In this document: positions 1 through 64,000 of the stretch, one piece after another
How the letters are laid out: each line of letters begins with the position of its first letter
Numbering within the stretch: position 1 is the stretch's first letter
Assembly (NCBI RefSeq): GCF_963921235.1
Contig: NC_086097.1
Coordinates: forward strand, 18,602,001-18,666,000
Length of the DNA stretch: 64,000 nt
From: Mobula hypostoma
Taxonomy: Eukaryota
Reading direction: 5' to 3'
The notes under the pieces: generated by a model
Database searches by the model: none
What the model was told of the DNA's origin: nothing
What the model saw: only the letters and a program-made list of their open reading frames with translations
Made by a program: the position numbers and the translations under genes

Positions 1-109
1 CTCTCTTCTCATTAATTCCATCATGGAGGAGGTAGAGCAGCCAGAAGACCCATATTCAACATTTTAGGAACATGTGATTAATAATGAATCTGAATCTAAA
101 GTTTCAGTG

Positions 110-630
110 TGGGACATTATTAAAGGCCTTCTATAAATTCAAATCCATCACTATCATTAGGTTTCTGCTTCTACTTGTCAAAGAACTCCAGTAGATTAAT
201 CAATTCTGATGTTCCTTTCATAAATGTATACTGGCTTTGATCAATGCTGATATTCTTTTCTTGGCGTCCTGTTATTACATCCTTCATTCGAAATTTCAGT
301 GTTCCCCTGTTGCCTGTGCTACAGTAACAAATTGATAGTTCCATTTTCTCTCTTGTGTCCATCTAAAGGCATTTCCTGAATTCTTTAACCCATAGCAATA
401 GTTCTGGAATCGATAGAATTTCAGAAGGTGATATCCAGAGTGCTTACTACTTCCATAGAAATCCCTTTCAAGGATCTTCAGATCATTAGGATTTATCATC
501 TTTTAGACTCACCAACCTCTTTCATGCTAAGACTTTTTTCCTTCAGTTCCTCATTCTTGCCAGTCCCTTGGTTCTCTGGTATTCTTGGTAGGCTTTTGTT
601 TTTAAATTCTGCTTCTATGAAAACAGAAAG
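110..630 (-). mobile_element. Degraded CR1 LINE ORF2 (RT region) fragment
   Basis: Minus-strand peptide 'SQYTFMKGTSELINLLEFFDK' resembles the CR1 RT motif QHGFMKGRSCLTNLLEFF; frameshifted. Confidence 0.7.
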
Positions 631-654
631 TTATGTGGAATTTTTTCATTCCAG

Positions 655-860
655 GACAGAAGAAACTGCAGATGCCGGGACCTGGAGCAACACAAAAAGC
701 TCTGGAGGTACTCAACGGGTCAGGTAGCATCCGTGGAGGAAAATGGAGAGTTGACATTTTACATTGAAACGTCTCAGGTTCAGATGAAAGGTCTTGACCC
801 TAAATGTCGACTGTCTCTTTACTCCAGAGATGCTGCTGAGTTCCTCCGGTGTCTATTGTA
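655..860. mobile_element. Head-to-head inverted pair of Penelope-derived terminal repeats with degenerate hammerhead cores
   Basis: The left half is the reverse complement of the right-half consensus 'ctgatgaagggtct..cc.gaaacgtcgactgt...agatgctgc...ctgagttcctccag', also seen at 36086 and 54650. Confidence 0.7.
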
Positions 861-894
861 GATATTTAATTTCTTTGCCATTTTGTTATTTTTC

Positions 895-1980
895 AGAATC
901 AGGTTTATTATCACTGACCTATGTTGATTTGCTGCAGCAGTGCAGTGCAAGGCATAAAAATTACATAAAAAAACAAATAAATAGTCCAAAAGAGGTGGAG
1001 CAAAGCTGTGTTCATGGGTTCTTAGACCGTTCAGAAATCTGATGGCAGAGGGGAAGAAGCTGTTCCTAAGATGTTGAATATGGGTCTTCAGGCTCCTCTA
1101 CCTCCTCCATGATGGTATCAAAGAGAAGAGAGCATGAGTCGGATGGTGAGAGTCCTTCATGATGGATGCCACCTTTCTGGCGCACCACCCGTTGATGCCC
1201 TTAATGTTTCGATTAGATTAGATTAGATTAGATTATGAGGACACTCAGTCCTCGTTTATTGTCATTTCTTAATACATGCATGCATTAAGAAATGATACAA
1301 TGTTCCTCCAGGGTGATATCACAAAAAAAAAGGACAAACCAAAGACTAACACTGACAAGACCACATAATTATAATATATAGTTACAGCACTGCAAAGCAA
1401 TACCATAATTTGGTAAGGAGCAGACCATGGGAATGGTAAAAAAAGTCTCAAAGTTCCGATTGACTCCCGATAGTAGGCGACAGAAGGGAGAAACTCTCTC
1501 TGCCATAAACCTCCAGGCACCGACAACTGTTGATGCATTGGAAGCACCTGACCACAGCCAACCCTGAATCTGTCCGAAAACATCGAGCCTCCGACCAGCC
1601 CTTCGACACCGGGCACCGAGCACCATCTCTGCCGAGCGCCTCGATCTCATCCCGGCCGCCGAGCAACAAGCAAAGCCAAGGATTCGGGGCCTTCCCCTCT
1701 GGAGATTCCGGATCACACAGTAACAGCAGCAGCGAAAAAGGCATTTCAGAAATTTCTCCAGATGTTCCTCCGTTCTCTCACGTCTGTCTCCATCAAATCA
1801 GGATTGTGCACGGCACCCTACCTGACAGATTACAGATATTGGAAAGTGTTGTGTCTGTGATGGAGCTGTTTGAGTCTACAACCATCTGCAAACTCTTTCA
1901 ATCTTGCACATTGGAGCCTCTGTGCCAGGCGAAGATGCAACCAGTCAGAATGCTCTGTAGAAATTTTGGTGACATCCCTA
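895..1980 (-). mobile_element. Rex/Babar LINE 3' fragment interrupted by the element at 1211-1838
   Basis: 'ggggaagaagctgttcct...cttcaggctcctctacctcctcc' is the antisense of the Rex C-terminal 'SGRRYRSL..T.R..NSFFP'; the host resumes near 1840. Confidence 0.7.
1211..1838 (-). mobile_element. Non-autonomous retroposon family A, 5'-truncated copy
   Basis: High similarity to 15448-16120 and 25587-26276; (ATCTA)n tail and GAGGAC-N5-GTCCTC stem-loop at 1237-1253. Confidence 0.8.
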
Positions 1981-1984
1981 TCAT

Positions 1985-2520
1985 AGATTCACCCATCTCT
2001 GTGTATAAGTAACCCATATTTGATACTCTTTCTTTATCTACTTACTTATGGAAGCTCTTACAATCCATTTTTAGGTATCTTGTCATTTCACACCCACTGA
2101 CTGTCTTCCTTTATCAATTTCTTTGTCCTTCTTTGTTGAATTGTGTAATCCTCCCAATCCTCGGGGCTAATGTTATTTATGACAACTTTATAAATCTCTC
2201 TCTTGGATTTAATACAGCCTTTAATTTCACCTGTCAGCCATGGATGGACCATTTTCCCTGTTTGGTTTCTATGTTTCTTTCTACAAATTATGCACTTTTT
2301 ATTGCTAGGCATTGCTTAGGCACTGCCAGACATTTCATATTTTTTTCCATTCTTCCACAGTCAATTCACCTTCATACCTTCATAGCTTCTTATATTTAGA
2401 TTTAAGACCCAGTTTTAGATAGAACCACATTACATGCAAACTCAATGTGAAATTCTGTTATATTATGCTATATGCCTTAAAGGCCCTGTTACAACAAGGT
2501 TACTAATTAACCCTTTCTAA
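1985..2520 (-). mobile_element. Degraded CR1 ORF2 fragment (EN-RT linker)
   Basis: 'HPWLTGEIKGCIKSKREIYK...SPEDWEDYTIQQRRTKKLI' matches the intact CR1 ORF at 44377-45711. Confidence 0.8.
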
Positions 2521-3384
2521 TTGCATCTTTTGCAGCATTTTCTGCAGCAATCCTGCTTATTTGGAATTCTGTCTGAATCTTCGGCAAAGCCACCTTCATC
2601 CAGTTTCCCCAGATCTAACTCTACTGCCCAACACAAGCTAATGGACAATACAGTATACACATTACAATTTATGCAATGCGACTTCGTTCCACAGATCCAT
2701 CTCATTATCATGCATGAAATGATTGCTTCCTGGCACTGCTTCTTCCATTCAGAGCAGTATGCAGCCTGTACTCCCACTAAAATAAATAGGATGGTCCCAA
2801 AATGTGCTCTAGTAATTGGCCAGCAGAGAATTCCTAAATTGCGCACATTTGTATTGTCCACAGTGTGAGAGAAGATAATGAGTAGGTGATATATATACAC
2901 AAAACATGCTCAGTGTTTTTATGCCTATGGCTGGAAATCTTAATAACAGTAGCTGACAAAAATTATTCAGTGCAAAATTATACACATGCATTATCATAGC
3001 TGTGAAGTGTGAGATGAATGAACACTGGGTCTTCCAGCAGTAGCATAAATTGTTCTGCACTTGTGTTTCTCCCTTTTATGAGACTGTAATCCTCAGGTTT
3101 ATTGTTTTAGAAGCAGCTGGGGCAGGAAGCATTTCCCTTCCTGGTGAGTTTAAAATATCCCATGTTTTTTTTGAATAGAGAGGAATGGAATGTCACTCCT
3201 GCCCTGAAAGCCTTCAATGCGGACATCAGATCAGCCTTCTAGAAAGTGAACCTGCTGAAAGCCATATCCTCTGATCCTGTATAGATCAGCTTATAGGGGC
3301 ACTTGCAGGTACTTTTAACTTCTCTCTACTGAGGTTCTCATTTGCTTTAGGAGCACCACTGTCATTTCAGTACCCATGAAAAAT

Positions 3385-5345
3385 AATGTAATGGGCTTTA
3401 ATGACCACCACTCTGACATCCATCATCACAAAGTGCTTTGAGAGGTTGGTCTCAACACACATCAACTCCAGCCTCCTCCACAACCTCGGACCACTGTAAT
3501 GCATCTACTATCCAAATTGGTCCTCAGAGGTCACAATCTCCCTTGGTCTAAGCTAATCCTTGGAGCATGTGGGCATTAAAGACATCTATGTTTGAACATA
3601 AGACCACAGACCATAAGACTTAGGAGCAGAATTAGGCTTTGACTGTTGTTTCTTGTCTACAGCTCTGCCGTCAATATTAAGATTCCAATCAAATTCATCC
3701 CCAATCTCCTAGACCTGGACTGAGGGAGCTGAAAGCTTCAAGTTCCTACAAGTGAACATCACCAATAGCCTTTTCTGATCCAAACATGTAGACACCATGG
3801 TCAGGAAAGTGCACCATTACCTCCACTTCTTCATGACGCTGAAGAAATTTGGCATGTCCTCTTAGACCCTCACCAATACTTATTGATGCTACAAAGAAAG
3901 CATCTTATTCAGATAAATACATCACAGTTTTTTTTCTGTTTTTCCAGTGACTACAAGAACCTGCAGAGTTGTGGACACTCTTTGCACGTCACGAAAACCA
4001 ACCTCCTCTCCATGGCCTCTGTCTCTACTTCTTGCTGCCTCAGTAAAGCAGCCAGCATAATCAAAGACCCCAGATGCCTTGCATGTTCTCTCTTCTTTCC
4101 AGTCTAATTAGCCAGAAGATACAGAAGTTTGAAAACATGTACCATCAGGCTCAACTATAGCTACTATCCTGCCTCTATAAGACTTATCAAATAGTCCCTT
4201 AGCACGATATGATGGACTTTGACATTACAATCTACATTGTTTTGACTTTGCACGGTATTGTCTACCCCTGCTGCACTTTTTCTGCAACTGTAACACTTTA
4301 TCATCAGGTAGAAGGTACAGGAGCCTCAGGACTTACATCATGAGGTTCAAGAATAGTTACTATCCCTCAACCTTGAACAAAAGATGATAACTACACTCAT
4401 CTATTGAGATGTTCCCACAACCAATGATCTCACTTTAAGAACTCTTTATCTTGTTGTTTCATGCTCTCACTATTTATTGTTATTTATTTATTTGCATTTG
4501 CACAGTTTGTTGTCTTCTATGTTCTACTTGCTCTTTCATTGATCCTGTTTATAATTAATGTTCTATAGATTTGTTGAATATCCGTGCAGGAAAATGAATC
4601 TCAGGGTGTGTGTGGTGACATATTAGATAAAATTAGATTAGATTAGATTCAACTTTATTGTCATTGTGCCGAGTACAGATACAAAGCCAATGAAATGCAT
4701 TTAGCATCCGACCAGAAATGCAAAGAATAGTGTTATTTGCAAAATAACTGCAATGAAAAGTAAGTGCTACAGCACACAAATATAAAAGTACTGAGACAGT
4801 ACAATACGGATGCAATACTGCTTTGCGCTGTGATGAGAGGTTCAGCAGTGTCACAGCCTCAGGGAAGAAGCTCTTCCTGTGCCTGCTGGTGTGGGAGTGG
4901 AGGCTCCTGTAGCGCCTACCAGATGGGAGGACAGTAAAAGGTCCATGGTTAGGGTGAGATGCATCCATGATAATGCTTTTCGCCTTGCCCAGGCAGCGTT
5001 TATGGTAGATGTTCTTAATGGTGGGCAATTGGGTGCCAATAATCTGCTGGGCAGTTTTCACCACACGCTGGAGTGCTTTGCGATCTGATACGGGCCAATT
5101 GCCATACCACACTGAGATGCAGTTGGTGAGTATGCTCTCAATGGTACAGCGGTAAAAGTCCGTCAGTATCCTGGGACAGAGGTGAGCTTTCTTCATGTTC
5201 CGCAGGAAATAAAGGAAATATGTACTCTGATAATAAGTTTTACTTAGAACTTTGAACTTTATTCTGCATTCTATTACTGTTTTCAAATGTACTATCTCTG
5301 TGATGAAATGATTTATGGGGAAGGCACATAAAACAAGTTTCCCGT
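3385..5345 (+). mobile_element. Degraded Rex/Babar LINE hosting two nested Rex/Babar insertions
   Basis: Rex RT-like text ('ctgacatccatcatcacaaagtgctttgagaggttggtc'); its 3' UTR is split at a 7-bp duplication ACTTTAT (4295-4301 / 5256-5262). Confidence 0.7.
4633..5215 (-). mobile_element. Rex/Babar LINE 3' end (younger)
   Basis: ORF 'LYFLR..KKAHL.PRILTDFYRCTIESILTNCISVWYGN...LPSGRRYRSL...RHRKSFFPEAVTLLN' plus (ATCTA)n tail. Confidence 0.9.
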
Positions 5346-5439
5346 GTGTAGTCGTACTATGAATGTGCCAATGGAATCAGTGAGTAAGTTTACATGAAGG
5401 TACAAACGTGTCTGTGTCTGGGTCATGTCAACATGTCTC

Positions 5440-5700
5440 TGTCCTGCAGTGTGGATGTGTGAGTGTGAGCATACACATCCTCCGTGAATTTGTGTGTAAG
5501 TGTTTGTAAGTGGGTACGGTCATCTCAGTACAGTCATTGACAGAAATGGCACTCAATACGTGCATGTGTGTGCATATATCACCCTGTGTGTGCACATATA
5601 TGTATGCAAATGTACATGTATTAATGCTTGCACATGTACATACTTGTCTGTGTGTGTGTGCGTGTGTGTGTGTGCGCGCGCGTGTGTATGTGTGTACCTG
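5440..5700. repeat. Degenerate TG-rich simple repeat
   Basis: Interrupted (TG)n/(TGCG)n runs, purest at about 5649-5695. Confidence 0.85.
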
Positions 5701-6014
5701 TATTTTGCCTTTCAGTGTTTCCGTCTTCTATTCAAATTCCATTCCCTTGTAAACACATTATAGACCTGACCAAGGCTCTGTACTAGTGCGGCTGCTGCCT
5801 CACTCCTGCTAAGTATTCTCAGCATTCTCTACCTCTGAGAATTTCATCATCTGCACTATTGTTCTCTGTATTTTTATTCAAAGTTGTTTCATATTCGAGC
5901 GCTACCTGATAGAATATCAAACAGCCATGCATTTAAACATAAGTACTTTCACAGGAAACAAGAGTATAATAATAGGGGTCTACCTTTGGAATGTGTAATA
6001 GGTTCTTTTACTTT

Positions 6015-6960
6015 GCTGCTCAGTAAATTAAAAGCAAGGATGTAATGCTGAGGCTTTATAAAGCACTGGGAGGCCTCACTTGGAGTATTGTGAGCAGTTT
6101 TGGGCCCCTTATTTAAGAAAGGGTGTGCTGGCATTGGAGAGGGTTCAAAGAAGGTTCACAAAAACAATTCCAGGATTGAAGGGCTTGTCAGATGAGGAGT
6201 ATTTGATGGCTCTGGGACCACTCACTGGAATTCAGAAGAATGAAGGTGATTTATTGAAACCTACTGAATGTCAAAAGGCCTTGGTAGATTAGATGTGGAG
6301 AGGATGTTTCCTATGGTGAGGGAGTCTAAGACCAAAGCACACAGCCTCAGAGTAGAGGGGCTGCTCAATAAATTCAAGGTAAGGATGTAATGCTGAGGCT
6401 TTCTAAAACATTGGGAATCCTCACTTGGAGTATTATGAGCAGTTTTGGGCCCCTTATCTAAGTAAGGATGTGCTGGCATTGGAGAGGGTTCAAAGGAGGT
6501 TCGTGAAAATGATTCTGGGATTGAAAAACTTGTGATACGAGGAGTGTTTGATGGCTCTGAGACTCTACTCACTAGAGTTCTGAAGAATGAGAGGACACAT
6601 CATTGAAGCCTTGATAAAGTGGATGTGGAGAGGATGTTTCCTATGGTGGGAGAGTCTAAGATCGGAGAACACAGCCTCAGAATAGAGGGGCATCGTAATA
6701 GAATGGAGATGAGGAGGAATTTCTTTAGCCAGACAGTGGCAAATCTGTGGAACTTGTTGCCACAGGCGGCTGTGGAGGCCAAGTCATTGGGCATACTTAA
6801 GGCAGAGGGTGAGAGGCTCTTGATTAGTCAGGGCATGAAGGGATACAGGGAGAAGGTAAGAGATTGAGACTGAGTGTAAAAATGGATCAGCCATGATGAA
6901 ATGGCAGAGCAGATTCGATGGGCCAAAAAGCCTAATTCTGCTCCTATATCTTATGATCTT
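6015..6960 (+). mobile_element. CR1 LINE 3' end with an internal ~345-bp tandem duplication
   Basis: 'EYCEQFWAPYLRKGVLALERVQRRFT' occurs twice; CR1 3' UTR ends in 'ctcctatatcttatgatctta'. Confidence 0.85.
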
Positions 6961-7409
6961 AAGTAACCAGGGTAGAGCCCCTGACCAAGCATCCTTTTCT
7001 GAAAGCATACAACACTCATCCACCAGTGACGCTTGATACTGCATAGCAGTCATTTCTCAATGTCTGCTTAATTCCTAGAGGCTTGTACACAACTAGCAAC
7101 AGCTCTACCATTAAAGCAGTGACTATGTATTTACTTACTTAATATAAATAAAAGAAAATTTATTTCATCAGGTCCATGCTGGCTCTCTAGAGAGAAAGGC
7201 CATCAGCGTCCTTCTCCTCATTTTTACTGTGGACCTTCAGCCCGTTCTGCCTGCACACAGTAACATTGAGGTATCAGTTAACTATATACAGAGAGTAAAC
7301 AATACAGTGCATAACTAACTTTATTTACTGTTTATAATGCTATAAACTCAATGCTACAATGTAAACAACAGTTCTACAGCAAATACCCTGATACACGTAA
7401 ATAAAAATT

Positions 7410-7720
7410 AGCTTTAATTATATCAAAACATTGAAACATACAGTGAAATGCATCATTTGCATCAATGACAATGTACTGACAATGTACTGGGAGCAGTCTG
7501 CAGGTGTTGCAATGCTCCTGGCACCAGTATGACATGCCCAGAATGTACTAGCCCCAGCCTTAACCCTAATATGTACATCTTTGGAATATGGGAACTTGGA
7601 GGAAACTCACTGGGTCATGGGGAGAGCATTCAATCTTCTTATTTACATTGTGGGAAGTGAATCCCACTTGGTGAACATTGACCTGTAAAGAGTTGCATAA
7701 ACCACTATGCCCACGTGCTA
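7410..7720 (-). mobile_element. V-SINE-type tRNA-derived SINE, degraded
   Basis: Antisense of the V-domain core ('tctttggaatatggga...ggaaactcac...catggggagag'). Confidence 0.6.
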
Positions 7721-7809
7721 ATGTGCTGCCCCACTCATTACCCAATATATAGTATCTCCAATAGACTTTACATTCGGCAAAGCCTTCCGGAACAGGTAGA
7801 GGGGCATAA

Positions 7810-8010
7810 TACACTGCCGGTGCTGGAATCTGGAACAAAAAACAGCTGGAGGGATTCAACCTGTCAGGCAGCATTATGGAGGGAAATTAACGATCAATGC
7901 TTTGGGTTGAGAACCTTCGTCAATCTGGATGAGGGGATTCGAACCAAAACGTTTACTGTCCATTTCCCTCTGCCTGACCTGCTGGGTTCCACTAGCCATT
8001 TGATTTTTTT
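7810..8010. mobile_element. Second head-to-head inverted pair of Penelope-derived repeats
   Basis: A reverse copy (7810-7920) is followed by a forward copy 'ctggatgaggggattcgaaccaaaacgtttactgt...gcctgacctgctgggttcc'. Confidence 0.65.
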
Positions 8011-9334
8011 TTGGCTTTGGAGAAGATATACAGTATATTTTCTCCTGTGTAAATTTTACTATACCTGATATGACTCTAGTACTTCACATGCCTTTCTTAA
8101 CAACACAAAGTATTGCAAAAACAAAAATAACAATTTCTGACTCAATTTTTTTTTTGCAATGCTTGCCTTCTCCTAATACTCTGTTCCACATCTCTGCTCT
8201 TGCCTCTGTTACCATCTCTGGTCTTCTCTGTATGGGTGGACTCCAGTGTGTGAAGCTCAGCCCTAATGGTTGTCAGCCTCTCATAACCAACACTAACTCC
8301 AGCTTATAGCGGCTGGTACAGAACTGAGGTAACATCATGCATGGGATCTTTAGATTCATGGCAAAACAATCCCACCTCAGGATATCCAGCTTGTTTAGTT
8401 TGTTTGGCAACTCCACAAACAGACATCTGGTGGACACTGGTCCCTCTTCCGAGACACACATGATCTCTTCCACCACAGCACCACGACCGGATACAAATGA
8501 AATGTCTTCATTACAGCAGCCCAGATCAGGCTTATTACTATACATCTTCATAGTGCAGCATTAATGACTACTGCCCAGTTGCTCTGACACTCAGCATCAC
8601 AAAGTGTTTTGAGAGGTTGGTCAAACACACATCAACTCCAGCCACTCAGACAACCCCAACCCACTGTAATTCATCTCCTGGCCAAATAGGTCCACAATGG
8701 ACACATGCTCTCTAGCCCTAACCTCATCTCTGGAGCAGGTGAGCAGTAGGGACCCCTGTACAGCTGTCACCTTAACACTTGTGTAAACTGTTCCATTTAA
8801 GTCACAGAACCCCCTCCCGAACTTGCTTGCCACTGGAGACTGTGAAAACTCATACTGCTCAAAAATAGCAAGATCACTGTTCCCACCATACCTTACCGTT
8901 GTGCTGCTTATCATGAAATGCCAGTCACTTTAGGCCATCTCTTCCTGGTCTACATTAACTTTCTTGGGGCTGTGCCCACCTTGATGTGACTTCTACAAAT
9001 ACTTCCAATACCAATGTCTTCCGTGCAGGTGCGTCATTGACGCCGTGCTGCAGAGTTGCTGCCCTGAGGAGAAATAAGCCTTCACCAGCAGACCCTCTAA
9101 CAGGCAACACTGCAAGCCCCAGGGTTCTGAAAAACTGACAAAATTGTTATGGGACTTGACAGGGTATATGCTTTGATGATTACCCTGGCAGGTGTATCTG
9201 GAGACAGAGAAGCCTATCTCAAGGTAAGGACATGGCCGTTTAGCACTCAGATGTGGATTGACATCTTCATGCAGTGAATAGAGTGTCCTGTCTCTGTAAT
9301 AATGTCTTTTCCATGTACAATACCTACCTAGATA

Positions 9335-10035
9335 TGGCACGGCAGTTTTGCTGTTAGTGCAATCACATTACAGCATCAGAAATCACAGATCTGGGTCCAA
9401 TTCCTGCCACTGTCTGTTGGAGCTTGTACATTTTCCCTGTGACTGTGTGGGTTTTCTCCAAGTGCTCCTGTTTCATAGAAACATAGAAAACCTACAGCAC
9501 AATACAGGCCCTTTAGCCCACAAAGTTGTGCCAAACATGTCCCTACCTTAGAAATTACTAGGCTTACTCATAGCCCTCTATTTTTCTAAACTCCATGTAC
9601 CTATCCAAAAGTCTCTTAAAAGACCCTATCGTATCCACCTCCACCACTGTTGCCGGCAGCCCATTCCACGCACTCATGTCTCTCTGCATAAAAACTTACC
9701 CCTGACATCTCCTCTGTACCTACTCCCCAGCACCTTAAACCTGTGTCCTCTTGTGGCAACCATTTCAGCCCTGGAAAAAAGCCTCTGACTACCCACAAGA
9801 TCAATGCCTCTCATCATCTTATACACCTCCATCAGGTTTCCTTCCACATTCCAAAGAAATAAAGTTAGGGTTATGGCTTGTGAGTTGTTGGCATGATATG
9901 TTGGTACTGGAAGCTTGGCGACACTTGTGGGTTGCCTCCTGCACGTCCTTGGACTCTGTTAGTCGTAGACACAAAACAATGCATTTAACTGTATGATTCG
10001 GTGTTTTGATGTGCATGTGACCCACAAAGCTATTC
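9335..10035 (+). mobile_element. V-SINE interrupted by a CR1 3' end
   Basis: tRNA-like head, then core 'gtgggttttctccaagtgctcctgtttc' that resumes as 'ggtttccttccacattccaaaga' near 9835. Confidence 0.75.
9474..9833 (-). mobile_element. Young CR1 3' end
   Basis: (TTTCTATG)n tail in antisense; near-identical to 31070-31430 and 24545-24905. Confidence 0.9.
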
Positions 10036-10658
10036 CTTAATTATTTATACAGTATTTACTCTCATCTTCACACACACTAGCAGTCACTAACTTTTCATTT
10101 ACCACGGGCGCCATGGTGGTGTAGCAGCCAGCGCAAAGTTATTACAGCTCAGGGCTTCAGAATTGGGAGTTCAATTCCGGCGCCATCTATAAGGAGTTTA
10201 TACATTCTCCCCATCACCGCATGGGTTTTCTCCATCTGCTCTGGGTTCCTCTCACAGTCCAAAGACATGCCAGTTAGTACAGTGTCTATAAAAAGTATTC
10301 ACCCCACTTGGAAGTTTTCATGTCTTAATGTTTTACAACAATTAATCACAGTGGATTTAATTTGTTTTTTATAAACACTGGTCAAAGGAAAAAGACTTTT
10401 CATGTCGAAGTGAAAATAGATTTCTACAAAGTGATATAAATTAATTAAAAATATAAAACACGAAATAATTGTTTGCATAAATATTCACCCCCTTTAATGT
10501 GATGCACAAAATCATCACTGGTGTAGCCAATTGGTTTTAGAAGTCTGTTCTTGGAGACCTGTGTGCAGTCGAGGTGTTTCGATTGATTGTAGTAAAAATA
10601 CACCTGTATCTGGAAGGTCCAGCTGCTGGTGAGTCAGTATCCTGGCAAAAACTCCACC

Positions 10659-11613
10659 ATGAAGACAAAAGAGCACTCCAAGCATCTCCACAAAAAGGTT
10701 ATTGAAAAGCACAAATCAGGGGAGCATTTCGAAGTCACTGAATATTCCTTGGAGTACAGTTAAGTTAATCATCAAGAAACGGAAAGAATATGGCATAGCT
10801 GTAAATCTGCCTGAAGCAGGCCGTCCTCAGAAACTGAGTGACCGTGTGAGAAGGGGACCAGTGAGGGAGGCCACAAAGAGACCTATGAGAACTCCCGAGG
10901 AGTTACAAGCTTCAGTGGCTGAGATGGGAAGGGCTGCGCACACAACAACTGTTGCCAGGGTGTTTCACCAGTCACAGTTTTGTGGAAGAATGGCAAAGAG
11001 AAAGCCACTGTTTAAAAAAATACTCACATGAAATCTCAGCTAGAGTTTGCTAGAAGGCATGTGGGAGACTCTGAAGTCAACTGGAAGAAGGTTCTATGGT
11101 CTGATGAAACCAAAACTGAACTTTTTCGGCCATTAAACTAAATGCTATGTTTGGCATTAACCAAACACCACACATCATCAAAAACACTACCACTAGCATG
11201 AATCACGATGGTGGCTACATCATGCTATGGGGATGCTTCACTGCAGCAGGCCCTGGAATGCTTTTGAAAGGAGAGAATAAAATGAATGCAGCAAAATACA
11301 GGGAAACCCTGGAGGAAAACCTGATGCAAGGCAATGAACCAAAGCATAAAGCCAAAGATACACAAGAATGGCTTAAAAACAACAAAAGTTAATATCCTAG
11401 AGTGGCCAAGTCAGAGTCTAGACCTCAATCCAATTGAGAATTTGTGGCTGGACTTGAAAAGGGCTGTTCACTCATGATTCCCATGCAATCTGACAGAGCT
11501 TGAGCAGTTTTGTAAAAGAAGAATGGGGAAAAATTGCAATGTCCAGATATGCAAAACTGACAGAGGCCTAGCCACACTGTAATTGCTGAATAAGCTGCAT
11601 CTACTAAATAGTG
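10659..11613 (+). pseudogene. Tc1 transposase pseudogene
   Basis: MKTKEHSK start, 'ISKSLNIPWSTV..IIKK', GRP, 'WSDETK', 'HDGGYIMLWGCF', 'QGNEPKH', '[15 protein letters not shown]'; frameshifts and an internal deletion. Confidence 0.93.
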
Positions 11614-11766
11614 ACTTGCAGGGAGTGAATACTTATGCAATCATTTTGTGTTTTATATTTGTAATTAATTTACATCAGTTTGTAGAGATCTGTTTTCACT
11701 TTGACACGAGAGTCTTTCTGGCGATCTGTGTCAAAAAAACCCGAATTAAATCCACTGAGATTCAAT

Positions 11767-12563
11767 AGTCATAGTCATAGTCATACTTTATTGATCCCAG
11801 GGGAAATTGGTTTTCGTTACAGTTGCACCATAAATAATTAAATAGTAATATGTAAATTATGGCAGGAAATAAGTCCAGGATCAGCCTATTGGCTCAGGGT
11901 GTTTGACCCTCCAAGGGAGGAGTCGTAAAGTTTGATGGTCACAGGCAGGAATGACTTCCTATGACGCTCTGTGTTGCATCTCGGTGGAAAGAGTCTCTGG
12001 CTGAATGTACTCCTGTGCCCAACCAGTTCATTATGTAGTGGATGGGAGACATTGTCCAAGATGGCATGCAACTTGGACAGCATCCTCTTTTCAGACACCA
12101 CCTTCCGAGAGTCCAGTTTCATCCCCACAACATCACTGGCCTTACGAATGAGTTTGTTGATTCTGTTGGTGTCTGCTACCCTCAGCCTGCTGCCCCAGCA
12201 CACAACAGCAAACATGATCGCACTGGCCACCACAGACTCGTAGAACATCCTCAGCATCATCTGGCAGATGTTAAAGGACCTCAGTCTCCTCAGGAAATAG
12301 AGACGGCTCCGACCCTTCTTGTAGACAGCCTCGGTGTTCTTTGACCAGTCCAGTTTATTGTCAATTCATATCCCGGGTATTTGTAATCCTCCACCATGTC
12401 CACACTGAACCCCTGGATGGAAACAGGGGTCACCGGTACCTTAGCTCTCCTCAGGTCTACCACCAGCTCCTTAGTCTTTTTCACATTAAGCTGCAGATAA
12501 TTCTGCTTGCACCATGTGACAAAGTTTCCTACCGTGCAGATAATTCTGCTCACACCATGTGAC
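11767..12563 (-). mobile_element. Rex/Babar LINE 3' end inserted in the right TIR of the Tc1
   Basis: ORFs 'WCKQNYLQLNVKKTKELVVDLRR' and 'MFYESVVASAIMFAVVCWG...RHRKSFLP'; (TATGAC)n tail; CAAT on both sides. Confidence 0.92.
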
Positions 12564-13469
12564 CAATGTCGTAAAATAATAAAACATGAAAACTTCCAAG
12601 GGGGTTGAACACTTTTTATTGGCACTGTACATTGTAAAATTGCCCTGTGATTAAGCTAGTGTTAAACATGTGGGTTGCTGGGAAGCTTTCAATAAAATAA
12701 ATTTAAAAATGGTCACCTGATTGGAATAGTAACTAGTGGTCCTTGTGGGCTTCGATTTCATGGCTGGCCAATTGTTTATTGGGCTGGGCTATTGCCTCCT
12801 ATAGCTTGTGTATCTCATAGATTCTGGCACTGCCCAGTTCTTTAAAATGCGAAGTCCCTAAACTCAAGTCATTCTCTAATCAATGCTATGAAAGAGAGTA
12901 CATGGCTTTAACCTTCTTCAGATTAGGTAACTGAAAACGACTGGCCGATCCTAACAGTTTATCCTCCTCATTCCAACCTCCTCCAATAACACTGACGACC
13001 ACTAATTTTTTTTGAAAGTGGTGTTTCCTCAGAGGTTTTTTATGGTTATGGTAGACCACTGGAAGGTGAACACAAATATAATTTCATACTACTTGTATCA
13101 AGTAGGAATTTGGAGAAACAAGGAATCAACTTTTATTGAATATAATGCATGTAATTGCATGACAGTGCTGACACTTCGCAATTGTTCAACTAAGCTAAAA
13201 ATATTTTGTTGATGATTTTCTTTGGTACTTGGTGCCTGAGGCTTCTCGCATAAATGCCCAACAATAATAAGCCAGGTTAATGGATATCAGGTTTCCTGAG
13301 ACTGTTTCTCCATGATTACAATGTTCTGGTGAAACTTTTCACTATACTCATCAAAGACAGCGCTAAGATTTGCAGGGAAGAAGTCTGAAAGCGAATGCAG
13401 AAAATGAATCTTTAGTGACATGTTGCACTTCCTGGTTTTCTATGATTGAAGTATGTTGGCAATCAGCTG

Positions 13470-14425
13470 TACTTGAAATGAATGCTAACATTGCATTTGC
13501 CTTCCTCACCACCAACTCAACCTGCAAGTTAAGGGTTAGGGTGTTCTGCACAAGGACGCCCAACTTTCTTTGCATCTCAAATTTTTGGATTTTCTTTCCC
13601 TTTAGAAAATAGTCAGCACATTTATTTCTAGTACCAAAGTGCATGGCCATGCATTTTACAACATTGTATTTCATTTGCCACTTTTTTTCCCATTCTTCTA
13701 ATCTGTCTAAATCCTTCTGCATCCTACCTGTTTACTCAACACTGCATGCCTTTCCACCAATCGTTGTATCCTCTGCAAGCTTGGTGACAAAGCCATCTAT
13801 TCCATCATCTAAATCATTGATATAGAGCATAAAAAGAATCTGTCCCAACACCAACCCCCAGGTAATACCACTAGTCACTGGCAGCCAACCAGAAAAGCAT
13901 CCTTTTATTCCCACTCACCTCCTCCTACCAATCAGCCAATGCTCTAACGATGTTAGTAACTTTCCTGTAATATCATGGACTCTTAACTTGGTAAGCTGCC
14001 TCATGTGTGATACCTTGTCAAGACCTTCTGAAAGCCCAAATATACAACATCTACTGCATCCCCCTTATCTATCCTACTTGTCATCTCCTCAAAGAATTCC
14101 AACAGGTTCATCAAACAAGAATTACCCTTAAGAAAACCATGTTGACTTTGTCCTATCTTGTTCTGTGTCACCAAGTACTCCATAATCTCAACCTTAACAA
14201 TTGACTCCAAAATCACTGAGGTCAGGTTAACTGGTCTATAATTTTCTTTCTGCTGCCTTCCTCCTTTCTCAAAGAGTGGAATGACATTTGCAATTTTCCA
14301 GTCCTCCGGCAGCATGCCAGAGTCCAATGATTTTTGAAAATTCATTGCTAATGCTTCCAAAACCTCTAACACAACTTCTTTCAGAACCCTAGGGTGCAGT
14401 TCATCTGGTCCAGGTGACTTATGAT
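13470..14425 (-). mobile_element. CR1 ORF2 RT fragment
   Basis: 'KSPGPDELHPRVLKEV...PEDWKIANVIPLF.KG..Q.ENYRPV.LTS...SQHGFLKG.SCL.NLLEFFEE'. Confidence 0.93.
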
Positions 14426-14836
14426 AAATAAACAAGAAAAACTGAATTACAGTATTATTTAACTGAATTTATATATATATATACGTTAAGAATAGTAGTG
14501 CAAAAATGAGAATTTTTGAAAAGTAATGAGGTAATGTTCATGGGTTCAATGAGCATTCAGAAATTAGGTTTCAGAGGGGAAGAAACTGTTCCTGAATCAC
14601 TGAGAGTGTACCTTCAGGCTTCTGTACTTCCTTCCTGATGGTAACAATAAGAAGAGGGCATGTCCTGGGTGGTGGGGGTCATTGATAATGGAAGCCACTT
14701 TTCTGAGGCACTGCTCCTTGAAGATGTCTACAGAAGCTTATGATGGAGAAGACTAATTTTAGAACTCTGCAGTTTGCTACAATCCTGTGCAGCAGCACCC
14801 CATACCAGACGTTGATTCATCCAGTCAGAATATTCT

Positions 14837-15080
14837 AGAAACATAGAAGCATAGAAAACCTACAACACAGTACTGGCCCTTTGGCCCAGAAAGCTGTGCC
14901 GAACATGTCCTTACCTGAGAAATTACCTAGAGTTACCCATAGCCCTCTATTTTTCTGTGCTCCATGTATCTGTCCAGGAGACTTAAAAGACCCTATCATT
15001 TCCACCTCCACCACCGCCGCCAGCAGACCATTCCACACACTCATCACTCTGCATAAAAAACTTACCCCTGATATCTCCTC
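14837..15080 (-). mobile_element. Young CR1 3' end with 6-bp TSD
   Basis: TATTCT at 14831-14836 and 15081-15086; CR1 tail repeats. Confidence 0.9.
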
Positions 15081-15447
15081 TATTCTCCATGGTGTACCTG
15101 TAGAAGTTTTTGAGTGTTTTAGGTGACAAACCAAATCTCCTCAAACTCCTGACGAAATACAGCTGCTATCTTGCCTTCTTCATAGCTGAATCAATATGTT
15201 GGGACCAGGTAAGATCCTCACAGATATTGACAAACAGGAACTTGTAATTGCGCACTCTCTGCACTCCTGATCCCTCTATGAAGATTGGTTTGTGTTCATT
15301 CATCTTACTCTTTCTGAAGTCCATGATCAGCTCTTTGGTCTTACTGATGTAAAATGCATTGTTGCACCACTCATCTAGCTGGTATATCTTTCTCCTGTAC
15401 ACCTTATCATCAACATTTGAGATTCTGCCAACAATGGCTGTATCATC

Positions 15448-16120
15448 AGGAGGAGAAAATGGCGATGCGATGCAACTCGCAGTGGCCACTCCGGTGGTGA
15501 TACCTGTAACCTGTCAAGTAGGGTGCTGTGCACAATCCTGATTTGATGGAGATAGACGTGAGCGCATGGAGGAACATCTGGTGAAACTTCTGAAATGCCC
15601 GCTTCGCTGCCGCTGCTACTGTGTGATCCAGAATCTCTGGAGGGGAAGGCCCCGAGTCCTCGGCTTTGCTTGTTGCTCGGCAGCTGGGCGGGATCGAAGC
15701 GCTCGACAGAGGATGGCGCTCAGTGCTCTGTGTCGGAGGGCTGGTTGGAGGCTCGAAGTTTTCGGACGGACTCAGAGCCCGCTGCGGTTGGGTGCTTCCA
15801 ATGGTGCAGCATCGGCAAGTTTGCGGCGCTTGGAGGTTCATGGCAGGGAGAGTTTCTCCCTTCTATCATCTGTGTGAGATGATGAGGCTATCGGAACTTT
15901 GAGACTTTTTTTTTACCGTGCCCATGGTCTGCTCTTTATCAAATTACGGTATTGCTTTGCACTGTTGTAACTATATGTTATAATTATGTGGTTTTGTCAG
16001 TTTTAGTCTTGGTTTGTCTTGTGTTTCTGTGATATCACTCTGGAGGAACATTGTATCATTTTTAATGCATGCATTTCTAAATGACAATAAACGAGAACTG
16101 AGTGTCCTCATAATCATCAT
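15448..16120 (+). mobile_element. Non-autonomous retroposon family A, apparently full length (~670 bp)
   Basis: Starts 'aggaggagaaaatggcg'; CpG-rich body; ends 'gacaataaacgagaactgagtgtcctcataatcatc'. Confidence 0.82.
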
Positions 16121-16939
16121 AAAAAAATAATCATAAAGAAAAACTATAGATGGTATTTGAGCTATGCCTGGCCAGATAGTCATGAGAGAGTACAGAGAGA
16201 GTAAAGCAGAGCGTGCATCAGTGTTGATTGTCAGTGAAGTGGAGATGTTATTAACAATCCATTGTCCAACAAATGTGAGGAGCCTAGGATTTGTCTTGGT
16301 CACCTACTTTATATCCAAAGTGGAGCTCAAAGGCTTTCTTAATTAGAGGAGTCATGCTCTGTCTTTGAGATTTAAGTGCATACTCACCACAAGTCCGACA
16401 GAAAGTATTGCACCTGTTGCAACTTTGGCGATACATTTTGCTATCACAACCAATCCTGAAAATACAATTACTTTATTATAATGAGTACACACAATGAGTA
16501 TGAGTGTAGAGCATGCAGATCAATGTGATCGCAAACCGATGTACATGTAAAGGCAATGCATAGAACGGTGCTTTTATAACCTCTCTAAACCATGCGGTAT
16601 CCACACTGCCTAAGCATGCCCAAGCATACCTGGACAAGATAGAAAGTTTTCCAGCTTGCATTGTGGGCAGTATTTTAATTGGCTTGAGTTATGAATTGAA
16701 ATAACAAATATAGGCAATTTCAAAAAAATGGTGCATGACAGGAAAATCTCATAGTGATTTTCAGGATCAGCAGCCCAAAGTCTATGAGATACATCCACAT
16801 GTACTTAGGAAGCAAAGTTGTTGTTGTCCAGTGTAATTTGTAGAATGCCTCCTACATTTTACCTAAAACCAATGTCGTCTGCCTCATTTTTCACATATTC
16901 TACCGAACCTCTTAATTCCCTAATTCAATTAAGTAGAAT

Positions 16940-18250
16940 CATAGAGTGATAAATCTCTACAGCACAGAGTCATGCCCTTCAGCCCATCTAGTCCATGTTA
17001 TTCTGCCGTCCCATCAACCTGCACCTGGACCAGACCCCTCTATACCCGTCCTATACATGTAGAACATAGAATAGTAAAGCAAGACCTTGGCTCACAATGT
17101 TGTGCCGAACCAATTAAATTAGTAATCAAACAACTAACTGAACTAATCTCTTCTACCTACACAATGTTCATACTCTTCCATTTTCCTCACATCCATGTGT
17201 CTATCTAAACGTCTCATACAAGTCTCTAATATATCTGCCTTTACCATCACCCTAGAGAGCGTATTCCAGGCACCCACCACTCTGTGTCAAAAATCTTTCC
17301 ACTCACATCTCCTTTAAAATTACCCCCTCTGCACGTAGACAACTTCCTCAGCTCTGCCTTCATCAATCACCCTCATCACCTCGTCAAAAACTCATTCTTT
17401 AGTTTGGGAAACACAACTTACCCCACACAAAGCCATGCTGACTCTCCCTAATTAGGACATCATTTTCTAAATGATTATAAATTCTATCCATAAGAATTCA
17501 CTCCAGTAATTTCCCTACCACTGACTGAGACTCACCGGTATATAGTTTTCAAGATTATCCTTGGTGCCCTTCTTGGATGATAGAACAACAATGCTCTGAT
17601 CTCCCTTTCCTCCACATCCTTGTCCTTGGTGATTACTGTTGTAAAGTACTCATTAAAGACCTCACCCACATCGTTTGATTTTGAGCAAATGTTTCCCTGT
17701 TATATTTGAGTGGTCCACCATCTCCCTAGTTATCCTCTTGCTTTTGATGTATGTATAGAATACCTTGGGATTCTCTTTAATCCTACCTGCCAGGACTTTC
17801 CATGGCTCCTCCTGGCTTTCCAGATTCTCTTCTTAAGTTCTTGTCTGGCTGCTTTACAATTCTCAAGGGCTCTGTTTTACTCTAGCTTCCTAAGCCTTAC
17901 ATACTTTATCTTTTGCTTCTTGAATAAATTCATCATCTCTGTCGACATTCAAGGTGCTCTGACCTTACCAACCTTGCCCTTCCTTCAGATGGGAACATAC
18001 CTGCATTGTGTGCAGTTGGATTAAACACCCTTCACATGTCAGATGTGGACTTTCCCAAAAACAGCTGTTCTCAATTAACTCGCTCTAGTTCCTACTTAAT
18101 GCTCTTGTAATTTACCTTGCTCCAATTTAATACTCTCCCTCAAAGTCCATACTGATTCTTATCCATAGCTACCTTAAAACTTAAGGAGTTGTGGTCACTG
18201 TTTCCTAACCGTTCTCTCACTGAAAGGTTGGCCACCTGGCCAAGCTCATC
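16940..18250 (-). mobile_element. Cluster of degraded CR1 fragments (3' tails and ORF2 pieces)
   Basis: Antisense CR1 tails at about 16940-17330; antisense 'QHGFV..K..' and EN-RT linker text at about 17340-18250. Confidence 0.7.
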
Positions 18251-18369
18251 ATCCTTTTGCCCTCAGCCTGTGCCGATTAGTTCAATCTCATCCTTTCACC
18301 CTTAACCTATGATCTATAGTTCTCATCTCATCCAACCTCAGTGGGAGAAGCCTGCTTGTATTTATTCTA

Positions 18370-19564
18370 TAGATGCGATGGGAGGTGAGCATCTCGATAC
18401 AAAAGCTATCACTAATGAGATAGTGCTAAGCACTATCGAGGAAGTCAAGAAGAACAACCAACCAGCCATGCTTATTTTCATCAATTTTCGCAAAGCTTTT
18501 GACTCTATTCACCAAGGATGCTGAAGATCCTGAAAGCTCACGGAGTGCCAGACCGTCTACTGAGAGCAATAGAGTCCAGCTATACCAAAACCATGGTGAA
18601 AGTTGTATCACCAGATGGAGAAACCGCAGTGTTCGAGCTCCTAGCTGCTGTGCTGCAAGGAGACACTCTGGCACCCTACATCTTCATAATCGTCCCTGAT
18701 TACGCTCTACGTCAAGCTACCAAAGATCATGACCAGCTTGGTTTTACCAAAAAAACCAGGATGAACCAAAAGGGTCAGGCCAGTTACGCTCACAGATCTC
18801 GATTTTGCAGATCACATAGCCCTGCTCTCTGACTAGTAGGATGAAACACAGCAGCTACTGACAAAAGTGGAAATTGAGTGCAATAAAGTTGGACTTCACC
18901 TAAATGCTAAAAAGATAGAGTACATGGCGTTCAACTGCGATGAAGGTACTCTCAAGACTGTAAAGAATAATACCATTAAGAAAGTCTTTGACTTCAAGTA
19001 CCTCGGGTCAAGAATGATGAGTTCGGAGAAGGACATAAAGATATGGAAGGCGCTGGCGTACAGGGCTATGAACGAGATGAAGGAGATCTGGAAGTCGAAC
19101 CTGACCAGAGGGCTTAAAAAGAGGATCTTCATAGCAGTCATAGAGTCCATTCTCATGTACGGATGCGAGAATTGGACACTCACCAAGATGATGCGAAAGT
19201 CTCTAGATGGTTGCTATACACGAATGCTCCGGATGGCTCTTGACATGAGTTGGCAACAGCACATGATGAATGTCGAGCTCTATGACGACCTACCGATATT
19301 CACCACTAAAATCGAGGCTAGAAGACTGCAACTAGCGGGGCACTGTCTACACTACCCCGAGCTACCTTCCAGCCTAGTTACCAAGCATGGGAGGATGAAC
19401 CCTGGGCGCCCTCCCAATATTACGGTCAACATGCTCCTAGAGGACAGCGGCGCAGCTAATGCAGATGAACTGAACACACTGATGAGGGAGAGGGAGAAGT
19501 GGAGAGTCCGTCATCGTGCCCGACGCCGGCCCCCTCGGCCTGAGTTGATGTAGTAGTAGTAGTA
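18370..19564 (+). mobile_element. RTE-clade LINE, 5'-truncated RT and C-terminus
   Basis: 'FINFRKAFDSIH', 'VLQGDTLAPYIFII', 'DLDFAD.IAL', 'GLHLNAKK.EYM', 'FKYLGS', 'ESILMYGCE.WTLT'; (TAG)n tail at 19551-19564. Confidence 0.92.
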
Positions 19565-19566
19565 AA

Positions 19567-22110
19567 CTTGTGGGCCTGAAGAATGACAAGTCCACTGGTC
19601 CTGATGAAGTGCATCTCGGGGTACTGAAAGAAACAGCAGAGGTTATAGTTGAGGCTTTGGTGATAATTTACCAAAATTCTCTGGACTTTGGGCAGGTCCC
19701 GGTGGTTTGGAAGAAGGTGAATGTCATACCACTGTTCAAAAAAAGGATGTAGGCAAAAGGCAGGTAACTATAGGCCAATTAGATTAACATCAGTAGTTGG
19801 GAAAATGCTTGAAGCTATCATTAAAGAAGAAATAGTCAGGCATCTGAAAAGACATGGATCCATCAGGCAGATGCAGCATGGATTCGGCAAAGGCAGTGGA
19901 TGGAGGGGAACAGATAGATGTTATTTACTTGGATTTCCAGAAAAATAGAGGGCTATGGGTAGTCCTAGGTAATTTCTAAAGTAAGGACATGTTCAGCACC
20001 GTATTGTGGGCTGAAGGGCCTGTATTGTGCTGTAGGTTTTTTATGTTTCTGAAGCGTTCGATAAGGTGCCACATAAAAGACTTCTCCATAAGATAAGGAT
20101 GCATACAGTTGGGACTGATGTATTAGCATGGATAGAGAATTAGTTAACCAAAAGAAAGAAGAGTGTTGGGGTACATGGGTGCTTCACTGGTTGGCAATCA
20201 GTGGTGAGCGGTGCACCACAGGGGTCAGTGTTAGGCTAGCAACTGTTGACGAGATACATTAACAATCCCGAAGAGGGGACTGAGTGTAGTGTTTATAAAT
20301 TTGTTGATGACACTAAATTGAGTGGAAAAGCAAATTGTGGAGAGGATACAGAGAAACTGTAGAGAGATATAGATAGGTTAAGTGAGTGAGCAAGGGTCTG
20401 GCAGATGGAATACAAAATTGGTAAATGTGAGGTTATCCATTTTGGAAGGGAAAATGGAAGATTAAATAGTAAAAGATTGCAGCATGCTACTGTGCAGAGG
20501 GATTTGGGAGTGCTTGCGCATGAAGAGTTATGCTGCAACTGTACAGGCTTCTGGTGAGGCCACACCTGGGGTACTGCGTGCAGTTCTGGTCTCCTTACTT
20601 GAGGAAGGACACACTGGCTTTGGAGGCGGTTCAGTGGAGGTTCACCAGGTTCACCATCTCTGGAGAGATGAGGGGGTTAGACTATGAGGACAGGTTGAAT
20701 TGCTTGGGACTGTACTCACTGGAATTCAGAAAAATGAGAGGAGATCTTATAGAAACATATAAAATTATGAAAGGGATAGACAAGATAGTGACAGGAAGGC
20801 TGTTTCCACTGGTAGGTGAGACTAGAACTAGGGGACATAGCATCAAGATTCAGGGGAGTAAATTTAGGATGAAGATGAGGAGGAACTGCTTTTCCCAGAG
20901 AGTGGTGATTCTGTAGAATTCACTGCCCAATGAAGCAGTGGAGGCTACCTCAGTAAGTATATTTAAGACAAGGTTGGATAGATATTTGCATAGTAGGGGA
21001 ATTAAGGGTTATGGGGAAAGGCAGGTAGGTGGAGATGAGTCCATGGTCAGATCAACTATGATCTTATTGAATGGCGGAGCAGATTCAACAGGCCAGATGA
21101 CCTACTCCTGTTCCTATTTCTTCTGTTCTTACGTCCTTAAAAATCTTCCCTTATGTCTTTCTTTTCTTTTCAAGGTCGTTGGGGTTCTGTCAGAATCCGC
21201 GATCTATAGTTCAAACTACAGTTCTTCACAAGCAGTGGGTGCTGCTGTCAGAGGAAGGTCCCTCTACTCAAATGATCTCTCTCTCTCTCTCTTTTGATGA
21301 GGAGTAAGTGCCTGTCGGTCCTCAATTCGGGGGCTTGGAGAAGCAGCGTGGAATATTGTAACATCAGAACAGTGAGTTGCTGGTCCCTGCCCTCGTTTTT
21401 GCAGGAGTGACCTCGCTGTCCATCGATGGAGTGAGAGAGCCTGTCTGAGATACTGCATGAATCACAAAAGGTTGGTTTGCAGGTGCAGCAGGCTATCAAG
21501 AACACACATGGAATGTTGGCCTTCATTGCTAGAGGTATTGAATTTTAGAACAGGGAGGTTATGCTGCAACTGTACAGTGAACTGGTGAGGCCCAATCTGA
21601 AGTACTATGGGCAGTTCTGGTCTCCTTACTTGAGGAAGGATATACTGGCTTTGGAGGTAGTGCAGAGGAGGTTCACCAGGTTGATTCCAGAGATGAGGGA
21701 ATTAGAGCATGTGGAGAGATTGAGTCATCTGGGACTGTACGCGCTGGAATTCAGAAGGATGAGAGGAGATCTCATAAAATTATGAAAGGAATAGATAAGA
21801 TAGAGGCAGGAAAGTTGTTTCTACTGGTAGGTGAGACTAGAACTAGGGGACATAGCATCAAGATTTGGAGGAGTAAATTTAGGACGGAGATGAGGAGGAT
21901 CTGCTTTTTTGGTGAATTTTCTGCCCAATGAAGAAATATATTTAAGACAAGGTTGGATAGATGTTTGCGTAGTAGAGGAATTAAAGGTTATGGGAAAAGG
22001 CAGATAGGTGGAGATGAGTCCATGGCCAGATCAGCCATGATCTTATTGAATGGCAGAGCAGGCTTGACAGGCCAGATGGCCTACTCCTGCTCCTATTTCT
22101 TATGTTCTTA
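19567..22110 (+). mobile_element. CR1 ORF2 RT-to-3' end, interrupted at about 19943-20050 and at 20525-21454
   Basis: 'KSTGPDEVH..VLKE', 'NYRPI.LTSVVGKMLE', 'QFWSPYLRKDILALE.VQRRFTR'; CR1 3' tail near 22085-22110. Confidence 0.88.
21140..21454 (+). mobile_element. Fragment of unclassified repeat family B
   Basis: Shares 'tttgcaggag(t/c)ga(c/t)ctc...gagagagcctgtctgagatac' with the antisense of 34520-34625. Confidence 0.6.
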
Positions 22111-22254
22111 TCTATAAACCTCATGATTTTGCATACAGTATTATATGAAATTATCCAAGTATATTCCAGTGTGGGTCATTATTGGTTACATAATGTTTAT
22201 ACCCAGCAAACTGTTCTACATATGTATCCATATCCTTGAATCCATAAATAACTT

Positions 22255-23262
22255 GGCCTTCTGTAGATGGATCCTGGACTTTCCGTCAAATCGCCGGCAG
22301 GTGATAAGAGTGGACTCCCTTACCTCTGCCCCTATGACCCTCAACACTGGTTCTCCTCAAGGTTGTGTCCTAATCCCCCTCCTTTACTGTCTGTATACCC
22401 ATGACTGTGTTGCCACCCACAGCTCCAATCTGCTAATTAAATTTGCTGACAATACAACACTGATTGGCCTAATCTCAAATAATAATGAGAGAAGAAGTCA
22501 TCACCCTGACACAGTGGTGTCAAGAAAACAACCTCTCCCTCATTGTTGCGAAAACAAAGGAGCTGGTTGTGGACTACAGGAGGAATGGAGACAGGCTAAC
22601 TCCTATTGACATCAATGGATCTGAGGTTGAGGGGGTGAACAGCTTTAAATTCCTCGGCATACACATCATGGAGGATCTCATGTGGTCTGTACATACCGGC
22701 TGTGTAGTGAAAAAGGCACAACAGCATCTCTTTCACCTCAGACGGCTGAAGACGTTTGGTCTGGGCCCTCAATTCCTAAGAACTTTAGACAGGGACACAA
22801 TTGAGAGCATCCTGACTGGCTGCATCACTGCCTGGTAGGGGAACTGTATCTCCCTTAATCGCAGGACACTGCAGAGAGTGGTGCGGACAACCCAGCACAT
22901 CTGTAGATGTGAACTTCGCATGATTCAGGACATTTACAAAGACAGGTGTGAAAAAAGGATCACTGGGGACCCGAGTCACCCCAACCACAAATTACTCCAG
23001 CTGCTATCATCCGGGAAATGGTACTGCAGTATAAGAGCCAGGGCCAACAGGCTCTGCGACAGCTTTTTCCACCAGGCCATCAGACTGATTAATTCATGCT
23101 GACACAATTGTATTTCTATGTTATACTGACTTTCCTGTTGTGCATACTATTTGTTATAAATTACTATAAATTGCACATTGCACATTTAGACAGAGACGTA
23201 ACATAAAGATTTTTACTTCTCATGTATATGAAAGATGTAAGTAATAAAGTCAATTCAATTCA
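22255..23262 (+). mobile_element. Rex/Babar LINE RT-to-3' end
   Basis: '[21 protein letters not shown]...KFADNTT', 'KTKELVVDYRR', 'SGKWY.SIRA.ANRL.DSFF.QAIRLIN'; (ATTCA)n-type tail. Confidence 0.93.
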
Positions 23263-23427
23263 TTTCAAATATAGAATTTCATGCATATAAATAGTAAAAT
23301 GTTGGTATAATTTTACGTCTATGGTTTATTATAAAATGGATTCAATGTAGTGATGATGAATGTTTGTGTACCTTTAAGAATTGCGGTATGATCTTTGATT
23401 CATTGTTATTCCCAACCATTGATGTTA

Positions 23428-23660
23428 GTGAACCCAGCCACGGATGGCCCAAGCCTGGCTGTGAAAGGAGGAGGGTTGGGCACAGGGCAAGCAACCCCAG
23501 CCCGTAAAAACCAGAGCTACAGAACCGCTAATAGAAGCCTCATTCCTAGGAGATGGACTACACCTGGTGATAATTTGAAAGAGTCCAGGACCAAGGACTC
23601 TGGTATGCAGCCGTCAGCGCCCTATGCCCCAGTAGTGATGAAAGTAAGTATGGATGAGAG
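23428..23660 (+). mobile_element. Short RTE-derived non-autonomous element (5'-UTR piece joined to a 3' end)
   Basis: 'cccaagcc...aaaggaggagggttgggc...agcaacccca.cccgtaaaaa' is typical RTE 5'-UTR text, followed by a 'W.AAVSALCP'-like RTE C-terminus; family recognised from memory. Confidence 0.55.
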
Positions 23661-24289
23661 TTGAAAGTTGATTGCCTTCAATAAAAGGCTTACTGTTGTA
23701 TGTTCTACATCTGTTATCTGACTTGGTAGTAGGTAGCACCAAGGAACCCTCAAGCACTAAAGCTACAAGGTTAGAATTGAAAATCAAGCAACGCTATCAG
23801 TGAGTACGATGCCTTATACAAAGTCTTGTCACTGCGACTTTTGTGCTTCCCTGGTTTGTGCACTGCATAGCAATCCTCTTTGTGGTTTAATCAATGAGTG
23901 AATTCGATCAAAGTTATTAATGACACTGAATTTCACATCTTTTTATGATCCTTACTTGAAAAACTGCAGTAATGTTGGAGAGGGCATTAAGGAATTTTAA
24001 GCATTTCATCTAATGGAAGCTACATGTTCAAGGTCTGATGAAGGGTTTCATCTATTCCTTTCCAAAGATGCTGCCTGACCTGCTGAGTGTGATATTCAGG
24101 GACGAGTTAAGATATTTGTGGCAGCACAGACATCCAAGGAAGAGTGTGGAGTGAAACCAGGTTGAATAGCTTCAATTGGCACAAAGGAAACCATACCCTT
24201 CATCTACGCCAATTTAAAATGGCAAATTATTTTACCTGAAGGTGCTCTGTTTGCAAGCTTAAAGACCAAAAATTACTCAAAACTCAGGT

Positions 24290-25080
24290 TACTGTTTGAG
24301 GAGTGTTTGATGGCTCTGGGCCTATACTTGCTGGAGCTTAAAAGAATGAGGGGGAATCTCACTATAAACTAGTGAATATTGAAAGGCTTTGATAGAGTGA
24401 TGTGGAGAGGATGTTTCCCCTAGATGGGCTGTCTTGGACTAGAGGGCACAGCCTCAGAATAGAAGGATATCCCTTTAGGACATAGATGAAGAGGAATTCC
24501 TTTAGCCAGAGAGTGGCAAATCTGTGAAGGCCAAGCCATCAGATATAGAACATAGAGAACATAGAAAGCCTACAGCACAATAAAGGCCCTTCGGCCCACA
24601 AAGCTGTGCCAAAGGTACTTACTTTAGAAATTACCTAGGGTTACCCATAGTCCTCTATTTTTCTAAGCTCCATGTACCTGTCCAGGGGTCTCTTAAAAGA
24701 CTCTATCATATCTGCCTCCACCACCGTCGCCGGCAGCCCATTCCACGCACTCACCACTCTCTGCGTCAAAAACCTACCCCTGACATCTCCTCTGTGCCTA
24801 CTTCCAAGCACCTTAAAACTGTGTCCTCGTGTTTTAGCCATTTCAGCTCTGGGAAAAAGCCTCTGACTATCCACACAATCAATGCCTCTCATCATCTTAT
24901 ACACAAGCAGAGGTTGTGTTTCAAGAGGAGGTATATATTTCAAGCAGAGGTAGATAGATTTTTGATTAGTAGGGGCATCAAAGGTTACAGGAACAATAAT
25001 AATAAATTAGCTGTGATTGAATGCTGGATAAGACTTGATAGGCCAAATGGCCTAATGCTGCTCCTATGTTCTATGGTCTA
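24290..25080 (+). mobile_element. Old CR1 3' end with a nested antisense young CR1 3' end (about 24545-24905)
   Basis: Plus-strand CR1 text on both sides; minus-strand ORF 'YKMMRGIDCVDSQRLFPRAEMAKTRGHSFKV'. Confidence 0.8.
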
Positions 25081-25586
25081 AAATAACTCCAGGACAAGGA
25101 GGCTGTTTGCACGTTATTGAAGTTAACATAAACCATGTAAAATTGAGCTGATGTAGCACATATGCCAACAGCAATGATGGCAGGAAGCTGAATTTCAAGG
25201 CAAACATATGGTTAAGTGGTCAGTGCATTGACATGGGAATAGATCTGGAAGCAGATTGCTCAGTTATGGGCAATCTGCTGTCTGATCGGAGAGAGTTCAG
25301 CCAAGTATCACTATCAGAGAGTGCAGACAACTTTCAAACATGTTCAGTCACTTAATGAAGACTTTAGGCCAAACAGAATGATTGGGGCATCACAACCATC
25401 AGCAAAAAGAATTACCAGGGGGTTTGGCTGATTACATGAATCGATCGGCACTGATGGACAAAGATTGGCTCTGCAACCAAAACCGGATTGGAAAAAAGTG
25501 TTCAGCCTGACGGCTTCAAAATCAGGTTTAGTCAGTTATTGGGAAATTATCCAAGCATATTTCGGATTTCAACTCAGGTTATTATA

Positions 25587-26276
25587 TTAGATTTTAGATT
25601 AGAGTATGAGGACGCTCAGGCCTCGTTTATTGTCATTTAGAAATGCATGCACTAAAAAATGATACGCTGTTCCTCCAGTATGATATCTCAGAAACACAAG
25701 ACAGACCAAGACTAAAACGGACAAAAACCACATAATTATTACATATAGTTACAACAGTGCAAAGCAATACCATAATTTGATAAGAGCAGATCATGGGCAC
25801 AGTAAAAAAAAAGTCTCAAAGTCCCGATAGCCCCAACATCTCACGCAGATGATAGAAGGGAGAAACTCTCCCTGCCATGAGCTTCCAGCGCCCCAAACTT
25901 GCCGATGCAGCATCCTGGAAGCACCTGACCACAGTCGGACTCTGAGTCCATCCGAAAACTTCGAGCCTCCGACCAGCCCTCCGACACTGAGCACTGAGCA
26001 CCATCTCTGCCGAGCACTTCGACCCCGCCCCGACCGCCGAGCAACAGGCAAAGCCGAGGATTCGGGGCCTTCCCCTCTGGAGATTTCGGATCACACAGTA
26101 GCAAGGGCAGCGAAACAGGCATTTCAGAAGTTTCACCAGATGTTCCTCCGTGCTTCTTCACGTCTGTCTCTATCAAATCAGGATTGTGTACGGCATCCTA
26201 ATTGTCAGATAACAGATACTCATCACCGGAGAGGCTGCACGCGCTATGTTGTGCCGCCATTTTCTCGTCCTCCTCC
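25587..26276 (-). mobile_element. Non-autonomous retroposon family A, full-length copy
   Basis: The antisense starts 'ggaggaggacgagaaaatggcgg' and ends with the stem-loop and (ATCTA)n-type tail; collinear with 15448-16120. Confidence 0.82.
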
Positions 26277-26731
26277 TAACATTATTGGTTATAATGTTCA
26301 TAGCCATGTCAAGCCAGTTGCAATCCAATCCACAGTAAGCCATGATTGTCCTTTATGTGTTCAAGGATTAAGTGAAGAAGGAATTAGATAAATTAGAATT
26401 AAATGCCTTTCTAGTAAAGACAAATTCAAATAACTGTAAACTAAAGTACAGCAGGCAGTTCGATCACATGATGAATACAAGGTGATGTTGAACCATGAAA
26501 CTGATGGCAAGCAGTACCTGTTGATTACTCTGCAAGTTTAATATATGGAGAAAGCAGGAGTCATAGATTTCCTCAAATTAACTCAGTCGCCTACTATATA
26601 CATAGAGTCAGTCATAGAATTACAGAGATTCAGCATAGAAACAGGACTATTTTACCTATTGATCCAAATGAACCAAGTTGCCGAATGGAGCTAGTCCAGT
26701 TTTTCTGCGTTTAACCCCTACCCCCCTAAAC

Positions 26732-26810
26732 CAGGGATTCCCAACTTTTTTGATGCCATGGACCAATACCATTAAGCAAGGGGTCCGTGCACTCCAGGTT
26801 GGGAACCCTG
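26732..26810. mobile_element. 79-bp hAT/Charlie-type MITE
   Basis: TIRs 'cagggattcccaac' / 'gttgggaaccctg'; 8-bp TSD-like ccctaaac (26724-26731) / ctctgaac (26811-26818), 6 of 8 identical. Confidence 0.75.
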
Positions 26811-26849
26811 CTCTGAACCTTGCCTATTCATGTACCTGCCTTTTGTTAC

Positions 26850-27190
26850 TGGGTGGTGTGGTAGTGCAGTAGTTAGCATAACTCCTCTTTACAGAGCTAA
26901 TGATCGGGGGTCAATTCCAGTCACTGTTTGTAAGGAGTTTGTACATTCTCCCTGTGACTGTGTGGGTTTTCTTGGTGAGCTCTGATTTTCTCCCACGTTC
27001 CAAGGACATATGGATTAGTAAGTGTTAGTAGGTTGTGGGTATGTTATATTACTGCTGGAAGCCTGGTAACACTTGTAAGCTACCCTCAGCACTTATTTGG
27101 ACTGTATTGATCGCTGACGGAAATGATGTCGTTCACTATATGTTTCAATGTTTTGGTGTAGTTCTGAAAATAAAATGATAATCTAATCTG
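26850..27190 (+). mobile_element. V-SINE
   Basis: tRNA-like head, V-domain 'ggagtttgtacattctccctgtgactgtgtgggtttt...ctcccacgttccaaggac', and a LINE-like tail. Confidence 0.75.
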
Positions 27191-28789
27191 TTAAATGCCA
27201 TAATTGTACCTGCCTCTACTTCCCCTGGCAACTGATTCAGTGTCCTCACCACCCTTTGGGTAAAATTGTTGCCCCTTGGCTTCCTTTTAAATATTTACCC
27301 TCTCTCTTGAAACCCATGCCCATTAAGTTTGGACTCTCCTGCAGTCACACATTTCTAGATTCTTAGTTCCTTTTCTTTCTTCCTTATACCTGCCTTCACC
27401 CATCTATTAACTAGGCGACATCACTTAAAGAGCCTTGGTCTTCATCCTATCACAGACATCTCCTTTGTTCTATCCAATCCCATGCCTCGCTGCAGTATTT
27501 TCTCACTATTCAAGCTCTGTTGAGAAGTCCTTCAGCTGAAAGATTAAAGTAGTTCCCCACTCCACAGATGCTGCCTGGCCTGCTGAGAAGTTCCAGCATT
27601 TCTGTTTGTAGTTCAGGTTTTCAGCATGTACAGTTTTTTTTCCCAATTATTACCCCTGAAACTCCTGGCTATCCCTGTTCAAAGTGGAGGAGGTAGATTC
27701 AGGAAGTCACTGAGCACTTCAAGTCCATGCATCAGGGCAGAAGACCTGTGCAATTAGTGAAGGGAATGAACCACCTCACAATTTACTCACCTACGTGCCC
27801 GCTAACGCATCATCAATGGAGGGAGATGCATGCTTCTGCTCCTCGGGCTGGGTGAGAATAGAATTAGAGATCATAGGCAAAGGGTGAAAGGGGAAATGAG
27901 GGGAACTTGAGGGGGATATTCTTCACTCAGATGGTGGTATGAGCTGCGGGTTTGATTGTAACATTTAGGAGAAGTCTGTATAGGTTAATGGGTTGGAGGG
28001 TGGTAGTCCAGGTGCAGGTAGATGGGACTAAGCAGATCAGGCCAGAACCAGATGGGCAGAAGTGACTGTTTCTATGCCACAGTGCTCAGTGAATCTGCAG
28101 ATCCCACCTTGGGTTCATTGGTCATCTCAGATCTCACAGAACCACACTGGATTTGTTCATGCCAAGAAAGAAATAGAAGATGGCTGAAGAAAATCCTGAA
28201 GCTGGTTACACAAACACAATATAAAACTCAAAAGAAGTAAATGCAATTATACAGAAGAAATGACATCATCTTAGACTAAAAATAAATGTAAATGGATTAT
28301 ATCCAGTCCATGAAATGATGGATGAAAATATAAAGCAAGGGAACATGGAAATATTATTGCACCTACTAGACTTTACAGGTCCTAGAACAGTATTGACATC
28401 ATTACATTAACTCCTGAAGATTAATGAAAAATTAAGTTGGCTATAGATTAAAAATACATCCAAAAGTACAAAAGAGAGCATATTGTTTGTTTGAGCATGT
28501 TAATGTAAGTATTACTTCTGTAAGAAGTGTCTGGGAAATAAATAACATGTTTTTTTTCTGTTCTTTAAGCTGTTCACTACTTTTCTGTTCGTTTTGTATT
28601 CACTACCCAATTCACTCATTGAAACTGATGAGTGCTGTTTTGAATTAGGGATGGGAGCTATAATTAGTTAAATATTGAATGATGATCAAGAAGAAAAGAG
28701 TATTCAACCCATACATTGGCAACAAGTAAGAAAAATTATGCTCAAACCAAGAAAGCAACGACAGGAATTAACCTTAAGTTAAAAAGTTA

Positions 28790-29045
28790 TTCATTTATTA
28801 AGATACAGCACAGAATAGGCTCTCCCAACACTTTGAGACACATCGTCCAGCAATCCCGGATTTAATTTGAGTCCAATCATGGGACAATTTACAATGACCA
28901 ATTAACCTACCAACTGGTATGTCTTTGGACTCTGGGTGGAAACCAGAGCACCCGGAGGAAACCCCTTACAGGCAGCAGTGGAAATTGAATCCCCGTTACC
29001 TGTACGGTAAGGCATTGTGCTGAACACTACGCTACCATGACGCCC
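28790..29045 (-). mobile_element. V-SINE
   Basis: Antisense V-domain 'gtctttggactctgggtggaaaccagagcacccggaggaaacc'. Confidence 0.75.
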
Positions 29046-29382
29046 CATTATATCAGTTCTTACTGGGCTGATGTTTAGCAATGACAAGATATCATTGGAT
29101 GGCACAACCTTGTAGCAGCTCGAGCTGTTGTCTCACACCTCCAGCCACCCAGGTTCAGTCCTGTTCCCTGGGCTGTCTGTGTGGAGTTTCCATGTTTTTC
29201 CCACGACATTGTGTGGTTCACTGAATGCTGCAGTTTCTTTTCTTATTCCAAAGATATTCTGGGTTGGTTGATACAGACTGGTGTACGTAGGTAGTAGGAG
29301 ACTTAGCGGTGAAGCTGATGGGCAGAGATCAGAAAGGACTACCTGAAGAAACAAGGAGAATGTTAGAATGAGGGTGGTGTGG

Positions 29383-29890
29383 TGTCATGAGCCCTGGAGG
29401 CCTCTGCAACTTGCCACAGAGTGTTGGGCTTCGGGGTTTCTCGAGCACCTGTGTTTACTACTTGTTGGAGCCATTGAGCCCAGGTGCTTTCAAGTTAATT
29501 GCGACCAGCAAATGTTTCCCCATGTTCTATGATTACTTAACGGGGACTATCGTTCTGCTCTGTAGGTGGAGCCCTACTGTGTGTTGGAGAACGGTTTGTC
29601 TTGTGGTATCGCTTGCTCTTGCCTCTGATGCTCTGTCGGTATTCCCATGTCTGATCTTTTGTTTCTGTCTCTTCATGGGGAGTCTGCCGTGCCTCTGCTC
29701 TTGGGTCAAGTTATTGCCAGTGCTTACTGTGAAAGAGTCTGCCATTGTCCACACCTGGGTTGAGTTGGTGCCAGCAACCACTGTGACGGAGAAAGTCTGC
29801 CGTGCCTCCGCACCTGAGCCATGTTCCACAAGTGCACACAGTGGTACTGTCTGTCGAGTTGCTATGTCACATCTCCAGCAAACTGGGTTC
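29383..29890. mobile_element. Possible LTR fragment with internal ~56-bp imperfect repeats
   Basis: Begins TGTCATGA; three spaced copies of 'agtctgcc(g/a)t' near 29681, 29736 and 29794; cut by a CR1; no CA terminus found. Confidence 0.3.
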
Positions 29891-30810
29891 ATAGAACATA
29901 GAACATAGAATAGTACAGCACAGTACAGGCCCTTCGGCCCACAATGTTGTGCGGACCCTCAAACCCTGCCTCCCATATAACCCCCCACCTTAAATTCCTC
30001 CATATACCTGTCTAGTAGTCTCTTAAATTTCACTAGTGTATCTGCCTCCACCACTGACTCAGGCAGTGCATTCCATGCACCAACCACTCTCTGAGTAAAA
30101 AACCTTTCTCTAATAACCCCCTTGAACTTCCCACCCCTTACCTTAAAGCCATGTCCTCTTGTATTGAGCAGTGGTGCCCTGGGGAAGAGGCGTTGACTAT
30201 CCACTCTATCTATTCCTCTTATTATCTTGTACACCTCTATCATGTCTCCTCTCAACCTCCTTCTCTCCAAAGAGTAAAGCCCTAACTCCCTTAATCCCTG
30301 ATCATAATGCATACTCTCTAAACCAGGTAGCATCCTGGTAAGTCTCCTCTGTGCCCTTTCCAATGCTTCCACATCCTTCCTATAGTGAGGTGACCAGAAC
30401 TGGACACAGTACTCCAAGTGTGGCCTAACCAGAGTTTTATAGAGCTGCATCATTACATCACGACTCTTAAACTCTATCCCTCGACTTATGAAAGCTAACA
30501 CCTCATAAGCTTTCTTAACTACCCTATCCACCTGTGAGGCAACTTTCAGGGATCTGAGGACATGTACCCCAGATCCCTCTGTTCCTCCACACTACTAAGT
30601 ATCCTGCCATTTACTTTGTACTCTGCCTTGGAGTTTGTCCTTCCAAAGTGTACCACCTCACACTTCTCCGGGTTGAACTCCATCTGCCACTTCTCAGCCC
30701 ACTTCTGCATCCTATCAATGTCTCTCTGCAATCTTTGACAATCCTCTACACCATCTACAACACCGTCAACCTTTGTGTCATCTGCAAACTTGCCAACCCA
30801 CCCTTCTACC
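29890..30810 (-). mobile_element. Young CR1 RT C-terminus and 3' end
   Basis: 'GKFADDTKV', plus 190-aa ORF 'LYKTLVRPHLEYCVQFWSPHYRKDV..LER.QRR'; (TTCTATG)n tail. Confidence 0.95.
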
Positions 30811-31069
30811 TTACCTCTAGTGCTGTGTGTGCAGAGTTTACATGTTCTACTGGTGACTGCCTGTATCGGCCTACCACATTGAAGCAAATGCAATGAAGAC
30901 ACACCAACAGCAATACCTCATTAGGAGTGTGAGAAGATTTGGTTTTTCTTTTCAAAAGGGACAAAGCAATACCCTGTGTGTAATAAGTGATGTTTGTATT
31001 AATGTGTTATGGGGTCAGTGAAATAAACAAGGTGCATCTCTCCTTATCTCCACACATTACCTGCTTTAC

Positions 31070-32642
31070 ATAGAAACATAGAAAACTTACAGCACAATAC
31101 AGGCCCTTCGGCCCAGAAAGTTGTGCCGAACATGTCCTTACCTTAGAAATTACTAGGCTTACCTATAGCCCTCTATTTTCCTAAGCTCCATGTACTTATC
31201 CAAAAGTTTCTTAAAAAACCCTATCGTATCCGTCTCCACCACCGTTGCCGGCAGCCCATACCACGCACTCACCACACTCTGAGTAAAAAACTTACCCCTG
31301 GCATCTCTGTACCTACTCTCCAGCAACTTAAACCTGTGTCTTCTTGTGGCAACCATTTCAGCCCTGGGAAAAAGCCTCTGACTATCCACACAATCAATGC
31401 CTCTCATCATCTTATACACCTCTATCAGGTCACCTCTCCTCCTCCGTTGCTCCAAGGAGAAAAGGCCGAGTTCACTCAACCTGACTTCATAAGGCATGCT
31501 CCTCAATCCAGGAAAAATCATTGTAAATCTCCTCTGACCCTTTCTATGGTTACAACATCCTTCCTGTAGTGAGGTGACCAGAACTGAGCACAGTACTCCA
31601 AGTGGGGTCTGATCAGGTCCTATATAGCTGCAACATTACCTCTCGGCTCCTAAGTTCAATTCCACGATTGATGAAGGCCAATGCACAGTACGCCTTCTTA
31701 ACTACAGTGTCAACCTACGCAGCTGCTTTGAGTGTCCTATGGACTCCAACCCCAAGGTCCCTCTGATCCTCCACACTGCCATTAATACTATATTCTGCCA
31801 TCATATTTGACATACCAAAATGAGCCACTTCACACTTATCTGGGTTGAACTCTACCTGCCACTTCTCAGCCCAGTTTTGCATCCTATCAGTGTCCCGCTG
31901 TAACCTCTGACAGCCCTCCACACTATCTACAACACCTCCAACCTTTGTGTCATCAGCAAACTTACCAACCCATCCCTCCACTTCCTCATCCAGGTCATTT
32001 ATAAAAATCACAAAGAGTAAGGGTCCCAGAACAGATCCTTGAGGCACACCACTGGTCACCGACCTCCATGCAGAATATGATCTGTCTACAACCACTCTTT
32101 GCCTTCTTTGGGCAAGCCAGTTCTGGATCCACAAAGCAATGTCCCCATGGATCCCATGCCTACTTACTTTCTCAATAAGCCTTGCATGGGGTACCTTATC
32201 AAATGCCTTGCTGAAATCCATATACACTACTTCTACTCTTCCTTCATCAATGTGTTTAATCTCATCCTCAAAAAATTCAATCAGGCTCGTAAGGCACAAC
32301 CTGCCCTTGACAAAGCAATGCTGACTATTTCTAATCATATTAAACTTCTCCAAATGTTCATAAATCTTGCCTCTCAGGATCTTCTCCATCAACTTACCAA
32401 CCACTAAGGTAAGACTCACTGGTCTATAATTTCCTGGGCTATCTCTACTCCCATTTTTGAATAAAGGAACAACATCCGCAACTCTCCAATCCTCTGGAAC
32501 CTCTCCCATCCCCATTGATGATGCAAAGATCATCGCCAGAGGCTCAGCAATCTCCTCCCTCACCTCCCACAGTAGCCTGGGGTATATCTCTTCCGGTCCC
32601 GGCGACTTATCCAACTTGATGCTTTCCAAAAGCTCCAGCACA
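31070..32642 (-). mobile_element. CR1 LINE, RT domain to 3' end
   Basis: 308-aa ORF with 'YMDFSKAFDKVPH', 'SGVPQGSVLGPLLFVIFINDL', 'KFADDTK'. Confidence 0.96.
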
Positions 32643-32669
32643 TGTTACCCATGTTACAAAGATAATGTG

Positions 32670-33930
32670 ATAGACAGCAACACCTCTGCCATGATTGCCT
32701 TCAACACTGGCGTGCTACAAGGATGCATCCTCAGTTCCCTGCTCTATTCCCTTTTCACTGATGGTTGTGTGGCCAGATTCTGCTCTACCTCTATCTACAT
32801 GTTTGTAGATGATACCACCATAGTGAGCTGTATCTCAAATTCTGCTCTAAATCCATTTCCATTGCAGTTGTTAGTACTGTAATGAGCCGTGTTTCAAATA
32901 GTTGTCATTCAGAGTACAGGAAGGAGGTGGATAGATTATTAAGGTGGTGTCCTGACAACAAGCTTTCCATCATTGTCAACAGAAGAGAAAAACTGGACAT
33001 GGACTTCCAGCGATGGTGGACATCATTCTCCTGCTTGCATTAACAGTGCTGAGGTTGAGAAGGTTGAGAACTTCAAGTCCCTATGAGTGAACGTCACCAA
33101 AACCCTGCCCAACCAGGATCAGTTTGGTTAGAAACCATTAATATACAAAACTCTATTATGTCAGTTGATTGTTTTTGTCCACAACCTATTAATTTTACTT
33201 TTGCCTCAGCTTTTTCTCTTCCACATTGCCCTCAAGACCACATAGCTGTGTTTTGGAAATTCTACTTATTAGTAATTCAGTGAATGTATAACCCAGTCTA
33301 GCCATGTTGAGACCTTGGTAAACACAGCTCACCTATGTGTCTATTTCCTGAGGAGGCAAAAGAAATTTGGCAGGACTCCTTTGACTCACTGATTTATATT
33401 TATCCACCACAGAAAGCATCGTATCTACATGCATTACAGCTTGATACAGCAACTGCTCAGCCATTTACCACAAGAAACTGCAGAGAATTGTGAACACAGA
33501 TCAGTATATCATGGAAAAATGTCTCCCTTCTATGAACTCTGTTTACACTTAGTCAAAACTCAGTAAAGCAATCAGCATTATCAAAGACACCACATATCAT
33601 GAACATGCTCTCTTCTCCCGCTTCTATCTGGCAGAAGATACAAAAGCCCAAAAGTATGTACCACCAGGCTTAAAGACAGCTTCTATCTGACTAATTCAAT
33701 AAGACTATTGAATTGTTTCCCAAAACAATAAGATGGCCTCGACCTCATTATGACTTTGCACATTATTGTTTTCTTGCACTTAGCTTTCTTTGAAACAGTA
33801 AAATTTAGAATAAAGTTTTATTATTGTTTTACCTGTACTACCTCAATACAAGATGTGAATAATCTATATGCACAGTATGCAAGAAGTTTTTCTCTGTGCC
33901 TTTTATACATTGACAATAATAGACTAATTT
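32670..33930 (+). mobile_element. Degraded Rex/Babar LINE
   Basis: 'NTGVLQGCILSSLLYSLFT.GCVARF..TSIYMFVDDTTIV'; Rex 3' text near 33600-33690. Confidence 0.75.
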
Positions 33931-34284
33931 AACTCTTTAATACATTGCAGAACCAAAGACAAGTTTCTTCACTTTTTTGTATTCTCCATGTTCTATTCCT
34001 GGATAACTTTAAACACCCGTTTTAACAAAGATGTCCTCCATTGTTAAAGTGAGGAAATAATTTGGTATCTGCCATATGGTCACTACCGTAAAGAGTGGCG
34101 TAGGAAGAGACACAATTAAAAATTCTGCAGAATAGCATTTACGTAGCAAGAATCTGCAAGATTATAGCCCAAGAGCTGGGAAGTGAAATTAGCCTAACGT
34201 CCATTGCTGGCCAGTATAAATACAGGCAGTTGAATTATCTCCTTCCCTGCTGCAAGTTCACAAAATTTACATAAAATATAATTG

Positions 34285-34700
34285 CAGTTCAAATGGTTCA
34301 GTTTAATATCAAGGAATGTATACAGTATACAAACTGAAATTCTTACTCTTTGCAGACACCCATGAAACAAAAAAACCTCAAAGACTGAATGACACCCCAC
34401 CCCCTTCTTCTACTTGCACCAGCAATAGCACCAGCCCACCCGCCTACCATACGAGCAAAGCAAAAGCTCCCGAAGAGACCTCGCTCTAGAGTCCAGCAAG
34501 ATCCACTGTCCGTAACCCAACGCTTTGGTATCTCAGACAGGCTCTTTCTCACTAGCAAGGGAGAGAGAGATCGCTCCTGCAAAAGCAAGAGTGGGAAATC
34601 AGCAGCCCGCTGTCTTGACATTACAATCTTCCGTGTCGCTTCTCTGAGTCCCCAGACTCGCGTACCGACAGGCTCTCACTGCCATCAAAATGTGAAAGAG
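34285..34700 (-). mobile_element. Unclassified repeat family B (3' portion with tail)
   Basis: Homologous to 21140-21454; the antisense end resembles LINE 3' UTRs ('gtatactgtatacattccttgatattaaactgaacc'). Confidence 0.55.
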
Positions 34701-35264
34701 AGTTGATCCTTCTTTCAAAAATAAGTAATCTGTTCTAGTCAAAACAACAAAATGGAAGAATGTTAGGCAAAGGATAGCTGGTGAAGGTAGAGGCTATATT
34801 GGAAACAATACAGTGACATAACCGAATAAATCTTGCTCCACATTATTGAAATGAAAATGTTAAAATTATAAGAAGTGAAATATATTTCAGAATGGCTGAA
34901 AGGTATTTTGTCCTCAGCCTGAATATGCTATTAAACATCTTATGTCCTGTGGTAAAAATGCAGGCGCAAAAAAATAGCTAGAAAGATACCGTGAATAGCT
35001 GGAGGATGACTGCAGTCTGAAAAGGTTAGAACTGGGCTAATAGGACCATTTAGTGGGGAGCGTTTGACAAGCACCATACTATATAACTCAGCCTGAGGGA
35101 ATAATATGGACACAGATAATGACTCCAACCTTCCCTCAACTGGCAGCTGCTGGACTCAGTTTTGTCCCCAGATTCCGTGAGTGACAGTGTGCAGCCCTTC
35201 TGTATTAAAAATGTTATTTAACACTGTTTAGTTCCTGTTGGATTAATTACACGTGGTTTTAAAT

Positions 35265-35807
35265 CAGCGTACAGGAGCAAGACAGGAAAACAGGTTGCAT
35301 GTGCTGCAACAATAACCTCTCACTTAACGTCAGTGAAATGTTAGTGAAAGGGATGGAGGGCAAACGTACATTGGGGGATTGGCATTGGAGAGGATCAGCA
35401 GCTTTAAATTTCTGGGCATTAACATATCAAATGACCCGTCCGGAGCCCAGCACAATCACAAGGAAGGCACACCACTCACTTTACTTCCTCAGAAGGTTAA
35501 GAAGTTTCAGCTTGTCACAAAACTCTCTAAAATTTTCTACAGCTGGACTGCTGAAAGCATCCTGAGTGGTTGCATTATGGTCTGTTACAGCAACTTCAAT
35601 GCACAAGAATGTAAGAAACTGCAGACAATAGTGGACAATACATCACGGGCACTCCCCACCATTGGTAGGATCTACATGAGACATTGCCTTCAGCAGGCAA
35701 TACCTATCAGCAAAGATGCCAACCATCCATGCCATGCCATCTTCTTATTGCTAATACTGGGCAGGAGGTACAGATGTCTGAAATCCCTCACCACCAGGTT
35801 CAAGGAA
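35265..35807 (+). mobile_element. Rex/Babar C-terminal fragment, followed directly by a V-SINE (35808-36070)
   Basis: 'SFKFLGINIS', 'ESILSGCIMVCY', 'GRRYRCLKSLTTRFK'; SINE core 'gtgggtttcctccaggtgctcccagtttcctcccacagtccaaagacgt'. Confidence 0.8.
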
Positions 35808-36085
35808 GGTTAGCACAATGCTCTACATTACTAGCAACCCGGGTTCAATTCCCGCTGCTGCCTGTAAGGAGATTGTAAGTTCTTCTCGTGACCACGTGGG
35901 TTTCCTCCAGGTGCTCCCAGTTTCCTCCCACAGTCCAAAGACGTACCGGTTGTAGATTGATTAGTCATTGTAAATTGTACCATGATTAGGATTAAATCAG
36001 GGGATTACTGGGCAGTGTGGCTCGAAGGGCAGGAAGGGCCCACACCATACTGTGTTTCAATAAATAAATGAGTGAGACCAGTTGC

Positions 36086-36120
36086 GTCCTGATGAAGGGT
36101 CTCGACCTGAAACATTGACT
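36086..36120 (+). ncRNA. Minimal type I hammerhead ribozyme motif in a Penelope-derived repeat (36086-36220)
   Basis: GTC-CTGATGA-A-GGGTC-TC-GACCT-GAAA-CATT-GAC: helix I GTC/GAC, CUGAUGA and GAAA core boxes, helix II; the short palindromic helix III (consensus AACGTT) shows CpG decay. Confidence 0.6.
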
Positions 36121-39100
36121 GTTGATTCCCATCCATAGATGCTGTCTGACCTGCTGAGCTCCTCCAGCGCATTGTGTGTTTTGTTCTGGCTCTCCTGCAT
36201 CTGCAGTACCTCTTCTGTCTACGCTTCCCTTCAACCATTCAGTTCTTGAACCAACCTGCAGAACTCTAATCGCTGTCTCAATACAGCAACACTCTGACCA
36301 CTTTGCATTGCAAAAATTGTGTCCAATTGATGCTTGATTCAACGAATGCTGCTTATCTGAAGTTATGTGCCTGTGATTCTGCTGTAAGTAAGATTCTCAT
36401 TGCACCTGTGCATACAGGTACTTATGCATATAACTTTGACCTTGGCTTTGACAAAGGAAGGTATAACTGCAACATTTAAGTAGTATCTAAACCAGCACTT
36501 GAATCGCTTTTTCTTCCCAGACCCAAAAGAAGGGTCTAAGCCTAAAACTTCATTTCCATGGATGCTGCCTGACCCGCATTTTGTGTGTGTTGCCACAGAA
36601 GGGTACAGACAAGGTTCTGGTAAATGGGACGAGTACAGATGGTCAGCATGGACATGATGGGCTAAAGGCTCTGATTATTCTATGACAAAGTGAGGCTTTG
36701 ATATTTCCCAGTTGTAGGTAAGAGCTGATTGAAAGGTGATTCAGCCATATAGTGTTATGAGGGAGTCTGCTCACTGTCATAGTCGGAATAGTCACTTTCT
36801 GAAAGGCACAAGTTAGATCTTGCTGGCCCCTTTATGATGTTAAATCCCCTAGGTTTTCCTCGGCCACTTATGGCTCTCTCTCTAACCTGCTCACAAAAAT
36901 GGGCCTGGGTGAGCTGGATTTTGAAGCTATGAGGTTCCAGATTTAGAAGGGGATACAATGAAAAATGGATCAACTGACAGAAGCCTGAACCTTTGAAGGG
37001 ATTATTGGGTTGGACAAGCTGAACTATCAGACTGGAGCAGCAGCTACCTACGCAATGTTCGTTTGATTGAGAAGCTCACAAAGATTAAGGGTTGGAAATG
37101 CGCAGCGACAAAGAAAATCTGTTTTTGAAGGGACTATTTCCGCTATAAACTGAGCTGATTTTTAATAGCTACTCTCTGATTTTACTTTGCTTAGTCAGGT
37201 GGCTGTGATGTGTGTGAGACGTGACTAACATGCAATTGCCAGGTTTAACGTCCTCCAAGTTAAGCTCCCAGGAAGCCGCACTTAACTCTGGCTCTCCTGT
37301 GTCCAAAGCCATGTGCCAGCCGTGGCACTGTGAAAGCATTCTCATCTTTGAGCCACCTCTGGACCCCCTTGGGGAATCTTGTAAACAGATCCTGGCATGC
37401 TTTTGTAGACCAGAAGGAATGCTGTAGTGCTAAAAGTGATATCATTTTGATGAAGTTTTAACACGAGGTCCTGTTGATCATCAGTCAAAATTAGCAACAA
37501 CCAGACATTTTTGAGGAAACTCAGTGCAGATTGTAACTTTACAATAGCTTAATGTGAAGGTGCTAAAAGAATACAGGAGGAGAAGTAGGACTAGGTCACT
37601 TAGCCCTTTCAAGCCTGCCCTACCATTCAATGACTAACTAATACTTACCTCGGCTTTTCATCTGTTGCTGGAATCAAACTCATTTTCCATTTTCCATTCC
37701 AGCTCCTCTCTTATTCCTTCTCTTCTCACCTGTCTATCAGCTTCCTCTGCTGCCCTCCCTTTCTCCTATGGTCCACTCTCCTCTCCTATCAGGTTCCTTC
37801 TTCTACAGCCCTTTACCTTTTCCACCTGTCATCTCCAACTTCTCACTTCTTCCTTCCCACCCACCAACCTACCTTCCCCCTCACCTATTACCTGCCGACT
37901 TGTACTAATTTCCCTCCCTCCACCTTCTTGTTCTGGCTTCTTTCGCTTTCCTTTCCAGTCGTGATAAAGGGTCTCAGCCCGAAGCTTCGACTGTTTATCC
38001 CTCTCTGGAGATGCTGCTGAGTCCCTCCAGTGTTTTGTGTGTGTAACTATCCATCTGTGCTAGTTCCCCATAACCATCTATTCCTCGATCTTATACATGT
38101 TGCTCTGTGAACATACGCTATGTTGGTGCTGAGCTGCTCAGCAGAATTCTTGCTGCTTTGGTTTGATCCAAATGAAGCATTTCACTCTGTTTCGATGTAC
38201 ATGAAGTCAGAAATGCAAATTTCTTTATTCATCTATCTCCAGCCGAAATAAATTTAGGAGGACAGGCCCTCAAAGCTGTGATACCACCTAGCAGGCGTCG
38301 GGTGTCGAAGGCAGGCATCAGATGATCTTGGTGGGCTGGGGGTCTCGACTCTATACATGCATATTCTGCGTCCTTGTGTTTTTCTGATATTCTATATGGA
38401 TTTGTTGACTTGTATATGCAAGAACTGGGCCTCAGGCCATGGTGCCATGGGTGGTGGGGGCAGGGCGTCAGAACTCTATTATTCTATGATTGTGATCTTG
38501 TGCATGACTGTTGGTAATTTGTTTTAGCACCTTGTCCCGAGAGTAACACTATCTTGTTTGACTGTGTTCATGAGTATTCATGTGTGGTTGACTGAGAATT
38601 AAACTTGAATTGAACTGAATTGAGTTTCATTAAATGGTCCGGTCTGCACTCCACACCGTGCCCCCCACCCCAGAGTTAGAGATTCCCAGAGGCTCAGTAC
38701 CATTTGAGAGAAGTTTCTACACACTTCAGTTTTAAAATAACCAGCCCCTTATTTTGTAGTTATGCCTCATTGTTTATGACTTTCCACTTGCGAACGTATC
38801 TCAATATCTACCCTCTCAAGCTCCCTTGCAATCTTATATATTATTTACCTCATATATACATACATACCTTGTATATTGATACATACATATCTTAGTGAAA
38901 TTAAACCTGATTCAGATTCAGATTCAGATTCTCCTGAGCTCCAACATTCACAAACTGTCTAGCTCCTCTTGATAGGGCAACTCTCTCATCCTAACAATTA
39001 GCCTGTTAACAACACACATTAAACTTGCTGGTGAACGCAGCAGGCCAGGCAGCATCTCTAGGAAGACATCTCTAGGAATTAGCCTGTTAATCTGCTTTGG

Positions 39101-40187
39101 GCGGCCTCCAATGACATTACATCCTTTTCTTTGGAAAAAGGAACTAAACTACTCACTGTTCTCCAGCTGAGGCCTCACAAACACCTTGTACAATTGTAAC
39201 AACACCTCTCTTGTTCTTGACTCCAACCCCAAAATTCCATCTGTCTTCTTAACTATCTGTTGGATTGGTTGCTAAAGTTTTGTGATTTTGTGACACTGGA
39301 GCACATAGGTCCCTCTGAACTTCAATCATTTGCATTCTCTCTTCCTTTAAAAAGTAATCCATTTTTCAATTCTTCTTAACATATTGCATAATCTCACATT
39401 TCCTCACATCTAACTCCATTTGCCAGATTTTCACCCATTACTCATTCTATCTATATGCAACTGCAGAATTGCGATGGCCCTGTTAAATAATGCCCTTACA
39501 TCTATTTTCTTATCATTGGCAAACTTAAAAACCTTACATTTTGTTCCATCCTCCTCCAGGGCAGTAATGTAAGCAGAAAACAGTTGAAGGCTAGGAACCA
39601 TCCATGGGGTATTCCACTAGATACATCCCTCCAGCCTGAAAAAGACCAATAAATTCCAGCTCTTTGTTCCCTACTTGACAGCCAGCTTTCAATCCATGCT
39701 AACACACTTCTTCCCATACTTTTGGCTTTTAATTCATGCTCAAGGTTGTATGGGATATCTTGTCAAATGCCTTTTGGAGGTCTAGATATATTGCACCTAT
39801 CAATTCTCCCTTTCACATCCTCAAAGAATTTAAGCAAATTTTTCAAGCGTGATTTAGCTTTCATAAAACCATTTTGAGTAGGTTTGATTAAATTAGACTT
39901 TCCTAAATGAATAGTTATTTGCTCTTTGATTATTGTCTCTAGCGTTTTGTGAATAATAAATGGTAAATAAACTGGCCTACGGTTCCCTGCCTTCTGTCTT
40001 CCTCTATGTTTTGAACAGGGGTTTAAAGATTAACTTTATTTGTCACATGTACAACAAAACATACAGTCAGATGCATCACTTGTATCAAATCAAATCTGCA
40101 AGGATTGTGCTGGGGAGCTTGCAGTTGTCGCCATGCATCCAGCACCAACAGACATAGCATGTCCACAGCTCACCAACCCTAACTGTA

Positions 40188-41116
40188 CGAGGGCTGATTG
40201 ATAAGTTTGTGGCCTAAGGGAGAAGGAGTCAATTTTAGAAAACCTAGCACATTTATTTTTCACCCATAGTCCCCTCGTACATTTGCACACTTAGTCCAGC
40301 GGTCGTGGAGCATACGGATCCCTTCTTTGTAGAAGTCGGCATCTTGGAGCTCCAGCAAGTGGTCCACAGCAGGGGTGATTGATAAGTTTGTGGCCTAAGG
40401 TAGAAACATAGAAACATAGAAAATAGGTGCAGGAGTAGGCCATTCGGCCCTTCGAGACTGCACCGCCATTTATTATGATCATGGCTGGTCATCCAACTCA
40501 GAACCCCGCCCCAGCCTTCCCTCCATACCCCCTGACCCCTGTAGCCACAAGGGCCATATCTAACTCCCTCTTAAACACAGCCAATGAACTGGCCTCAACA
40601 GTTTGCTGTGGCAGAGAATTCCACAGATTCACCACTCTCTGTGTGAAGAAGTTTTTCCTAATCTCGGTCCTAAAAGGCTTCCCCTCTATCCTCAACCTGT
40701 GGCCCCTCGTTCTGGACTTCCCCAACATCGGGAACAATCTTCCTGCATCTAGCCTGTCCAATCCCTTTAGGATCTTATACGTTTCAATCAGATCCCCCCT
40801 CAATCTTCTAAAGGAGATGAGTTATACAGCTCTCATTACATGCACGTGCAGTTCAACTCTTTGCGTGATTATGCAGAAAGTTTGAAGTTAACATCTCCTT
40901 CTACCTTAGGCCATGAACTTATCAATCACCCCTGCTGTGTTCCATTTTCTGGAGCTCCAAGATGCCGACTTCTACAAAGAAGGGATCCGTATGCTCCACG
41001 ACCGCTGGACTAAGTGTGCAAATGTACGAGGGGACAATGGGTGAAAAATAAATGTGCTAGGTTTTCTAAAATTGACTCCTTCTCCCTTAGGCCACAAACT
41101 TATCAATCAGCCCTCG
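40188..41116. mobile_element. Palindromic mariner-derived MITE at the palindrome centre
   Basis: Outer TIR 'cgagggctgattgataagtttgtggcctaagg' after TA (40186-40187); inner TIRs at 40371-40405 and 40899-40933; both arms carry a mariner C-terminus 'FYKEGIRMLHDRWTKCANVRGD'. Confidence 0.88.
40401..40812 (-). mobile_element. Young CR1 3' end inserted in the MITE
   Basis: Open 101-aa ORF 'MRGDLIETYKILKGLDRLDAGRLFPMLGKSRTRGHRLRIEG'; tail shared with about 45720-45800; the MITE resumes 'ggagatga' near 40813. Confidence 0.93.
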
Positions 41117-43510
41117 TACAGTTAGGGTTGGTGAGCTGTGGACATGCTATGTCTGTTGGTGCTGGATGCATGGCGACAACTGCAAGCTCCCCAGCACAAT
41201 CCTTGCAGATTCGATTTGATACAAGTGATGCATCTGACTGTATGTTTTGATGTACATGTGACAAATAAAGTTAATCTTTAAACCCCTGTTCAAAACATAG
41301 AGGAAAACAGAAGGCAGGGAACTGTAGGCCAGTTTATTTACCATTTATTATTCACAAAACGCTAGAGACAATAATCAAAGAGCAAATAACTATCCATTTA
41401 GGAAAGTCTAATTTAATCAAACCTACTCAAAATGGTTTTATGAAAGCTAAATCACGCTTGAAAAACTTGCTTAAATTCTTTGAGGATGTGAAAGGGAGAA
41501 TTGATAGGTGCAATATATTTAGACCTCCAAAAGGCATTTGACAAGATGTCCCATAGAACCTTGAGCATGAATTAAAAGCCAAAAGTATAGGAAGAAGTGT
41601 GTTAGCATGGATTGAAAGCTGGCTATCAAGTAGGGAACAAAGAGCTGGAATGAATTGGTCTTTTTCAGGCTGGAGGGATGTATCTAGTGGAATACCCCAT
41701 GGATGGTTCTTAGCCTTCAACTGTTTTCTGCTTACATTACTGCCCTGGAGGAGGATGGAACAAAATGTAAGGTTTTTAAGTTTGCCAATGATAAGAAAAT
41801 AGATGTAAGGGCATTATTTAACAGGGCCATCGCAATTCTGCAGTTGCATATAGATGATTGAGTAATGGGTGAAAATCTGGCAAATGGAGTTAGATGTGAG
41901 GAAATGTGAGATTATGCAATATGTTAAGAAGAATTGAAAAATGGATTACTTTTTAAAGGAAGAGAGAATGCAAATAATTGAAGTTCAGAGGGACCTATGT
42001 GCTCCAGTGTCACAAAATCACAAAAATTTAGCAGCCAATCCAACAGATAGTTAAGAAGACAGATGGAATTTTGGGGTTGGAGTCAAGAACAAGAGAGGTG
42101 TTGTTACAATTGTACAAGGTGTTTGTGAGGCCTCAACTGGAGAACAGTGAGCAGTTTAGTTCCTTTTTCCAAAGAAAAGGATGTAATGTCATTGGAGGCC
42201 GCCCAAAGCAGATTAACAGGCTAATTCCTAGAGATGTCTTCCTAGAGATGCTGCCTGGCCTGCTGCGTTCACCAGCAAGTTTAATGTGTGTTGTTAACAG
42301 GCTAATTGTTAGGATGAGAGAGTTGCCCTATCAAGAGGAGCTAGACAGTTTGTGAATGTTGGAGCTCAGGAGAATCTGAATCTGAATCTGAATCAGGTTT
42401 AATTTCACTAAGATATGTATGTATCAATATACAAGGTATGTATGTATATATGAGGTAAATAATATATAAGATTGCAAGGGAGCTTGAGAGGGTAGATATT
42501 GAGATACGTTCGCAAGTGGAAAGTCATAAACAATGAGGCATAACTACAAAATAAGGGGCTGGTTATTTTAAAACTGAGGTGTGTAGAAACTTCTCTCAAA
42601 TGGTACTGAGCCTCTGGGAATCTCTAACTCTGGGGTGGGGGGCACGGTGTGGAGTGCAGACCGGACCATTTAATGAAACTCAATTCAGTTCAATTCAAGT
42701 TTAATTCTCAGTCAACCACACATGAATACTCATGAACACAGTCAAACAAGATAGTGTTACTCTCGGGACAAGGTGCTAAAACAAATTACCAACAGTCATG
42801 CACAAGATCACAATCATAGAATAATAGAGTTCTGACGCCCTGCCCCCACCACCCATGGCACCATGGCCTGAGGCCCAGTTCTTGCATATACAAGTCAACA
42901 AATCCATATAGAATATCAGAAAAACACAAGGACGCAGAATATGCATGTATAGAGTCGAGACCCCAGCCCACCAAGATCATCTGATGCCTGCCTTCGACAC
43001 CCGACGCCCGCTAGGTGGTATCACAGCTTTGAGGGCCTGTCCTCCTAAATTTATTTCGGCTGGAGATAGATGAATAAAGAAATTTGCATTTCTGACTTCA
43101 TGTACATCGAAACAGAGTGAAATGCTTCATTTGGGTCAAACCAAAGCAGCAAGAATTCTGCTGAGCAGCTCACAAATGTTGGCATGCTTTCGGCATCAAC
43201 ATAGCGTATGTTCACAGAGCAACATGTATAAGATCGAGGAATAGATGGTTATGGGGAACTAGCACAGATGGATAGTTACACACACAAAACACTGGAGGGA
43301 CTCAGCAGCATCTCCGGAGAGGGATAAACAGTCGAAGCTTCGGGCTGAGACCCTTTATCACGACTGGAAAGGAAAGCGAAAGAAGCCAGAACAAGAAGGT
43401 GGAGGGAGGGAAATTAGTACAAGTCAGCAAGTAATAGGTGAGGGGGAAGGTAGGTTGGTGGGTGGGAAGGAAGAAGTGAGAAGTTGGAGATGACAGGTGG
43501 AAAAGGTAAA

Positions 43511-43532
43511 CAAACTTATCAATCACCCCTCG
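43511..43532. mobile_element. Orphan right TIR of the mariner MITE
   Basis: 'caaacttatcaatcacccctcg', then TA (43533-43534), then the continuation of the SINE that was interrupted at 40187. Confidence 0.9.
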
Positions 43533-44107
43533 TATATCTTTGGAATGCGGGAGAAAATCGAAGCACCCTGAGGAGATAACGCATTCACAGGGAGAATGTG
43601 CAAACTCCTTTCAGACCGTGGCAGGATTTTAACCCCGATCTTACAGCTGGTACTGCACTGGCATTACACTGTTATGCTACTATTGGCTATTGCCTGCTTT
43701 CCATATTGGCTATTTCGAAATCTGAAATCAAAACAGAGTGTAGTGGTGACCTCACTTTCTTTGTCAGAATTACAAAGAAGAGATTTTAAAAAATGTAGGT
43801 TTAGAGAAGATGGTGGATGGGACAAAAGGAGTATCTGTGAACAGTTGACACGAGCATTGCCATGGAGATGGGTTGTATGAGTCTGATGTCATCCTGCATT
43901 TGATATTCACAATGTGACCTCCTCTACACTGGAGAAGCCAAACAGAGATTGGGTAATGGTTTTTCAATCATTGTCATCATCATTATGTGTCGTGTCATAT
44001 GACATGGGCAATCATGCTTTGCAAAGCACCTGCATTCAGTCTGCAGGAAGGACCCTGATGCCTGCCACTTTAATTCACCTTTCCAATTCCACTCCGATCT
44101 ACCTTCA

Positions 44108-45800
44108 TTGAGAAAAAGGACCGCAAAGGTAGTAATCTCGGGATTACTGCCTGTGCCACGCGACAGTGAGAGTAGGAATGCGATGAGGTGGAGGATAAAT
44201 GCGTGGCTGAGGGATTGGAGCAGGGGGCAGGGATTCAAGTTTTTGGATCATTGGGACCTCTTTTGGCGCAGGCGTGACCTGTACAAAAAGGACGGGTTAC
44301 ACTTGAATCCTAGGGGGACCAATATCCTGGCAGGGAGATTAGCGGGGGCTACTGAGGTGACTTTAAACTAGAATGGTTGCGGGGTGGGAATCAAATTAAA
44401 GAGGCTAGGCGTGAGGAGGTTAGTTCACAACAGAGGGATGGGAACCAGTGCAGAGAGACAGAGGGGTGTAAAGTGAGGGTAGAAGCAAAAAGTACAAAGG
44501 AGAAAAGTAAAAGTGGCAGGCCGACAAATCCAGGGCAAGCATTAAAAAGGGCCACTTTTCAACATAATTGTATAAGGGCTAAGAGAGTTGTAAAAGAGCG
44601 CCTGAAGGCTTTATGTGTCAATGCAAGGAGCATTCGTAATAAGGTGGATGAATTGAAAGTGCAGATTGTTATTAATGATTATGATATAGTTGGGATCACA
44701 GAGACATGGCTCCAGGGTGACCAGGGATGGGAGCTCAATGTTCAGGGATATTCAATATTCAGGAGGGATAGACATGAAGGAAGGGGAGGTGGGGTGGCGT
44801 TGCTGGTTAAAGAAGAGATTAACGTAATAGAAAGGAAGGACATAAGCCGGGAAGATGTGGAATCGATATGGGTAGAGCTGCGTAACACCAAGGGGCAGAA
44901 GACGCTGGTGGGAGTTGTGTACAGGCCACCTAACAGTAGTAGTGAGGTCGGAGATGGTATTAAACAGGAAATTAGAAATGTGTGCAATAAAGGAACAGCA
45001 GTTATAATGGGTGACTTCAATCTACATGTAGACTGGGTGAACCAAATTGGTAAAGGTGCTGAGGAAGAGGATATCTTGGAATGTATGCAGGATGGTTTTT
45101 TGAACGAACATGTCGAGGAACCAACTAGAGAGCAGGCTATTCTGGACTGGGTTTTGAGCAATGAGGAAGGGTTAATTAGCGATCTTGTCGTGAGAGGCCC
45201 CTTGGGTAAGAGTGACCATAATATGGTGGAATTCTTCATTAAAATGGAGAGTGACATAGTTAATTCAGAAACAAAGGTTCTGAACTTAAAGAGGGGTAAC
45301 TTTGAAGGTATGAGACGTGAATTAGCTAAGATAGACTGGCAAATGACACTTAAAGGATTGACGGTGGATATGCAATGGCAAGCATTTAAAGGTTGCATGG
45401 ATGAACTACAACAATTGTTCATCCCAGTTTGGCAAAAGAATAAATCAAGGAAGGTAGTGCACCCGTGGCTGACAAGAGAAATTAGGGATAGTATCAATTC
45501 CAAAGAAGAAGCATACAAATTAGCCAGAGAAAGTGGCTCACCTGAGGACTGGGAGAAATTCAGAGTTCAGCAGAGGAGGACAAAGGGCTTAATTAGGAAG
45601 GGGAAAAAAGATTATGAGAGAAAACTGGCAGGGAACATAAAAACGGACTGTAAAAGCTTTTATAGATATGTAAAAAGGAAAAGACTGGTAAAGACAAATG
45701 TAGGTCTTTAAATGTAGATGATAATAAATGGCGGTGCAGGCTCGAAGGGCCGAATGGCCTACTCCTGCACCTATTTTCTATGTTTCTATGTTTCTATGTT
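44108..45800 (+). mobile_element. Young internally deleted CR1: ORF1 esterase C-terminus, ORF2 endonuclease and 3' tail, with no RT
   Basis: 44108-44371 'VVISGLLPVP...INAWLRDW...FLDHWDLFW.RRDLYKKDGLHLN' (SGNH-type ORF1); ORF2 follows; jumps to the 3' UTR near 45720. Confidence 0.92.
44377..45711 (+). CDS. CR1 ORF2 N-terminal half (APE-like endonuclease), uninterrupted 444 aa, truncated before RT
   Basis: 'NARSIRNK', 'VGITETWL', 'GVVYRPP', 'IMGDFN', 'ILDWVL', 'SDHNMV'. Confidence 0.85.
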   Translation: MRGGNQIKEARREEVSSQQRDGNQCRETEGCKVRVEAKSTKEKSKSGRPTNPGQALKRATFQHNCIRAKRVVKERLKALCVNARSIRNKVDELKVQIVINDYDIVGITETWLQGDQGWELNVQGYSIFRRDRHEGRGGGVALLVKEEINVIERKDISREDVESIWVELRNTKGQKTLVGVVYRPPNSSSEVGDGIKQEIRNVCNKGTAVIMGDFNLHVDWVNQIGKGAEEEDILECMQDGFLNEHVEEPTREQAILDWVLSNEEGLISDLVVRGPLGKSDHNMVEFFIKMESDIVNSETKVLNLKRGNFEGMRRELAKIDWQMTLKGLTVDMQWQAFKGCMDELQQLFIPVWQKNKSRKVVHPWLTREIRDSINSKEEAYKLARESGSPEDWEKFRVQQRRTKGLIRKGKKDYERKLAGNIKTDCKSFYRYVKRKRLVKTNVGL

Positions 45801-46153
45801 ATAAGGACACCTCATCTTCCCTCTGGCACACTGCAGCCTTCCAGAAGTAATACTGAATTCCCCAACTTCAAGTACTCACGTTCGCCATCTGTGTTAGAAT
45901 GGCCATTTCTGCTGTGAGTCATCCTTCTGTCACATTGACTCACAGTTTTATCCACTGGGCATGTCCCACAACCTGCTATCAGCAACACGTCACACTCCTT
46001 TAACCATTTCTGGGTTGCAGAATCGGCGTGTCCTGGGATTGATGTCGAGGGTCAAACTGGAAGTCTGGAGTGTGTGAATCTCTGTGAGTCTGCTGACGAA
46101 ATTGAAGCCCAATGCCTGAAAGCCCAAGTTCACTGGAAGCTGGAGGCTGGTGG

Positions 46154-46159
<6 letters not shown>

Positions 46160-46211
<52 letters not shown>
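46160..46211. repeat. (TG)n microsatellite
   Basis: Perfect dinucleotide run of about 26 units. Confidence 0.98.
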
Positions 46212-46212
<1 letters not shown>

Positions 46213-46429
46213 ACGCGCACGCACGCATGAATGGGACTTGTTTTTGCTGTTGTTCTGTGTTGTTCAGCTGAACATTGTGTGCATGATATGTTGTCACCAA
46301 AATGTGTGGGACACCTGGGGGCTGCTTGCCCCCATCACACCCCCCAGTGTGCTAGTTGTTAACACAAATGATGCATTTGCCAACATCAGTGTAGCATACT
46401 GCATGCCAACATCAGTGAACTTGAGACCA

Positions 46430-48815
46430 GGTATCCGGATGCTTTGCTCATTACACCTAGGGACTTTAACCAGGCCAACCTCAGAAAGGCGCTACCAGAG
46501 TTATACCAACATGTCTCCTGCCCCACTAGAGGCCCGAATATACTTGACCACTGCTACACAGCAGTCAAGGATGCCTACCGTTCCATCCCACGACCTCATT
46601 TGGAAAATCGGACCATCAGGCCGTACTTCTCCTCCCGGCTTACAAAGAGAAACTGAAGTGGGAGGTCACAGTTTCAAAAGTAGTGTCGCATTGGACGGAG
46701 GAAACGGATGAGGTCCTCGACTGCTTTGAATCGGTGAACTGGCTAGTATTCAAGGACTCGGCAGCTAACCTCGATGAGTATGCCTCGGCTGTCATGGACT
46801 TTACTTGGACATGCACGGAAGATGTGTCTCGCAAGACGATCCGGGTATTCCCTAACCGGAAACCTTGGATGAATTATGAGGTCAAGTCCCTTTTAAAGGC
46901 TAGAACTGCGGCTTTTAGGTCCGGGGATACCAGATGCTACACGGAATCCAGGTGTGAACTCCGGAAAGCCATTAAGGGCTCCAAGAGGCAATATTGAGCC
47001 AAGTTGGAAGCTCAGGCTAACCAAGGTGATGCCAGTAGAATATGACAGGGTCTAAATGAGATCACTGGGCGCAAAGAAAAGGCTGGGAGTAGCAATAACT
47101 GTGGCACTTCTCTTCCTGACGAACTTAACGTATTCTACGCAAGATTCGAACAGAAGAGGAGCGTTCCGCTCCCTCCGGATGAACCGGACCTGGTGGCATC
47201 GAGATTCACCATCACCAAGGAGGATGTTAGAAAGGCCTTCCTGAAGATAAGGGCCCAGATGGCGTCCCAGGACGGGTTCTCCGGGCCTGTGCAAGCAAGC
47301 TAGCTGGAGTGTTTGCTGACATCTTCAACTGCTCCTTGCTTCAGTCTAAGATCCCCTCATGTTTTAAGAAGGCAATGATAATCCCGGTGCCGAAGAAGAG
47401 CAAGGTGGCATGCCTGAATGACTATCGACCTGTGGCTCTGACATCAATTGCTACGAAGTGCTTCGAGAGATTGGTTATGGCACGTATCAACCACAGCCTA
47501 CCAGTCAACCTCGACGCTTTGCAATTCGCCTACCAGAGCAACAGGTCAACGGCAGATGCCATCTCTCTGGCCCTACATTCCTCCTTAGAACACCTGGGGA
47601 ATGAAGACGCATACGTAAGGCTCCTTTTCATTGACTACAGCTCTGCCTTTAATACCACCATTCCAAATAAACTGATTCCTAAGCTCCGGAACCTGGGCCT
47701 CAGCACTCAGATCTGCAGCTGGATCTCCAACTTCCTCACAGACAGGACCCAGGCTGTGAAAATAGGGGACAAGCTCTCCTCTACAATCACTCTGAGCACC
47801 GGTGCCCCACAAGGCTGTGTACTCAGCCCCCTGCTGTACTCACTGTACACCCATGATTGTGTAGCCAAGTTTCCATCAAACTCAATATATAAGTTTGCTG
47901 ATGACACAACAATCGTAGGACGTATCTCGGGTAATGATGAGTTTGAGTACGGAGAGGAAATTAAGAACCTGGTGGCATGGTGCGAAGACAATAACCTATC
48001 CCTAAAAGTCAGCAAGACGAAGGAATTGGTTGCTGACTTCAGAAGGAGTAGCGGACTGCACGACCCAATTTACATCGGTGGTATGCAAGTGGAACAGGTC
48101 AAAAGCTTTAACTTCCTCAGGGTCAATATCACAAATGACCTGACTTGGTCCAACCAAGCAGAGTCCACTGCCAAGAAGGCCCACCAGCAGCTTTACTTCC
48201 TGAGAAAACTAAAGAAATTTGGCCTGTCCACTAAAACCCTCACTAATTTTTATAGATGCACCGTAGAAAGCATTCTTCTAGGATGCATCACAACCTGGTA
48301 TGGAAGTTGTCCTGTCCAAGACCGAAAGGAGCTGCAGAAGATCGTGAACATGGCGCAGCACATCACACAAACCAATCTTCCATCCGTGGACTCACTTTAC
48401 ACCGCACGCTGTCGGAGCAGTGCTGCCAGGATAATCAAGGACACGAGCCAACTAGCCAACACACTTCTCGTCCCTCTCCCCTCCGGGAGAAGGCTCAGGA
48501 GCTTGAAGATTCATATGGCCAGATTTGGGAACAGCTTCTTTCCAACTGTGATAAGACTGCTGAACGGATCCTGACCCAGATCTGGGCCGTACCCTCCAAA
48601 TATCCGGACCTGCCTCTCGGTTTTTTTGCACTACCTTACGTACCATTTTTCTATTTTCTATTTATGATTTATAATTTAAATTTTTAATATTTACTAATTT
48701 TAACTATTTTTAATATTTTTAAAAATTTACTATTTGTAATCAAGGGAGTAAGAAGCGCAGAATCAAATATCGCTGTGATGATTGTACGCCAATTGTTTGG
48801 CGTAAATAAAGTAGA
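46430..48815 (+). mobile_element. Rex/Babar LINE (EN C-terminal part, RT and 3' UTR), young, inserted in a SINE
   Basis: 'DFNQANL...YQHVSCPTRG.NILDHCYT', 'FPNRKPWMN', 421-aa RT ORF; SINE text on both sides (about 46250-46385 and 48820-48870). Confidence 0.95.
47309..48574 (+). CDS. Rex/Babar reverse transcriptase ORF (open 421 aa; upstream frameshifted)
   Basis: '[10 protein letters not shown]', 'QFAY', '[10 protein letters not shown]', '[21 protein letters not shown]', 'KFADDTT'. Confidence 0.88.
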
Positions 48816-49289
48816 AAGTACTTCATTGTATGTTTCAATGTACATGTGATAAATAAACTTGAATCTAGAATCTAACTTCCCCCATTAACCTGCTCAATGA
48901 GACAAACCCTATAACTTATCCCATGGCCATGCTAGCCTTATCCGATCATACATATTCCCCATATCCTTTCTATCCCTTCCACCATTCTAGCAATTCAAAG
49001 CAATATTTTTATATCTCTCTTACACAGTCTGGCAAAGGGTCTTCAACCTTAAATGTTCACAGTTTCTCTTTTCACAGATGCTGCCTATCCTCTCGGACAG
49101 TGTTTCTCTCTCAAAGAATAACTGGCTGTCAGGTAGGAAACATATTTGCAATGGGCTGCTGCAAGCTCCATTTCTACTACAAGGCTGTGAATGTGTTGAT
49201 ATTTGTTGCCTTGTCAAGAGAAGCTAAACAGTTTCTTGTTTGTGGAGTCTTGTGCAAAATAATCAGCACAGATCCAGGAGCAATGAGTG

Positions 49290-49820
49290 AGGCCTCCATT
49301 GGTTAGTGTCAACCATGGATGTTGTGTCCTAGCTGTCTAGATACGCATGCCAGGGCAGTAGAACGTGGAGAGCAAGCTATGCAACTGATGAACCCAAAGG
49401 AACAGCAGAGACCAATACGGTTTGGTACCAGTAGCATTGCAGGAGTTGCCAGTTAGCGTTGAACTCAATGTAGGACTGCCTTAGGGACGCCACCTCCAGA
49501 TTTTTTCCTCGAGGTTTACTCCTGAAGTCTTCCCCATGAGTGAGTACAGCCGTAAGGCAGCAGAGGTTTGAGATCAGAGCTCTCCTTCTCCTAGCTGAGC
49601 AGGCAAGCCCTACCTGCCCGAAGAGACTGGTTTTAAGGTGCCAGTTTCTTCTCCTGTCAGTAGAAGTGGTTCCAACAAGCTTAATAGCTAAGCCACATAT
49701 GAAGGCCACGAGCTGGACATGGTTGTCAGAGGCTATTTGAGGCAGATGTCATTGGGAGTATTTAATAGACAGTGGGCTACTTAATAGACACCCTCAGCTA
49801 TAATAACCTTAAAGAACCTA
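49290..49820 (-). mobile_element. Non-autonomous, probably RTE-related retroposon (older)
   Basis: About 530 bp with no credible ORF; AGCAAT on both sides (49279-49284, 49821-49826); RTE-5'UTR-like text recognised from memory. Confidence 0.5.
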
Positions 49821-51369
49821 AGCAATAGCGTCAACATTTTTAAAAGACAATATTATAATGGGAAAATTGCACTCAGTTGTACTCTAATATACTTACAAAT
49901 GCACGAGTAGAAATTAAATTTCACCAGCTGAAGTACCCATACCGCTAAATACTAACTTTCCTCAATCCTTCCATATCAATATTACCACCTATCCACCCCC
50001 CTCAGTGAAAGTATTTTGAAATAGTTACGCTGAACACCCCCTCATTATCAACTTTGATTCAAATGGATCCAAACATGGGTATATTAAATTATGGGGGCTA
50101 TAGACAGGGTTAACGCAAGCATGCTTTTTCCGCAGAGGTTGAGTAAGACTAGAACTAGAGATCATGGGTGAAAGGTGAAAGGTGAAACGTTTAAGGGGAA
50201 CATGACAGGGAACATCTTCACTCACTCAGTGGTGAGAGTGTGGATCGAGGCACCAGCAGAAGTGACAGATATGAGTTTGATTTCAACATTTAAGAGCAAT
50301 TTGGATAGGAATATGGATGGGACGGGTATGGAGGGCTATGGTCTGGATGCAGGTTGATGGAGGTTAATAGCTTGGCACAGACCAGATGGGCTGAAGGGTC
50401 TGTTTCTGCTCTGTAGATAGCAAGGATGTTTGATAATCTGTTCTGGAATAATTAAAGTTGGAAACATTAATACAACAGGGAAGGGAAAAATTTCTCTTTT
50501 ACATCTCCCCAACTTACTCACGTTAGTAAACTAGCAGAAATAATTTACATAATACTAGGATATTATCTCGTGATGAAATACAAAATAAACTTTGCCCTTT
50601 ATCATAAAGCTCAAAAATAACAAGATGCCGGGAGCTCTCAGGAGCCAATTTGTGTGTTCAGAATTGGATTCATCTTCAAAAGGTTGTCCAAAGGCCACTC
50701 TGATTAATGGCTGCTTTCATCCATGTCAGGCATTCCATTACGTTGGTGAGCTGATGTGGAATTGAAAATGCCTCTGAAATTATTTCCTCGACAAGGACTC
50801 AAACCTGTTCCTTCTGTAATCATTATAAAGCATGTCAAGTACATTCTATTGCCGAAAACAGTTAAACCAAAGAGAATTACGTTCCATACTGATTAAAGGT
50901 TTGTTTACAGGAACATTTCACCACTGCAAGAACGTTATGTCTGTATCCTTAAATATATATTGCAGTCATCAAGATTTGAAATAGCAGAACTATCAAACAG
51001 ACACTTTAGAATCAATATTAATACTAAACAGCTGTGGTGCAATATCTTTGCATGTATTGAGCCTCTTTTAATCCAATGATTCACCTTTGCCTGTAACTCC
51101 AAGAGGCTCAGTCCCACTAATACAATACTTCTGCTCTCCAGAGACATAATAATGGAGCTCTGTAGAGAGTGTCTGATGAATGATTGCCCAATTGCATCAG
51201 TTGTACATAGTGAGTTCCACAGAGAATTGAACAAAGATGGCAAAGAATAATCCACTTATGGTTTTCAGTGGATTGTCCATTGTGGCAGCAGCGTAAGTGT
51301 CCATGCATCAAGATGAAAGCGGTAGATATTTTCAGTAACTGTAGCTTCATAAGACAAGCATTGTAAGAA

Positions 51370-51665
51370 GATTAGATTTACTTGTCACATGTGCAACAAG
51401 ACACTCAGTGAAGTGTGTTGATTTGAGTCAAATCAAATCAGTGAGCCTTGTACTGGGCAGCCTACAAGAGTCGCTACACTCCCAGAGCCAACATAGAGTG
51501 CCCACAATTCACTGACACTAACCGCGTGTCTTTGGAACATGGGAGGAAGCCCATGCGGTCATGGTGAGAACGTACAAGCTTCTTACAGGCAGCAGCAGGA
51601 ATTGAACCCTGATCTTACAGACAGTGTTGTAAAATGTTGTGCTAACCACAACACTACTGTGCTGA
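51370..51665 (-). mobile_element. V-SINE
   Basis: Antisense core 'gtctttggaacatgggaggaagcccatgcggtcatggtgagaacgtacaa'. Confidence 0.7.
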
Positions 51666-52188
51666 CTTGAAGGATATACAAATGAATAAATATATTCTAC
51701 TTAAGTATATAGAGAAATGATTCATGAAGCATTTAAACTTGTACACACCAGGCATTTTTACTGCAAGCAATAAACACTCTGCTGCAGGAACAAGATTGGC
51801 CAGATAGTATTTGTATGGGGAAAGGAATTATCCATATTTTGTGTGGAAATCCTGCATCAGGACACCTGAGTTCAAGGCATCATAGAGAAAAGCTGTTGTG
51901 CTGTTACTGATAGTGAAAGAAACTTAAAAACAGAACTGGGAAACTATAGAGTACACTTTCCTCAAAGTCTAAAAACCATTGCCATTAAATGTAGCTAGGC
52001 ATAACGAGTACTCAGAGCATTATCTGGAATGTTCTATTTCAGATTTCCAGCTTCTGCCACTCTTTTTAATGTTCTCTCAGTATTGCCCTCTGTTTTCCTG
52101 ACATGTTTTGATGGTGCCTGTTATTTCATGGACTTCAATCTTGAAGCCTTTTATTTGTTCATGATCAAATGCTTTTTGGAGGTACATA

Positions 52189-52718
52189 TACTCAGTGGCT
52201 ACTTCTTTGGGTACACCTGTACATTAATGCAGGTATCTAATCAGCCAACCATCTGGCAGGAGCTCAATGCATAAAAGCATACAGGCATGGTCAACGGGAT
52301 TCCTTGTTATTTAGACCAAACATTAGAGTAGAGAAAAAAATGTGATCTAAGTGAATTTGACTGTAGAATGATTGTTGGTGTCACACAGGGTGATTTGAGT
52401 ATCTCAGAAACCACTGATTCCAGGGATTTTCACCCATGTGCCTCTAGAGTTCACAGAGAACAGTGCGAGAAGCAAAAAAAAATCTGCTGAGTAGTAGCAC
52501 TGTGGGTGAAAATGCCTTGTTAATGAGAGAGGTCAGAGGAGAATGGCCTGACTGATTCAAGCTGACAGGAAGGTGACAGTAACTCAAGTAACCACATGTT
52601 ACAACAGTGGTGCAGAAGAGCTTCTCTGAACACAGACTGTATTGAACTATGAACTAGATGGACCACAGCAGCAGAAGACCATGAGCATACACTCAGTGGG
52701 CCCTTTATTATATACAGG
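52189..52718 (+). mobile_element. Non-autonomous Tc1 derivative (N-terminal transposase remnant)
   Basis: TIR-like 'ta-tactcagtggctactt'; remnant 'KKCDLSEFD..MIVG...GLSISET', 'LVNERGQRRMA.LIQADRK.TVTQ'; a second TIR copy at 52688-52718. Confidence 0.8.
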
Positions 52719-52721
52719 TAA

Positions 52722-53630
52722 GTGAAATTTGTGGATGACATGAAGATTGGGGGTGCAGTGGACAGTGAGGAAGACTATCGTGGCTTGCAGAGGGATCTGA
52801 GTCAGCTGGGAAAAAAAGGCCCGAAAAATGGCAGATGGAATTTAGTGCTGACAATTGTGAGGTGTTGCTCTTCGGTAGGACCTGCCAGGGTAGGTCTTAC
52901 ACAGTAAACAGTAGGGTACTGAGGAGTGCAGTTGAACAAAGGGATCTGGGAATACAGGTCCATAATTCATAATGGTGTCAGAGGCAGATAGGTTCATTAA
53001 AGAAAGCTTTTGGCACATAGGCCTTCATAAATCAAAGTACTGAGGTTTAGGTGGGACTACAACTAGAGGTCATGGGTTAAAGGTGAAAGGTTTAAGGGGA
53101 ACATGAGGGGAAACTTCTTCACTCAAAGGGTCATGAGAGTGTGGAGCAAGCTGCCAGCAGAAGTGGTGCATGCAACCTCAAATATTAAGAGAAGTTTGGA
53201 TAGTTACACGATTGTGGCGGTATGGAAGGCTATGGTCCCAGTGGAGATCAATGGGAGTAGGTAGTTAAAATGGTTTGGCACAGACTAATGGGACAAAGGG
53301 CCTGTTTCTGTGCTATATTTTTCTATGACACTATAAGAAGCGTACATTGAGTGTACAGCAAGAGACGTTTCCCCAGGGCGGAAATGTCAAATATGGGGAG
53401 GGGACCACAATTTTAAGGTGATTGGGGAAAAGTATAGGGAAATGTCAGTGGAAACTTTTCTATGCAGAGGATGGTGTGTGGAATGTATTGCCAGAGGTGG
53501 TGGGTAGAGGCAGAAACATCAGGATGTTAGGGATATTTAAGAAAATCGTAGATTGGCACATGGGTGATTCAATGGGAGAGGGAAGGATGAGATGATCTTA
53601 GATTAGGTGAAAAGGTTCTTAATTGTGATG
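52722..53630 (+). mobile_element. Two degraded CR1 3' fragments
   Basis: 'KFVDDMKIGGAVDSEEDYRGLQRDL', followed by CR1 3' UTR text. Confidence 0.75.
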
Positions 53631-53639
53631 TAATATTCT

Positions 53640-54780
53640 ATCAATTCCTCCGTCTCTGTTGCACCTGCTCTCAGGATGAGGCTTTTCATTTCAGAACGAA
53701 GGAGATATCCTCCTCCTTCAAAGAAGGGGGCTTTCCTTCCTCCAGCTGCCTTCAACCGCATCTCTTTCGTTTCACACACGTCTGCTCTCATCCCATCCCC
53801 CTGCCACCCTACCAGGGCTAGGGTTCCTCTTGTCCTCACCTACCACCCCACCAACCTCCATGCCCAGCACATAATTCTCCGCAGCTTCCACCATCTCTAA
53901 CAGGATCCCACCAACGAGCACAGTTTCCCTCACCCCCCCCACTTTCTGCAGGGATCGCTCCCTATATGACTCCCTTGTCTATTTGTCCCTCCCCACTGGT
54001 CTCCCTCCTGGTACTTACCCTTGTAAGTGGAATAAGTGCTACACCTGCTCCTACATCTCCTCCCTCACTACCATTCAGGGCTTCCAGGTGAGGCAACACT
54101 TCACCTGTGAGTCTGTTGAGGTCATATACTGTATCTGCTGCTCCCAGTGTGGCCTCTTGTATATCAGTAAGACCTAACGCAGATTGGGAGACCGCTTCGT
54201 CAAGCACCTATGCTCCGTCTGCCAGAAAAAGCAGGAGCTCCCAGTGGCCACCCATTTTAATTCCACTTCCCATTTCCATTCTGATATGTCTATCCATGGC
54301 CTCCTCTACTGCCGCATCCAGGTCGCCTCCAATCCGATGGCATGACCATCAATTTCTCGAACTTCTTGTAATGGATGCCCACCTTTCCTTCACCATTCCC
54401 CATCTCCTTTTCACTCTCTCTCTCTCACCTTATCTCCTTGTCTGCCCATCATCTTCCTCTGGCGCTCCTCCCCCCTTTTCTTTCTTCCATGGCCTTCTAT
54501 CCCCACCTATCAAATTCCCCCTTCTCCAGCCCTGTATCTCTTTCACCAATCAACTTTCCAGTTCTTTACTTCACTCCTTCCCCTTCCAGTTTCAACCATC
54601 ACCTTGTGTTTCTCACTCCCCTTTTGACTCTACTCTTCATCTTTTATTCTCCGGTCCTGCTGAGGGTCTGAAACGTTGACTGTACTTTTTTCCATTGATG
54701 CTGCCTAACCAGTTGAGTTCTTCCAGCATTTTGGGTGTGTTGCTTGGATTTCCAGCATCTGCAGATTTTCTCTTGTTTGT
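53640..54780 (+). mobile_element. Penelope-like element: GIY-YIG endonuclease remnant and terminal repeat
   Basis: 'RVPLVLTYHP', 'GTYPC..NKCYTC', 'FQVRQHFTCES..VIYCICCSQCGLLYI.KT.RRLGDRF.KHL', 'PVATHFNS'; degenerate hammerhead at about 54654-54682. Confidence 0.9.
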
Positions 54781-54804
54781 AATATTCTGTGTTTTTTTTT
54801 GCAC

Positions 54805-57800
54805 AAGGTCTTGGTGTAGGAGGGAAGGGATAAGAGTTTTGGATCATTGGTCTCACTTCCAAGGAAGGTGGGACCTGTCCTGAAGGGATGGTTTACACCT
54901 GAACTGGAGGGGGACTAATACCCAAGTGGGATGGTTTGTTAATGCTAAACAGTGGGGTTTAAACTCGAGTTGCACGGGAATGGGAACCAGAGTGCTAGAG
55001 CAGTTAGTGGAGAGGTTGTGGAGGCAGATGTTAGAAAGACCTCATACAAAATTAGGAGACAAAAACGTGAGCATGGCGCGACAAAATCGAGAAGGGTGAA
55101 TACAGGACTGAAGGTGTTGCACCTGAATGCGTGCAGTATATGGAATAAGGCACTCGTGAGACCACACTTGGAGTATCGTGTTCGGGTTTGGGCTCCTTAT
55201 TTTAGAAAGGATACACTGACATTAGAGAGGGTTCAGAGAAGATTCACAAGAATGATTCTAGGAATGAAAGGGTTACCGTATGAGGGACGTCTGGCAAATC
55301 TTGGGTTGTATTCCCTGGAGGAGAATGAGGGGGGATCTTATAGAAACATCCCAAATGTTAAAAGGCCTGAACAGATTAGACATGATAGAGGATTCTAGGA
55401 CAAGAGGGCACAACTTCAGGATTGAAGGACGTCCATTCAGAACAGAAATGCGGAGAAATTACTTTAGTCAGAGGGTGGTAAATCTGTGGAATTTGTTGCC
55501 ATCAGCAGCTGTGGAGACCAAGTCATTGGGTGTATTTAAGGCAGAGATAGATAGGTTCTTGATTAATCAGGGCATCAAAGGGTATGGGGTGAAAGCAGGG
55601 GAGTGGGGATGGCTGGAAGAATTGGATCAGCCTATGACTGAATGGCGGAGCAGACTTGATGGACTGAATGGCCTACTTCTGCTCCTATATCATATGGTCT
55701 TATGGTTTAAAGTAGATGAAGTTGCAGCACAGTTGCAGATTGGCAGGGATTATGTTGTAGGCATCACAGAATCATGGCTGAAAGATTATAGCTGGGAGTT
55801 TAATGTCTGAGGATACACATTATATCAAAAGGATAGGCAGGAAGGCAGAGGGGGAGGCGTTGCTCTGTTGGCAAAAAATGAAATCAAATCATTAGAAAGA
55901 AGTGACATTGTATCGGAAGGTATTGAATCATTGAGGAGAGAGCTAAGGAACTGCAAGGACAGAAACTTCCTGATAGGAGATGTATATAGTTCCCCGAACA
56001 GTAGTAAGGACGTGGCCTACAAATTACAATGGGAGATAGAAGATGCATGCCAAAAGGTCAATGTTACAATAGTCCTGGGGGACTTCAATATGTAGGTAGA
56101 TTGGGAAAATTAGGTTGGTGCGGGATTCCAAAAGAGGGATTTCTAGACTGCCTACAAGATGGCTTTTTAGAGCAGCTCATGATTGAGCCCACTAGGGGAT
56201 CAGCTATTCTGGATTGGGCATTGTGCAATGAACCAGAATTGATCAGAGAGCTTAAGAGAAAGGAACATTTAGAGACAAGTGATCATAATATGATCAAATT
56301 CACCCTGAAATTTGAGAAGGAGAAGCTAAAGACAGATGTATCAGTATTACAGTGGAGTAAAGGGAATTACAGAGGCATGAGAGAGGAGTTGGTCAGAGTT
56401 GATTGGAAAAGAACACTGGCAGGGATGATGGCAGAGCAGCAATGGCTGGAATTTCTGGAAGCATTTCGGAAGGCACAGGATATATACATCCCAAAGAGGA
56501 AGAAGTATTCCAAAGGAAAGATGACACACCCATGGCTACCAAGAGAAGTCAAAGCCAACATAAAAGCTGAAGAAAGGGTATATCATAGAGCAAAGATTAG
56601 TGGGAAGTTAGAGGATTGGGAAGTTTTTGAAACACAACAGAAGGCAACTAAAAAGTCATTAAGAAGATAAAGATTGAATACGAAGGTAAGCTAACCAATA
56701 ATATTAAAGAAGATATCAAAAGTTTCTTCAGATACATAAACTGTAAAAAAAGAGAAGTGAGAGTAGATATCGGACTGCTGGAAAATGATGCTGAAGAGGT
56801 GGTAATGGGGGACAATGAATCAGTGGACAAAATGAATAAGTATTTTTCATCATTTCTTCACTGTGGAAGAGATTATCAGTATGGTGGAAGTTCCAGGTGT
56901 CAGGGAGTATGAAGTGTGTGAAGTTACCATAACTAGAGAGAAGGTTCTTGGGAAACTGAAAGATCTAAAGGTAGATTAGTCACTTGGATAAGATGATATA
57001 CACCCCAGGGTTCTGAAAGAGGGTGCTGAAGAGATTGTCAAGGCATTAGTAGTTATCTTTCAAGAAACACTAGTTTCTGGAATGGTTCTGGAAGACTGGA
57101 AAATTGCAGTCTTTAAGAAGGGAGACAGTCAGAAGAAAGATAACTATAGGCCAGTTAGTCTGACTTCAGTGGTTGGGAAGACGTTGGAGTCAGTTATTAG
57201 TGATAAGATCTTAGGGTACCTTGCAGCACATGTCAAAATAGTCCGTAGTCAGCATGGTTTTCACAAGTGAAAATCTTGTCTGACAAATCTGTCGGAATTC
57301 CTTGAAGAAGTAACATGCAGGATAGACAAAGGAGAATTGGTTGATGTTGTGTAATTGGATTTTCAGAAGGCTTTTGACAAGGCGGCACACAGAATGCTGC
57401 TTAACATGCTACAAGCCCATGGTATTACAGGAGAGATTCTAACATGGATAGAGTAGTGGCTGATTGGCAGGAGGCAAAGAATGGAAATAAAGGAAGGTTT
57501 TTCTGATTGGCTGCCAGTGACTAGTGGTTTTCCACAGGCTCTGCATTGGAACCAGTTCTTTTTGCATTATATGTCAATGATTTGGATGATGGAATTGATG
57601 ACTTTGTTGCAAAGTTTGCAGACAATATGTAGATCAGTGGAAGGGAAGGTAGCTTTGAGGAAGTAGAGAGGCTACAGAAGGACTTAGACAGCTTAAGAGA
57701 ATGGGCAAAGAAATGGCAGATGGAATACGGTGTCGGGAAGTGCATGGTTATGCACCTTGGTAGAAGAAATGAAAGGGAAGACTATTTTCGAAATGGAGAG

Positions 57801-58540
57801 GAAATAGAAAAAACTGAGGTGCAAAGGGAATTGGAGTCCTTGTGCAGGATTCCCTAAAGGTTAATTTGCAGGTCAAGCCTGTGGTGAGGAAGGCAAATGC
57901 AATGTTAGCATTCATTTCAAGAGGACTGGAATATAAAAGCGAGGATGTAATGTTGAAACTTTATAAAGCACAGATGAGGCCTCCCTTGGAGAAATGCAAG
58001 CAGGTTTTGGCCCCTTATCTTAGAAGGAATGCGCTGAAACTGGAGCGGGTTCAAAGGAGGTTCGCGAAAGTGATTCCAGGATTGAATGGCTTGTCTTACG
58101 AAGAGCGTCTGATGGCTCTGGGCCTGTGTTCACTAGAATTCAGAAGAATAAGGGGTGACCTCTTTGGAACCTATTGAATAGTGAAAGGCCTTGACAGAGT
58201 GGATGCGGAGAGGATGTTTCCTATGGTGGGAGAGTCTAAGACCAGAGGACGCAGCCTCGGAATAGAGGTGTGTCCTTTTAGAATAGAGATGAGAAGGAAT
58301 TTCTTTAGCCTGACGGTGGTGAATCTGTGGAATTCTTTGCCATAGGTAGCTGTGGAGGTCAAGTCTTCATGTATATTTAAGGCAGAGGTTAATAGATTCT
58401 TGACTCGTCAGGGCATGAGGAATACAGGGAGAAGGCAGGGGGTTGGGGCTGAGAGGGAAATTAGATCAGCCATGATGAAATGGTGGAACAAACTCGATGG
58501 ACCAAATGACCTAATTCTGTGTCCGATGTCTTATGGTCTT
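54805..58540 (+). mobile_element. Long degraded CR1 (ORF1 end, EN, RT, 3' UTR) with a nested CR1 3' end at about 55147-55707
   Basis: 'LHLNACSIWNK' resumes as 'KVDE...GITESWL' after the insert; 'GDFN', 'SDHNMI', 'NYRPVSLTSVVGK'; tail near 58540. Confidence 0.9.
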
Positions 58541-58917
58541 GTGGTGTTCACATTTGACATATTGCAGTAAACGGGCAGCACTCCTGAATGCTCAGCTAAT
58601 TGGAAGATTCAATCAGTGATTTTGCTTGTATCTACCTCACTTCCCTCTGCTGTATCTCATCTCAAACAGGTGACATGTTATTTTAAGAGTAACGAGTCCC
58701 TTCAGTACATCCCTTTAAGTAACTTAATTTTTACCTATCCAGAACTGAATCAACATATTCCTGTGCTAACACTCCACAATAGTCTTATTTGATGTAGACG
58801 TATTGTATGTCCATACCTCAGCTATCCCAGTTTTACTTCCATGATTAATATCTTCTTTCACCTGCATGGGCCTGCAGCCCTCCTCCTTTTACAAACCCTT
58901 TCCTGTTTCCAGTTACC

Positions 58918-60200
58918 TTAGACGGTGAGGAGGAGGCATACAGGAGTGAGACAGATCGGCTGGGTGAGAGCTGTAGCAACAGCAACCTGGCACTCAACAT
59001 CAGTAAGACCAAGGAATTGATTGTGGACTTCCGAAAGGGGAGACTGGAAGAACACACACACACACACACACCAGTCCTCATCGAGGGGTGATCAGTGATA
59101 AGGGGGAGCAGCTTCAAGTTCCTGGATGTAAGCATCTCTGAAGATCTATCCTGGGCCCTACATACTGATGCAATTACAAAGAATGTCAGTGGCTACATTG
59201 GATTAGAAGTATAAGATTTGAAAGGTCACTGAAGACTCTAGCAAACTTCTACAAATCTACCGTGGAGAGCTTTCTGACTGCCATCTGGTATGGAGGCACC
59301 AATGCACAGGACTGGAAAAAGCTGCCAAGGATTGCTATCTTGGCCAACTGTATCTTGATCATTAGCCTCCCCACCAATGAGGACATCTTCAAAAAGTGGT
59401 GGGTGCCTCAGGAAAGCAGCATCATCTTGAAGGGCCCTATTCATCCAAAACATGTTGTCTTCTCCTTACTACTATCAACGAGGAGGTATAGGAGCCTGAA
59501 GACAGATACATCAACGAGGAGGTATAGGAGCCTGAAGACACATACATCAACGAGGAGGTATAGGACCCTGAAGACAGATACATCAACGAGGAGGTATAGG
59601 AGCCTGAAGACACACACTCATCAACGAGGAGGTATAGGAGCCTGAAGACACACTCATCAATGAGGAGGTATAGGAGCCTGAAGACACATACATCAACGAG
59701 GAGGTATAGGAGCCTGAAGACACACACTCATCAACGAGGAGGTATAGGAGCCTGAAGACACACTCAGCAATGAGGAGGTATAGGAGCCTGAAGACACACA
59801 CTCATCAATGATGGGGTATAGGAGCCTGAAGACACACACTCATCAACGAGGAGGTATAGGAGCCTGAAGACACACACTCATCAATGAGGAGGTATAGGAG
59901 CCTGAAGACACACACTCATCAATGAGGAGGTATAGGAGCCTGAAGACACACACTCATCAACGAGGAGGTATAGGAGCCTGGACACACTCATCGTTCTAGG
60001 AACAACTTTTTCACCTCTACTATCAGATTTCTGAAATGCCCATGAACCCATGGATACTGCTTCACAATTTTTACACTATTTATCTATTTTGTTTATATAT
60101 TCTGACTGTAATATATAATAATTCAAATGCACTGTACTGCTGCAAAACAACCAATTTCATAACATACCGCATGCCAGTGATAATAAACCTGATTCAGATC
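58918..60200 (+). mobile_element. Rex/Babar C-terminus and 3' UTR containing an expanded minisatellite
   Basis: 'LALNISKTKELIVDFRKG', 'ESFLTAIWYG'; ends 'gtgataataaacctgattc'. Confidence 0.85.
59474..59992 (+). repeat. Minisatellite, 14 units of 36-38 bp
   Basis: Unit 'atcaa(c/t)gaggaggtataggagcctgaagacaca(ca)ctc' and close variants. Confidence 0.97.
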
Positions 60201-60318
60201 CCAGTGGACCCCTTACAGATTCCCTTTTCAATTTTCAACTGTTTGGAAGAGTAAGTGACGGAGAAAAAATGGCTCAAAAAATCATTGCAGGCTCAGAGAG
60301 AAACAGATGAAGACATAC

Positions 60319-60462
60319 CAGAGAAGAAAGTGGCTACAAGTTATTGCTTGTTTGGATTCTTCCACAGAAAAAGGTGCTGGCTGATCACAAAGGGATTTAC
60401 ACAATGCCTTGCAATTGCTTGCCCAGGCTGTTCTAACAGCACCAACCAAATCACAGCCTTCA
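60319..60462 (-). CDS. Candidate internal exon (144 nt, phase 2-2), product unknown
   Basis: Acceptor 'tttctctttcttgatAG', donor 'tg|GTATGT'; one open frame EGCDLVGAVRTAWASNCKALCKSLCDQPAPFSVEESKQAITCSHFLL; lies in non-repeat sequence; no homology recognised. Confidence 0.3.
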
Positions 60463-61135
60463 CTATCAAGAAAGAGAAAGGCAGCCAAAGAATAGCAATG
60501 ATACAAACTGCAGTAAATGAAAATATGAAATAAAAACAAAAATACCACTTCCACTCAGCAGGTCCGGCTCCCCTGGAGAGGTGAGAAACTGAGTGAGATG
60601 TTTCAGATTAACAACCCTTTGTGAGAACCGGCAAAAGGAGAAAACGTGAGCTGTTGGATTCCTCTGGCAACGCTCACAACACGCTGGAGGAACTCAGCAG
60701 GTCGGGCAGCATCCGTGGAAACGATTAGTCAACGTTTCGGGCCGGAGCTCTTCATCCTGACCCTAGCTTTGTTGCTTTGGCCCCAGCATCTGCAGAGCAT
60801 TTTGTGTTTTCAAGTTCATGTTCAGTTTATTGTCAATCAGCTGTACACATGTATACAGCGAAACAAAACAATGTCCATCTGGGACCTAGGTACAAAACAT
60901 GGAACATATTTCACAGACAGCACATAAAATAATACTGACATAATAACATCAACAGATAATAAAAAAAATTTGGTAGATGTACAAGACGACATAAAGTGCA
61001 GATACGCCATGTAGTTAAATATACAGTTAGCATACATTTAAATATATAGCTAATGTATTGCTATTGATGCTGTCATAAATAATGACATAATAATGAAGTA
61101 ATAAATAAATAATGTGTACTGGGTGGTAATACTGT

Positions 61136-61697
61136 TGTTCATCCATCGTTGACGTCGATGAAAACCTCGACGCCATTATTGATGGTGTCGAGACTAGCGC
61201 GTGATTTGGATTTAAGTGAGGGAGAGTTGCGCAGCGTCGGCCTCACTCTCTCTTCCCAATTTCCATCTGGATCCGGCGGCAAGACAGAGTCCAGACGGCT
61301 GGAGATGGGACTAGGCGCAGTGGATGACCAGGACGTCTTCTGTGTCTTGTCCTGCTCTACATATTCCACGACGCTTGCAGAGACCGCCTTCTTGACCGTT
61401 GGACTTTCCATGGGTCTCGTCCGCTCAATCCGCCGGAGTCTGTCTTCATATGCTGGGATAGACAACTCCCTATCTCACCGAGGGTTTGAGACCCGTCAGC
61501 TACCCTCACTTGGTTTAGCCGGCTTGTCGAAGCCGTTGCCCGGGGTGTGGCCGCTGTCGCACGCAAACAGCTACGGGGAGCCACAGGTGACAGCTGAGTG
61601 CCAGGTGGGGACCAAAGGTGGACTAACCGCCCTGAAAAGGATGCGACATGTTCCCCCACCAGAGGTGCTACCCCTCCCTGACACCCCATATACCCCA
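61136..61697 (-). mobile_element. Young non-autonomous retroposon (~560 bp, probably RTE-related) with 11-bp TSD
   Basis: GGTAATACTGT (61125-61135) / GGTAATATTGT (61698-61708); CpG-rich; 11-bp stem-loop at 61166-61192 near the 3' end; short CAA-like tail. Confidence 0.85.
61506..61687 (-). ncRNA. HDV-like self-cleaving ribozyme (predicted)
   Basis: Minus strand in order: P1 GGGGUGU, 90-nt J1/2, P2 UCACCUGU, P3 GGC, L3 starting UCC, P3' GCC, P1' ACACCCC, GG, GCAAC, P4 GGCUU-CGAC-AAGCC, J4/2 GGCUAA, P2' ACCAAGUGA. Confidence 0.8.
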
Positions 61698-63423
61698 GGT
61701 AATATTGTAGGGTGTTCAGAAGTCTCACAGTTTAGAGGAAGAAGCTATTAACCTGCCTAACAGCCTCTGTTCTTATGCAATCAGAGATTATGTAACAGTT
61801 GGGAGGGGTCCTTAACAATGCTGAGTGCTCTGAGAATGCAGTGAATATACTGGACACCTCATCTTATCATATACTGTCCTGACCTTAACACCGCCTTGTT
61901 TTCCAGATTGAGTACGAATGGGATATAAATGTTGTAATAGTATTGACAAATAAAAAGGAAGCCATTGGCATTAGAATCTCTGTCTCTTTAACTAACCTGA
62001 AGTGTATTTAATTTGAGATGAATTGCCTGTGGCTTTAGTGTTAAGACCATAAGACATAGGAGTAGAATTAGACCATTCATCCCATCGAGCATGCTCTGCC
62101 ATTCCACTACAGTGATCTATTGTCCTTCTTAACCTCATCCACCCTCCTTTTCCCTGTGATGCCCTGACTAATCTACAACCGATCAATCTCTGCTCCAAGT
62201 ATACCCAGTGACTTGACATGCACGTTTGTCTGAGGCAACAGGTTCACCGTGCTTTGGCTTACCTCCGTTCTAAAGGGTTGTCATAGTGTTGTTCCGAATC
62301 AAGCTGTATATTTCAGGATCAACTTTATTCATCATATACATTTACATGTATTAGGAATTTGCTGTGGTGTGGAAGCTACATGCAACAAAAATCAACAACA
62401 TTCAACAATGAAAAAGAATAAAGAATTATATAAAGTAATGTTTCAGGTTAAAGTACGGATGTGGAATAAAATGTGCATAAATACTAGCATGTATTTACAA
62501 TGTAAGCAGCATTATAAATACATGCTGGCATTTATATAATTATGCACATTGGAAGATCTATGTTGAGGTGTTCAGGACATTCAAAATGAATGTCACACAA
62601 ATGCAGCAGATTTTGAAGTTATCTATTGTATTGACACAGACCTTAAAAGTGTTTTGGTGGAGTGTCATTGATTAAGGCACCGTCAGAGTTGATAAGTTGA
62701 GGAACATGTTGATACAGTCTCAAAGTAAAAACTGGTATTTCAGGAGAAGCTACCAGCAGAGGCACACCGCCATGTTTGGGTGGAAACAGGTGAAGAGAGC
62801 CATGTGTCCTCAACTTGGATATCACGAGGAGGACAAAATGGGGAGCACCAGAGTGATGGAAGGCTCAGGTGAGAATGTGAATAGTATTGTTCAGTTAAAA
62901 AGAGGCCGATGCTTATTGTCTTTTTTACAATGCTGCATCAGATCCTGAGTAACAATAATTTTCCTCTCCTTTACACTTGTGCACTGAAGAATGGCAATAC
63001 ACAATCTTGAACCTTAAAGCAACACACATAAATTTCTGGAGGAGCTCTGCAGCTTAGGCAGCATCTATGGAAATGAGTAAACGGCTGACGCTTTGGGTGG
63101 AGACTCTTCTTTGGACCTTGAATCTTAAATCTTGAATGCTGAGAGTGAAATTCCAAGAGCGGTAGCCGTGCTGGAAACAGTATTGTGACTCAGGCAAAAA
63201 GAAAAATATGATTTGAAAGCAGTTGATGATTACTTGTGCAAAGAAGAGACAGACAATGAGAAAAAAAATGAGAAAATTTAAAGAGAACATGGACTGTGAT
63301 TTCTGTCGTTTAGTTACCTGCATCTTCTCAAACACACAATCTACTGTTAAAACAGGAAAGAGGGTAGGAACACCACCTTCTTCTCAAGAGCATTTGGGGT
63401 CATGCCATAAATTCTGGTCTTAC

Positions 63424-63504
63424 CTAGTCTTAACTGTCATGGTCACATCTCTAAAACCTAATTTAAAAGCGAAGTCTGATCGGTGATGCTCAGGGAACTT
63501 CCAA
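63424..63504 (-). CDS. Candidate internal exon (81 nt, phase 2-2), product unknown
   Basis: Acceptor 'ccttctcAG', donor 'ag|GTAAGA'; open frame WKFPEHHRSDFAFKLGFRDVTMTVKT, phase-compatible with 60319-60462. Confidence 0.25.
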
Positions 63505-63809
63505 CTGAGAAGGATTAGTCAATAAATGAAGTGGCAACTGAAATTAAGATGTGGTTTCTTTATTTATATTCTGGACATTGGAAAATCAAACTCTAGGAAA
63601 TAAAGTGAAACTAGGATTGCTCAGGTGACCCCAATGTTTATTTTATTTACTCGGAGATAGAGCGGGTAATAGGTCCTTCTAGTCCAACGAACTACACCGC
63701 CCAGCAACCCACCTATTTAATACTAGCCTAATCACAGGGCAATCTACATGGCCTCCTAACCTACCAACCATCTTTAGCCCAGGCAACCTGTTCATATTCT
63801 ATACCTTCA

Positions 63810-64000
63810 CAGTATGGTCCAGGTCAATTTTGACCCGGCCCAAGAATCCACTCATAACAAGTGTCTGTACCAAATTTTAAACCACAGATCTATTTAGAAT
63901 GTATAAATAACCTATCTGACATTAATAAATGGGTGATTAATCCTTAATTAATGTTTCAGTGATCTAAAATCCATTTCAATAGATAAGGGTCAAATTTGAC
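63810..64000. mobile_element. Possible DNA-transposon (piggyBac-like) subterminal region, cut by the window edge
   Basis: The palindromic motif 'ggtcaattttgacc' near 63822 recurs as 'gggtcaaatttgac' at 63987-64000. Confidence 0.3.

Follow-up and report, generated by a model that had tools for sequence, protein, structure and literature searches.

The window, by which we mean the whole 64,000-nucleotide stretch analysed here, contains a 5.7-kb interrupted palindrome at 37812..43534, and the structure is confirmed as real. We class it as a small and old form of a known type of inverted duplication, in which an inverted-repeat junction is combined with a microhomology junction. Its history is probably that of a MITE that inserted into the TA of a dispersed repeat, followed later by a fold-back inverted duplication of the left flank with a 1-bp rejoining and then by patchy conversion between the arms.

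Alignment of the arms against each other places them at 37812-40405 and 40899-43510, with a 493-bp spacer between them. They are 97.9% identical over 2614 columns, with 34 mismatches and three gaps (two 1-bp indels and one of 20 bp at 43173-43192), and the palindrome described in the first-pass annotation is thereby borne out. The repeat-rich flank that served as template for the duplication (37812..40187, plus strand) ends in the left part of a SINE-like dispersed repeat (40026-40187), which includes the TA at 40186-40187. Its inverted copy occupies 41119..43510 (minus strand), and the letters of both arms are present in the sequencing run of organism A. The flank portions of the arms differ by 27 substitutions in 2372 bp, 21 of which are transitions. 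No gene and no Rfam family was found in the arms, Rfam gave no match anywhere in 36500-44500, a search of DNA sequencing runs turned up no RNA run containing the stretch, and no function of the palindrome is indicated.

The insertion site of the MITE can be reconstructed in silico. A TA is present at 40186-40187 and again at 43533-43534, the latter directly after an orphan TIR (43511-43532). Joining 40187 to 43535 yields an unbroken dispersed repeat, the right part of which is found at 43535..43650 (plus strand), and this empty site aligns straight through the join with five other copies of the repeat found in the window. Since the join restores the repeat, 40187 and 43535 mark the ends of the MITE insertion, as had been proposed from the break of the SINE at 40187 and its resumption at 43533. 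Comparison of the TIRs shows that 43511..43534 (plus strand) consists of the outer 22 bp of a TIR plus the TA, and it probably represents the MITE's right end as first inserted.

Without its LINE insertion, the element is about 530 bp long and contains four TIRs of about 40 bp, in addition to the orphan end, and two copies of the transposase C-terminus. The left arm starts with a reversed mariner 3' end, composed of the outer left TIR, the 3' UTR and a transposase C-terminal remnant (40188..40370, minus strand). It is followed by the inner left TIR (40371..40405, plus strand), which the TIR comparison and distant copies identify as the mariner 5' end from TIR base 3 onward. Most of the spacer is a 3'-terminal LINE fragment inserted in the MITE (40406..40812, minus strand), which we take to be CR1/L2-like; it is delimited by alignment and by position 40812, where contigs of other LINE copies have loose ends, and its insertion removed no MITE sequence. 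The mariner 5' UTR resumes past the LINE (40813..40891, plus strand; matching the 5' ends of L002, L004 and L008) and leads into the inner right TIR (40892..40933, minus strand). The latter is a fold-back of the 5' end at the level of the family, as family contigs have loose ends at 40891 and records 1, 9 and 17 carry the fold-back; other family copies have roughly 5-7 additional bases at the 40891/40892 junction. The translated 35-aa remnant matches the C-termini of SETMAR and Mos1 (E=4e-4), and some of the 53 relatives contain the mariner motif YSPDLAPSD. Transposase_1 scores above cutoff in one of the 13 relatives scanned, and DDE_3 is found below cutoff in three. The element is a mariner-derived MITE without coding capacity, in agreement with the origin first assigned to it.

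The family seems to comprise thousands of copies, a rough figure from contig depth. Both right-hand internal junctions are crossed by other copies (records 1, 9 and 17), and the mirror junction on the left is indicated by joint side lengths reaching 40939, with a whole copy in no single piece among the pieces listed; from these joint lengths we infer the full four-TIR structure of the family. Because other copies carry the internal junctions, we rejected a scheme in which abortive gap repair assembled the whole four-TIR element here. A three-TIR ancestor with the inner TIR as its right end is disfavoured by the same junctions and by four differences in 40940-40948. A scan of metagenome contigs with the TIR motif returned nine loci, all of them distant copies that are about 70-85% alike away from the TIR, and none in viral or prokaryotic contigs. 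None of the nine, most of which are short, has a flanking inverted duplication. The TIR letters are as originally read. The variant GAGGGCTG, taken at that time to be private, is not supported as such: at the 41110 position, distant copies read C in four of nine cases, G in four and T in one. The TG/CA difference at 40389-90/40914-15 is a weak marker, with CA at six of the nine loci and TG, TA and CG at one each (the search pattern admitted only these).

The inner junction is defined by letters that depart from the family. Both arms carry the same non-family letters at 40955, 41019, 41027 and 41084, against 97.8-99.2% of family depth in contigs of other copies, and share an extra base near 41040-41041. 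Further inward, only the right arm departs from the family (40940, 40941 and 40945), whereas the left arm keeps the family letters, and the arms still differ at 40948. The last right-only letter at 40945 and the first shared non-family letter at 40955 thus place an arm-to-arm boundary at about 40946-40955. A boundary near 40950 had been proposed before; it now rests on better markers, the four shared non-family letters. On its inner side, family contigs identify 40934..40948 (plus strand) as right-arm sequence that has not been homogenised with the left arm. On its outer side, 40955..41118 (plus strand) either stems from the left arm or has undergone conversion with it, as judged from the shared letters and extra base, and ends in the TIR at 41116 and a copied TA. 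The right arm is chimeric at this point, within pre-existing inverted repeats. Since conversion alone could yield the shared letters, junction 1 (40946..40955), where original right-arm sequence would meet left-arm-derived sequence, may be a conversion boundary rather than the original switch point.

The distribution of differences within the arms is consistent with such a boundary. In the MITE portion, there is one substitution in the outer 168 bp (0.6%) and six in the inner 50 bp (12%), the latter resembling the divergence of unrelated family copies (8-14%; records 1, 2 and 18). The excess at the centre relative to the rest of the arms is significant (P=3e-5, or P=0.003 once the two doublets are treated as single events), and it is not a general edge effect, since the outer arm end (37812-37891) has no differences at all. 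The first-pass annotation was right that the arms differ at the centre, but its description of them as nearly identical outward hides a strong patchiness, with 18 differences within 41253-42265 and only one within 42153-43008. The spacer (40406-40898), together with the unconverted inner arm, forms a copy-neutral segment between the duplicated segments. In its present form the element is predicted to fold as a long hairpin (z -28.7), a property of the homogenised arms rather than of the state that preceded the event.

The outer junction (43510..43511) has a single base of microhomology, common to 37812 and 43510 and in line with the roughly 1 bp at most that had been suggested. It lies 22-23 bases inside the TIR, on its inner side and not at the tip, and there is no TA duplication at the join. 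Given the microhomology and the position on the inner side of the TIR, this junction was not made by the transposase, and the aberrant transposition first considered for the locus fails on the missing TIR tip and TA duplication. Contig records 23 and 32 of organism B, a second organism that is about 2% diverged, cross the junction; both are from one sample and reach 30 letters to its left, against a threshold of 31. On this sequence comparison, the duplication event is older than the split between organisms A and B.

We compared the divergence between the arms with that between the two organisms. Across all matched intervals (2150 sites), the right arm shows 48 differences from organism B, whose contigs collapse both arms and leave them unphased, and 25 from the left arm (P=0.009). 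Gaps were not counted, and the comparison excluded X6 record 29 (overlapping, depth 3; three differences in 128) as well as every X5 record (same sample). When the arm is divided, along a split that tracks contig ends and was noticed post hoc, the outer four intervals give 26/1137 for organism B and 7/1137 for the arms (P=0.001; 0.001-0.02 across choices of intervals kept), and the inner interval gives 22/1013 and 18/1013 (P=0.63). Arm-to-arm divergence is therefore lower than between-species divergence overall and in the outer part, but not in the inner part. The divergence of organism B is even along the arm (P=0.88), indicating that the outer part is not simply slow to mutate. The differences between the arms are clustered in a KS test (P=0.015); a test for the densest 500 bp falls short of significance (P=0.078). 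Among non-CpG sites, 43092 alone has organisms B and D in agreement against both arms of organism A, and parallel mutation could account for it. Organism D has almost no coverage of 43700-43900. Since the junction predates the ~2% split and yet the outer arms differ by 0.6%, patchy gene conversion between the arms since the duplication is likely. It also follows that arm identity is probably not the pure record of the original copying that it was first taken to be.

In the sequence of events we favour, a palindromic mariner-derived MITE first inserted into the TA of the dispersed repeat. A DNA end in its right arm would later have paired with the left arm and, primed by this fold-back, been extended backwards to give the 2.4-kb inverted copy of the left flank. 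By way of the 1 bp of microhomology, the new strand would then have returned to the chromosome at a point 22 bp within the original right TIR. About 140 bp of the initial right arm were probably lost, and gene conversion has likely homogenised the arms in patches since. By the time the arms coalesced, the copy had acquired at least four private changes in 168 bp, which suggests that the event took place long after the MITE insertion. If the two switches had occurred in reverse order, the product would be identical, so that neither the direction of synthesis, although one had been stated, nor which switch came first can be read from it. The sequence is likewise silent on the trigger, a stalled fork or a double-strand break.

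An assembly artefact, in which a chimeric fold-back read or a head-to-head join of two haplotypes created the palindrome, is largely refuted and most improbable. It could draw on organism A, where no contig bridges junction 2 among the 32 of 166,454 pieces listed (records 7 and 8 abut at 43510/43511) and none of the pieces listed spans the whole stretch. It fails to account for the 27 substitutions between the arms, mostly transitions, and for the same junction in the contigs of organism B. In addition, with the reservation that depth is not copy number, the depth of arm contigs exceeds that of the single-copy contig next to them in four of four cases in organism A (22.4-29 versus 17.5) and in seven of ten in organism B; the depth order in organism A fits the prediction from shared 31-mers (1.55, 1.65 and 1.83; three computed). 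A fold-back shortly before the split without later conversion, the low outer divergence being due to chance or local rate variation, is doubtful. The inner interval would fit (18 versus 22 differences), as would the persistence of the 20-bp and the two 1-bp indels between the arms, and the inner/outer subdivision is post hoc; against it stand the even divergence of organism B and the deficit of arm differences, in the outer part as well as over all intervals.

Abortive gap repair is known for DNA transposons, and excision or single-end cleavage by transposase could have left a gap. In its repair from the sister chromatid, copying from the right end would have covered 22 bp, and copying from the left most of the element, before the new strand folded back on itself. 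The location of junction 2 within the TIR, 22-23 bp from the tip, the two intact outer TA-TIR ends, and the family's own fold-back at 40891, which resembles a template switch at short microhomology, would all suit such a trigger. We nevertheless hold it unlikely, since an excision footprint is missing, our literature search found no publication on this combination, and the private changes, if not reset by conversion, point to an event much later than the insertion. In a multi-step route, alternative transposition, or an exchange in which the left arm on one sister chromatid recombined with the right arm on the other, might instead have produced a second copy of the MITE or a more extended inverted structure. 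Later breakage or deletion would have left junction 2 and the 22-bp remnant, and conversion would account for the arm similarity. Conversion is likely at this locus and blurs the original record, long-spacer repeats favour inter-molecular annealing in yeast as outlined in PMC6103520, and secondary erosion of inverted triplications is put forward as a general route in PMC10766186. This course of events also seems improbable to us: it needs additional breaks that end exactly within the TIR, and the tip plus target-site duplication expected from alternative transposition, as outlined in 10.1101/2020.01.07.897926, is absent.

Made1 is derived from Hsmar1. The MITE described here resembles Made1 as characterised in PMC1784062, in being a non-autonomous, hairpin-forming, mariner-related palindromic element, but differs from it in its length of about 530 bp without the LINE, its four TIRs and its duplicated transposase C-terminus. 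The rearrangement itself resembles the DUP-NML-INV/DUP and INV-DUP-DEL classes. As outlined in PMC6902434 and PMC10766186, these run through duplication, neutral and deletion in that order and combine a junction within inverted repeats with another of little homology. As in the human PLP1 and F8 inverted CNVs of those reports, there is a chimeric repeat at the inverted-repeat junction, a low-homology second junction, a copy-neutral spacer and, in the present case probably, a small deletion. The class also calls for both junctions to arise in a single replicative event; the same may hold here, where the event precedes the A/B split and no ancestral allele came to light. In contrast to the human variants, a single transposon remnant provides the two inverted repeats as its own arms, and unlike the de novo disease alleles, the duplication is only 2.4 kb, old and common to two organisms. 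Reversal of synthesis by nearby inverted repeats is also a feature of ODIRA and of fold-back or inverted-dimer formation near a break in yeast (PMC6103520, in outline), but these produce inverted dimers or triplications, whereas the present duplication is bounded, interstitial and healed inside a repeat. The maize Ac/Ds alternative transposition products and composite insertions, as outlined in 10.1101/2020.01.07.897926, likewise combine a DNA transposon with a neighbouring inverted duplication of host sequence; their new junction consists of a transposon tip and a target-site duplication, instead of the inner side of a TIR and 1 bp of microhomology. Arm divergence below between-species divergence recalls the primate X palindromes, although the arms of the latter, in the account of PMC8327919, are 8-140 kb long, >99% alike and mostly gene-bearing, compared with 2.6 kb, 97.9%, partial homogenisation and no gene found here. 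A search of titles and abstract openings, with most subscription journals outside its coverage, found no description of a flanking inverted duplication primed by a MITE.

The class of rearrangement is already known from human disease alleles and yeast, and the locus is a small natural example of it. What distinguishes it is that the two inverted repeats come from one and the same transposon remnant, and that the product is old and common to two organisms. It is conceivable, though speculative, that the four-TIR mariner MITE described here acts as a self-contained fold-back primer and has seeded kilobase palindromes at many copies, with the return junction set at the hairpin base or at a transposase-bound TIR so that orphan TIR ends are left behind, and that the resulting small, gene-free palindromes persist across species under conversion. 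With seemingly thousands of copies, the family would offer a natural series for two questions: whether palindromic MITEs raise the local rate of inverted duplication, and where the return junctions fall; and whether arm-to-arm conversion operates on arms of only 2.6 kb that have no genes to protect.

Self-comparison reveals one long inverted repeat, 37812–40405 against 40899–43510, with 97.9% identity over 2614 columns and a spacer of 493 bp. In a global alignment, the flank part of the arms differs by 27 substitutions in 2372 bp (1.14%), 21 of which are transitions. Within the MITE itself, the inner 50 bp carry six substitutions between the arms, whereas the outer 168 bp carry one; this central excess, noticed in the first-pass annotation, reaches significance (P=3e-5, and P=0.003 once doublets are merged). 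The arms also differ by two indels of 1 bp and one of 20 bp. The 20-bp segment (43173–43192) is present in the right arm and missing from the left, and since contigs of B and D, two of the three organisms (A, B and D) aligned to the window, cover it with no gap of that size, A's left arm has likely lost it. Neither a gene nor an RNA family was found in the palindrome, which is a real, well-resolved rearrangement.

When 40187 is joined to 43535 in silico, the product aligns unbroken with five other copies of the dispersed repeat in the window, and the two TA dinucleotides proposed earlier are thus the insertion ends of the MITE. The interrupted host repeat, a putative SINE, is multi-copy in the window, and LINE-like reading frames are abundant. 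Three copies of a dispersed repeat of ∼650 bp (1212–1839, 15448–16115 and 25581–26271) are 82–87% alike and lie in both orientations. The stretch 44356–45800, a 451-aa LINE-like open frame with a tail repeat directly after it, possibly represents an internally deleted young copy; 45717–45796 is 97.5% alike to the LINE fragment at the centre of the MITE. A tandem array at 59474–59992 has ∼14 units of 38 nt and a 110-nt higher-order period.

The 5′ and 3′ ends of the parent mariner were told apart with nine distant copies of the family found in metagenome contigs. On this basis, the element is composed of a reversed 3′ end (40188–40370), a forward 5′ end (40371–40891) broken by an inserted LINE 3′ fragment (40406–40812), a reversed 5′ end (40892–40933) and a forward 3′ end (40934–41116). 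Each arm retains a 35-residue remnant similar to the SETMAR C-terminus (E=4e-4), with a weaker match to Mos1. The remnant has 53 relatives, including proteins with a YSPDLAPSD motif and a GDYVEK ending, and one of the 13 relatives scanned passes the Pfam Transposase_1 cutoff. Contigs from other copies, 8–13% different and from three organisms (records 1, 9 and 17), cross both right-hand internal junctions, and we therefore rejected assembly of the patchwork at this locus. The short side of opposite-strand joints reaches exactly 40939, which suggests that other copies also have the mirror junction. Because of these crossings and joints, the four-TIR patchwork is likely a palindromic family, pieced together here from partial copies. 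Relative to the 5′ UTR, depth over the internal junction is 0.09–0.10 for A and B, against 0.006 for D, a weak hint that the palindromic form spread after D's split. At 40891–40892, the window copy is without ∼5 bases at the family's own fold-back, which appears to use short microhomology between two 5′ UTR parts. One distant copy (L006, 664–1005) is a short but complete derivative of this mariner, reduced by deletion. Two others (L002, 811–1300; L007, 2609–3041) contain internally inverted pieces, suggesting that the family often rearranges by inversion.

Family letters were taken from contigs aligned at 85% likeness (40 of 175 rows). The two arms have a common letter at 40955, 41019, 41027 and 41084 that is absent from 97.8–99.2% of family depth; at 40940, 40941 and 40945, the left arm agrees with the family and the right arm does not, and at 41036 the right arm alone departs from it. 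This pattern indicates recent common ancestry of the arms outward of 40955 and none inward of 40946. The outer arm end has no differences in its first 80 bp, which argues that the inner boundary is more than an edge effect. Four arm differences fall within 9 bp (40940–40948) directly adjoining this junction and could be a switch-born error cluster or ordinary old divergence. Shared non-family letters are a stronger marker than the TIR variant GAGGGCTG, which the first-pass annotation took to be private. Its privacy is not borne out: position 41110 falls outside the 40 rows used, the distant copies read C in four of nine (two with degraded ends), G in four and T in one at the equivalent position, and in L006 the letter is C at the 3′ end and G at the 5′ end. 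Joints from 41083 to 43510–43513 show that some family 3′ ends are closer to the G form of the orphan TIR (43511–43532). Conversion can also create letters common to both arms, which bears on the logic of that annotation.

At the second junction, 37812/43510, one base is shared, in agreement with the ∼1 bp of microhomology first proposed. Transposase is known to link the tips of TIRs with TA targets. This junction lies 22–23 bp inside the TIR and is without TA, and hence was not made by transposase, contrary to the suggestion of aberrant transposition. Among 22 runs listed, word share was 0.76–0.78 in four of A and 0.41–0.45 in four of B; contigs of four runs were aligned to 40760–43900. Two B contigs are continuous through the junction (record 23, 43481–43614, two differences; record 32, 43481–43900, ten differences and one gap); both come from one sample, and each has 30 letters left of the junction, one below the bridging threshold. 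Letters from each of the two arms occur in contigs of A. Arm contigs exceed the neighbouring single-copy contig in depth in 4/4 cases in A and 7/10 in B, although depth does not equal copy number. No bridging A contig is among the 32 of 166,454 pieces listed, as an assembly artefact would have it; record 7 stops at 43510 and record 8 starts at 43511, the pattern expected where two arms part. Given the B contigs and the arm depth, an artefact is very unlikely.

Arms that had escaped conversion would be expected to show at least the divergence between A and B if the junction is older than the split of these two organisms. Across five matched intervals, 48/2150 positions distinguish B from the right arm and 25/2150 distinguish the arms from each other (P=0.009), B's arms being collapsed in this test. 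The inner interval (22/1013 against 18/1013) fits the expectation without conversion, but the outer four (26/1137 against 7/1137, P=0.001) depart from it, a split noticed after the fact; with repeat-rich intervals dropped, the outer deficit gives P=0.004 and 0.019. Divergence of B is uniform over the length of the arm (P=0.88), and arm differences are clustered (Kolmogorov–Smirnov P=0.015). The emptiest 850 bp, a window picked afterwards, give P=0.004, and the densest 500 bp P=0.078. At 43092 and CpG 43002, B agrees with D against both A arms. Persisting indels between the arms are a caveat. From these sequence comparisons, the arms probably underwent conversion after the junction formed, and an absence of later conversion is improbable. 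The same comparison has revealed conversion in X palindromes of primates (PMC8327919). The ratio of observed to expected CpG is 0.40 for the outer arm and 0.15 for the inner arm, and at several CpG sites within 42996–43057 the letters of D and A are different.

The most economical account is a fold-back in which the right arm of the MITE would pair with its left arm, be extended backward over 2.4 kb of flanking DNA and then rejoin within the right TIR via microhomology or end-joining, with ∼140 bp lost from the original right arm. An identical product is predicted whether the trigger was a stalled fork or a break with fold-back. The arm-to-arm copying and microhomology return of the template switch first proposed are thereby retained, but its order is one of two that fit: a stall 22 bp into the hairpin, a microhomology jump and a return by homology yield the same product. 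A multi-step sister-exchange or deletion route and transposase-triggered gap repair are both unlikely. The fold-back duplication seems to have occurred much later than the MITE insertion.

The palindrome has the DUP-NML-INV/DUP and INV-DUP-DEL pattern: an inverted-repeat junction and a low-homology junction, a neutral segment and a deletion (PMC6902434; PMC10766186). Fold-back at inverted repeats near breaks has been reported in yeast (PMC6103520). Alternative transposition, as summarized in 10.1101/2020.01.07.897926, gives inverted duplications with target-site duplications, a feature absent here. No report of a MITE-primed flanking duplication was found in the part of the literature searched, judged from titles and the opening lines of abstracts. 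The rearrangement class is thus already known; what is new is that a single MITE supplies both inverted repeats, that the product occurs in both A and B, and that partial conversion of its short arms is likely.

What the first reader, a model, noticed from the sequence alone, without database searches (positions are those of the whole stretch)
61506..61687. Complete HDV-like ribozyme fold at the 5' end of a young non-coding retroposon
Seen in sequence (minus strand): every element of the nested double pseudoknot is present in the correct order. P1 is GGGGUGU (61687-61681) with ACACCCC (61548-61542). P2 is UCACCUGU (61590-61583) with ACCAAGUGA (61514-61506; one mismatch, one bulge). P3 is GGC/GCC. 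L3 begins UCC and can form P1.1 with the GG at 61541-61540. P4 is GGCUU-CGAC-AAGCC. J4/2 is GGCUAA, as in antigenomic HDV, placing the putative catalytic C at 61518. Two unusual insertions: a structured 90-nt J1/2 (GAGG/CCUC and GGUGGGG/CCCCACC stems) and a GCUGU/ACAGC hairpin inside L3. The predicted cleavage site lies only 10 nt inside the TSD boundary. Established: HDV-like ribozymes process the 5' ends of several non-LTR retrotransposons, including R2, RTE and L1Tc/ingi. Inference: this is a promoter-less, ribozyme-headed SINE-like family that cuts itself out of host read-through transcripts and could truncate any host pre-mRNA on the minus strand.
Basis: partly seen in the sequence, partly recalled or inferred. 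Interest (0 to 1): 0.9.

Follow-up and report, generated by a model that had tools for sequence, protein, structure and literature searches.

The report
Ribozyme-headed short retroposon family
A 565-base mobile element found in thousands of copies starts with an RNA fold that closely matches the self-cutting hepatitis-delta-type ribozyme, which probably trims the element's RNA to its exact first base.

Summary
The stretch is the 5' head of one copy (61696-61133) of a young, non-coding, LINE-type retroposon ("F1"). F1 has target-site duplications, an (AAC)n tail, over 4040 first-look candidates and 1025-1697 exact-pattern copies.

An older sister family ("F2", 1917 pattern matches) carries the same head. 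The ribozyme core is the most conserved part of the element. F1/F2 differences in P4 and in the J1/2 domain are partly compensatory.

Three corrections:
P1 is therefore most likely the first GGGGURU heptamer.
- The second heptamer forms the base of a stable J1/2 domain.
- The window copy carries four helix-weakening substitutions.

Rfam does not recognise the fold, and no cleavage or RNA data exist.

Verdict: probably a real HDV-like 5'-processing ribozyme, confidence about 0.65. The kind is known. The variant is new in having a hairpin at the L3/P3 junction.

The parts
61133..61696 (-). One copy of the F1 retroposon (about 564 nt): ribozyme-like head, non-coding body, 3' inverted repeats and an (AAC)n-type tail.
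   Evidence: 40 of 40 scored genome matches are full length at 95-96% identity, out of 4040 first-look candidates; ends defined on 30 copies; this copy differs from the majority at 21 of 560 positions.
61698..61708 (-). Target-site duplication, 5' copy (ACAATATTACC). T61697 lies between it and the element.
   Evidence: matches 61135-61125 in 10 of 11 positions.
61125..61135 (-). Target-site duplication, 3' copy. It overlaps the last AAC of the tail, so the exact 3' end is ambiguous by about 3 nt.
61690..61696 (-). Preferred P1 5' strand: GGGGUAU here, GGGGUGU in the family majority. The proposed cleavage is 5' of G61696, which is the first base of the element.
   Evidence: copy 5' ends cluster here (1025 copies with GGG intact); pairs 1-7 with 167-173. 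A61691 gives an A.C mismatch, a variant seen in 15 of the 100 listed copies.
61681..61687 (-). In both J1/2 folds considered it is paired inside the J1/2 domain.
   Evidence: Few copies start here.
61596..61686 (-). J1/2 peripheral domain (about 91 nt). It is closed by GGGUGUCAGG (61686-61677) pairing with CCUGGCACUC (61605-61596). The linkers are AUG (61689-61687) and A61595.
   Evidence: MFE fold. F1 -45.8 kcal/mol, and F2's own MFE (-45.4) has the same architecture; z = -2.2 for the window copy and -2.7 for L004; compensatory F1/F2 changes at column pairs 42-77, 47-72 and 55-70.
61584..61594 (-). P2 5' strand, extended: GCU(G)UCACCUG. G61591 is C in the majority.
   Evidence: (columns 105-115 with 203-213).
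61502..61512 (-). P2 3' strand, extended: CA(A)GUGAGGGU. A61510 is G in the majority.
61580..61582 (-). P3 5' strand (GGC).
61572..61579 (-). L3 (UCCCCGUA). C61578 and C61577 can pair with G61540 and G61541 to form P1.1. Positions 4-5 are CC in F1 and AA in F2.
61553..61571 (-). Extra hairpin between L3 and the P3 3' strand: a 5-bp stem and a 9-nt loop containing the palindrome GCAUGC (GCGUGC in this copy). It is identical in the F1 and F2 majorities.
   Evidence: (98.3% of cells paired).
61549..61551 (-). P3 3' strand (GCC).
61542..61548 (-). P1 3' strand (ACACCCC), followed by G61541 and G61540 (P1.1).
61520..61535 (-). P4: CGGCUU-CGAC-AAGCCG.
   Evidence: its second pair is G-C in F1 and C-G (or its CpG-decayed forms) in F2, and its fifth pair is U-A in F1 and U.G in F2.
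61513..61519 (-). J4/2 (GCUAAAC) with the candidate catalytic C61518.
   Evidence: aligned to the GGCUAA of the Rfam RF02682 consensus. Invariant between the F1 and F2 majorities.
61153..61193 (-). 3' inverted repeats ahead of the tail, the likely reverse-transcriptase recognition region.
   Evidence: self reverse-complement match at element positions 505-531; alignment. The function is inferred.

Best explanation
The stretch is the head of a non-autonomous, LINE-dependent retroposon family. I call the young family F1 and an older sister family F2.

Its first roughly 195 nt fold into a large HDV-like self-cleaving ribozyme. P1 is the first GGGGURU heptamer (61696-61690) paired with ACACCCC (61548-61542). 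Cleavage 5' of G61696 would free the element's RNA from any longer transcript and create the exact 5' end that is copied into new insertions.

The second heptamer is not a spare P1. It forms the base of a stable, roughly 91-nt J1/2 domain joined by 3-nt and 1-nt linkers to P1 and to an 11-bp P2. This is the 'pinch' layout that activates large HDV-like ribozymes. An extra conserved hairpin sits between L3 and the P3 3' strand.

Shown: the retroposon family and its ends, the fold in the sequence, its conservation, and the partial covariation. Inferred: self-cleavage, its site, and dependence on read-through transcription.
For: 1. Retroposon.
- 40 of 40 scored matches are full length at 95-96% identity.
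- Target-site duplications occur in 28 of 30 copies, and copies carry an (AAC)n tail.
- Pattern counts are 1697 for the tail and 1025 for the head, with control counts of 0.

2. Fold.
- All helices and core letters are present.
- The family majority passes a strict descriptor that hits random sequence 6 times in 81.5 Mb.
- One search aligns GGCAAC-P4-GGCUAA to the Rfam HDV-F-prausnitzii consensus, which also pairs its first G with C.
- The motif C-UCCNCGU resembles the most conserved R2 ribozyme motif, CCUCCUCGUGG (Kojima 2016, passage seen).

3. The 5' end coincides with G1 of the first heptamer.
- The target-site duplication ends within -1 to +2 of that G in 17 of 28 copies, and 3-8 filler nt lie between in the other 11.
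- 1025 copies keep GGG and 163 do not. Most of the 100 listed among those 163 are nibbled by a few nt, and only about 13 of the 100 could start at the second heptamer.

4. Selection.
- F1 versus F2 majority identity is 10/10 in P1 plus linker and 84/94 in the core. Three of the ten core differences are CpG decay.
- Identity is 73/92 in J1/2, 72% over positions 198-380, and 48% then 24% further on.

5. Covariation (35 sequences).
- 92.6% of cells are paired, against 33-48% when the partners are slid.
- 37 cells have both sides changed, against 15.5 +/- 2.9 in shuffles (0 of 500 reach it).
- Column pairs: 42-77 GC to AU, 47-72 AU to GC, 55-70 CG to UA, and P4 181-194 GC to CG/UA.

6. J1/2 domain.
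- F1 folds at -45.8 kcal/mol, and F2's independent MFE (-45.4) has the same architecture.
- z = -2.2 and -2.7 against shuffles.
- Webb et al. 2016 (Results read) show that a structured J1/2, short linkers and an extended P2 accelerate such ribozymes.
- Eickbush et al. 2013 (sections read) report J1/2 of 23 to more than 700 nt, duplicated P1 sites, and mismatches at the top of P1 in a quarter of R2 ribozymes.

7. No Pol III head: no tRNA, no Rfam family at gathering score, and a TTTT run at 61638-61635.
Against: - No Rfam HDV-type model reaches its gathering score. The best match is 14.3 bits with E = 8.9 over part of the core. There was none at E <= 10 on four other copies.
- P1, P2, P3 and the L3 hairpin do not differ between the F1 and F2 majorities. 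The catalytic core therefore has conservation but no covariation. All clear compensatory changes lie in J1/2 and P4, and they amount to only about four events between two lineages.
- Three F1/F2-variable pairs are broken in F2: 43-76, 60-65 and 19-96. The last is rescued only by a register shift.
- I found no described HDV-like ribozyme with a hairpin inserted between L3 and P3'. It might be incompatible with catalysis.
- G1 pairs with C rather than the usual U.
- Two extra bases, or a bulged C, lie between J4/2 and P2'.
- About 15 of the 100 listed copies, including the window copy, have an A.C mismatch in the preferred P1.
- Nested-only folding of the whole head and of the core is no better than shuffles: z = +0.37 and +0.61.
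- The loose descriptor needed for the window copy expects 0.57 chance hits per window.
- A transcription start at G61696 would give the same 5' ends.
Confidence: 0.65

Rival explanations
1. The head is a conserved, structured RNA or DNA module with another job, such as an internal promoter, a binding site for the partner LINE's protein, or RNA stability. It does not self-cleave. The 5' end at G61696 is a transcription start, and the likeness to HDV-type ribozymes is a relic or a coincidence.
For: - The core helices are invariant, so conservation alone cannot tell a ribozyme from another constrained element.
- No Rfam hit.
- The unusual L3/P3 hairpin and the G1-C pair.
- A subfamily with a mismatched P1 still amplified.
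- L1Tc's first 77 nt are both a promoter and a ribozyme (abstract of PMC3383444 in the listing), so promoter functions in such heads are known.
Against: - The complete order of helices is present, together with UCC...G in L3, GG for P1.1 and C-U-A-A in J4/2. This passes a strict descriptor that is rare in random sequence.
- P1 begins exactly at the element's first base.
- There is no tRNA, 7SL or 5S likeness.
- F1 has a TTTT run inside the head.
- The J1/2 layout matches the known activating design.
Confidence: 0.22
2. P1 is the second heptamer, cleavage is 5' of G61687, and the nine bases upstream are a leader.
For: - In the window copy the second heptamer pairs perfectly with ACACCCC, while the first has an A.C mismatch.
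- The second heptamer is intact in all 30 aligned copies.
- My descriptor accepts both registers.
- Eickbush et al. 2013 (section read) describe cleavage at either of two duplicated P1 sites.
Against: - RNA cut at G61687 would give copies lacking GGGGURUAU. Instead 1025 copies keep it, and at most about 13 of the 100 listed copies without the first GGG could start there.
- In both J1/2 folds the second heptamer is paired inside J1/2.
- Forcing P1 onto the second heptamer costs about 7 kcal/mol in nested folding: -72.2 against -79.3.
Confidence: 0.06
3. Chance: a G/C-rich repeat that happens to satisfy a permissive pseudoknot descriptor.
For: - The loose descriptor gives 0.57 expected hits per 128 kb.
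- Folding energy of the whole head is not better than shuffles.
- The strict rate scales to several hundred expected hits in a genome of this size (my extrapolation).
Against: - The strict descriptor is passed by the family majority, at 0.009 expected per window.
- P1 starts at base 1 of the element.
- The core is the best conserved part between two families that are about 70-75% alike overall.
- There are compensatory changes in P4 and J1/2.
- The same majority letters are seen in contigs of three other coded organisms.
Confidence: 0.05

Closest known systems
R2 retrotransposon 5' HDV-like ribozymes (Eickbush & Eickbush 2010; Eickbush, Burke & Eickbush 2013, PMC3774820; sections read)
   Same: - A ribozyme at the very 5' end of a non-LTR element that frees it from a co-transcript.
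- P1 of 6-7 bp, a long J1/2 (23 to more than 700 nt) and a variable P4.
- An L3 of the UCCNCGU type.
- Duplicated P1 sites are discussed.
- Variable 5' junctions where cleavage is at the element's end.
   Different: - R2 is autonomous and inserts in 28S rDNA. This element is short, non-coding and dispersed, with target-site duplications.
- It has an extra hairpin between L3 and P3'.
- No partner LINE was identified.
Large HDV-like ribozymes of the drz-Agam-2 type (Webb et al. 2016, PMC4908430; abstract and Results read)
   Same: A structured J1/2 (P1.2) domain, short single-stranded linkers and an extended P2 (11 bp here, 12 bp there).
   Different: - A different host (Agam-2 is the paper's name for mosquito ribozymes; the host is recalled).
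- Here the base of the J1/2 domain is built from a repeat of the P1 heptamer.
- Activity here is untested.
L1Tc/NARTc L1TcRz and R2 SIDEs, the non-autonomous elements that carry their LINE's HDV-like ribozyme (PMC3383444, PMC3185411 and PMC3414825; abstracts only, in the listing)
   Same: Non-autonomous, ribozyme-headed non-LTR retroposons.
   Different: - Those share their ends with a known LINE in the same genome. Here no LINE with the same head or tail was found.
- L1TcRz is 77 nt and doubles as a promoter.
HDV genomic and antigenomic ribozymes, the CPEB3 ribozyme, and Rfam RF02682 (HDV-F-prausnitzii)
   Same: - The nested double-pseudoknot order.
- The GGCAAC ... GGCUAA core letters aligned to RF02682.
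- G1 paired with C, as in that consensus.
   Different: - About 195 nt instead of about 70-90.
- A hairpin inserted at the L3/P3' junction.
- It does not reach any Rfam threshold.
Other ribozyme-bearing short retroposons: hammerhead SINE-like elements of Schistosoma and twister variants in schistosome LINEs (review PMC6765202, passages; PMC8501958, abstract in the listing)
   Same: A self-cleaving RNA used to process a retroposon transcript.
   Different: A different ribozyme class and a different position logic.

Membership tests
HDV-like self-cleaving ribozymes | Nested double pseudoknot with strands in the order P1-P2-P3-L3-P3'-P1'-(P1.1)-P4-J4/2-P2'. | tested here: met
   P1 7 bp, P2 7 bp (11 bp extended), P3 3 bp, P4 6 bp, and P1.1 possible with 2 bp.
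HDV-like self-cleaving ribozymes | Cleavage 5' of the first nucleotide of P1 (a G). | not testable with these tools
   The sequence offers a G at 61696 and at 61687. Copy 5' ends fit 61696. No cleavage assay was possible and no RNA reads were available.
HDV-like self-cleaving ribozymes | L3 with a U and two C's (P1.1) plus a conserved G. The G is highly conserved and was shown important in Nasonia R2. | tested here: met
   UCCCCGUA in F1 and UCCAAGUA in F2. U, CC and G are kept, while positions 4-5 vary.
HDV-like self-cleaving ribozymes | Catalytic C in J4/2, just before P2'. | tested here: inconclusive
   C61518 in GGCUAA is present and invariant between the family majorities. There are 2 extra nt, or a bulged C, before P2'. 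Catalysis is untested.
HDV-like self-cleaving ribozymes | A short closed L3 (about 7-8 nt) directly followed by P3'. | tested here: not met
   A 19-nt hairpin plus one G lie between L3 and P3' (61571-61552). It is conserved in F1 and F2.
HDV-like self-cleaving ribozymes | Recognition by curated covariance models (Rfam HDV_ribozyme, CPEB3, drz-Agam, HDV-F-prausnitzii). | tested here: not met
   0 matches at gathering score. The best is RF02682 at 14.3 bits against a gathering score of 44, E = 8.9. None at E <= 10 on L004, L021, L080 or L093.
HDV-like self-cleaving ribozymes | Covariation supporting the helices. | tested here: inconclusive
   Compensatory changes occur in P4 and J1/2 only. P1, P2, P3 and the hairpin are invariant between F1 and F2.
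Non-LTR (LINE-dependent) non-autonomous retroposon | Dispersed copies with target-site duplications, a defined 3' end with a simple-repeat tail, and 5' truncation or filler. | tested here: met
Non-LTR (LINE-dependent) non-autonomous retroposon | No protein-coding capacity of its own. | tested here: met
   The longest open stretches in the majority are 112-113 aa, in two frames. One window open frame over the element, the plus-strand (antisense) 61113-61751, was scanned and had no Pfam match. The sense-strand frames were not scanned.
Canonical SINE (Pol III head from tRNA, 7SL or 5S) | A head derived from tRNA, 7SL or 5S, with an internal Pol III promoter. | tested here: not met
   No tRNA by ARAGORN. 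No Rfam family at gathering score. A TTTT run lies at 61638-61635.
SIDE / internally deleted LINE | A LINE in the same genome that shares the 5' head and the 3' end. | tested here: inconclusive
   The most abundant young LINE (top 150 RVT_1 hits) shares neither end. Patterns for the ribozyme 3' end or the tail followed by foreign sequence gave 6 hits, and 130 hits that are F1 deletion variants. 332,531 RT candidates were not examined.

The most novel reading that the evidence does not exclude
This would be a new structural class of HDV-like ribozyme: a three-way junction with a conserved hairpin inserted at the L3/P3' junction. The palindromic GCAUGC loop of that hairpin would dock a partner, either a second ribozyme RNA or the partner LINE's protein.

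Its 5' G-tracts would form a switch. These are two identical P1 heptamers plus GGG-A-GGGG, together a canonical G-quadruplex motif at 61696-61671. The switch would decide whether P1 forms, so self-cleavage, and hence retroposition, would be gated rather than constitutive.
Probability: 0.12. Interest if true: 0.8.

Novelty: new variant of a known kind. Interest (0 to 1): 0.58.

Why it matters
If it cleaves, this is a recently active retroposon family, with copies only about 2% from their majority. It has thousands of copies in a 3.5-Gb animal genome, and related contigs occur in at least four other coded organisms.

Its propagation would depend on an HDV-like ribozyme rather than on a Pol III promoter. 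That would give a natural test of how much insertion the catalytic L3 region tolerates. It would also be a second natural example of the J1/2 'pinch' design.

Every intact sense-strand copy inside a gene would be a potential site of transcript self-scission. Finally, the family shows that Rfam models miss such expanded HDV-like ribozymes, so their number in large genomes may be underestimated.

Tried and rejected
- **RNA evidence.** The look-up of sequencing runs listed no RNA holder. The four runs laid are contigs only, so starts, ends and expression could not be read. Nothing follows about expression.
- **Partner LINE.**
  - The RVT_1 search returned one very young 5.8-kb LINE in all 150 scored hits. 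Neither of its ends resembles F1.
  - The LINE pieces in the window do not resemble F1 either.
  - A pattern for the ribozyme 3' end followed by non-F1 letters gave 6 hits.
  - A tail pattern with non-F1 letters upstream gave 130 hits, all F1 copies with a 2-nt deletion.
  - The partner was not found.
- **Families with an altered P1'.** The pattern gave only 9 scattered hits, so no such family is visible in this genome. Contigs of another organism (X9) hint at variants, but I could not fetch them.
- **Rfam.** No usable hit.
- **RNAalifold on the 35-sequence alignment.** It proposed a different J1/2 fold in which 7 one-sided changes keep pairing. I rejected it as the main model because it is far less stable (-19.5 and -17.8 against -45.8 and -45.4 kcal/mol). 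Transitions opposite G or U keep pairing trivially. It did not predict P2 or P4, probably because of the decayed F2 rows.
F2 changes two G's to A without any change in the partner.
- **CpG restoration.** My first rule for the F2 majority was too liberal. Only the sites with mixed TG/CA/CG counts were kept.
- **Earlier notes of this scan.** Nothing relevant.
- **Ruminski et al. 2011.** Not held. What I say of it rests on the review passages.
Full report
**What is in the sequence**

- GGGGUGU 61687-61681 with ACACCCC 61548-61542.
- UCACCUGU 61590-61583 with ACCAAGUGA 61514-61506, with a C.A mismatch at 61510.
- GGC 61582-61580 with GCC 61551-61549.
- L3 starting UCC.
- GG at 61541-61540.
- P4 GGCUU-CGAC-AAGCC.
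- GGCUAA with C61518.
- A GCUGU/ACAGC hairpin after L3.

Rfam finds nothing at gathering score in the whole window. In E-value mode the only related match is a partial one to HDV-F-prausnitzii (14.3 bits, E = 8.9). It aligns the P1 3' strand, GGCAAC, P4 and GGCUAA. ARAGORN finds no tRNA in the region.

**It is a retroposon family**

The window lies in a 3.48-Gb assembly of 200 contigs.
- A search with 61130-61700 gave 4040 first-look candidates. All 40 scored are full length at 95-96% identity.
- An alignment of 30 copies with flanks shows sharp ends. The 5' end is at GGGG (61696 here). The 3' end reads ...GAUGGACGAAC followed by a variable (AAC)n run, with no poly(A).
- Target-site duplications of 6-14 nt were found in 28 of 30 copies.
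- The copies differ from their majority by 1.1-3.8% (mean 1.8%). The window copy is the most diverged of the 30, at 21 of 560 positions. These 30 are the copies most like the window copy, so they are not a random sample.
- Whole-genome pattern counts: 1697 for a 33-nt tail motif with up to 3 mismatches (control 0), and 1025 for GGG + 6N + 24 exact head bases (control 0).
- The majority has open stretches of at most 113 aa, in two frames. The only open frame over the element that was scanned, the plus-strand (antisense) 61113-61751, has no Pfam match.

I call this family F1.

**A sister family**

Loose ends in contigs of other organisms pointed to relatives.
- A 20-nt motif from one of them occurs 1917 times in this genome with up to 1 mismatch (control 1).
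- These copies form an older family, F2: about 530 nt, with copies 70-78% alike.
- F2 is homologous to F1 over its whole length. It starts with the same GGGGUGUAUGGGGUGUC and ends in a related ...GACGGACAAC(CAC)n tail.
- I fetched 20 more small F2 head regions and aligned 24 F1 and 11 F2 heads (alignment A1). Six of the 30 F1 copies with incomplete or altered first bases were left out, as were the partial F2 heads.

**Where the RNA starts**

- The target-site duplication ends within -1 to +2 of the first G of GGGG in 17 of 28 copies. In the other 11, 3-8 filler bases lie between.
- Genome-wide, 1025 copies have GGG at the first three positions and 163 have no G at any of them.
- Most of the 100 listed among those 163 still carry part of ...GURUAU, so their 5' ends are nibbled by a few bases. 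By my reading of the list, 13 show no trace of it and could start at the second heptamer.
- In the family majority the first heptamer is GGGGUGU, identical to the second, and pairs perfectly with ACACCCC. The window copy belongs to a minority with GGGGUAU (15 of the 100 copies listed).

**The refined fold**

Nested-only folding of the F1 majority gives:
- P4.
- A P2 extended to 11 bp (GCUCUCACCUG with CAGGUGAGGGU).
- A rod-like J1/2 domain whose closing 10-bp helix is GGGUGUCAGG (the second heptamer) with CCUGGCACUC.
- This leaves 3 nt between P1 and the domain, and 1 nt between the domain and P2.

Energies and controls:
- Enforcing P2, P3, the hairpin and P4 costs 1.6 kcal/mol (-84.1 against -85.7), before P1 and P1.1, which nested folding cannot count.
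- Putting P1 on the first heptamer gives -79.3. Putting it on the second gives -72.2.
- The J1/2 domain alone folds at -45.8 kcal/mol in F1.
- The F2 majority, folded on its own, gives the same architecture at -45.4, despite 19 differences in 92 columns.
- Against 200 shuffles the domain has z = -2.2 for the window copy (4 shuffles as good) and -2.7 for L004 (2 as good).
- The whole head (z = +0.37) and the core without pseudoknots (z = +0.61) are not special.
- RNAalifold on A1 proposes another J1/2 fold, but it is far weaker (-19.5 and -17.8).
- In both folds the second heptamer is paired inside J1/2.

This layout of a structured J1/2, short linkers and a long P2 is what Webb et al. [quoted passage not shown] Eickbush et al. 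2013 describe R2 ribozymes with J1/2 from 23 to over 700 nt, duplicated P1 sites, and mismatches at the top of P1 in about a quarter of elements.

**Conservation and covariation**

F1 against F2 majority identity:

| Region | Identity |
|---|---|
| P1 + linker | 10/10 |
| Core, P2 to P2' | 84/94 (3 of the 10 differences are CpG decay in F2) |
| J1/2 | 73/92 |
| Positions 198-380 | 72% |
| Positions 381-470 | 48% |
| Positions 471-562 | 24% |

The core differences fall in L3 positions 4-5 (CC against AA), in the joiner after P1.1, and in P4.

Counting my full model, pseudoknots included, on A1:
- 92.6% of 2272 cells are paired, against 33-48% with slid partners.
- 37 cells have both sides changed, against 15.5 +/- 2.9 in shuffles (0 of 500 reach it).
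- The number of pairs with such a change (8) is not above shuffles (194 of 500 reach it).
- Family-level compensations: columns 42-77 GC to AU (9 rows), 47-72 AU to GC (9 rows), 55-70 CG to UA (11 rows), and P4 181-194 GC to CG or UA (4 rows, the rest CpG-decayed).
- One-sided but pairing-compatible changes: 46-73, 16-98 and 184-191.
- Broken in F2: 43-76, 60-65 and 19-96. The last is replaced by a register shift through an inserted C.

These are few events between two lineages. P1, P2, P3 and the L3 hairpin do not vary at all between the majorities. The evidence for the core is therefore conservation, not covariation.

**Chance**

My descriptor finds only this locus in the window. In 81.5 Mb of random sequence:
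- The strict form, which the family majority passes, hit 6 times.
- The one-mismatch form, which the window copy needs, hit 362 times.

The single copy is not significant by fold alone. The family majority, with P1 starting at base 1 of the element, is.

**This copy**

Against the majority, the window copy has five substitutions in the head:

| Position | Element affected |
|---|---|
| A61691 | P1, giving A.C |
| A61642 | A J1/2 helix |
| G61591 | Extended P2 |
| G61562 | Hairpin loop |
| A61510 | P2, giving C.A |

In contigs of three other organisms the majority letters at 61510, 61591 and 61562 make up over 99% of depth in X19. Those three are therefore private decay. This copy is probably a weakened ribozyme.

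**Other organisms**

The four runs laid (coded organisms A, B, C and I) all hold the family or relatives, at very high depth in X19. These are contigs, so nothing can be said about RNA ends or expression.

**What is known**

Review passages state that:
- HDV-like ribozymes sit in R2, L1Tc, baggins and RTE elements.
- Hundreds of intergenic copies with conserved downstream and variable upstream sequence were seen in earlier searches.

The kind is therefore known. In four literature searches I found no description of this family or of a helix inserted at the L3/P3' junction. That is a limited search, not proof of absence. Ruminski et al. 2011 was not available.

**Verdict**

This is most likely a functional HDV-like 5'-processing ribozyme heading a non-autonomous retroposon, confidence about 0.65. 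The cleavage site is 5' of G61696. It is a new structural variant of a known kind.

The partner LINE, the promoter question and cleavage itself remain open.

Noticed in passing
window 61671-61696 (minus strand): The first 26 nt of the element read GGGG-5nt-GGGG-5nt-GGG-A-GGGG. This is a canonical four-tract G-quadruplex motif, also kept in F2. It would compete with P1 and the J1/2 closing helix.
   Followed up: no
window 61558-61566 (minus strand): In the family majority the 9-nt loop of the extra hairpin contains the palindrome GCAUGC (GCGUGC in this copy). It is identical in F1 and F2, which suggests a loop-loop or protein contact.
   Followed up: no
window 59474-59992: A tandem array of a 38-bp unit, 13.9 copies, 92% matches, about 1.1 kb from the element.
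   Followed up: no
window 44356-48574 (+), 31715-32644 (-), 4633-5376 (-): LINE pieces with endonuclease, RVT_1 and ALKBH8_N-type motifs. There are also many short 8-mer arrays of the CATAGAAA/TAGAAACA type that look like CR1-type LINE tails. None is related to F1.
   Followed up: partly
L043-L074 (G000, several contigs): A very young 5.8-kb LINE family. Its copies are 97-99% alike, it has an open frame of 1264 aa, and it fills all 150 top RVT_1 hits out of 332,531 candidates.
   Followed up: partly
F1 majority, element positions about 225-562: An open frame of 113 aa runs through the 3' end into the (AAC)n tail without a stop. A second frame is open for 112 aa, so this is probably compositional.
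   Followed up: partly
G000, 130 places: An F1 subfamily with a 2-nt deletion just upstream of the tail motif (GACGU-ACGAUGG).
   Followed up: no
L081 and L082 (G000 C1, 16 kb apart): Two nearly identical old F2 copies with the same flanks, probably a local segmental duplication.
   Followed up: no
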